A stretch of DNA of 35,057 bases from an uncultured bacterium. GTDB taxonomy: Bacteria > Abyssobacteria > SURF-5. The stretch is from contig CAZSKP010000044.1 of the NCBI GenBank assembly GCA_964607485.1, positions 1 through 35,057 on the forward strand, given 5' to 3'. The notes below the pieces were generated by a model, which was not told the origin of the DNA, ran no database searches, and saw only the letters and a list, made by a program, of their open reading frames with translations. Both the position numbers and the translations under genes were made by a program. Shown in pieces: positions 1 through 35,057 of this stretch. The stretch's first letter is position 1. Each line of letters opens with the position of its first letter.

Positions 1-173
1 TGCTTCCTGTCGTGGTGATTGCTCTTTCGCTCTATGGTTATCATCATTTTCAGTAGCCCCGTGCAAAATTTTTACGACCCTCCTTTCATGCAGAGATTGG
101 CGTTACTGATGATGTTGCTTTCGAGCTTTCGGCACTCGCCCACTAAAGCGCTACATCTAGTATATTTGAAAGG

Positions 174-202
174 AGGTTAGCACAACTCTTCCCGCTTGTC
201 AA
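174..202 (-). promoter_or_regulatory. sigma70-type promoter pointing toward the window start
   Basis: On the minus strand: TTGACA (202-197), 17-nt spacer, TG-n-TAACCT (179-174), with a T-rich UP-like tract upstream. An SD-like AAAGGAGG lies near 79-86 on the same strand. Confidence 0.6.
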
Positions 203-416
203 GAAAAAAATAACAAAAAAGACCAGCGCACACCCTCGAGCGGCCAAAAGGGGCCAGACGCTCACCGCCGTACCGGCCTGCTGAGCTTTGACAATGCGAC
301 GCCAGAGTGACAGCATTTCATCTGAAGACCGTTTCATGATGATGGATTCTTCAGAGGATTACCATCTAACGGTTACAGAACCAAACAAGTGAGAATAACC
401 GACCCTGTAACCCCAT

Positions 417-445
417 TTGACTTAACCGGTTATGTCTGCTACAAT
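417..445 (+). promoter_or_regulatory. sigma70-type promoter upstream of the tRNA-like element and glgB
   Basis: TTGACT (417-422), 17-nt spacer, extended -10 TG-c-TACAAT (440-445). The palindrome TAACCGGTTA (423-432) lies in the spacer. Confidence 0.65.
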
Positions 446-456
446 TATGTGCGTTC

Positions 457-522
457 GCCCGGAGAGGACTTAGATTCCCTGGGAGGGAAACCTCCATGCG
501 GGTTCAACTCCCGCCCGCGGCA
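457..522 (+). pseudogene. tRNA-Leu(TAG)-like remnant lacking the D-arm
   Basis: Anticodon loop CTTAGAT (469-475), long variable arm GGAGG-GAAA-CCTCC (482-495), T-arm GCGGG-TTCAACT-CCCGC (498-514), acceptor 3' strand CCGCGGC plus discriminator A (515-522). The 5' GCCCGG (457-462) pairs with it with one bulge. No D-arm and no encoded CCA. Confidence 0.6.
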
Positions 523-590
523 CTCTGGGTCGAGCCAGACTGACCCCTATGCTCATCTATACTTTCAAGTGAGAAGAGGAATAGGCTGAC

Positions 591-2582
591 ATGAGTGATG
601 AAAAAGGCCGAAAGGGAACGCGGTCTCCCGGCCTGACACAGAGTCGAGAGCCGGTGATGTACGATATGTCGTTCCTTTCGGATGACGACGTGTATCTCTT
701 CAATGAGGGCAGCCATCTTCGTTTATACGAGAAGCTGGGCGCGCACCTCGCACGCAGGCAAGGATTGGACGGGACATATTTCGCCGTGTGGGCGCCCGAT
801 GCGGAACGAGTGTTCGTCATGGGCGATTTCAACGATTGGTCCAAGTCGAGCCATTCGCTGTGTCCCAAAGGACAGTCGGGCATCTGGGAGGGATTCATAC
901 CCGGCGTGGGCGAGGGCGCCACATACAAATACCATATCGTCTCCCGTTACAACGGCTACAAGGTTGACAAGGCCGACCCCTTCGCATTCTACAACGAGGT
1001 CTCCTCAAGAACGGCTTCTATCGTTTGGGAGTTGAGCTACACGTGGGGCGACCGCGAATGGATGGAAAACCGGCGCGCCCACAACGCTGCCAACGCTCCC
1101 ATGGCCATATACGAGGTTCACCTCGGCTCCTGGATGCGGGTGCCCGAAGAGGGAAATCGGGCAATGACCTACCGGGAGCTCGCTCCCAAGCTGGCCGAGT
1201 ACGTGAAACGCATGGGTTTCACCCATGTCGAGTTGCTTCCGGTCATGGAGCACCCCTTTTACGGTTCATGGGGATATCAATCTCTCGGATACTTCGCGCC
1301 CACGAGCCGGTACCGGAGCCCGCAGGATTTTATGTATCTCATCGACTGCCTGCATCGGCACGGCATCGGCGTGATTATGGATTGGGTGCCTTCGCATTTT
1401 CCCAACGACGAGCACGGGCTGGGCTTCTTCGACGGGACGCACCTCTTCGAGCATGGCGACCCACGCCAGGGGATTCATCCCGATTGGGACAGCTTCGTGT
1501 TCAACTACGGCCGCAACGAAGTGCGCAGCTTCCTTTTCAGCAGCGCGCTCTTCTGGCTGGATGTGTATCACGCCGACGCGCTTCGGGTGGATGCCGTGGC
1601 CTCGATGCTCTATCTGAACTACTCCCGGGGGGACGGCGAATGGATACCCAACAAGTATGGAGGCAATGAGAACCTGGAGGCAATTTCGTTTCTGCGGCGC
1701 TTCAACGAGGAAGTGTACAGGAATTACCCCGACGTGCAGACGATAGCCGAGGAATCCACCGCGTGGCCGATGGTGTCGCGTCCCCTGTATGTGGGCGGGT
1801 TGGGGTTCGGAATGAAGTGGGACATGGGCTGGATGCACGACACGCTGGCCTACATGTCCAAGGAACCCATCTTCAGAAAGTATCATCACAGCCGGTTGAC
1901 CTTTCGCCTCCTGTATGCCTTTCAGGAAAACTTTATCCTGCCCCTCTCTCACGATGAGGTCGTGCACGGAAAGGGGTCGCTGCTGAGAAAAATGTCCGGA
2001 GACGAATGGCAGAAGTTCGCCAACCTGAGGCTTCTCTTCGGCAGCATGTATGCCCAGCCGGGCAAGAAGCTGCTCTTCATGGGCGGCGAGTTCGGCCAGT
2101 GGCGCGAGTGGAACCACGAGGAGAGCCTCGACTGGCACCTGCTCAACTACCCGCTTCAGGCGGGTCTCCAGCGTTGGGTGGAGGAGCTCAATCGGCTGTA
2201 CCGAAGCGAGCCGGCCCTGCACGAATTGGACTTCTCCCACGAAGGGTTCGAGTGGATCGACTGCAACGATTCTCAGCACAGTGTCCTCAGCCTGATGCGC
2301 AAGGGTCGTTCGACGGAGGAGGCGGTGATCGTCGTATGCAATTTCACCCCGATGCCCCGGTTCAACTACCGCGTGGGCGCGCCGTCGGGAGGATATTGGA
2401 GGGAGATACTCAACGGCGACGCGAAGGAATACGGAGGCAGCGGCCACGGAAACATGGGAGGAGTCGAGGCCTCGTCGATCTCCTGCCACGGCCGACCATA
2501 CTCGCTCAACCTTGTGGTTCCGCCGCTGGCGGCCGTCTTCTTCAAGAGCGAGAGGGGTCCCGTGAGTGAGGAAAGTGGATGA
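591..2582 (+). CDS. glgB: 1,4-alpha-glucan branching enzyme (GH13)
   Basis: Motifs FAVWAP, YEVHLGSW, WGYQ, DWVPSHF, LRVDAVASMLY, AEESTAW and LSHDEVVHGK. Alternative start ATG at 657. Confidence 0.97.
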   Translation: MSDEKGRKGTRSPGLTQSREPVMYDMSFLSDDDVYLFNEGSHLRLYEKLGAHLARRQGLDGTYFAVWAPDAERVFVMGDFNDWSKSSHSLCPKGQSGIWEGFIPGVGEGATYKYHIVSRYNGYKVDKADPFAFYNEVSSRTASIVWELSYTWGDREWMENRRAHNAANAPMAIYEVHLGSWMRVPEEGNRAMTYRELAPKLAEYVKRMGFTHVELLPVMEHPFYGSWGYQSLGYFAPTSRYRSPQDFMYLIDCLHRHGIGVIMDWVPSHFPNDEHGLGFFDGTHLFEHGDPRQGIHPDWDSFVFNYGRNEVRSFLFSSALFWLDVYHADALRVDAVASMLYLNYSRGDGEWIPNKYGGNENLEAISFLRRFNEEVYRNYPDVQTIAEESTAWPMVSRPLYVGGLGFGMKWDMGWMHDTLAYMSKEPIFRKYHHSRLTFRLLYAFQENFILPLSHDEVVHGKGSLLRKMSGDEWQKFANLRLLFGSMYAQPGKKLLFMGGEFGQWREWNHEESLDWHLLNYPLQAGLQRWVEELNRLYRSEPALHELDFSHEGFEWIDCNDSQHSVLSLMRKGRSTEEAVIVVCNFTPMPRFNYRVGAPSGGYWREILNGDAKEYGGSGHGNMGGVEASSISCHGRPYSLNLVVPPLAAVFFKSERGPVSEESG

Positions 2583-2760
2583 ATGGGCGCGGGTCCCTCA
2601 AGGGCATCTCCAATGTACCGTGACTTCCCACGCACTCCCTCGTTCACGCCGTTTCTGACGTGGGCCTGCGCTTGCAATTTCGTGCCGCAGCGTGTTAAAA
2701 TTTAAGGGAAGCCATTTTTTCAATCATTCCCTCCCAACATTCGGAAAGTCCGGTTGAATT

Positions 2761-4647
2761 ATGGAAAATTTGCACAAGACATTGAGTCATATCAAAGAAT
2801 CGATGGACCGTTTTGTCATCGGTCACGACGATATCAAAGAGGCGATCCTGCTCGGTCTCATCGCGCGGGAGCATGTGTATTTGGAGGGCCCGCCGGGCAC
2901 GGCCAAAACGATGCTCGCCGAGATAGCCGCAAAAGCGGCGAACCTTAATTTCTTCTTCTACCAGCTCAATCGCGACACCAGGCTTTCCGAGCTCGTGGGC
3001 GACTATATTATCCATCGCGAACGGGAAGACAAGAGCGAGCTGATACGCCAGGAAATCGTCAGGGGCCGCATACTGACTGCCGACATATGCGTGCTCGACG
3101 ACATTTCCCGCGCCCCGGGCGAGGCGCTCAACGTGCTGCTTCGGGTGCTGAACGAACGCAAGTTCGGGAAAGAGCGCATTCCGCTTCTGACAACCATCGC
3201 CACGGGCAACCCTGCGCGCGACGACTACTACAATGAGCCGCTCGACCTTGCGAACCTCGACAGGTTTACATTGCAGCTCCGCATCGTCGGCCTGATACAG
3301 AAGAACCAGTGGGATATGGCCAAGCAGGTCATCGATTTCTATGCCACGCACGACTTCGACGACGCCGAGATAGAGCCGGCCTCGTCGGACAGCCTGAGAG
3401 CGGACAGGGATATTCTGCTCAGGGTGACTCTGCCTGAGTCGGTCAAAGAGATGCTGATCGACTTCGTCTCCGGCCTGATGACGAAGTTCGACCTGAACGA
3501 CAACAACTCCCTGATCACCGACCGGACGTTCCTCGTGAAGGCGGTCAAAATGCTCAAGGCCAAAGCCGTCCTCGAGCACAGATGGGTTGTCGAGCCGCAG
3601 GACTTGATTGTCCTGAAATACATGACCACCTTCCGTGTGCCTCCTGAAGTCCACGAAAAAGTCGAGGAACTCATTCAGGAAGCCGAGCAAAAAAAAAACG
3701 ATGAAGTGAACGAGGACGGCCAGTCCGAGCAACACCCCGGAGAATCCACCCAGAGCGACGAAGGAGAAGAAGCGGTCGAGGCGGAGGCCTTCCCCTCCGA
3801 CGATGAGACCGATCAGGTCTCGCCCTATCGCAAGGAAGTCCACTACGAAAAGATCAAGCGCGACACCCGCCAAAAGGATGAGTCTTCCGCCCTCAACAAG
3901 GAAAAGATAGACGACCTCGACATCATACTGAAGGTTATCGAGGGTGAGGTGCAGCGCAGCATCGCCTCCAAGCGCGAAGTACACGGCGGCGTGCCCAAAC
4001 AGTGGCGCGCCATGCGCACGCTGGAAGACCTGTTCGACTCCGACCCGGGAGAAAGTTCCGTCTGGGTGGAGAACGCGAACCCGGCTACCCCGCGCGTGTT
4101 CCGTCGCACCCGCAAGGAACGCGGCGGGCGGCTGGCCGTCATACGCGACATCAGCCAGTCGATGACCGGCAAGTCGTCGTTGTGGGTCTCGATGGTGGTC
4201 ATCGGGCTTGTCGAGATGGCCAAGCAAAGCAAGATGGCCGTCGGCTACGTCGAGTTCAATCATCAGTCTTACAAGTACCTCGACGGAGGACGCTTCTTCA
4301 CCCGCAATTACGAGGCGCTGATGCGCAAGAGCATGGAGACTCAGTGCTCGGGCTTCACCGATTACCAGAACGCGCTCGACGACGCGTTGAAGGAATTTGC
4401 GGCGACGCGCGGCGGCCGTCAGCACGTGATCTTCCTCACCGACGGCATGCCCACCAGCGGCGATAAAGAGGTCAAGCAGGAACTCAAACTCGCCAAGAAG
4501 ACGGGAGTCGCGATACACTCGATCTTCATCGGGCGCGAACAATGTCCGCCGATCCTCAAGAAGATTTCGAAGGAGACCGGCGGCATACATTTCCAGGTGA
4601 TGCCGAACAAAGAGGGCATGGTCAAGATATTCGAGCTCCTCAACTAG
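2761..4647 (+). CDS. MoxR/RavA-like AAA+ ATPase fused to a C-terminal von Willebrand factor A domain
   Basis: Walker A GPPGTAKT, Walker B VLDD, LLRVLNER, ATGNP, arginine finger LDRF, then an acidic linker. VWA MIDAS elements DISQS, TDY and IFLTDG. Confidence 0.9.
   Translation: MENLHKTLSHIKESMDRFVIGHDDIKEAILLGLIAREHVYLEGPPGTAKTMLAEIAAKAANLNFFFYQLNRDTRLSELVGDYIIHREREDKSELIRQEIVRGRILTADICVLDDISRAPGEALNVLLRVLNERKFGKERIPLLTTIATGNPARDDYYNEPLDLANLDRFTLQLRIVGLIQKNQWDMAKQVIDFYATHDFDDAEIEPASSDSLRADRDILLRVTLPESVKEMLIDFVSGLMTKFDLNDNNSLITDRTFLVKAVKMLKAKAVLEHRWVVEPQDLIVLKYMTTFRVPPEVHEKVEELIQEAEQKKNDEVNEDGQSEQHPGESTQSDEGEEAVEAEAFPSDDETDQVSPYRKEVHYEKIKRDTRQKDESSALNKEKIDDLDIILKVIEGEVQRSIASKREVHGGVPKQWRAMRTLEDLFDSDPGESSVWVENANPATPRVFRRTRKERGGRLAVIRDISQSMTGKSSLWVSMVVIGLVEMAKQSKMAVGYVEFNHQSYKYLDGGRFFTRNYEALMRKSMETQCSGFTDYQNALDDALKEFAATRGGRQHVIFLTDGMPTSGDKEVKQELKLAKKTGVAIHSIFIGREQCPPILKKISKETGGIHFQVMPNKEGMVKIFELLN
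3689..3709 (+). other. A10 homopolymer / A_AAA_AAC slippery site with stops in both shifted frames (candidate programmed frameshift or transcriptional slippage site)
   Basis: CAA AAA AAA AAC GAT GAA GTG A. The A run spans 3689-3698; TGA occurs at 3702-3704 in the -1 frame and at 3707-3709 in the +1 frame. Confidence 0.55.
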
Positions 4648-4683
4648 GTCCAACGCGGTTGACAACCGCGACCCTTTCCTGAA

Positions 4684-5658
4684 ATGAATTCACCGGGCTA
4701 CCTGACCGAGGTCGGCGGCCTGCATGTCGGACACGCGACCGATACTGTCGGCATGACGGGCTGCAGCGTGATTATCTGCGACGCCCCGATGACCGGCGGC
4801 GTTGACGTGCGCGGGTCCGCCACCGGCACGCGCGAGATCGAGCTTCTCCGTCCGACCCACCTGATTCAACACGTCCACGCGGTCCTCCTCTCCGGCGGCA
4901 GCGCCTATGGGCTCGATGCCGCAGCGGGGGTGATGCGTTATCTGGAGGAGCGGGGGAGAGGCTTCGACGTGAAAGTCGCGCGAGTGCCCATCGTGCCCGC
5001 GGCGATCCTGATCGATTTCGGCCTGGGAAGCCCGAAGGCGCGGCCCGACGCCGAGATGGGCTATCTCGCGTGTGAGGGCGCGACCGACGGCGAGTTTTCC
5101 CGGGGCAACGTGGGAGCGGGCACCGGCGCGACCGTCGGAAAAGTGTACGGCATGCCGAATGCAATGAAGGCCGGGCTGGGAACGGCATGTGTGGGGCTTG
5201 ACGGCGGGATCAAAGTCGGCGCGATCGTTGCCGTCAACGCGTTCGGCGACGTGCGCGACCCCGTCGGCGGACGGATAATCGCGGGGGCGAGAGACCCGCA
5301 GGGGAGCGAGTTTGCCGATACCGAAAAGGTCATGAGCGGCGACCTGTCGGCGACGGTGTGGAGCTTCTACAACACCGTCATCGGGCTCGTCGCCACGAAC
5401 GCCCGCTTGAACAAGGAGGAGACAAACAAGCTTGCCCAGATGGCAAGCAACGGGATAGCCCGTACCATCACGCCCGCGCACACTTCCTTCGACGGCGACG
5501 TCGTCTTTGCCTTGAGCAACGCAGAGACAAACCTCTCAGCGCCGGTTTCCGCCCTCGGCTCAGCCGGCGCACAAGCGATGGCGCACGCAATTCTCGACGC
5601 TGTCATGAGCGCCGAGAGCGCCGGAGGTCTTCCCGCCGCCAAAGATGTGGGCTCTTGA
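4684..5658 (+). CDS. P1/S58 family peptidase (DmpA-like L-aminopeptidase/D-esterase)
   Basis: Motifs VGHATD, TGC, DVRGSATGTRE, LSGGSAYGLDAA, GNVGAGTGATVGK, NTVIG and HTSFDGDVVF. Confidence 0.92.
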   Translation: MNSPGYLTEVGGLHVGHATDTVGMTGCSVIICDAPMTGGVDVRGSATGTREIELLRPTHLIQHVHAVLLSGGSAYGLDAAAGVMRYLEERGRGFDVKVARVPIVPAAILIDFGLGSPKARPDAEMGYLACEGATDGEFSRGNVGAGTGATVGKVYGMPNAMKAGLGTACVGLDGGIKVGAIVAVNAFGDVRDPVGGRIIAGARDPQGSEFADTEKVMSGDLSATVWSFYNTVIGLVATNARLNKEETNKLAQMASNGIARTITPAHTSFDGDVVFALSNAETNLSAPVSALGSAGAQAMAHAILDAVMSAESAGGLPAAKDVGS

Positions 5659-5712
5659 CGCCCGGCCTGCTTCTGACGACCCTCCCGAAAACCTCCCGGA
5701 GCCGGCCACAGA

Positions 5713-5742
5713 TTGACACGAATGGTCGATTCCTATTATAAT
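5713..5742 (+). promoter_or_regulatory. consensus sigma70 promoter for the pilT array
   Basis: TTGACA (5713-5718), 18-nt spacer, TATAAT (5737-5742). Confidence 0.75.
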
Positions 5743-5857
5743 CAAACCAGGTCTTGACACCTCAAACTGGGCCGATGAGTACGCCATCGGACAGCTGTAA
5801 GTTTCTGTTTTCGCAATCAGTTGCGCTGAGTCCGTCTGTGCAGACGGGGTATCCATT

Positions 5858-6946
5858 GTGATTGAGCTGGACAAGATTCTTCAGAAAGCCCTCGAGATCC
5901 GGGCGTCAGACGTGCACGTTCTGGTGGGGATGCCTCCGATGATCCGTCATTTTGGCGACATCAAGGTGTTGCCCGGCTTTGATGCCATCGACAAAGACAC
6001 CGCCTGGAAGATGGTGATGGGGATCCTGCAGGTGGACCAGCGGACGGAATTCGAAGTACATAAAGAGGTCGATTTCTGTTACGAGATCCAGGGACTGAGC
6101 CGGTTCAGGACCAATGTGTACCTTGAAGAACGAGGAATTGGCGCCGCCTTCCGGATCGTGCCGTCGGAAATCAGGACCGCTGAGGAGATAGGCGTTTCAG
6201 AGGCGATCAAGGACCTCACCCGGCTTCGCAACGGGCTGGTGTTGGTGACCGGTCCGGCCGGCTGCGGCAAATCGACGACCCTGGCCGCGCTCATCAACCT
6301 CGTGAATCGCGAACGTGGCGAACACATCATAACGATCGAGGACCCGATCGAATTCGTTCACACGAACATCAAGAGCCAGGTGAACCAGAGACAGGTCGGC
6401 ATCCACACACGTTCATTTGCCGCCGCACTGAGGGCGTCGCTCCGCGAGGACCCCGACGTTATCCTCGTGGGCGAGATGCGCGACCTGGAGACTATCTCCA
6501 TGGCTATCACCGCTGCCGAGACGGGCCACCTCGTGTTCAGCACGCTTCACACCCTCAGCGCGTACAAGACGGTCGAACGCATTATCAACGTGTTTCCGCC
6601 CAACCAGCAGAAACAGATACGTACGATGCTTTCGGAATCGCTGGGCGGTGTCATCTCGCAACAGCTCATCAGGAACGCCCAGGGCACTGAGCGGGTGGCC
6701 GCGATGGAGGTCCTTATCGCGACTCCGTCCATCAAGACGATGATTCGCGAGGACAAGACCTACCAGATACCCGGCTACATGCAAGCGGGCCGGAAGTACG
6801 GGATGCGCATGCTCGATGACCACATCTTGGAGCTCCTTCAGCAGGGCAAGGTGGACCCGAAACACGCGTATCAGATGGCCACAAACAAAGATATCGTTCG
6901 GTCCTTCCTTTCTCATGCAAAGGGTCGTGCCAAAGCGAAGGCGTAG
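5858..6946 (+). CDS. pilT: PilT/PilU family type IV pilus retraction ATPase, copy 1 (type A)
   Basis: ASDVH, Walker A GPAGCGKSTT, Asp box TIEDPIE, LREDPDVILVGEMRD, His box AETGHLVFSTLHT. GTG start. Confidence 0.93.
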   Translation: MIELDKILQKALEIRASDVHVLVGMPPMIRHFGDIKVLPGFDAIDKDTAWKMVMGILQVDQRTEFEVHKEVDFCYEIQGLSRFRTNVYLEERGIGAAFRIVPSEIRTAEEIGVSEAIKDLTRLRNGLVLVTGPAGCGKSTTLAALINLVNRERGEHIITIEDPIEFVHTNIKSQVNQRQVGIHTRSFAAALRASLREDPDVILVGEMRDLETISMAITAAETGHLVFSTLHTLSAYKTVERIINVFPPNQQKQIRTMLSESLGGVISQQLIRNAQGTERVAAMEVLIATPSIKTMIREDKTYQIPGYMQAGRKYGMRMLDDHILELLQQGKVDPKHAYQMATNKDIVRSFLSHAKGRAKAKA

Positions 6947-6960
6947 GACGGTGATGCGGC

Positions 6961-8016
6961 TTGGCCGAGATCGACAAACTCCTCAGGTTCCTCGTTGAAC
7001 AGGAGGGCTCGGACCTTCACATGATGTGCGGCGCAAGGCCGCTTATACGGGTGCACGGCGACCTGCGGAGGATAGATTTCGGCGGGGGCGGCGTCGTGCT
7101 CACGCCCGAGATCAACCGCGGCCTGATATATGAAATGCTCAATGAGGACCAGATACGCCATTTCGAGGCGACCGGCGACCTCGACCTGGCATATGAAATC
7201 GACGGCTTGGCCCGCTTTCGAGTGAACGTGCACAACCAGATAAGCGGCCCCTCGACGGTCATGCGCACGATACCCACAGACATCGCCACCGTCGATGAAC
7301 TCGGCCTGCCCGAACAGTTGAAAGAAATCGCCCGCTTCAGCAGTGGACTGATCCTGGTCACCGGCCCGACGGGAAGCGGGAAAACCACCAGCCTGGCCGC
7401 GATGATGGACCAGATAAACGACGAGCGCGAAGGCCACATAGTTACCATCGAGGACCCGATAGAGTTCGTGCACCAGAACAAAAACTGTCTGATCACCCAG
7501 CGAGAGGTGGGCGTTCACACCAACTCGTTCGCGGCCGCCTTGCGCGTCGCGCTCCGCCAGGACCCCGACATAATCCTCGTGGGCGAAATGCGCGACCTGG
7601 AAACCATATCGCTGGCACTCACCGCGGCCGAGACCGGTTCGCTGGTGTTTGCCACGCTTCACACCAACAGCGCGGCGAAGACGATCAACCGTATTATCGA
7701 CGTCTTTCCAAACGACGCGCAGAACCAGATTCGCACGCTTCTGTCGGAGTCGCTTTCGGCCGTCATCGCCCAGACTCTCTTAAAGCGCTCCGACAAGAGG
7801 GGCCGTGTCGCGGCGATGGAAATAATGATATGCAATTCGGCCATCCGCAACGCCATCCGTGAAAATAAGATCGAACAGATCATCTCGATAATGCAGACGA
7901 GCGCTCGCGAGGGGATGCAGATGCTCGACGATCACCTGCTTCGGCTGCTCGAGCAGGGCGTCGTCTCCAAACCGGACGCGCGTGAAAAATCGTTCGAGAA
8001 ACACAGATTCAATTAG
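6961..8016 (+). CDS. pilT: PilT family ATPase, copy 2 (type B)
   Basis: GSDLH, GPTGSGKTT, TIEDPIE, RQDPDIILVGEMRD, AETGSLVFATLHT, AIRNAIRE. TTG start. Confidence 0.93.
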   Translation: MAEIDKLLRFLVEQEGSDLHMMCGARPLIRVHGDLRRIDFGGGGVVLTPEINRGLIYEMLNEDQIRHFEATGDLDLAYEIDGLARFRVNVHNQISGPSTVMRTIPTDIATVDELGLPEQLKEIARFSSGLILVTGPTGSGKTTSLAAMMDQINDEREGHIVTIEDPIEFVHQNKNCLITQREVGVHTNSFAAALRVALRQDPDIILVGEMRDLETISLALTAAETGSLVFATLHTNSAAKTINRIIDVFPNDAQNQIRTLLSESLSAVIAQTLLKRSDKRGRVAAMEIMICNSAIRNAIRENKIEQIISIMQTSAREGMQMLDDHLLRLLEQGVVSKPDAREKSFEKHRFN

Positions 8017-8045
8017 AGAGACAACTTGCAGGAGAACGAAAGCTC

Positions 8046-9158
8046 ATGGCAGCGATAGACTCGGTTCTCATAATGGCAAAGGAAAAGAAGGCCTCCGATG
8101 TCCACCTGTGTTCGAAATCGGTCCCCATGGTCCGTCTGTTCGGGAACATCGTCAAGCTTGAGGGATACGAGGTTCGCGAGCCCGAACAGAACGAACGCGA
8201 ACTTCTTGAAATCATGAATGAGAACCAACTGCAGGAGTTCGACCGCTACAAGGAGATCGACTTCTCCTATGCGATACAGAGAGTCGGTCGCTTTAGGGTG
8301 AATATTCACCAGGAGGAACGTGGCGTCAGCGGTTCCTTCCGAATCATACCCAGCGAGATTCGGACCGCCGACAGCATCGGCCTGCCGGAAGTGGTCAAGG
8401 AGATTACCAGGCGCGAGCAGGGCCTTTTCCTCGTGACCGGCCCGTCCGGCTGCGGCAAATCCACCACTCTTGCGGCCCTCGTGGACATGATAAACCATGA
8501 GCGCGCCTGTCACATCATCACGATTGAGGACCCGATAGAGTTTCAGTACGAAAACAACATGGCGTACATCGACCAGCGGGAGGTGGGCACGCACACGAAA
8601 AGCTTTGCGTCTGCGCTGCGCTCGGTGGTTCGTGAAAATCCGGATGTGATCGTAGTGGGCGAGATGCGCGACCTCGAAACGATATCACTGGCGGTTTCCG
8701 CCGCCGAGACGGGTCACCTCGTGTTCAGCACGCTCCACACCAGGGGCGCGGCGAAGACGATAGAGCGCGTTGTCAACGTGTTTCCGCCCGAACAGCAGTT
8801 CATGATGCGGACCATGATCGGCGAGTCGCTCGTGGGAGTGCTCTCCCAGCAGTTGATGCGCAACGTGAACGGCGACGGCATGACCCTCGCCATCGAGGTG
8901 ATGATCAATACGTCGGCGGTGGCCAGCCTCATCCGTCATGGGGACACATATCGAATTCCCTCGACGATGCAAACCGGCAAGAAATTCGGAATGCAGCTCA
9001 TGGATGAACACATCATCGAGCTCCTCAGGGCGAACAAGATAGACCCGAAGGTGGCTCAGGTGAAGATTGAGGACAAAGGATTGCTTCGAGAATTCCTCCT
9101 TGAACAGCAGAAGGCGGAGGGCAAACTCAAGAAGGAACGGGCCAGGCACAAAGCCTGA
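8046..9158 (+). CDS. pilT: PilT/PilU family ATPase, copy 3 (type A')
   Basis: ASDVH, GPSGCGKSTT, TIEDPIE, RENPDVIVVGEMRD, AETGHLVFSTLHT. RBS GGAG upstream. Confidence 0.93.
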   Translation: MAAIDSVLIMAKEKKASDVHLCSKSVPMVRLFGNIVKLEGYEVREPEQNERELLEIMNENQLQEFDRYKEIDFSYAIQRVGRFRVNIHQEERGVSGSFRIIPSEIRTADSIGLPEVVKEITRREQGLFLVTGPSGCGKSTTLAALVDMINHERACHIITIEDPIEFQYENNMAYIDQREVGTHTKSFASALRSVVRENPDVIVVGEMRDLETISLAVSAAETGHLVFSTLHTRGAAKTIERVVNVFPPEQQFMMRTMIGESLVGVLSQQLMRNVNGDGMTLAIEVMINTSAVASLIRHGDTYRIPSTMQTGKKFGMQLMDEHIIELLRANKIDPKVAQVKIEDKGLLREFLLEQQKAEGKLKKERARHKA

Positions 9159-9171
9159 GGCGGGATTTCAA

Positions 9172-10227
9172 TTGGCCGAGATAGATAGATTCCTGGAATT
9201 TCTGGTGGAACACGACGGCTCCGACCTGATGATAATGTCGGGCTCGAGGGCCGTGGTGAGAATACACGGAGAGTTGAGGCCGATTACCTTCGGGTCCAAC
9301 TCCGACGTGCTCACCGACTCCGTTGTGAGACCGCTGGTGTACGAGATATTGTCGAACAGACAGATCAAGATTCTTGAGGAAGAGGGCGAGCTTGACCTTG
9401 CATACGAGCTGCCTGGAGTGTCGCGGTTCAGGAGCAACGTGTACATGCAGTCGCACGGAATCGCGGTTGCGTTCCGGGCGATTCCCTCTAAGATCAGGAC
9501 GCTTGAAGAACTCGGATTCCCCCCGGGTGTGAAAAAGCTTGCCTCGATGCAGCGAGGCTTTGTGCTCGTGTGCGGACCGTCAGGCTGCGGAAAGACGACG
9601 ACGCTCGCGTCGATGGTGGACTATATCAACAAGACGCGCCAGTGTCACATAATAACCATCGAGGAGCCGATAGAATATCTTCATACGAACATAAAGAGCA
9701 TAATCACCCAACGACAGGTGGGACCTCATACGGAAAGCTTTTCCTCGGCGCTCAGAGTCTCCGTTCGCCAAGACCCCGACGTGATCATGGTCGGCGAGAT
9801 GCGCGACCTGGAAACCATCTCGACCGCACTCACCACGGCCGAGACCGGAGCGCTCGTCTTCGGCACGCTGCACACCGACAACGCCGCAAAGACGATAAAC
9901 CGAATCATCAACGTGTTCCCCTTCGAACAGCGCAACCAGGTGCGTACCCTCCTTTCCGAAACGCTGACGGGCGTGGTCGCTCAGCAACTGCTCACCCGCG
10001 CCGACGGGTCCGGCATGGTGGCTGTGGCCGAGATTCTCATGGGGATTCCCGCAATCTCCAACGCGATACGTGAGGGCAAAATAGAGCAGATGATCTCCAT
10101 CATGGAAACGGGGCGAAGACACGGAATGCAGATACTCGACGAGCATCTGCTCGAACTCGTGCAGAGCTGTGTGATTACTCCCGAGGCGGCACGCAGGAAG
10201 GCCCGCAACAAGAGGTTGTTTGAGTAG
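9172..10227 (+). CDS. pilT: PilT family ATPase, copy 4 (type B')
   Basis: Start set at TTG 9172 by homology with copy 2 (same N-terminus LAEID, same 351-aa length). GPSGCGKTT, TIEEPIE, RQDPDVIMVGEMRD, AETGALVFGTLHT, AISNAIRE. Confidence 0.92.
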   Translation: MAEIDRFLEFLVEHDGSDLMIMSGSRAVVRIHGELRPITFGSNSDVLTDSVVRPLVYEILSNRQIKILEEEGELDLAYELPGVSRFRSNVYMQSHGIAVAFRAIPSKIRTLEELGFPPGVKKLASMQRGFVLVCGPSGCGKTTTLASMVDYINKTRQCHIITIEEPIEYLHTNIKSIITQRQVGPHTESFSSALRVSVRQDPDVIMVGEMRDLETISTALTTAETGALVFGTLHTDNAAKTINRIINVFPFEQRNQVRTLLSETLTGVVAQQLLTRADGSGMVAVAEILMGIPAISNAIREGKIEQMISIMETGRRHGMQILDEHLLELVQSCVITPEAARRKARNKRLFE

Positions 10228-10265
10228 CGCATTGGAACATTCGGATAGCGACGTTCCCCGGGAAC

Positions 10266-11969
10266 ATGGATAGCAGAGGGCTGTTTCGGTCGAAGCGATT
10301 CAAGTCGAATAGGATTGCAGAGGGAATCTGCTGCGCGGCACTCTCGATCTTCGTTTTTGTTGCTTATCGGGATTGTCTGTCCCTCTACGAAACGGGGGAC
10401 TCCGTCGCTTGGCTTCATCGATACCGGTTTCACATCGTCGGTCTCCTCACGCACGGCAGCAGCCCGTTTCACTATCATCCGCTCTCCCTCTTGTGGTACG
10501 GGCTTCCCACATCTTTTTTCGGATTTCATCCTTTTTGGACTCATCTGCAGTCGCTCGCTCTCCACGCGGCAAACGCCGTCATGGTATTCCTGCTGGCTCG
10601 TTTTTTTGTCGGAAAAACGCTGTATGCCTTCGCGGCGGCTGTCCTGTTCGCCACCGGCATCTATGTGGCCGAGACCGTCTTCTGGGGAGGCGGATTCCCG
10701 AACCTTGCAATGACGTTTCTGTTTCTGCTCTGCTTCTTCCTTTTTCGCTCGCATCTCATCAGCGGCTCCCTCTGGACGTTGGGATTGTTCAACGTGCTGT
10801 TTGTTCTTTCACTGTTTGTGTTTCCCACGGCGGTCAATTTCCTCGCAGTCTTTCTTCTCTATGCATTGTGCGACCCTGAAAGACTTTTCGGGAAAAGCGG
10901 GCGTGGGAAAGTCGGGAGCAACGTTTCCCTTATGCTCCGAGCGCTCGCCGCGCCGGCGGTGAGCGTAGTGGTGTTCTTGCTCATCCGTTCATTTTTCGTT
11001 GAAGCGCTCACCTACAACTCTCTAGCCTTCTTCAATCCCGCGGTGGCAAAGGGATTGGCGTCTCGGATGTTTCATGCGTTGGAGTTTTTATTGATTCCTT
11101 CGCAGTTTCTGTTGGCCTTCATCCCTTCACGGCTTCTTGATGTGCAGGGAGTGTATTTCGGCACGAAGCTCATATTCATTCTGGCCGTGCTCGGGGTCAT
11201 GCTATTCAAGATGACCCCCGGAGACGGGTTCCTCGTTTTGTGGCTTCTTTCTCAGGTGTTTCTCGTCTCGCTCGAGACCGACGCCGGGAGCCGCCATCTC
11301 TATTCCGTGTCGGTCGGGGCATCCATCTTGTTGGTGGTGTGCTTGGGGAAGGTAGTCGAAGCCGTTCTGACCTTCGCAGGTACGATTGGCGAGGCACGGC
11401 TTCGGTTGCCGGACGTGCTTTCGAAGACGGGAAAGAGGGGCGCTGCCGCCTTGTTGTTGTGTTTCGGGCTTTTTGTTCCCGTGAAAAACAACTTGACGAA
11501 CGTCGGTTACTTCATGCTCACTTATGAGGAAGCCTCGCGGATCGCGCGATCATCAGTCGAGCATGTGAGGTCGGTCTGTACAAATCCGGCTCCGGAAGGC
11601 GTCACGCTTCTCATCAACATGCCAACCGCCGTCATTCGGGCGGGAAGCGTGCCGTCTTTTGTTCTGCCGGGTGATTCCTTGCTCTCTCTGCTTGACCTGG
11701 AAACCGGGACGCCTGTGTGGAAGGAGAGAAGCGTCATCGGGACGTGTCGCGAATTGTACGTAGAACCCCGGACTGACTGGCGATTCTATAATTACTTGAC
11801 TGTGCCGAAGCACAGGGGTGAGGTTCGAAATTTTTCCGTCCGCGAGCTGGCCATGTTTGCCGAGCAGTCGAATAGGGTATTGGTTTTCGACTATCAGGCC
11901 GAGCTTCCACGCAAAGCGAGCACCGAATGGCTTCTCGACAGGGCGGAGGCCGATCCATCCCGAGGGTGA
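10266..11969 (+). CDS. polytopic membrane protein, GT-C (ArnT/PMT/TMTC-like) glycosyltransferase-like
   Basis: Many TM segments. N-terminal loop GD...YHPL...FG..PF..HLQSLALHAANA resembles GT-C proteins; late RHLY motif; soluble C-terminal tail. Confidence 0.6.
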   Translation: MDSRGLFRSKRFKSNRIAEGICCAALSIFVFVAYRDCLSLYETGDSVAWLHRYRFHIVGLLTHGSSPFHYHPLSLLWYGLPTSFFGFHPFWTHLQSLALHAANAVMVFLLARFFVGKTLYAFAAAVLFATGIYVAETVFWGGGFPNLAMTFLFLLCFFLFRSHLISGSLWTLGLFNVLFVLSLFVFPTAVNFLAVFLLYALCDPERLFGKSGRGKVGSNVSLMLRALAAPAVSVVVFLLIRSFFVEALTYNSLAFFNPAVAKGLASRMFHALEFLLIPSQFLLAFIPSRLLDVQGVYFGTKLIFILAVLGVMLFKMTPGDGFLVLWLLSQVFLVSLETDAGSRHLYSVSVGASILLVVCLGKVVEAVLTFAGTIGEARLRLPDVLSKTGKRGAAALLLCFGLFVPVKNNLTNVGYFMLTYEEASRIARSSVEHVRSVCTNPAPEGVTLLINMPTAVIRAGSVPSFVLPGDSLLSLLDLETGTPVWKERSVIGTCRELYVEPRTDWRFYNYLTVPKHRGEVRNFSVRELAMFAEQSNRVLVFDYQAELPRKASTEWLLDRAEADPSRG

Positions 11970-12008
11970 CACCACCGAGGTACCGACGGAAGGGCAGGGA
12001 ACGTTCCG

Positions 12009-12065
12009 GGTTTACGGTTTGCAGTTTACGGTTTAGAAGCCGGGAACCGTCAACCGTCAACCGTC
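12009..12065. repeat. facing heptamer tandem repeats forming an imperfect hairpin between convergent genes
   Basis: (GGTTTAC-like)x4 at 12009-12036 and (AACCGTC)x3 at 12045-12065. The units are near reverse complements. Confidence 0.7.
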
Positions 12066-13226
12066 TCAGAACTGCCGCAGTAGCTGCTTGGCAATGACTA
12101 TCCGCTGAATCTGCGAAGTGCCCTCACCGATCTCCAACAGCTTCGCGTCGCGCATGTAGCGCTCGACGTGGAACTCCGACGTGTATCCGTATCCGCCCAA
12201 TATCTGAACCGCGTTTGTGCTCGCACGCATGGCCGTCTCCGAGGCGAAGAGCTTCGCTTCTGCGGCTTCTTTCGTGACGGATTCGCCTCTGTCCTTCATC
12301 AGCGCCGCCCTGTGAACAAGCAGTCTGGCCGCGTCTATCTGGGTCGCCATGTCGGCGAGAAGCCATTGAATGGCCTGAAACTGGGCGATCGGCTTGCCGA
12401 ACTGCTCGCGTTCTTTTGCGTACGTGATGCTGTCCTCGAGCGCGCCCCGTGCGATGCCGACGGCGAGCGCGCCGATGCCGATGCGGCCGTTTGTGAGCAC
12501 CTTCAGCGTGTCGGCAAACCCCTCGCCCTCCGTTCCCAGAAGACACTCCCGGGGCAGACGCAGGTCCTCAAGGGCGATTTCCGCCGTGTCGCTGGCATGC
12601 ATGCCGAGCTTGTTCAGAATCTTACGGGCGGAGTATCCGGGGGTCGGCGACCCGCCTTTACGTGTCTCGACGACGAAGGCGGAGATGGGCCTCTTCCCGT
12701 TGCCCTTTCCCGTCGCCGCCATGATAACGCAGATGTCTGCGACGGTACCCTGCGTGATGAACATTTTCGAGCCGTTCAGCACCCATTCGTCTCCGTCCAG
12801 ACGGGCGGTCGTCCTCATCGAAGCAGCATCGCTCCCGGAGCCGGGTTCGGTGAGCCCCCACGCTCCCAGCTTCTCGCCGCGCGCGAGCGGCGCGACGTAT
12901 CGCTGCTTCTGCTCTTCATCGGCCGCCACCATGAGATGTCCCAGGCAGAGCGAGTTCTGGGCGGCCATGTTCAACGCGACCGAAGCGTCCCATCGCGCTA
13001 TCTCTTCCATAACCATGGTGTAAGCCAACACACCCAGTTCGGCGCCGCCGTATTGCTCCGGAACCAGCATGCCCATGAAGCCCAGCGGACCAAGCTTCTT
13101 CATTATCTCCATGGGATATTCGCGATTGGCGTCGCGCTTGATGGCCTTCGGAGCGAGTTCCTTCAGCGCGAACTCACGGGAGGTCTGCTGAAGAATTCTC
13201 AATTCTTCTGTCAGTTCGAAGTCCAC
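12066..13226 (-). CDS. acyl-CoA dehydrogenase (short/branched-chain type)
   Basis: GLTEPGSGSDA, LNGSKMFIT, KLGM, GRIGIGA, REQFGKPI, QILGGYGY, RDAK..EIGEGTSQIQR. RBS GGAG before the GTG start. Confidence 0.96.
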   Translation of the reverse strand: MDFELTEELRILQQTSREFALKELAPKAIKRDANREYPMEIMKKLGPLGFMGMLVPEQYGGAELGVLAYTMVMEEIARWDASVALNMAAQNSLCLGHLMVAADEEQKQRYVAPLARGEKLGAWGLTEPGSGSDAASMRTTARLDGDEWVLNGSKMFITQGTVADICVIMAATGKGNGKRPISAFVVETRKGGSPTPGYSARKILNKLGMHASDTAEIALEDLRLPRECLLGTEGEGFADTLKVLTNGRIGIGALAVGIARGALEDSITYAKEREQFGKPIAQFQAIQWLLADMATQIDAARLLVHRAALMKDRGESVTKEAAEAKLFASETAMRASTNAVQILGGYGYTSEFHVERYMRDAKLLEIGEGTSQIQRIVIAKQLLRQF

Positions 13227-13337
13227 TGTCCTCTCCTTGAATCATTCGCCTTTTGGTGTGAGGGGGTTTCAAAACGGTCCGAATCGCAAGGGGTGAGATG
13301 TCCTTCGGACCGTGGAACAACCGGCAGTTACGGCAAG

Positions 13338-13378
13338 AGCTTACCAGAAAAAGGGTCGGGCTGTCAATTGAGCCCGAC
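13338..13378 (-). promoter_or_regulatory. promoter of the acyl-CoA dehydrogenase gene overlapped by an 8-bp inverted repeat
   Basis: On the minus strand: TTGACA (13367-13362), 18 nt, TG-g-TAAGCT (13343-13338). The inverted repeat GTCGGGCT (13355-13362)/AGCCCGAC (13371-13378) straddles the -35. Confidence 0.5.
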
Positions 13379-13450
13379 GTACGCCGCCGCACTTGTGTTT
13401 CCCGTTGCTCCGATGGTATTCTTAAACGTGTCTGATGGTTAGTCTTCGAT

Positions 13451-13560
13451 GGGGACCGTCCCAAGAATTACGGGCCGAGCCCGTCGAGACCGTAGATTCG
13501 GGACTGTCCCCAGAGCAACCTTGTGGTCAAACCAATCATTGAACATTCTCACTGTCCCCA
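13451..13560. repeat. cluster of short palindromic GGGAC(C/T)GTCCC REP-like motifs
   Basis: GGGGACCGTCCC (13451-13462), GGGACTGTCCCC (13500-13511) and partial ACTGTCCCC (13551-13559), spaced about 50 nt apart. Confidence 0.55.
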
Positions 13561-13581
13561 GACCCCGCTTTGGGTTTTAGT

Positions 13582-14229
13582 ATGAAACCAATAATTGTGC
13601 TCGGAATCGACCTGGCCGGCTCGCCGAAACGGCCTACGGGCATCTGTCGTTTGACGGGACTGACCGCAAGCACGCGCGAGGTTTTCTCAGATGAGGAAAT
13701 CCTCGAGAGCGCGGCTCCGGACGTCCGGCTTGTGGCCATCGACGCTCCGCTGAGCCTGCCGCGCGGCCGCTGCTGCCTGCGTGACGATTGCGATTGCGCC
13801 GGCAGGGCACACTTCAGGGAGTGCGACACCGAGCTTCGCACGCTCGGGATCAGGTTCTTCCCGATAACGCTCGGCCCGATGCGCATGCTCACCCGGCGGG
13901 GGATGCAGCTTAAGGATGAGTTCGAGAAAAGAGGCTTCGAGGTGGTCGAGACCTTTCCCGGCGGCGCGCAGGACATCTGGGGGATGCCCCGGCAGAAAAA
14001 CCCGGCGGGCCTTCGGCGCTCGCTGAGAGAGTTCGGCGTGAAGGGCGACATCCGCAAGCGCGGCATCTCGGTGCACGAGCTCGACGCAATCACGTGCGCG
14101 CTCGCGGCGAGATGCTACATCCAGCGGAACTTTCTCGCCACCGGCGACCCGACTGAAGGTCAGATAATCCTTCCCCGGCCCAAAAAGAAATCACGCCCGA
14201 CACGAACAAAGACGAACCACACGAAATGA
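13582..14229 (+). CDS. DUF429 family protein (predicted RNase H-fold nuclease)
   Basis: Motifs GIDLAG, VAIDAPLSLP, RECD..L, VVETFP and HELDA..CA. Confidence 0.85.
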   Translation: MKPIIVLGIDLAGSPKRPTGICRLTGLTASTREVFSDEEILESAAPDVRLVAIDAPLSLPRGRCCLRDDCDCAGRAHFRECDTELRTLGIRFFPITLGPMRMLTRRGMQLKDEFEKRGFEVVETFPGGAQDIWGMPRQKNPAGLRRSLREFGVKGDIRKRGISVHELDAITCALAARCYIQRNFLATGDPTEGQIILPRPKKKSRPTRTKTNHTK

Positions 14230-14234
14230 TGGCA

Positions 14235-14657
14235 CTAAACGCGCCTAGGGATTCTGTTTCCGAGAAAGCCCCAGAGCCCCCCGCTGGCAAAGCCCAGAAG
14301 GAAATATATCAGAAGGTAGGGCAGAATAACGATGAACCAATAGGTTCTCTCCAACTCCGCCTTCTCAAAGACTATGAAATGCAATACACAGACTGCTGAT
14401 GACAAGAGAGCAAAAAATAATCCAACCTTAAGAAATGCATGCTTGCCCCACGACGGTCCCAGAAAGAGGCCGGGCAATCCTATTGCCAGAGTGATTAACA
14501 CGAATCTTGCCACAACCGCCAGTAGATGAGGAATCGTTCCGAAGATTTTGAAGCCGCCTTCTCTTAGCTGGTCTTCCATGATGGTGTTCATCGGATTAAG
14601 AAAATAGCAGAGAAGAAGGAAGAGAATCCCGATACACGGCACCTTCAAGCGGCTCAT
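14235..14657 (-). CDS. hypothetical small membrane protein (about 4 TM)
   Basis: Hydrophobic ORF, visibly more AT-rich than its neighbours. ATG 14657 is preceded by AGGGAAA; a TTGACA-17-TATACA promoter-like site lies at 14812-14784. Confidence 0.6.
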   Translation of the reverse strand: MSRLKVPCIGILFLLLCYFLNPMNTIMEDQLREGGFKIFGTIPHLLAVVARFVLITLAIGLPGLFLGPSWGKHAFLKVGLFFALLSSAVCVLHFIVFEKAELERTYWFIVILPYLLIYFLLGFASGGLWGFLGNRIPRRV

Positions 14658-14978
14658 TTTCCCTGATTTCCTTCCCGGGCCCACTCTTTTGTCTCTCGAA
14701 CGCAGTTACATCCGGGCCGACAAATCTGACCGACCCTTGCCTTCATAGACGGGCGGCGAAGGCAAAATTTAAACGACAGTGTATGTATATCACTTGATAA
14801 AATCATTGTCAAAGGGGGAGATCTTCGCCGGAATGCGTCATCCACAAGACCACTGCTTCGGAAGTTACGTGTTCTTTAAGCGAATGCAGGAATAGCGGCT
14901 CCGCCGAAGGGATGGTAACTTTATCTTTGGGAGACAATGCCATCGACTCGAACGGAAATCAAAAGAAAGGAGCCGGTC

Positions 14979-15755
14979 ATGAAATACTTGCTCTCGCTTC
15001 TCGTTGCTTTGATGTGGCCGATGAACGCGCAGGCAGACCTGCACAAGGAAGTCGTTGAGTACAAACACGGCGACACCGTGCTGGAGGGCTACCTGGCGTA
15101 CGACGACTCGACCAAGGGGAAGCGGCCCGGCGTGCTGATAATCCATCAGTGGATGGGGCTCGGGCCCTATGAGAAGATGCGCGCCGAGCAACTGGCGAGG
15201 CTCGGCTACGTCGCGTTCGCTGCGGACATGTACGGCAAAGGCGTCAGGCCGAAAGACCGGCAGGAGGCCGCCGCGCAGGCGGGCATATACAGGGCAGACC
15301 GCCAGCTCATGCGCGCTCGCGCCAACGCCGGATTGCAGGAGCTGAAGAGATGTGAGCTTGTTGACGCCAAGCGCATTGCGGCCATCGGATACTGCTTCGG
15401 CGGCGGCGCCGTGCTGGAGTTGGCTCGCAGTGGCGCCGACATCGCGGGCGTCGTGAGCTTCCACGGCAACCTCGACACACCCGACCCCTCCGACGCGAAA
15501 AATATCAAGGCGAAGGTTCTCGTGCTGCACGGCGGCGACGATCCCCACGTGCCGCAATCCCAGGTCATCGGCTTCTGGGATGAAATGCGCAACGCGGGCG
15601 TCGATTGGCAGATGGTGATATACGGCGGAGCGGTGCATGCTTTCACCGACCCCAGCGCTGGCGACGACCCTTCCACGGGAGTGGCGTACAACGAAAAGGC
15701 CGACAAGCGCTCGTGGGAGGCGATGAAGTCATTCTTCGCGGAGATATTCAGATAA
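14979..15755 (+). CDS. dienelactone hydrolase family protein with signal peptide
   Basis: GYCFGG nucleophile motif, SFHG, VLHGGDD, YGGAVHAFT. RBS AAGGAG; N-terminal signal ending AQA. Confidence 0.93.
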   Translation: MKYLLSLLVALMWPMNAQADLHKEVVEYKHGDTVLEGYLAYDDSTKGKRPGVLIIHQWMGLGPYEKMRAEQLARLGYVAFAADMYGKGVRPKDRQEAAAQAGIYRADRQLMRARANAGLQELKRCELVDAKRIAAIGYCFGGGAVLELARSGADIAGVVSFHGNLDTPDPSDAKNIKAKVLVLHGGDDPHVPQSQVIGFWDEMRNAGVDWQMVIYGGAVHAFTDPSAGDDPSTGVAYNEKADKRSWEAMKSFFAEIFR

Positions 15756-15787
15756 GGGCCGAGTTCACGACACGTCCCGCCGTCGAT

Positions 15788-16726
15788 TCAATGGAGGGAG
15801 TGTTCTTTTATCATTTTCTTGAACTCCTCGAGCAGGCGGGGGTTCAGCTTCTTGCCGGCCATCTCGTCCATGGTACGCAGCGCCTCGCCGAGTTCCTCGT
15901 GCTTGTGATAGACCCTGTCGTCGGTCAGGGCTGAAAATGTGTCCGCAATGGCCAGTATCTGCGCGCCGAGCGGTATCTCGTCGCCCTTGAGCGCATGCGG
16001 GTAACCCGTTCCATCGAAATTTTCGTGGTGTGCGCTCACAATGGACGCCACGGGCTCTATCCCTTTTATGGGAGCCAATATTTCTGCGGCAAAGGATGGA
16101 TGCTGTTGAATCATATCCCGCTCTTCGGCCGTCAGCTTGTCAGGCTTCAGCAAGATGTCGTCGCGAACTCCTATCTTCCCGACATCATGCATCAGGGCCG
16201 CGAGCCATATTTCCTCACGTTGCACTTCATCGAGGCCAAGCCTGCCGGCGAGGGCGAGCGCAAGGTCTGCCACCCGCTCACTGTGCTGGCGGGTGTAATC
16301 GTCGCGAACCTTAAGCGCCTGAGCGAGCGTGGCGACCGCGGTGACGATCGCCCGCCTCTGGCTGCGAGCCTCGGCCTTCTTCGCACGGATGCGGTCGCGC
16401 TTATCCATGCTCGACAGCAGGCCGGTGGCCAGGCCGACGAGAAGGAAAACCGCCATGACGCCTATCCGGTCGATCTTCTGGTCCATGCTGCCCGTCCACT
16501 GGAACGCCGCGTGGGGGAGATACAGCGCGATGGAAAGAAAAGCCGATATGAGGCCGCCCCAAAACCCGAACCAGTAGGCACAGAGGACAATCGGCACGAG
16601 GTAGAGCTTCTGGAAAATCACATGCACGAAGTAAATGCGAGGGTAGTCGGTCCGCGTGGTGTAATGGACCAGAGTGATAAGAAGAAAGGCGCACGCAAGA
16701 AGAATCACCCTGAAAGGGGCTTTCAT
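15788..16726 (-). CDS. membrane-anchored HD-GYP domain phosphodiesterase
   Basis: N-terminal TM helices; motifs HSERV, HDVGKIG, HHENFDGTGYP and IADTFSA. Confidence 0.92.
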   Translation of the reverse strand: MKAPFRVILLACAFLLITLVHYTTRTDYPRIYFVHVIFQKLYLVPIVLCAYWFGFWGGLISAFLSIALYLPHAAFQWTGSMDQKIDRIGVMAVFLLVGLATGLLSSMDKRDRIRAKKAEARSQRRAIVTAVATLAQALKVRDDYTRQHSERVADLALALAGRLGLDEVQREEIWLAALMHDVGKIGVRDDILLKPDKLTAEERDMIQQHPSFAAEILAPIKGIEPVASIVSAHHENFDGTGYPHALKGDEIPLGAQILAIADTFSALTDDRVYHKHEELGEALRTMDEMAGKKLNPRLLEEFKKMIKEHSLH

Positions 16727-16732
16727 CTTGGT

Positions 16733-17257
16733 TTAAGCCGTCCTTCCTTTCGCTTCTGAAAAGATTTTAATGATCGCTTCGACGGCCTTGTCCACGCTGT
16801 TTGCAGCGGTATCGATGATGTGGTCGGCGGCGGCCCGATATTTTGGAGCACGCTCGGCGAGTATCTCGGAAATTTCTTCGAGGAAGGATTTCGACCCGCT
16901 CAGTGAAGGGCGCTGGTCGTCGTGCTCGATTCGGCTGACGATGGTCTCTTCGTCGGCCACAAGCCAGAAGACGATTCCATTCTTCTTCAAGCTCCGGACG
17001 TTCTGCGGCCTGCCGATGACGCCGCCGCCCGTGTCGATTATCAGGCCGTCCCCGTCTTCGAGGTCCGCAGCGACCTGCGACTCCATGTCGCGGAAATGCT
17101 CCCAGCCGTGTTGTTCGACGATTTCGGGAATCGATTTGCCGGCGCGCTTGACGATCTCCTCGTCCATGCCGACGACCTGCATCGACAGGCGTCGGCCGAG
17201 TTCCCTGGCAATAACGGTCTTGCCGGTTCCGCGATAGCCTATCAGAACGATGTTCAC
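16733..17257 (-). CDS. aroK: shikimate kinase
   Basis: IGYRGTGKT, FRDME, DTGGGV, RPSL. Confidence 0.95.
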   Translation of the reverse strand: MNIVLIGYRGTGKTVIARELGRRLSMQVVGMDEEIVKRAGKSIPEIVEQHGWEHFRDMESQVAADLEDGDGLIIDTGGGVIGRPQNVRSLKKNGIVFWLVADEETIVSRIEHDDQRPSLSGSKSFLEEISEILAERAPKYRAAADHIIDTAANSVDKAVEAIIKIFSEAKGRTA

Positions 17258-17282
17258 GAAAAGCTCCCTCCCGGAAACGCCA

Positions 17283-18149
17283 TCATCCGAGACGTTCTTC
17301 CACGATCTTCCTCATGACGTTGACGGGAGCGCGCTGTCCCGTCCACAGTTCGAATTGGAGGACTGCCTGGTTCACGAACATTTCCATGCCGGGAATCGTC
17401 AAGCATCCGACCGCTTCGGCCTCCTTGAGCAGCCGCGTTTTGCGAGGGGTGTACACGATGTCGAACACCGCCTGCTCGCGACGGAGCAGTTTCTTGGGAA
17501 TGAGCGTGTCTTCCGTCTTGGGATGCATGCCGACGGGAGTGCAGTGGATGACGACGTCGGCGCCGCCGACGGCTTGCCGGAGGGATTTATCGTTCAGGTT
17601 CCCGCCGCTGACACAGGCTGGCGTCTTGTCCTTCAAGTCTCGCACGAGTTTTTCGAGTTCGTCGGGAATGACGCCCAGTATCGTTATCTCCGGCGGTCGC
17701 TCCGACATTGCCAGCGCGAACGTGACCGCCCTGGCCGCGCCGCCCGACCCGAGAACGAGCACCTGCCTGCCCGCGATCTCGACGCCATAGTCGTTCAACG
17801 CCTTCAATGCTCCCGGCCCGTCTGTGCTCGTTCCCCTGAGAACGCCGTCCTCTTTCACAACCGTGTTCACGGAGCCGATGTTTCGAGCGCCCTCGTCGAT
17901 TGTGTCGAGATGCTGCATGATGGAGACCTTGTGGGGAATCGTGACGCTGAGGCCCCGAAAATTCCCAAAAGCCCTGAGGCCCGCGACCGCGCCCGCGATG
18001 TCCTCCACCCGGAACGCGACGTACACATAGTTGAGCTCCAGCGCCTCGAAGGCGGCGTTGTGGATTGCGGGCGAAAGCGAATGTTCGACGGGATTTCCTA
18101 TGACGGCGCAGAGTTGCGTGGTCGCGTCGATTCTTTCCGGGCGTGCCAT
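17283..18149 (-). CDS. aroE: shikimate dehydrogenase
   Basis: GNPVEHSLSP..HN, SVTIPHK, SVNT, TDG, GSGGAARA, DIVY, GMEMFVNQA. Alternative start at 18164. Confidence 0.95.
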   Translation of the reverse strand: MARPERIDATTQLCAVIGNPVEHSLSPAIHNAAFEALELNYVYVAFRVEDIAGAVAGLRAFGNFRGLSVTIPHKVSIMQHLDTIDEGARNIGSVNTVVKEDGVLRGTSTDGPGALKALNDYGVEIAGRQVLVLGSGGAARAVTFALAMSERPPEITILGVIPDELEKLVRDLKDKTPACVSGGNLNDKSLRQAVGGADVVIHCTPVGMHPKTEDTLIPKKLLRREQAVFDIVYTPRKTRLLKEAEAVGCLTIPGMEMFVNQAVLQFELWTGQRAPVNVMRKIVEERLG

Positions 18150-18165
18150 CGGTCTTCCTTCCATT

Positions 18166-18798
18166 CTAGACGGTCAACAGCTTGTTCGTGATAAGATTGC
18201 ACATGGCCCAGACCACGTCGAGCGCGAAATGCTTGTCGGCGGAGCCGTCGAAAAGAATCTGCGCTCGTGGCGGGAACTCGTCGTCGGCGACCCACAGGAT
18301 GTATGCGATCTGGATTCGGGGCAGCACGAGGAATTCCAGCCCGGCGTCGCCGAAATCGATTGGAGCACCACCGATGAGCCTGCCCTTCTCGAGGAACGCG
18401 GCATCGTCGCGGCCGAACCTTTTCTCGACCTTCCAACTCGGCAGTGCGTGCGGTCCCTTGAAGAAGAAGCTGCCGTCGATCAACTGGTTCTCCGTCACGT
18501 ATTCGCATGCCATGGGCACTTCCATGGCCCGGATGAGATAGTGCACGGAAACAAGGACCGAGTTGAAACCCGGCGGGCCGTCGTTCTCGCTCGCCGGCCG
18601 GCTGACGCGCTTGACCTTCATCTTCTCGGGATAAATGAGCAGGTCGTCGTTCAGGACCTTCAGCTCGTATGCCTTTTCTCCCTCATCATATCGGGCGAGG
18701 CTGCGCCTGCACACCTCGGCCGGGTCCATTGCTCGCAGCTCTTTCCAGTAGATGCCGTCGATCTTGTCGTCCTGCTCGAAAAAGGTGTCTCCGTTCAT
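18166..18798 (-). CDS. DUF3786 family protein
   Basis: Motifs LPRI...LW.ADDEFP.RA.ILFD and FFKGPH. Start uncertain (18798, 18819 or 18852). Confidence 0.8.
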   Translation of the reverse strand: MNGDTFFEQDDKIDGIYWKELRAMDPAEVCRRSLARYDEGEKAYELKVLNDDLLIYPEKMKVKRVSRPASENDGPPGFNSVLVSVHYLIRAMEVPMACEYVTENQLIDGSFFFKGPHALPSWKVEKRFGRDDAAFLEKGRLIGGAPIDFGDAGLEFLVLPRIQIAYILWVADDEFPPRAQILFDGSADKHFALDVVWAMCNLITNKLLTV

Positions 18799-18855
18799 CT
18801 TGCTTCCCTGCGAATTCATCTGCGTGTTCGTTCCCTTGCATGAGGCCGGCATGTC

Positions 18856-19749
18856 TCAGCCGGCCTTGGATTTGGAGGGTCGTTTCGGAATCCTCCTCGA
18901 ACAGGGCACTCCCGCCTGGCACAGGCCGCAGCCGGTGGTGACGTCGATGTTGTACTTCTCGCGCAATCCCTCAATGCACTGGAAATACACGTATGTGCTG
19001 CACTTGGCCTTGTCGTGGCCCGACTCTGAAAGGGCTCCGGACGGGCATCGCTCGATGCAGTCGCCGCAGGTGCCGCTGTTGTAAAACAGGCAGTTTGCGC
19101 GATAGTCTTCGTAGATGCGGGGCGTCGGCTTCAGCTTCAGGTTGGTCACGACGCTGCCGCACCTGTGAGCGATTCCCTTGGGCGTAATCAACGCGTCGTT
19201 CAGGCTGAACGTGCCCAGGCCGGCGGCGTACATCGCATGGCGCTCCGACCACGAAGACGCGAACCCGACGCGCTCGTCCATGATCATTTGCCAGTAGCTT
19301 GAGTCCATCGGAGCTATCGCCAAGAAGCCTTCCGCTCTGAGCAGTCCCACGACGTGTTGCCGGAGCATCACGTTAAACTTCTCGCCGGTGTCGCGGGTGT
19401 GAGCCCAGCGGGGCGACGGAAACTTTTTCTGGCGGGCGTTGCTCTTTATCGTCTCTGCCGAGATGGGAAGTATCCAGCAGATTACGCTGATGCTTTCCAT
19501 GTTCCCGGTATAGTTCTCGTCTTTGGCGCATTGTTCGAGCAGGTCTCTGGGATGCCAGTGAAACGGCCCGACCACCTCCTTGTATTCGATGAAAATGGGG
19601 TCGTCGGCATTGGCGAAACCGACAAGCGGCTCATCGAAGATGCGACTGCCATCGAGCATCGTGAGGCGGTTGGCGTCGCTCTCGTTGACAAAGCGCTTGA
19701 TTTCTTCTTCGAGAAATTTTTCCTGTTGGTGAGACAACGAATACTTCAT
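18856..19749 (-). CDS. epoxyqueuosine reductase-like 2x[4Fe-4S] protein
   Basis: PLVGFA..DDPIF, WSERH.MYAAGLGTF, CGDCIERCP and CGLCQAGVPC. ATG 19749 with an AAGGA RBS. Confidence 0.82.
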   Translation of the reverse strand: MKYSLSHQQEKFLEEEIKRFVNESDANRLTMLDGSRIFDEPLVGFANADDPIFIEYKEVVGPFHWHPRDLLEQCAKDENYTGNMESISVICWILPISAETIKSNARQKKFPSPRWAHTRDTGEKFNVMLRQHVVGLLRAEGFLAIAPMDSSYWQMIMDERVGFASSWSERHAMYAAGLGTFSLNDALITPKGIAHRCGSVVTNLKLKPTPRIYEDYRANCLFYNSGTCGDCIERCPSGALSESGHDKAKCSTYVYFQCIEGLREKYNIDVTTGCGLCQAGVPCSRRIPKRPSKSKAG

Positions 19750-19902
19750 CTTGCTTTCCTTCAATATTGGGAGAACCGAAACAAGGGACATCGGAATACG
19801 ACACCACAAGTGTAACAAAAACTCCCGCCGTGTTGCAAACGGCCCGATACTTGCCAGGGCCGCGTCGAAGTGCATGGCCGAGGTCGTTGCATTCTTGCTC
19901 GG

Positions 19903-19931
19903 TTGACATGAAAGAGGCCATATTCTATGAT
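19903..19931 (+). promoter_or_regulatory. sigma70 promoter
   Basis: TTGACA (19903-19908), 17 nt, TATGAT (19926-19931). Confidence 0.65.
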
Positions 19932-19991
19932 TATCCTCACGTCGCAGGCTGATTATCGGACGGATTCACAAAGTGAGAATTTGAGAGGAAG

Positions 19992-22067
19992 ATGAAGACC
20001 GCCGAGCAGTTTACCCCTTTCTTTCGTGACGCAAAGGCCTGGGCGGTCCTCTGCGTCTTTGCGCTGTTCGCCTTTGCTCTGTTATTCTTTTCCCGCTTCG
20101 ACATGAGGTTTCATCAGCCCGCATATATGGCCGACAGCGGCCTCTATTATCCCATACTGCTTACCTCTCATGGCGAGCGCCCTTACGCAGACTTCGACCT
20201 GAGATATACGCCGGGACTTTTTTACCTCAATGCGCTCCTGTTCGACGTGTTCGGCGTCCGAATGTCGGTCGTCCGGTGGGGGATAGCGGTGTTCTGGCTC
20301 TTCGACCTCATCGGGCTCCACTTGGTCGCTCGCTTCATCATGCCGAGAAAGTTTGCGTTGATAGCTCCAGCGATGGCGCTCTTGTGGGGCCCGCTCAATC
20401 GCTGGGCTCCATGGGCAAGCTGGTATTCGGTACCGCCCGCGATTTTTTCGTTGTTCTTCACGCTTAAGTATGCCGAGCGCGGCAGGACGGCCGACCTTTT
20501 GCTCGCTGGAATCGCGGGTGGGGTGACTTTTTTCTTCAAGCAGTCTACGGGAGCGCTGGCGATGGTTTCCCTTGTCGTTGTGTACGTTGTCGCTTCCGGC
20601 TTGCACGGGTCCGACTCGGCGGGAAAATCGAAGCTGGTCCTCTCACTGAGAATTCTCGGCGTGATCTTCGGGTGCTTCCTGTTTCCGCAGGTAATGATGA
20701 GGCATAATATTCGGTCGAACCATATAGCTTTTCATTTGCTCCCGTTGGGAACTCTTGGGTTGTTATTGATTGCGATCATTATTCGCACTTTCAGGGAGCA
20801 GGGGGGCGGGACCGGAAACAGTGCTTGTTTTCGAAACTTCATCGTGCCGCCCGCCTTGGCAGCAGCGGCCTTCCTGATAGTTACCGCCCTGTGGTTTCCT
20901 GTGGCGTCGGAAGGCTTCGGGGCGGTGAGGTTGATGAAATATCTCCTCATGTTCGAGAAGCCCCTGTTCGTCTATGTAGGCGCAAGGCTGAGGCTCACGC
21001 CGACCGGCTTATTCGAGACACTCGCTCCCGCAGCTTTCTACTTAGGCCTGAGCCTGTTGGGCGCAATTTTCTTTTTGAAGTCGAAGGTGTGGGTGCGGAT
21101 GGGACTGGCATTGGCGCTGGTTGCCGCCGGGGTTACGGTCGCACTCGTTCGTCCCGACGTGATGGACAATATGTTTTCACGGGTTGCGCTCACGTCGGCG
21201 GGCATGGTTCTTACGCTCCACTTTGTCGCATTGATTTACCTGATTGCGAAGACGCTCCTTCGCGCCGACGGCGCCGACTCCGTTCGTAAGGTCATGCCGC
21301 TTCTCACGGTGTTGATCTTCAGCAACTTCTTCTTCCTGCAATTGTTTCCCTTTAATTCCTTCATTCATTTGCGCTGGGCGATAAATCCGTGGTTTGTACT
21401 CACGGCATGGCTTGCATACGGGTTCTATGGATGGATGCAAAGGGCAGACGCGGACAAGGCGCGGAGTGCTCTTGTGAAAGGATTGCGCTACGCAGTGGCG
21501 GTGGTTCCGATCGCGCTTTATTTCGGGCTGACCATTCTGTTCAACCTCGCAACGGGATTCTTTACCTTCACCGTCCCTGCAAGGCCGGTCGAAGCAGGCG
21601 GGGAACTTTCCAGCGCGTGGGACAAGATTCGCGCGCTCGCGCACGTTGAGATTCATCCGAAACAGTTAGTGCGGCCCGATCTGAAACGCGTGGACGTGCG
21701 CATCCCGGTGGAACTCGCGCAGGAGATGCAGATACTCGTGAAATATCTGAGGGAACACACCGGCCCGGACGATATGGTGTTCGGACCAAGTTTGAACTTC
21801 ATCAATTTCGCAGCGGACATTCCATCGCCGTTGAAGGAGAATCATTTTTTCCTTGGCTGGGTGGGCCCGCGGGACGAGATTGAAATATGCCAGCTCATCG
21901 ATGTTTCCAGGCCGAAGTACGTCATCTTCTTCGATTCCGGAGACCCCGCCGACGCGTTCGGTCTCAGGAGATTCGTAATCGACTTTCCGAATCTCGCGAC
22001 GTACCTGGATACACGCTATGCGTTTGACGTCAAGATAGGCCCGTTCACGGTAGCGCGCAGAATGTGA
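19992..22067 (+). CDS. polytopic membrane protein, GT-C (ArnT/GT39-like) glycosyltransferase-like
   Basis: DSG after TM1, GERPYADF...YTPG..YLNALLF..FG, FKQSTG. Many TMs; periplasmic C-terminal domain (YLREHTGPDD...PKYVI). Confidence 0.65.
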   Translation: MKTAEQFTPFFRDAKAWAVLCVFALFAFALLFFSRFDMRFHQPAYMADSGLYYPILLTSHGERPYADFDLRYTPGLFYLNALLFDVFGVRMSVVRWGIAVFWLFDLIGLHLVARFIMPRKFALIAPAMALLWGPLNRWAPWASWYSVPPAIFSLFFTLKYAERGRTADLLLAGIAGGVTFFFKQSTGALAMVSLVVVYVVASGLHGSDSAGKSKLVLSLRILGVIFGCFLFPQVMMRHNIRSNHIAFHLLPLGTLGLLLIAIIIRTFREQGGGTGNSACFRNFIVPPALAAAAFLIVTALWFPVASEGFGAVRLMKYLLMFEKPLFVYVGARLRLTPTGLFETLAPAAFYLGLSLLGAIFFLKSKVWVRMGLALALVAAGVTVALVRPDVMDNMFSRVALTSAGMVLTLHFVALIYLIAKTLLRADGADSVRKVMPLLTVLIFSNFFFLQLFPFNSFIHLRWAINPWFVLTAWLAYGFYGWMQRADADKARSALVKGLRYAVAVVPIALYFGLTILFNLATGFFTFTVPARPVEAGGELSSAWDKIRALAHVEIHPKQLVRPDLKRVDVRIPVELAQEMQILVKYLREHTGPDDMVFGPSLNFINFAADIPSPLKENHFFLGWVGPRDEIEICQLIDVSRPKYVIFFDSGDPADAFGLRRFVIDFPNLATYLDTRYAFDVKIGPFTVARRM

Positions 22068-22095
22068 GCCTTATTCTGTGCGTCCTGAACATTCC

Positions 22096-23064
22096 TCACG
22101 CCCACCACATGCCGCCAGGCAACTCTTCGGTGAAAAGAACATCTTGCAGAAATTTGATTGCCTTCTTCAGACCCTCGTCGGGCGAGGCGAGGATATCTTC
22201 GTGCTCGATGCTGAGCACGTAATCGTAGCCGACAGTCCGCAAAGCGCTGACGATCTCCTTCCATGTCATGTAGTCGTGCCCGTAGCCGATGGTGCGAAAC
22301 GTCCACGAGCGCTGTGCCACCTGCCCGTAGTGTTTCGTGTCGAGCACGCCGTTTTGTGAACAATTGATCGGGTCGATGTAGGTGTCTTTCGCGTGAACGT
22401 GATAGATCATGCCCGCCAGCTTGCGGATGGCGGCGACCGGCTCGATCCTCTGCCAGAACAGGTGGCTGGGGTCGAAGTTGGCGCCGATGCTTTCTCCGAC
22501 CGCCTCTCTGAGCTTCAGAAGCGTTTCCGGATTGTACACGACCATTCCCGGATGCATCTCGAGAGCGATCTTCGTTAGCCCGCGCGATTGCGCGAACTTG
22601 ACCTCCTCCTTCCAGTAGGGTATGACTTTCTCGTTCCACTGCCATTCGAGGACGTCCAGAAAGTCCTGCGGCCATGCGCATGTCACCCAGTTCGGGTTTT
22701 TCGAACCTTCCGAATCTCCCGGACAGCCCGAGAAAAAGTTGACAACCTCCACACCGAGTTTCTCGGCAAGTTGAACCGTCTTTCGCCATGTCACATGGTT
22801 GCTCTTCGCAAATTCGGCGTCGGGATGCAGGGGATTGCCCTGACAGCTCAGGGCGCTTATCTGAATTTTTCGCTCAGCGAATTTATCATGGTATTCCTTG
22901 AGCTTCTTCTCGTTGGCGAGCAGCTCGTCGATGTCGCAGTGGGCGTTGCCGGGATAATTGCCTGTACCGATTTCGACCATCTCGACACCCAGTTCGGCCA
23001 GTTTGTCCAACATTTCGTCAACTGAAAGGCTGAAGAATAGGGGGGTAAACACTCCGATTTTCAT
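22096..23064 (-). CDS. sugar phosphate isomerase/epimerase (xylose-isomerase-like TIM barrel)
   Basis: Metal-ligand pattern EMHP, NFDPSHL, HVHAKD, SIEHED. RBS GGAGG. Confidence 0.9.
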   Translation of the reverse strand: MKIGVFTPLFFSLSVDEMLDKLAELGVEMVEIGTGNYPGNAHCDIDELLANEKKLKEYHDKFAERKIQISALSCQGNPLHPDAEFAKSNHVTWRKTVQLAEKLGVEVVNFFSGCPGDSEGSKNPNWVTCAWPQDFLDVLEWQWNEKVIPYWKEEVKFAQSRGLTKIALEMHPGMVVYNPETLLKLREAVGESIGANFDPSHLFWQRIEPVAAIRKLAGMIYHVHAKDTYIDPINCSQNGVLDTKHYGQVAQRSWTFRTIGYGHDYMTWKEIVSALRTVGYDYVLSIEHEDILASPDEGLKKAIKFLQDVLFTEELPGGMWWA

Positions 23065-23169
23065 GTTGCCTCCTTTTCTTTCCCGTTGCGCGCTCGTTCG
23101 GGTGTTGGTGAAATCTCTAATCGATACATCGGCAATGAGTCGGCGCCAAACCGCCAGCCATGCCTTTCC

Positions 23170-24327
23170 CTATTTCATATTCGTCTTTACCCAGCGCCTC
23201 TGACGGTTGCTGATGAGCATTTTGTCGACCACAACGGAAGCTCGGTAACCGTCCTCGAACGTGGCGAAGTCGGCGGGATCTCGGCCGGGCTTCTTGCCGT
23301 CGGCAATATATTGGTACACGTCGACGATGAAACTCTTGATTCCGTCCGCCCAGGCCTCCCCATATCCGGCGCGGTACGGCTCGCGGCGGTGCGCCTCTTT
23401 CTTGGGCGGCGCGGGTTTCTTTCCTACTATTTCGTTCGGACGGTCGCGGCGTCCCACCCAGAGTGTGTCGGGCTGCTCCTGGTCCCATGCGGCGGATTTT
23501 GCGGAGCCGTCTATCTGGAAAAACAGGCGGTTCTTCCGACCCGCGCTCACATGGGACACGGTGAGGGCTCCCCGCGTTTCGCTCCCGAATTGAAGTAGAA
23601 CGGAGCCGTAATCCTCAGTGGCCACGCGAATTTGAACGTGATGTGGCTTGGCCGCGCGGCCGAAGGTTCCCACGGTCGTGACGCTCTTTTTCCGAACCGG
23701 AATGAATGTGTGCAGGTCGGCGTTAACCTGTGTGATCTTCAGCCCGGTGACGAATTGCACGAGGTCGCACCAGTGCGATCCGATGTCGGCCAACGCACGC
23801 GAAGGTCCGCCCAGGGAGGTATCGACGCGCCAGTCGTAGTCGGTTTCATACAGAAACGAGTCCTGGAGATAGCTGCCATGGACCGAATAGATGCTGCCCA
23901 ACTCATTGTTGCGAACCATCGCTCTGAGGCGCTCCACCATCGGATAGTGGCGGTAGTTGAACATCGCCGCGTGCACGACGCCGCTTCGCCTGGCGGCATT
24001 GAGCACCAGCTTGGCTTCGCGAGAATCCACTGCCAGCGGCGTTTCGGAGATGACATGCTTTCCCGCCGCCATTATGGCGCGATTTACCGGAAAATGAAGG
24101 TTGTTGGGAGTGCAGTTGTGTATGACCTGCACGTCGGGGTCCCTTATGACGTCCGTGTAATTGTTGTAAACGCGCCCGATACCCAACTCAGAGGCCTTCT
24201 CACTGGCCGCCTCCCCTGAAGGGTCGGCGATTGCTATTACCTCGCCCATGCCGCTCCGGCGAATACCTTCGACGTGAACAGGACCCACGAAGCCCGCTCC
24301 AACCACGCCTGCTCTAATCTGTTTCAC
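23170..24327 (-). CDS. Gfo/Idh/MocA family NAD(P)-dependent oxidoreductase
   Basis: GAGFVG Rossmann motif, CTPNNLH, DIGSHW, ATFEDG. The usual EKP motif reads ETP. Confidence 0.9.
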   Translation of the reverse strand: MKQIRAGVVGAGFVGPVHVEGIRRSGMGEVIAIADPSGEAASEKASELGIGRVYNNYTDVIRDPDVQVIHNCTPNNLHFPVNRAIMAAGKHVISETPLAVDSREAKLVLNAARRSGVVHAAMFNYRHYPMVERLRAMVRNNELGSIYSVHGSYLQDSFLYETDYDWRVDTSLGGPSRALADIGSHWCDLVQFVTGLKITQVNADLHTFIPVRKKSVTTVGTFGRAAKPHHVQIRVATEDYGSVLLQFGSETRGALTVSHVSAGRKNRLFFQIDGSAKSAAWDQEQPDTLWVGRRDRPNEIVGKKPAPPKKEAHRREPYRAGYGEAWADGIKSFIVDVYQYIADGKKPGRDPADFATFEDGYRASVVVDKMLISNRQRRWVKTNMK

Positions 24328-24579
24328 TTCTATCCTCCGAGGCGGTCACGCGAGAAACGCTCCACCCGTTCTGCTGGGATCGCTGTGTCGCCGAGACGAC
24401 AAAGTTGATACAAGACTCGACCACTTTCTGTCGAGAGGGACACTCTCTCCTATACTATGCCATAGCCTGTCCAAACCGCAATCGTTTCTCAAGGCTGCGC
24501 CCGCCGACGAAAGCCGGGCGAATCCTAAAGAATCTTCTTCCATGGCCGAAGGCATATGAGTCGGCTCATGGCTGAAATC

Positions 24580-25389
24580 CTAATTCCGAGGTACGTCCTC
24601 GGTCTTAAGAATCTTTATGTTTTCTGGGGGTGAAAAGTCGAACGCCTTGGCCGGGAACTTGGCATCGAGCTGAAAGTCGTCTATCCGCAGCAACATCGAC
24701 GTGCGCAAACGCGGGAGATTGATCTCTATTTCGTCGGGAATAGTTGCTTCCCCATCGGAGGCATGCCCTTCGTACGCGATGTCGGCCTCGAGCGTTCCGT
24801 CTGCGCCGACGAACATCTGGCGCGTCGCAAGGCCTGTTTCCGGGTCCATCCATATCTCCCTGTATGCCCCGGTCTCTTCCATGAACACCAGCCTGAGTGA
24901 GTCGGCCTCGGAATCGAGGTGTGCAGGCAGGGAGAATAACGTGTCGAAATCCGAAACCACGACGATGGCCGCCACGATGGCGTCGGCGGAAACGACGATG
25001 CTCTCGTTTCCGTCGTAGATTGCCTGACAATCCTTGCTCAGATAGGCGGTCTTTTCCGGCGGCACGAACAGCCAACACGTTTGTCCGTTTGAAACGAGCT
25101 CGAACAGTGTCGGCGCAAGCGGCCTATATGCCCGCACACGCACTCTGTCGGGTCTCTGCAGCATCAGAGCAAACGACGCCGGTCTCCAGCGTTCTTCCTC
25201 GAATAGCTTTATCTGCAGATGGCCGCCGGCCTTCACGGAGTTTGCCTTCCCATAGTTCCGGAGCAACAGCGATTCTGCGTCTTCGATTGTCTCAACACGC
25301 GTCGGCAAGGGCGCTTCTGGAGGACGCACGAGTCGTTTTCGCGCGACGCAGCCCACGTGAAGGAATGCCACCAGCAGAAAAGCCGCCAT
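24580..25389 (-). CDS. putative lipoprotein, LolA/LolB-like fold (DUF4292-like)
   Basis: Hydrophobic leader ending HVGC; RPDRVRVR, W.DPETG and C-terminal F.F.PP pattern of the LolA/LolB superfamily. Start uncertain. Confidence 0.6.
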   Translation of the reverse strand: MAAFLLVAFLHVGCVARKRLVRPPEAPLPTRVETIEDAESLLLRNYGKANSVKAGGHLQIKLFEEERWRPASFALMLQRPDRVRVRAYRPLAPTLFELVSNGQTCWLFVPPEKTAYLSKDCQAIYDGNESIVVSADAIVAAIVVVSDFDTLFSLPAHLDSEADSLRLVFMEETGAYREIWMDPETGLATRQMFVGADGTLEADIAYEGHASDGEATIPDEIEINLPRLRTSMLLRIDDFQLDAKFPAKAFDFSPPENIKILKTEDVPRN

Positions 25390-25451
25390 GGCGTAATTGC
25401 GAAGCCTAGAAACGATCGTCCTCTTCCTCCATGGACTTGTCCGTCCACTGC

Positions 25452-26615
25452 TCAGGTTCTGTTCCCCCGGTCGGCGCCGTCGGAGGCGACACACTCAAAA
25501 AATCTCGGGACGATGTCGAATGCCTCGAGGTACGCTTCTGAAACACTGTTCTGCAATGCATCAATCGAGGAACGCCGGAGAAGGCTGATCGTGGACCCGC
25601 CGAATCCGGCGCCGGTTAGTCTGGAGCCCAGCACACCTTCGACTTCTCTCGCGGCATTCACCAGGAGGTCGAGCTGAGGACAACTCACCTCATAGTCGTC
25701 CCTGAGACTGTCGTGGGAAAGGTTCATCAGTTCGCCCAGCCGTTCGACGTCGTCGTTGTGCATGGCCTCGATTGCGGCCAGCACTCTCGCATTCTCAGTC
25801 ACCACGTGCCGGCACCGTCGGAATATCGGCTCGGGCATCGCTTGAGCACACTCCTCCAGTTGCGACAAAGCGACATCGCGGAGCGCGGTGATGCCGTGAA
25901 ATCGTCGTGAAAGTATTTCGACGCCTTGCTCGCATTCGGTTCTTCGACGGTTATACTCGGAGGTCGCGAGGCCTCGCTCGACCCGCGAATCGCATGCAAC
26001 CAGAACGTACTCCCCGAGCGAGAACGGCACATATCTGTGTTCGAGGGTGCGGCAGTCCAGGAACAGGGCATTCCCGGCCAACCCGAGGGCCGACACGAAC
26101 TGGTCCATTATTCCGCATCGCGTGCCGACGAATTCGTGTTCGGCTCTCTGACAAAGGAGCGCCACGTCTTCGGGCGGCATCGAGAACCGAAAAAGTTTTT
26201 GGAGCAGGTAGCAGACGACGACCTCCATTGCGGCCGAACTGCTCACACCCGCTCCTATGGGGAGGTTGCTGAGGAAATATGCGTTGAAGCCCGCGATCGG
26301 TTGCCGCATGACGCGGAGTCTGGCCGCTATTCCCTTCGCGTAGTCGGCCCAGTCGCCGGAAGACTTCAGGGCGTTTATGTCGAAGACCGCCTCGCCTTTC
26401 AGGTTGCCCGAACACAGCGTGACGATGTCGCTTCCGCTGGCGGCGGCCGCGGCATAGATTCGCCTGTCGATTGCGAACGGCAGCACATAGCCGTCGTTGT
26501 AATCTGTGTGTTCTCCGATGAGATTCACTCGGCCCGGCGCCCAGGCCGTGACCTCGGGCTTGCTTCCGAACCTTTCGTGGAATCGTCTTATCAGCAGGGT
26601 TTCAATCTCTTCCAT
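25452..26615 (-). CDS. galK: galactokinase
   Basis: APGRVNLIGEHTDYN, GAGVSSSAA, CGIMDQF, SLRDDYEVSC, GSRLTGAGFGG. Confidence 0.97.
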   Translation of the reverse strand: MEEIETLLIRRFHERFGSKPEVTAWAPGRVNLIGEHTDYNDGYVLPFAIDRRIYAAAAASGSDIVTLCSGNLKGEAVFDINALKSSGDWADYAKGIAARLRVMRQPIAGFNAYFLSNLPIGAGVSSSAAMEVVVCYLLQKLFRFSMPPEDVALLCQRAEHEFVGTRCGIMDQFVSALGLAGNALFLDCRTLEHRYVPFSLGEYVLVACDSRVERGLATSEYNRRRTECEQGVEILSRRFHGITALRDVALSQLEECAQAMPEPIFRRCRHVVTENARVLAAIEAMHNDDVERLGELMNLSHDSLRDDYEVSCPQLDLLVNAAREVEGVLGSRLTGAGFGGSTISLLRRSSIDALQNSVSEAYLEAFDIVPRFFECVASDGADRGNRT

Positions 26616-26733
26616 GGTTTTGTGCGCGGTCGGCGACTGCGTCGTTCAAAAAAAGCAGGTGCGCCATTCTCAGTGTGCCAGCGCACCCGACGACTCCATA
26701 TTTCAGCTCACGCGATGGCAGCGATCCGGCCGG

Positions 26734-29220
26734 TCAAAGAGTCTTCTTTTCCACGACGGCCGAGTACTCGACAACGGTATATTCGATGTCGCTTTCGGGG
26801 TCCAGCGGCAGGAGTTCGACATATCTGCGTCGGCCTTCGGTGTATTCCCGCTGAACATATCCGCTGATGGTGTTCCCCTTCTTAAACATGAACTCCACTC
26901 GCTTCATGGCATTCGGTTTCGGTAACGGGCGGGGCGCTCCCGAAAGCATATCGGCGGCGCGGCGGTAGAAGGTGACGTAGCGAATGTCTGAAAATCTTAC
27001 GCGGGCTCGCTCGCTGGGCGAAACCGCGTCCAACGGGCTTATCCTGAAGCCTTCGGCATCCATGCCGGCAGCGCGAAGGACGCCGGAAATCTGCCTGCCG
27101 TTTCTGTACACAACGTCAACTTTCTTATAGAGCTGAGTATCTTCAAATTGGTGTGTGAACTCGCCGATGGTGATTCTCGCCTCATCGGTCAGGAGTGTCT
27201 TCGAGCTGATGGTCTCGCCGTCCACCACTACTATGGAAGCGCCGATTGGCTCGATGAACGTCTCCAGCCGTCCGCCGACAAGATGCGACTCGATCGTGCA
27301 GTGTTCAGAACTGACCGAAGCGTGCTTGAGCCTCACCTCGGCCGTTCTGCTCCTGCCCACCACGAGCGAGAGGCGGCTGGATTTTGTGCTCAGTTCCTCC
27401 AGATTTATCGACCCGATGCGGCCTCCGGTCGGATCGTTGACCACAATCAATCGGCCGATGACGCGGTAGGGCCTCGTGCGCACGGACGGTCTCGTCCGAA
27501 AGGCGAAACGTGCGCCAACGGCTCCCGCTCCTGCTACTATTACCACCGCCGCGAGAAACAGGACAAAGGGCGACACAAGCGGCCCCTTTGTTGTTATCGT
27601 GAGGGTGACAGGGACTATTTCGAAGGCAACTCCGGAGTTGGGCGCGGGCTCGATCCGCAAGAGGCCCTTGTGGGTTTCGGTTCTTCTTGAGCGAAAGCCT
27701 CCGCTCCCGTCCAATGTCAGCGACAACACTCTCGCGTCGGGCTCGTCGCCATCGATAACGCCCGTGGATAACGAGAGCCCCTCCGGCAGCGGTAGAGAGA
27801 CGTCTACGGCCATCTTTACTCTTGAGACATTTCTCACGCCTCTAATTCGTATGGGGAAGGTCGCGGTCTGGACGTCACCCGATTTTATCGGCCCGAGGCC
27901 TATCGCCTTTTCGGGGAGCACCACCTCGGGCACAGCAAAATCCAAGCTGGCCAGACGCACGTTCTCGGTAAACGCCGATTTCCACGATTTCCATTTTTCG
28001 ACTAGCGGGGCTTCCACCGGCTCGGGTTGCGCAGACGTCTGGCCGGGTCCAAGACGAATCGACTGGTCTAGTGCGAGCGTCAGCAGTTTGCCTGCCCCCT
28101 TTACTCTGACGGGTAAGGAAGCGGAAAAAGACGCCACGCGAATTTCCCCCTGTCCACCGGAATGAATCATCGCCTCTGCGCCGGGGCCAATGTCGGCCAT
28201 GGTGTCTGCCGAGCTCAATTTCAGTGTGATACCCGATCCCGGGGCCAGGTCCGCCCAGACGGAGCCCGTTTCGAACGCAAGGTGAAACGTCGCCCGACCT
28301 GTCATCGGGTTCTTCCTGGCGCTGAGCAGAACGAGGTCGGACTCGGGCGCCAGACCGAGCTTGCCGTACCCTGGAAGAGCGATCACCGCCCGGGACCCAC
28401 TCGCCACCCTTATGTGGGATTCCTCATGAACATCAGCTCCCGCATTGAGCCGAACCCAGCCGCCGTCCGCCCCGCTCTCCTCCAGAACCGAGCCATCAGA
28501 GTCCGCGACCGTTACGGGGCACAGTTCTTCGGGCATGGATGTGATTCTGTAGAGCTCTGCAATGGTTTCGACGCCGTGTTCGGCCTGGAGAGCAGTGACG
28601 TCATAGGAGAATCCGTCGTTCGCCGATACGAAACGGTCGATTTGGGGGTCCCGCGCTCCGTTCAGGTAGCAGTACTGAATATACCACTCATCCTTATGCA
28701 CATGCTTCGAGATTTCGCTCAGCGCCTTTTCGAGAAGCTCCTCGGTCCGTGCTTCCTCGGAAGATATCGACGAAGAAATAACGATGATTCCCTTGACGTT
28801 CTTATCGCCTCTGCGTTTGAGCGCTGCAACCTCTTCGAGAGCACGCGCCACACCCCCGCCGATGTCGGCGGCGTCGCCCTCGGCGCTGATTGCGTCGAGC
28901 ATGGTTCCGATGAACCGCTGGTCCCTCGCGCCGGTAATCTTCTTGATGGTCAATTGCCTTGCAGCGGTTGCGAACGTGATGATTCCCAGATAGTCTCCCG
29001 GCTTCGACTGGTCGGAGTAAGTGAGAATCGCGCCCTTAACGCCGGGCAGGTAGGGAGCCATCCTTTCCGAAGCGTCCACGACGAATAAGAGCGAGCGATT
29101 GCCTTCGTTGCCGATGGCCGGATTCCGGAGCGAACCGCCGGCCAGGATCGCGACGACGCATAGGATCAACGACGCGAACCGCCAGAGCAGCGGCCTGTGG
29201 TTTTTCGCTCTATCGCCCAT
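26734..29220 (-). CDS. multidomain membrane protein: signal/TM, VWA, FecR-like, beta-sandwich, TM, FHA, tandem small beta domains (DUF6982-like)
   Basis: VWA: FVVDASERM, GIITF, IIVISS. FecR-like: W..L..G...IRV.SGSRA.I...LAPES..GSVW. TM near aa 550-575. FHA: VGRS...SVSSEHC. Repeats KKVDVVYRNGRQISG and KRVEFMFKKGNTISG. RBS GGAGG before ATG 29220. Confidence 0.75.
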   Translation of the reverse strand: MGDRAKNHRPLLWRFASLILCVVAILAGGSLRNPAIGNEGNRSLLFVVDASERMAPYLPGVKGAILTYSDQSKPGDYLGIITFATAARQLTIKKITGARDQRFIGTMLDAISAEGDAADIGGGVARALEEVAALKRRGDKNVKGIIVISSSISSEEARTEELLEKALSEISKHVHKDEWYIQYCYLNGARDPQIDRFVSANDGFSYDVTALQAEHGVETIAELYRITSMPEELCPVTVADSDGSVLEESGADGGWVRLNAGADVHEESHIRVASGSRAVIALPGYGKLGLAPESDLVLLSARKNPMTGRATFHLAFETGSVWADLAPGSGITLKLSSADTMADIGPGAEAMIHSGGQGEIRVASFSASLPVRVKGAGKLLTLALDQSIRLGPGQTSAQPEPVEAPLVEKWKSWKSAFTENVRLASLDFAVPEVVLPEKAIGLGPIKSGDVQTATFPIRIRGVRNVSRVKMAVDVSLPLPEGLSLSTGVIDGDEPDARVLSLTLDGSGGFRSRRTETHKGLLRIEPAPNSGVAFEIVPVTLTITTKGPLVSPFVLFLAAVVIVAGAGAVGARFAFRTRPSVRTRPYRVIGRLIVVNDPTGGRIGSINLEELSTKSSRLSLVVGRSRTAEVRLKHASVSSEHCTIESHLVGGRLETFIEPIGASIVVVDGETISSKTLLTDEARITIGEFTHQFEDTQLYKKVDVVYRNGRQISGVLRAAGMDAEGFRISPLDAVSPSERARVRFSDIRYVTFYRRAADMLSGAPRPLPKPNAMKRVEFMFKKGNTISGYVQREYTEGRRRYVELLPLDPESDIEYTVVEYSAVVEKKTL

Positions 29221-30766
29221 ATCCACCTCCGCCGGGAGTCAGTATCCGCAGACGTTCGCCTTTCTTGCAGTCGAGGTTCGTTTTCGGCGGCAGCGCGTGC
29301 CACGAGCCATTTCTGAAGAGCGAGTTTTCGCCCCGGCCGCCGGCTTGGCCGCCTGCAAGGCCATAGGGCGCGAAGCGTCTCCTCTCGGACAATATCGACA
29401 GGCCGGCGTCGCAGAGAAGCTCGTACTCTCTCACCAACCCGTCGCCGCCTCTATGAAGTCCTTGGCCGCTCGAACCCCGCCTCACATTGTAACACAAAAC
29501 CTTCATGGGGTAGGCACTCTCGATTACTTCGACCGGCGTGTTCATGGTGTTGGTCATGTGGGTGTGAACCGCGTCCAGGCCATCTTTGTCGGGGCGCGCC
29601 CCCATCCCTCCCGCAAGCGTCTCATAGTATGCGAAGGGCCGCCGCCGGATGCAGTCGTACCCGCCGATGGATACGTTGTTCATGCTTCCGCAGCTTGCGG
29701 CGGGAATCCTTTCGGGAAGCGCCCTGGCCAGGGCTCCCAGCAGCACATCGACTATCCGCTGGGAAGTCTCGACGTTGCCACCGGCCACGGCAGCCGGAGC
29801 AGTCGCGTTCACGAGCGAACCCGGCGGAGCGAGCACGCGGATCGGCCGCATGCATCCGGCGTTGGAGGGCATCTCCTCGCCCGCAAGGCAGCGGAATACG
29901 TAGAACACGCACGAGACCGTTATCGCAAAAACGGCGTTGACGCACCCTTTTACCTGCGCCGCCGTGCCGGCGAAGTCCACGACGGCCGTATCGCCTTCGA
30001 TCGTTATCACGACGCGCACGGGTATCGCTTCGTCGCTTATGCCGTCGTCGTCCATGAAATCCTCGAACGTGTACGTGGAATCCGGAATTCCCGCTATGCA
30101 TTGCCGCATGAGCGTCTCCGCGTAATCCTGCAGGGCGGCGGCATAGGTTTTGATTTCGTCGAGTCCGTATCGGGCATGCAACTCGGCCAATCTTCGTATG
30201 CCGGTCTCACACGCCGCGAGCTGCGCCGAAACATCACCCTCGCGCTCGTCGGGTGTTCGGACGTTCGCAAGAATCAGGCGGAGAATATCCCGGGCGGGCT
30301 CGCCCTCCGACACCAGCTTGACCGGCGGAATTATCACTCCCTCCTGATAAATCGATGTCGAAAGAGGCATCGAGCTGGGCATGTATCCGCCGACGTCGGC
30401 ATGATGGGCGCGGTTGGCGACGTAGAAGCTCGGACGGTCCTCCTCCAGAAAAACGGGCGCGACCATCGTCACATCCGGCAGGTGTGTGCCGCCGCGATAC
30501 GGGTCGTTCAGTATGACCACGTCGCTACGCTTCATGCTCACGTTCTCAATCGCGCTTTTTACCGACAGCGGCATCGAGCCGAGGTGCACGGGGATATGAG
30601 CGGCCTGCGCGACCATTTCTGCGTTTTCGTCGAACACCGCGCATGAGAAGTCGAGCCGCTCCTTTATGTTGGGCGAAAAGCCCGTTCGCTGGAGCACTAC
30701 CCCCATCTCGTCAGCGACCGAGCCGAATAAGTTCTTGAATATTTCGAGTCTTACGGGGTCAGCCAT
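29210..30766 (-). CDS. hydantoinase B / 5-oxoprolinase subunit B family
   Basis: SPNIKERLDFSCA, HIPVHLGSM, NDPY.GGTHLPD, HHADVGG, GGNVETSQR, TPGGGGYG. Confidence 0.95.
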   Translation of the reverse strand: MADPVRLEIFKNLFGSVADEMGVVLQRTGFSPNIKERLDFSCAVFDENAEMVAQAAHIPVHLGSMPLSVKSAIENVSMKRSDVVILNDPYRGGTHLPDVTMVAPVFLEEDRPSFYVANRAHHADVGGYMPSSMPLSTSIYQEGVIIPPVKLVSEGEPARDILRLILANVRTPDEREGDVSAQLAACETGIRRLAELHARYGLDEIKTYAAALQDYAETLMRQCIAGIPDSTYTFEDFMDDDGISDEAIPVRVVITIEGDTAVVDFAGTAAQVKGCVNAVFAITVSCVFYVFRCLAGEEMPSNAGCMRPIRVLAPPGSLVNATAPAAVAGGNVETSQRIVDVLLGALARALPERIPAASCGSMNNVSIGGYDCIRRRPFAYYETLAGGMGARPDKDGLDAVHTHMTNTMNTPVEVIESAYPMKVLCYNVRRGSSGQGLHRGGDGLVREYELLCDAGLSILSERRRFAPYGLAGGQAGGRGENSLFRNGSWHALPPKTNLDCKKGERLRILTPGGGGYGR

Positions 30767-30779
30767 CGTCGGTTATTTG

Positions 30780-31325
30780 TTAGAGTCCTAGCTCGTCCGA
30801 GATGCCCTGCATGGCGGCAAGGCATGTGCCGACGAATTCCTCCAGCGTCAGTCCCAGTTCCTCGCCTCTCCGCATCTGGTCACGGTCGGCGCCGGCGGCA
30901 AAACGTTTCTCCTTGAACCGATTCATGACGAAGCGGACATCGACGTCGGCGAGCTTTTTCGTCGGATGCATCAGCGCGGCGGCGACTATCAATCCGGTGA
31001 GCGGGTCAACGGCGTAGAGCGCCAGGTCCATTGTGCTCGATATCGGCGTGTGTCCCGTGTGCGCCTTTATCGCGCCGATGATTTCCGGCGAAATCTCCCG
31101 TTCCTGCAGGATTTCCTCGGTCACGAAGCCGTGCCTGGGAAAGTCGTTTACGGTTTGGTCGTAATCGAGGTCGTGGAGCAGTCCGGCCATCGCCCACTCG
31201 TCCTCGTTTTCTCCCAACCGCGCGGCGAGCGCCCGCATGCACGCCTCGGCCGCGAGCATGTGCTTGCGCAGGTTCTTGTTCTTCACTTTTTCTTTCACTA
31301 GTTCAAGCGCTTCTTGCCTCTTCAT
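30780..31325 (-). CDS. HDIG/HD-superfamily hydrolase
   Basis: NLRKH, GLLHDLDY, H...H and DPLTGLI motifs. Confidence 0.88.
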   Translation of the reverse strand: MKRQEALELVKEKVKNKNLRKHMLAAEACMRALAARLGENEDEWAMAGLLHDLDYDQTVNDFPRHGFVTEEILQEREISPEIIGAIKAHTGHTPISSTMDLALYAVDPLTGLIVAAALMHPTKKLADVDVRFVMNRFKEKRFAAGADRDQMRRGEELGLTLEEFVGTCLAAMQGISDELGL

Positions 31326-31345
31326 CGCAATACCTCATCATAGTC

Positions 31346-31370
31346 AGGGCGGTTCGCGAACCGCCCCTAC
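31346..31370 (-). repeat. GTAG-family REP element
   Basis: The minus strand reads GTAG-GGGCGGTTCGCGAACCGCCC-T: a GTAG tetramer followed by a perfect palindrome. Confidence 0.8.
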
Positions 31371-31382
31371 GGGGTTTTCGAT

Positions 31383-33362
31383 TTAGATTTCAAGCACGGT
31401 CATGATGATGTTGCCGTGCGCATCCACTCTTGCCTCGAACTCCGGAGCGACGAGCGTTGTCGCGCTCATCTCCACGACGATAGCCGGCCCGCCGAACCGG
31501 TTGCCCGGGCGGAGCTCTGTTCTTTCATAGACGGGCGTCTCGAACTTCCTCCCGCTGAAGAGCGTCTGTCCGGACCCGACAAGAGCGCTTTCCGGAATCC
31601 GCTCCGTTTCGTCGCCGGGAGAAAACTCCGGGCTCTCAACCCTTCCCCTGACTGTGAGCCGAATGTTTACCAGCTCGACCGGGCGGGAGGCGTCGGAGTG
31701 TCCGTACAGCCGAAAGTGTTCGGAATGAAACGCCGCGAGAAAATCCGCCGTCGCCGGGACGGTCACCTCATACGACTGACCGATGTAGCGCAGGTCGAGT
31801 GACCGCTCAAGCTCGATTCGCTCCCGCGCAAAGCCCTCAGCCTTCAAAACGTCTTGTCCCTTTTCTTCGAGTGGAGCGAAGAGCGACTCCAGTCGGCGGT
31901 CGGAAAGCTCGTCGGATTTCAGAAGAACCGTCTGCGAGAAATCTTTCACGACATCGGCCATGAGCAACCCAAGGGCCGACAGCACGCCGGCATTGTGCGG
32001 AATGATTATGTTGGGAATGGCCAGAGCACGGGCCAGCTCACAGGCATGCATCGGCCCGGCTCCCCCGAAGGCGATAAGCGAAAATTGGCGGGGGTCGTGC
32101 CCGCGTTCGACGGAAATGACGCGGATGGCCCGCTCCATCGTCGCGTTGGCGACCCTGAGAATGCCCTCGGCCGCCTCGCCAACGGGCATTCCTAAGTTGT
32201 TGGCAAATTTTAACATATGCTCGTTCGCCCTGTCAAGGTCGAGCCGCATCGCGCCTCCGAGAAAGCGGTCGGCAAACATCCGGCCCAGACAAAGATTCGC
32301 GTCGGTCACGGTCAGGTCGGAGCCGCGTCCGTAGCAAACGGGTCCGGGCTGTGCGCCAGCGCTCTGTGGGCCGACGTGGAGCGAGCCCGCCGGGTCGAGC
32401 CACGCTATTGAGCCGCCGCCTGCTCCCACGGTGTGGATATCGACCACGGGAATGCCTATGGGAGAGCTGGCGATAATCGAGTGAGTGCGCAGCGACACGC
32501 CGCCGTCGCAGAGACTCACGTCGGTCGAGGTGCCACCCATATCGAACGTTATCACCTTGTCGAAGCCCGCCCGGCGCGCCACCTCGAATGCACCCACCAC
32601 ACCGGCAGCAGGTCCCGAAAGCAGCGTCTGCACCGCCTCGACCCGTGCGCGCGAGGCGGAGATAGAGCCGCCGTTGGACTGCATCACCCTGAGATGCACC
32701 GATTCGGGAAGACCTTCTTCGATGGAGCCGAGGTAACCGTCCATCTTCGGCGATACGTAGGCATTCACCGAGGTGGTGCTGAAGCGCTCATACTCACGGT
32801 ACTCCGGCAGCACCCGGTGCGAGGCCGAAACGGGAACCCCCGTTTTTTCGAGTATCCCGGCGACGAACCGTTCGTTTTCAGGGTTCGCATATGAATGGAG
32901 AAGGCAGAGCGCGACGGAGTCGTAGCGCCGCGAGAGGATCGCGTCGGAGATTCGTTCGATTTCCCGCGCGTCGGGTTTCCTCTCTATCGTTCCGTCATAC
33001 AACGTGCGCTCGTTCACACCGAAAATGTCGTCGCGCCCGATGAGCGGCGGAGGCTTCTCCACCTCGAAATCGTAGAGTGAAGGCCTGTTCTGGCGGCCTA
33101 TTTCGAGGATGTCCTCGAAGCCCGCCGTTGTGACGAGCGCCACCCTTGCTCCCTTTCTCTCCAGGAGGGTGTTCGTGGCGACGGTCGAACCGTGAGTGAT
33201 GCACTCGGGCATGAGGCCGCGGCAAAGCTGCTCGACTCCTTTGAGGAACGCAATGGCGGGATTGTCGGGGGTGGACGGGACCTTGTGTATCCTGAGCTTT
33301 TGCCCTTCGGCCAGAACGAGGTCGGTGAAAGTCCCTCCAGTGTCGATGCCGAGAGTGGGCAT
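31383..33362 (-). CDS. hydantoinase A / 5-oxoprolinase subunit A family (ATP-binding)
   Basis: GIDTGGTFTD, HGSTVATN.LLE, SGPAAG, DMGGTSTDV, GAGGGSIA, FGGAGPMHA. Confidence 0.95.
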   Translation of the reverse strand: MPTLGIDTGGTFTDLVLAEGQKLRIHKVPSTPDNPAIAFLKGVEQLCRGLMPECITHGSTVATNTLLERKGARVALVTTAGFEDILEIGRQNRPSLYDFEVEKPPPLIGRDDIFGVNERTLYDGTIERKPDAREIERISDAILSRRYDSVALCLLHSYANPENERFVAGILEKTGVPVSASHRVLPEYREYERFSTTSVNAYVSPKMDGYLGSIEEGLPESVHLRVMQSNGGSISASRARVEAVQTLLSGPAAGVVGAFEVARRAGFDKVITFDMGGTSTDVSLCDGGVSLRTHSIIASSPIGIPVVDIHTVGAGGGSIAWLDPAGSLHVGPQSAGAQPGPVCYGRGSDLTVTDANLCLGRMFADRFLGGAMRLDLDRANEHMLKFANNLGMPVGEAAEGILRVANATMERAIRVISVERGHDPRQFSLIAFGGAGPMHACELARALAIPNIIIPHNAGVLSALGLLMADVVKDFSQTVLLKSDELSDRRLESLFAPLEEKGQDVLKAEGFARERIELERSLDLRYIGQSYEVTVPATADFLAAFHSEHFRLYGHSDASRPVELVNIRLTVRGRVESPEFSPGDETERIPESALVGSGQTLFSGRKFETPVYERTELRPGNRFGGPAIVVEMSATTLVAPEFEARVDAHGNIIMTVLEI

Positions 33363-33368
33363 GAACGC

Positions 33369-34073
33369 CTACCGCTTCCGATGTTGACGCGACGCTTCCT
33401 TTTCTCTTCTCGCTTCGGTGACGAGGTGATGCGCTCGACGGGTGGGCTCGGGAATCCGGTACCCCGCGCCACAGCGCAGCGCCAACCTGACCGCGCCGCG
33501 AAGGTTGATCATGTGGCCGACGGAGACGAATATGGGCTTGACCCCTTTACGGGTGCGCAGGACGGCGCCTATCGTGCGGCCTTTCAGCTTCAGCGGTGCG
33601 TAGTCGCCGACTTCGGGGCCGACCGGTCCGTGGACGCCGCAGAGCCTGCTCTTGGCGCATCCTATGGCGGGGATGCCGAATAACAGGCCGAGGTGAGAGG
33701 CCAGACCGAATCCGCGCGGGTGCGCCACGCCCTGACCGTCGCACATGAGAACGTCAGGCCTGGCGCTCAGCCGCTCGAACGCCTTCGTCACGATGGGCGC
33801 CTCCCTGAAACTGAGCAGGCCGGGGATGTAGGGAAACGCAGCCTTTCCCTCAACCGCCGTACGTTCCAGAAGCTCGAGCGACGGAAAGCTCAGGACAACG
33901 ATGGCGGCGTATATCTTGTTGCTCGGCTTGTTGTAGGACACGTCGGCGCCCGCGACTGTTTTGATCGCACGCTTCAACGGCGCGAAACTCACCTTCCGCC
34001 GCAGCTCGTTCTGTATCGAGACAGCTTCCTGATACGTCACCTTCCAACTGTGCAGTTGCTTGACACGTGGCAT
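33369..34073 (-). CDS. nfi: endonuclease V (deoxyinosine 3' endonuclease)
   Basis: GADVSY, FPYIPGLLSFRE, DGQG.AHPR.FGLASHLG, IGCAKS, YRIPEPTR.AH. Confidence 0.96.
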   Translation of the reverse strand: MPRVKQLHSWKVTYQEAVSIQNELRRKVSFAPLKRAIKTVAGADVSYNKPSNKIYAAIVVLSFPSLELLERTAVEGKAAFPYIPGLLSFREAPIVTKAFERLSARPDVLMCDGQGVAHPRGFGLASHLGLLFGIPAIGCAKSRLCGVHGPVGPEVGDYAPLKLKGRTIGAVLRTRKGVKPIFVSVGHMINLRGAVRLALRCGAGYRIPEPTRRAHHLVTEARREKEASRQHRKR

Positions 34074-34165
34074 GTCAGAGAATCTCCACTATTAAAACCG
34101 ACAAAACAGATGTCGTACTGACTGTCAATTGTTGTTCTGCCGATTGTACTCCTGTGTTCCACCAT

Positions 34166-34228
34166 TGTCATCCTGAGCAGAGCGAAGGATCTCTTCCTTG
34201 GAGATTCTTCGCTGCGATCAGAATGACG
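34166..34228. repeat. long REP-like inverted repeat (TGTCATCCTGAGC...GAAGGATCT / AGATTCTTCGC...TCAGAATGAC type)
   Basis: Arms 34166-34193 and 34201-34228 are near-complementary. A partial third copy, TGCGCTCAGAATG, lies at 34232-34244. Confidence 0.75.
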
Positions 34229-34266
34229 ATTTGCGCTCAGAATGGCTATCATTGATCAGAATAGGC

Positions 34267-35057
34267 TCATTGCTCGCCGACCACCTCTGTGAAACGGAAG
34301 TCGGCTATCTTCGCAGCGGGCGCGATCGTGGACCCAATGCGACGCGCCCTTTGCGAAATCATTTCCGCGCGCGAGAGGGCCTCGAGAATATTCTCGTTGA
34401 ACCTCATGTCTTTCACGCCGCACACGACCTCTCCATCCTCAACGAGGAAAGTGCCGTCGCGCGTCTGGCCGGTAATGAGAGTCTTCGAGGGATCGACGAC
34501 GCGGCAGTACCAGAAGCGGGTGATGAGAAGACCTCGCTTGACCGACCGGAGCATCTCCTCGGTGTTCGACTTGCCGGGACTCATCGTAACGTTCAGTGGC
34601 AACGGCCCATATGGGAAGCGCGCGGGCAACGCGTGGCCCGTCGAGGATTTATTCGCGCGGGCCGCATATGCCCTGTCATAGACGACCGCGCGGGCGATTC
34701 CGTTTTCTATGAGAACCACTCGTTGTTTTGGAACTCCCTCATAGTCGAAAGGGATTCCTATGCCGAGCGGCTCGAACGCGTCGTCGGTTATGGTGATGTT
34801 TTCGCCGGTGATTTTCTTGCCGAGCTTCCCGCACATGAAGCTGCGGCCCTCCTCGAACGCCTGCGCGCCGAAGCCGAGCCACGCGAGGAAATCGAGGAAA
34901 TCCTTGACCGCCGCTTCCTCTAAAATGACTGTCCACCTTCCGGGCTCGACTTTCCGCGGGTTCCTTCCCGCAACAGCCCGCTCGAGCGCCCGCGTGCCCA
35001 TGGCGGCGGCCTCGACGGTTGTCACATCGGCCGCGTAGCAATCGCACCATCCCGTCG
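34267..35057 (-). CDS. TldD/PmbA family metalloprotease-related protein, 5'-truncated by the window edge
   Basis: PG.WTVILE..AV, ITITDD, PFD.EGVP, STGHA, GLLITRFWY, TGQTRDGTFLVEDGE. The frame stays open to the window end. Confidence 0.9.
   Translation of the reverse strand, partial: TGWCDCYAADVTTVEAAAMGTRALERAVAGRNPRKVEPGRWTVILEEAAVKDFLDFLAWLGFGAQAFEEGRSFMCGKLGKKITGENITITDDAFEPLGIGIPFDYEGVPKQRVVLIENGIARAVVYDRAYAARANKSSTGHALPARFPYGPLPLNVTMSPGKSNTEEMLRSVKRGLLITRFWYCRVVDPSKTLITGQTRDGTFLVEDGEVVCGVKDMRFNENILEALSRAEMISQRARRIGSTIAPAAKIADFRFTEVVGEQ

Follow-up and report, generated by a model that had tools for sequence, protein, structure and literature searches.

We report that a run of ten adenines at the junction between the AAA+ and VWA parts of a MoxR/RavA-type fusion gene is likely to be a programmed slippage site, by which one gene would provide two subunits, a long AAA+-linker-VWA protein and a short AAA+-only protein. 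The gene lies in a stretch of 35,057 nucleotides from an uncultured bacterium of the Abyssobacteria lineage (contig CAZSKP010000044.1, positions 1 to 35,057), hereafter called the window. A sequence-only reading had proposed that slippage at this run releases free AAA+ protomers besides the AAA+-VWA fusion, and this proposal now finds strong comparative support in the observed conservation of the run, the frame states of its relatives, the selection acting on their VWA part and a two-gene equivalent in lineages that lack the run.

Architecture of the gene and position of the run

Both the extent of the fusion open reading frame (ORF) and the placement of the run in codons 310 to 313 were confirmed in the sequence as previously described. 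The features, all on the forward strand, are as follows.

2761..4647 (+): MoxR/RavA-type AAA+/linker/VWA fusion gene (ORF, translation, Pfam), 628 aa and 71.6 kDa from the genomic A10 frame
2761..3687 (+): AAA+ module, residues 1-309, preceding the run; by itself the counterpart of the stand-alone AAA+ gene found in lineages lacking the run (Pfam; nearest solved structures 2r44 and RavA; ends of the stand-alone genes)
2887..2910 (+): Walker A, GPPGTAKT, residues 43-50 (sequence; alignment A1)
3097..3102 (+): Walker B with DD, D113 and D114 (invariant in A1; pairwise alignments to 2r44 and RavA)
3677..3682 (+): SD-like AGGAAG, present here, not a conserved feature of the family
3689..3698 (+): A10 slippage-prone run, proposed recoding site, CAA AAA AAA AAC, codons 310-313 (Q310 K311 K312 N313)
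3702..3704 (+): TGA in the -1 frame, ending the A11 or -1-shift product of 314 aa (...QKKKR)
3707..3709 (+): TGA in the +1 frame, ending the A9 or A12 product of 315 or 316 aa (...TMK)
3709..4092 (+): acidic, mostly disordered linker, residues 317-444 (AF2 model, composition)
4093..4632 (+): VWA domain, residues 445-624 (Pfam VWA 460-618; model secondary structure; Foldseek matches to VWA domains)
4147..4161 (+): MIDAS motif DxSxS, D463, S465 and S467 (invariant columns in A1)

The AAA+/acidic linker/VWA-MIDAS architecture was confirmed by Pfam, alignment A1, the AF2 model and amino acid composition. By its Pfam models, its lid domain and its nearest solved structures, the ATPase half is a MoxR/RavA-class AAA+. 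The best Pfam match for this half was PF20030 (80.3 bits, cut-off 27), with PF07728 (73.6 bits, cut-off 22) and PF07726 (41.7 bits, cut-off 27) behind it; the bpMoxR/AAA_5 match spans residues 8-180, and the RavA-type lid was recognized by PF17868 (AAA_lid_8, residues 233-289, 30.2 bits, cut-off 22.8). A profile search of solved structures returned 2r44_A (E 2.5e-24) and RavA (E 2.5e-14), and 2r44 and RavA also occupied Foldseek ranks 1 to 4. Seven of the eight Walker A residues are invariant in alignment A1 and the remaining one, T47, nearly so, while the Walker B motif reads DD at the position where the pairwise alignments place DE in 2r44 and RavA. The linker holds 32 D+E and 16 K+R over its 128 residues. 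In the AF2 model (mean pLDDT 62.5), the last lid helix (301-318) leads into a disordered stretch (317-382), and pLDDT is below 50 across 317-382 and 402-453. The VWA domain scored 38.5 bits against PF00092 (residues 460-618). T533 and D561 are likewise invariant columns of A1 and, together with D463, S465 and S467, we take them to form the MIDAS pattern.

The run had been described as the only long A run of the gene, and it proved to be the sole run of eight or more A's in the whole window. Dinucleotide shuffles of the window gave at least as many A8 matches as observed in 13 of 100 cases, so that the run alone is not improbable there. In the 4.70-Mb genome, it is the longest A/T homopolymer, and A/T runs of nine or more number only 8. 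The A10 was reproduced gap-free in two assemblies, namely, in the contigs of X1, the probable source sample, and in one contig of X2, another sample from the same study, as would not be expected of an assembly artifact. Simulated changes in run length bore out the two nearby stops that had been predicted, since A11 gave a protein of 314 aa (ending QKKKR) and A9 one of 315 aa (QKKTMK); A12 gave 316 aa and A13 gave 629 aa. The acidic linker, rich in GAT/GAA, might by itself account for these other-frame stops. Both A_AAA_AAA and A_AAA_AAC lie in phase within CAA AAA AAA AAC.

The neighbors of the gene encode a GlgB-like enzyme, an S58 peptidase and three T2SSE ATPases, and the claim that no separate MoxR gene lies nearby held for the genome (G000) as well, in which contigs C11 and C6 carried the only other matches to the protein (27% identity).

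Conservation of the run among relatives

The orthologous set consisted of 82 non-duplicate loci from many phyla, with 43-88% protein identity. Altogether 247 relatives were found, 167 of them outside the scanned set, and a metagenome scan with a single protein yielded 4 loci, of which L113 alone was full length, with its A10 in frame. The check suggested by the sequence-only reading showed that a poly-A tract is conserved at the AAA+/VWA junction: 68 of the 82 loci carry a run of A9 to A11 (A9 in 10, A10 in 56 and A11 in 2). The run-bearing loci are labeled Abyssobacteria, Nitrospinota, Entotheonella/Tectimicrobiota, Zymogenaceae and other deltaproteobacterial metagenome-assembled genomes, and Dadabacteria/Thermodesulfobacteriota.

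The run occupies all three codon phases (phase 0 in 42 loci, 1 in 15 and 2 in 11), and the codons flanking it vary from lineage to lineage. Lysine codons elsewhere in the run-bearing genes favor AAG over AAA (1604 versus 1156, 58% AAG), and locus L048 has kept its A10 even though only 2 of its 23 lysine codons elsewhere are AAA. On these comparative grounds, the conserved signal sits in the nucleotides, because the phase and the flanking codons differ and lysine is otherwise preferentially encoded by AAG.

Among full-length in-frame orthologues from related genomes (82-88% identity; L002 to L007 and L113), A10 or A11 is present in 7 of 7, and the run is also kept in the in-frame genes of Nitrospinota and Entotheonella. 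Judged by this distribution, the run is no local accident. Run states nevertheless vary at short range: A10+C and A11+G both occur in the genomes of close relatives, and three proteins point to further states, P0123, ending in QKKKR, implying A11+C, and P0122 (QKKKMN) and P0124 (QKKKMK) implying A10+G. Since run length differs among close relatives, DNA-level variation exists too.

Out-of-frame relatives and selection on the VWA part

In the genomic frame, 24 of the 68 run-bearing loci are in frame, while the remaining 44 have their VWA part in the -1 frame. All 44 require one extra A or a -1 shift, and the opposite direction was never found. Frameshifted orthologues do exist, and short ATPase forms as well as VWA halves are present in the database. 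The frame state changed at least five times on the N-domain tree, and the states are clade-consistent, with 32 of 32 loci out of frame in one Dadabacteria subclade.

Forty-three out-of-frame loci entered the shift-window analysis. In the remaining one, L009, the run is followed by a scaffold gap and a duplicated segment; this locus was set aside as a clean out-of-frame case and is counted among the 44 by inspection only. An extra frame break upstream was seen in L094 (3.8x coverage).

Upstream of the run, the VWA frame lacks ATG, GTG and TTG in all 43 loci. A TAA made of a T and the first two A's of the run itself closes this frame in 30 of them, and in 29 of the 43 the overlap between the two open frames is limited to 25 nt. 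Seven loci have no start codon in the VWA frame for 67-68 codons after the run, and this start-less segment displayed dN/dS values of 0.02-0.09 in close pairs. For comparison, the whole C-terminal part gave 0.04-0.15 and the N-terminal part 0.04-0.06 (pairs where computable). The start-less segment in the -1 frame is therefore under purifying selection, and these substitution patterns imply that in the out-of-frame lineages the VWA part must be reached by recoding at the run.

For the main Dadabacteria clade, none of the 68 longer database proteins (at least 661 aa) was more than 66% identical to its C-terminal part; on this comparison, the out-of-frame state is fixed in that clade. Long-read assemblies, in which homopolymers are prone to error, supply many of the out-of-frame loci, and the same state was found in at least 11 short-read-style contigs (NODE_, k87, k127 and k141), as judged by contig names.

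Lineages without the run

Each of the 14 loci that lack the run combines an in-frame fusion with a stand-alone AAA+ gene located 29-455 nt downstream. From the FRVP motif, this stand-alone gene continues for about 20 residues and stops at a point corresponding to residue ~314 here; its end coincides with that of the slippage products predicted for the gene in the window. The KKK motif is absent from both genes of these 14 loci. Conversely, a second AAA+ gene was found within the examined flank in 0 of the 68 run-bearing loci, and a whole-genome check of two run-bearing Dadabacteria chromosomes identified the run-bearing gene alone in each. The Entotheonella genome G041 harbors a run-bearing gene and, unlinked to it, a run-less fusion of the SAR324 type, so that the rule of either a run or a second gene is not strict.

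Comparison with known systems

The precedents invoked by the sequence-only reading, chlD and dnaX, agree with PMC3711429, PMC5009743 and PMC9227772. Mg-chelatase frameshift genes (fs-chlD) undergo a -1 shift at a poly-A tract, with efficiencies of 10, 40 and 63% for 7, 9 and 11 A's (PMC3711429). As in the gene described here, the products of fs-chlD, known from chlorophyll and B12 chelatases (Mg/Co-chelatase), consist of AAA+, acidic linker and VWA(MIDAS), with poly-A at the AAA+ end; the shift is in the -1 direction, the short product is a small subunit and the long one a medium subunit, and relatives occur fused, frameshifted or as two adjacent genes (PMC3711429, PMC9227772). Some fs-chlD genes reside in genomes without chelatase pathways. 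The two systems differ in their ATPase, which is of the MoxR/RavA type here and of the ChlI type in fs-chlD, and in the conserved element, which is a run of at least nine A's here and a heptamer with downstream structure in fs-chlD.

Identity with ChlD/BchD itself was rejected. The corresponding models scored below cut-off (TIGR02031, 17.9 bits against 499.55; TIGR02442, 36.3 against 779.45), as did the ChlI-type PF01078 (18.6 against 20.3 bits), and the profile search of solved structures gave no BchI/ChlI at E <= 0.01. The large subunit CobN/ChlH (PF02514) had 0 matches in genome G000, which is 97.5% complete, and was found in 5 of 14 control genomes.

The dnaX genes, which make tau and gamma by slippage (A9 in Thermus thermophilus, a two-ORF A10 version in Chlorobi), share with the present gene a run of A9-A10 with close stops in both other frames, a short product without the C-terminal domains, and the occurrence of in-frame and out-of-frame orthologues (PMC5009743, PMC3711429). 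Transcripts of a run of 9 A's include some with additional bases, and in Thermus dnaX stops lying close by in either alternative frame are put to use (PMC5009743). The two genes are unrelated in family and in function, dnaX encoding a clamp loader; heterogeneous transcripts and a product ratio of 1:1 have been measured in the case of dnaX, and here the two products are predicted from sequence.

NorQ/NorD, CbbQ/CbbO and RavA/ViaA each combine a MoxR-class ATPase with a VWA partner carrying a MIDAS, as found here. In contrast to them, the ATPase and the VWA part are joined here in one gene with no conserved substrate gene nearby, and Walker B is DD rather than the DE of 2r44 and RavA. PF20030, the best Pfam match of the ATPase, represents the bpMoxR of MoxR-vWA-beta-propeller ternary systems; no separate vWA or beta-propeller gene adjoins the gene here, and none turned up among the 39 ORFs scanned in the flanks of 26 loci sampled from other lineages. 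A NorQ hexamer binds one NorD (PMC9976466), and in NorQD a finger of the VWA protein sits in the pore of the ring (PMC13036017), which offers a reason for having more ATPase protomers than VWA units.

Our literature search found no report of slippage or frameshifting in MoxR-VWA genes, the papers that did match being judged unrelated by title and the opening of the abstract; the supplementary fs-chlD sets could include MoxR-like fusions. Neither 'MoxR' nor 'von Willebrand' occurs in PMC3711429 or in the available part of PMC5009743. The logic of fs-chlD and dnaX would extend to the MoxR-VWA family, for which that search returned no earlier report.

Proposed mechanism and alternatives

We propose that RNA polymerase, which is known to slip on stretches of at least 9 A's, does so on the A10, and that the resulting messages are a mixture in run length (A10, A11, A12, etc.). 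Messages with A10 (and A13) would encode the 72-kDa AAA+-linker-VWA protein, while A11, A9 and A12 messages would stop 1-3 codons past the run and give a 36-kDa AAA+-only protein. A -1 slip of the ribosome on A_AAA_AAA, which may play a part too, would lead to these two proteins as well. Short and long forms would then assemble into a MoxR-type ring with fewer VWA (MIDAS) adaptors than ATPase protomers, predicted to resemble NorQ6:NorD1 or ChlI/ChlD. From the comparisons above, we infer slippage in the host organism, its efficiency and the build-up of the complex; use of the short form by the gene described here, which is in frame and needs no recoding to make its full-length protein, we infer from homology with the out-of-frame and two-gene lineages.

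Slippage is probably transcriptional rather than ribosomal, because the run always contains at least nine A's and has no conserved stimulators. Folding of 70-nt segments at 25 representative loci revealed no conserved downstream structure (z -2.3 to +2.2). The SD-like AGGAAG to which the sequence-only reading had drawn attention is indeed present here, but by reading, the 20 nt that precede the run contained no SD-like word in about half of the 25 representative loci, including those of Entotheonella and the Zymogenaceae clade.

The two modes of slippage are indistinguishable from sequence. That -1 programmed ribosomal frameshifting on an in-phase A_AAA_AAA, as in E. coli dnaX, is the main source of both products nevertheless appears rather unlikely to us. 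The exact -1 shift needed in 44 of 44 out-of-frame loci would suit a ribosomal mechanism, and an A10 run offers this heptamer in phase whichever of the three phases it occupies; the chlD precedent is moreover described in these terms, with A_AAA_AAR under purifying selection (PMC5009743 and PMC9227772). However, slippage that adds bases accounts equally well for the need of one A only, and it would also rescue, by two added A's, the A11+C state implied by P0123. A heptamer would suffice for the ribosome, whereas the run is never shorter than nine in 68 loci, and neither downstream structure nor the upstream word is conserved. As the frame of the gene in the window is open and makes recoding unnecessary, one might alternatively regard the run of the in-frame lineage as an inherited relic, with only the full-length fusion mattering and the truncated product being noise, all the more since run-less AAA+-VWA fusions (type F) exist. 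This we hold to be distinctly unlikely, given that the type-F fusions are paired with a stand-alone AAA+ gene at 14 of 14 loci and that the run persists in the seven in-frame orthologues despite AAG-preferring lysine usage, in the in-frame Nitrospinota and Entotheonella genes, and here as the longest A/T run in the genome. An A10 would in any case be expected to slip, as judged from the reporter values for 9 and 11 A's (PMC3711429).

Variation of the run state among close relatives, the at least five state flips on the tree and the fact that DNA polymerase also slips on poly-A (PMC3711429) would fit a hypermutable DNA tract, subject to phase variation-like switching or to drift between fused and split genes, with no recoding by RNA polymerase or ribosome. 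Such an explanation is very improbable in view of the clade-consistent states (32 of 32 in one Dadabacteria subclade), the lack of an in-frame version of the Dadabacteria clade among the 68 longer database matches, and the purifying selection on the start-less segment, which is hence translated as part of a fusion. Besides, the run marks the border between domains in a cytoplasmic ATPase and has been retained there across phyla, and the run-less lineages encode both forms simultaneously. Least credible of all, and in our view negligible, is that sequencing or assembly misjudged the run lengths and that the fusion or the frameshifts are erroneous. Homopolymers are error-prone, and L009 and L094 illustrate imperfect assemblies, but the A10 recurs in the contigs of two sequencing runs, the state is shared by dozens of assemblies made independently, whose contig names are of short-read as well as long-read style, and the frame states follow phylogeny.

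Extending the proposed slippage mechanism to the family, we lean towards the view that a poly-A run of at least nine serves as the stoichiometry-setting device of a self-contained MoxR-VWA machine in many phyla, through transcriptional slippage near 50%. With slippage near 50%, lineages could flip between the in-frame and the -1 state without loss, and a gene pair could have replaced the run in one lineage. In its boldest form, the proposal would trace recoding at the AAA+/VWA junction either to a common ancestor of two branches of the helix-2-insert AAA+ clade, MoxR-VWA and ChlD, or to two separate origins there; either case would point to a general design rule for AAA+ machines built as a ring plus tethered adaptor.

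Genomic neighborhood and annotation

A conserved neighborhood was considered as a clue to the substrate and rejected, since the flanking genes are lineage-specific: 26 sampled loci from other lineages, with 39 flanking ORFs scanned, yielded no conserved neighbor hinting at a substrate. The flanks include an S58 peptidase in the relatives of the window, YceG in Dadabacteria, a short-chain dehydrogenase in Entotheonella, HGD-D in the Zymogenaceae clade and an M14 peptidase in SAR324.

If the proposal is correct, a large recoded family, recorded up to now chiefly in metagenome-assembled genomes, would join the short list of cellular slippage genes that set subunit ratios (dnaX and chlD). It would provide a natural experiment on the number of VWA adaptors wanted per MoxR ring and, with its in-frame and out-of-frame versions and a two-gene control lineage, a test bed for transcriptional versus ribosomal slippage. 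Full-length annotations such as that of the present gene would hide a second product, and hundreds of pairs annotated as 'MoxR family ATPase' and 'VWA domain protein' that overlap at a poly-A tract are probably each one recoded gene. Among the 120 short matches listed, there were ATPase forms of ~310-330 aa and VWA halves of ~300 aa. Of nine short matches examined individually, eight proved to be ATPase forms terminating directly behind the run, and the ninth a VWA half whose beginning lies shortly before it.

Features of the gene and its A10 run

The following features, all read directly from the sequence, define the gene and the run between its AAA+ and VWA halves.

2761-4647, plus strand: MoxR-VWA fusion open reading frame (628 amino acids, 71.6 kDa as translated from the genomic A10)
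3677-3682, plus strand: SD-like AGGAAG
3689-3698, plus strand: A10 run, CAA AAA AAA AAC, encoding Q310 K311 K312 N313
3702-3704, plus strand: TGA in the -1 frame
3707-3709, plus strand: TGA in the +1 frame

When the length of the run was changed by simulation, A11 gave a protein of 314 amino acids (36.2 kDa) ending in QKKKR, A9 one of 315 ending in QKKTMK, A12 one of 316, and A13 one of 629. The position and codons of the run, both flanking TGAs, AGGAAG and the two C-termini had been described in a sequence-only reading, and all of them match the sequence. The A10 is the sole stretch of eight or more A's in the window, where a run of this length is not significant (13 of 100 shuffles equal it), and it is the longest A/T homopolymer of the 4.70-Mb assembly (93 contigs, the window being C44), in which the only other A/T runs of at least nine are four A9 and three T9. 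It was reproduced gap-free by contigs from two sequencing runs, X1 and X2, the former probably the source sample and the latter a different sample of the same study.

The product is a MoxR/RavA-class ATPase joined to its VWA partner

Pfam matches were bpMoxR (PF20030, 80.3 bits), AAA_5 and AAA_3 across residues 8 to 180, the RavA-type lid AAA_lid_8 at 233 to 289 and VWA at 460 to 618. NCBIfam matches were all weak: RavA scored 57 bits, a putative cobaltochelatase model 36, and BchD-ChlD 17.9 bits, far short of its cut-off (499.55). Among solved structures, the family profile matched MoxR-like 2r44 (E = 2.5e-24) and RavA (2.5e-14), BchI/ChlI not being among the matches at E ≤ 0.01, and Foldseek with the AF2 model agreed on the 2r44/RavA side. 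In this model, whose mean pLDDT of 62.5 is only moderate, the ATPase closes with a helix at 301 to 318, followed by disorder at 317 to 382 and a VWA fold at 445 to 624; the linker (317 to 444) is acidic in composition. A CobN/ChlH large subunit was not found in the genome of the window (97.5% complete). Given the Pfam and structural matches to MoxR/RavA, the weak ChlD scores and the failure to find CobN/ChlH, we conclude that the product is a MoxR/RavA-class ATPase joined to its VWA partner which, despite its ChlD-like architecture, is not a ChlD.

In an alignment of 14 family sequences (47 to 88% identity), Walker A (GPPGTAKT) was invariant at seven of its eight positions and nearly so at T47, the MIDAS-pattern residues D463, S465, S467, T533 and D561 were invariant, and K311 was invariant and K312 nearly so amid an otherwise variable linker. 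Walker B (3097-3102) reads DD (D113 D114) in all 14 sequences, with DE in 2r44 and RavA, and may confer slow or altered ATP hydrolysis throughout the MoxR-VWA family.

The run is conserved at the domain junction

Orthologues were present in 10 of 41 genomes searched, and a scan with one genome per species yielded 247 relatives, from which 80 loci were retained; after removal of seven duplicates and the truncated L035, the final set comprised 82 loci. An A run lies exactly at the AAA+/VWA junction in 68 of them (A9 in 10, A10 in 56, A11 in 2) and never falls below nine A's in these 68, so that the tract singled out in the window is indeed kept in homologues. The run-bearing genomes are MAGs labelled Abyssobacteria, Nitrospinota, Entotheonella/Tectimicrobiota, Zymogenaceae and other deltaproteobacterial, and Dadabacteria/Thermodesulfobacteriota; Abyssobacteria relatives share 82 to 88% identity with the window, and the set reaches down to 43%. 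The codon phase of the run varied (0 in 42 loci, 1 in 15, 2 in 11), as did its flanks (CAA, AAT, CGA, GAT and TCT among those preceding; C, T or G after), and lysine codons outside the run in the same genes favored AAG (1604) over AAA (1156), one locus (L048) having A10 despite AAA in just 2 of its 23 other lysine codons. This variation and the preference for AAG indicate that the run is conserved as a nucleotide signal and not as a residue signal.

The VWA half is out of frame in most run-bearing loci

The two halves were in frame in 24 of the 68 run-bearing loci, window included, and the VWA half lay in the -1 frame in 44; in every one of these 44 an extra A or a -1 shift, never the opposite, mended the frame. 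Two loci are exceptional: L009, scored out of frame at the run, shows a scaffold gap and segment duplication further downstream, and L094, covered at 3.8x, breaks frame once more upstream. The frame state was clade-consistent (for example, 32 of 32 out of frame in one Dadabacteria subclade), and in a rapid maximum-likelihood tree built from 94 N-domain rows it switched at least five times, four of them forced by well-supported branches. Long-read homopolymer error was rejected as the source of the out-of-frame state, since at least 11 such loci lie on short-read-style contigs, as judged from contig names. Split orthologues, another expectation of the sequence-only reading, were also found as proteins: among the 120 shorter database matches listed, ATPase halves of ~310 to 330 amino acids and VWA halves of ~300 were common. 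Nine of these were retrieved; in the window's clade, P0123 ends in QKKKR, P0122 in QKKKMN and P0124 in QKKKMK, and in the clade of genome G010, P0131, P0133, P0135 and P0137 end in KKSLMTR and similar. In Entotheonella DD2 the gene is present twice in tandem (L041 and L115; G042:C1, ~5200-14331), the copies having 87% DNA identity over 3.1 kb and both showing A10 followed by TAG, with the VWA half at -1.

Start codons were analyzed in 43 out-of-frame loci, L009, whose frame was called by inspection, being omitted. No ATG, GTG or TTG was present upstream of the run in the VWA frame in any of the 43; in 30, this frame ends at a TAA that joins a T to the run's first two A's, and in 29 the open frames share just 25 nt, comprising what remains of the run, a further 14 nt and the stop codon. 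Seven loci had no possible start in the VWA frame for 67 to 68 codons 3' of the run, and this start-less segment showed a dN/dS of 0.02 to 0.09 (close pairs) and holds ARKTFF.ALK.LK.NL, common to in-frame relatives. Over the whole C-terminal part dN/dS was 0.04 to 0.15, and over the ATPase part, for computable pairs, 0.04 to 0.06. Among proteins of at least 661 amino acids in a large protein collection, none of 68 matches was more than 66% identical to the C-terminal part of the main Dadabacteria clade, a blank which is weak evidence and by which this clade appears fixed out of frame. Taken together, the missing upstream starts, the purifying dN/dS, the shared motif and the blank among long proteins show, as far as sequence alone can tell, that out-of-frame members recode at the run, and we hold with high confidence that the MoxR-VWA family uses recoding there.

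Run-less lineages carry a second AAA+ gene

All 14 loci lacking the run (SAR324, Lambdaproteobacteria and one Myxococcota label) had an in-frame fusion and a stand-alone AAA+ gene 29 to 455 nt downstream. The stand-alone gene is 54 to 58% identical to the window's ATPase, compared to 33 to 52% for the run-less fusion, which has a variant P-loop (GEPGCAKT in copies inspected). The stand-alone protein ends ~20 residues past the FRVP motif, corresponding to residue ~314 of the window protein, and neither gene of the pairs has the KKK motif. Thirteen of the 14 stand-alone ATPases formed one clade (support 100) within the run-bearing clade (support 93), the Myxococcota copy (L108) being long-branched and separate. 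Long branches also lead to the ATPase domains of the paired fusions, of which 12 of 13 group together (support 98). Judged by these comparisons, the run-less lineages encode both products as separate genes.

No second AAA+ gene was found at any of the 68 run-bearing loci within the flank available. Genome-wide, the genome of the window had only 27%-identical paralogues, which extends the earlier remark that no separate MoxR gene lies nearby; two Dadabacteria chromosomes had a single copy of the gene and nothing else, and G044 (labelled Thermodesulfobacteriota) had only paralogues of at most 32% identity. Entotheonella G041 has both gene types, a run-bearing in-frame gene and an unlinked run-less fusion, 63% identical to the SAR324 type and with no stand-alone ATPase adjoining:

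G041:C1:2031000-2034200: run-less fusion (L116), 640-amino-acid open frame

The exclusion between run and second gene is thus strong but not absolute.

Proposed slippage, probably transcriptional

According to a recoding survey (PMC5009743), bacterial RNA polymerase adds up to 6 bases at 9 A's or T's, Thermus dnaX combines polymerase slippage with close stops in both other frames, and at an efficiency of ~50% a one-base change can switch which product requires the shift. Another (PMC3711429) reports 10, 40 and 63% shifting for chelatase cassettes with 7, 9 and 11 A's in E. coli. Downstream of the run, 25 representatives shared no common structure (z, -2.3 to +2.2), and by inspection the SD-like word was missing in about half of the upstream flanks of these 25; AGGAAG, noted earlier just upstream of the run, is thus present in the window but is not a regular element of the family.

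That one gene yields both a short ATPase and the fusion, by transcriptional or ribosomal means, is very likely, and the comparison of sequences bears out this part of the sequence-only reading. Ribosomal -1 frameshifting on A_AAA_AAA would yield identical proteins; since the run never falls below nine A's, no structure is common and the SD-like word is often missing, we regard it as unlikely and refine the proposal to slippage at the run that is probably transcriptional. An efficiency of slippage not far from one half fits the repeated flips between the in-frame and -1 states. The window's own in-frame gene probably makes and uses the short form as well.

Possible function and relation to known systems

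MoxR rings operate with VWA adaptors. In the NorQ-NorD pair, a NorQ hexamer takes up a single NorD (PMC9976466), and the VWA finger of NorD sits in the pore of the NorQ ring (PMC13036017). Were the ring a homo-hexamer of the fusion, it would have six VWA domains, and ATPase-only protomers would permit rings with fewer; by analogy, we infer that such rings may be what the short form serves. Flanking genes vary between lineages, with no common neighbor pointing to a substrate.

The run follows the same recoding logic as fs-chlD and dnaX. Because the window protein failed the ChlD/ChlI models and passed the MoxR models, MoxR-VWA is a new family employing a known recoding trick. The literature searched contained no description of recoding for MoxR-VWA genes, in keeping with the earlier statement that none was known for the MoxR/RavA clade, and "MoxR" does not occur in the searched text of the two surveys (PMC5009743 and PMC3711429); earlier inclusion under the name "chlD" is possible, and JGI labels some family proteins "MoxR-like ATPase/Mg-chelatase subunit ChlD".

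Neighborhood and other observations

The genes around the fusion in the window are as follows.

591-2582: glycogen-branching-type enzyme (CBM48, alpha-amylase, alpha-amylase C)
4684-5658: S58 (DmpA-like) peptidase
5858-9158: three consecutive genes matching the T2SSE secretion/pilus ATPase family (PilB/PilT-like; 362, 351 and 370 amino acids)

The S58 peptidase also adjoins the gene in two relatives (L003 and L007) and not in other phyla, and the T2SSE trio lies ~1.2 kb beyond the 3' end of the fusion gene. An antisense open frame of 656 amino acids (2695-4665, minus strand) spans the entire MoxR-VWA gene and is probably a shadow ORF of a GC-rich gene. Elsewhere in the genome, two A9 runs lie in long open frames at G000:C20:23925-23933 (codon 329 of 565) and G000:C36:6194-6202 (codon 324 of 349, minus strand) and could be further slippage-prone coding sites. 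At G000:C28:63713-63786, homopolymers of G20 and G51 with 3 bases between them most likely arose as an artefact of sequencing or assembly.
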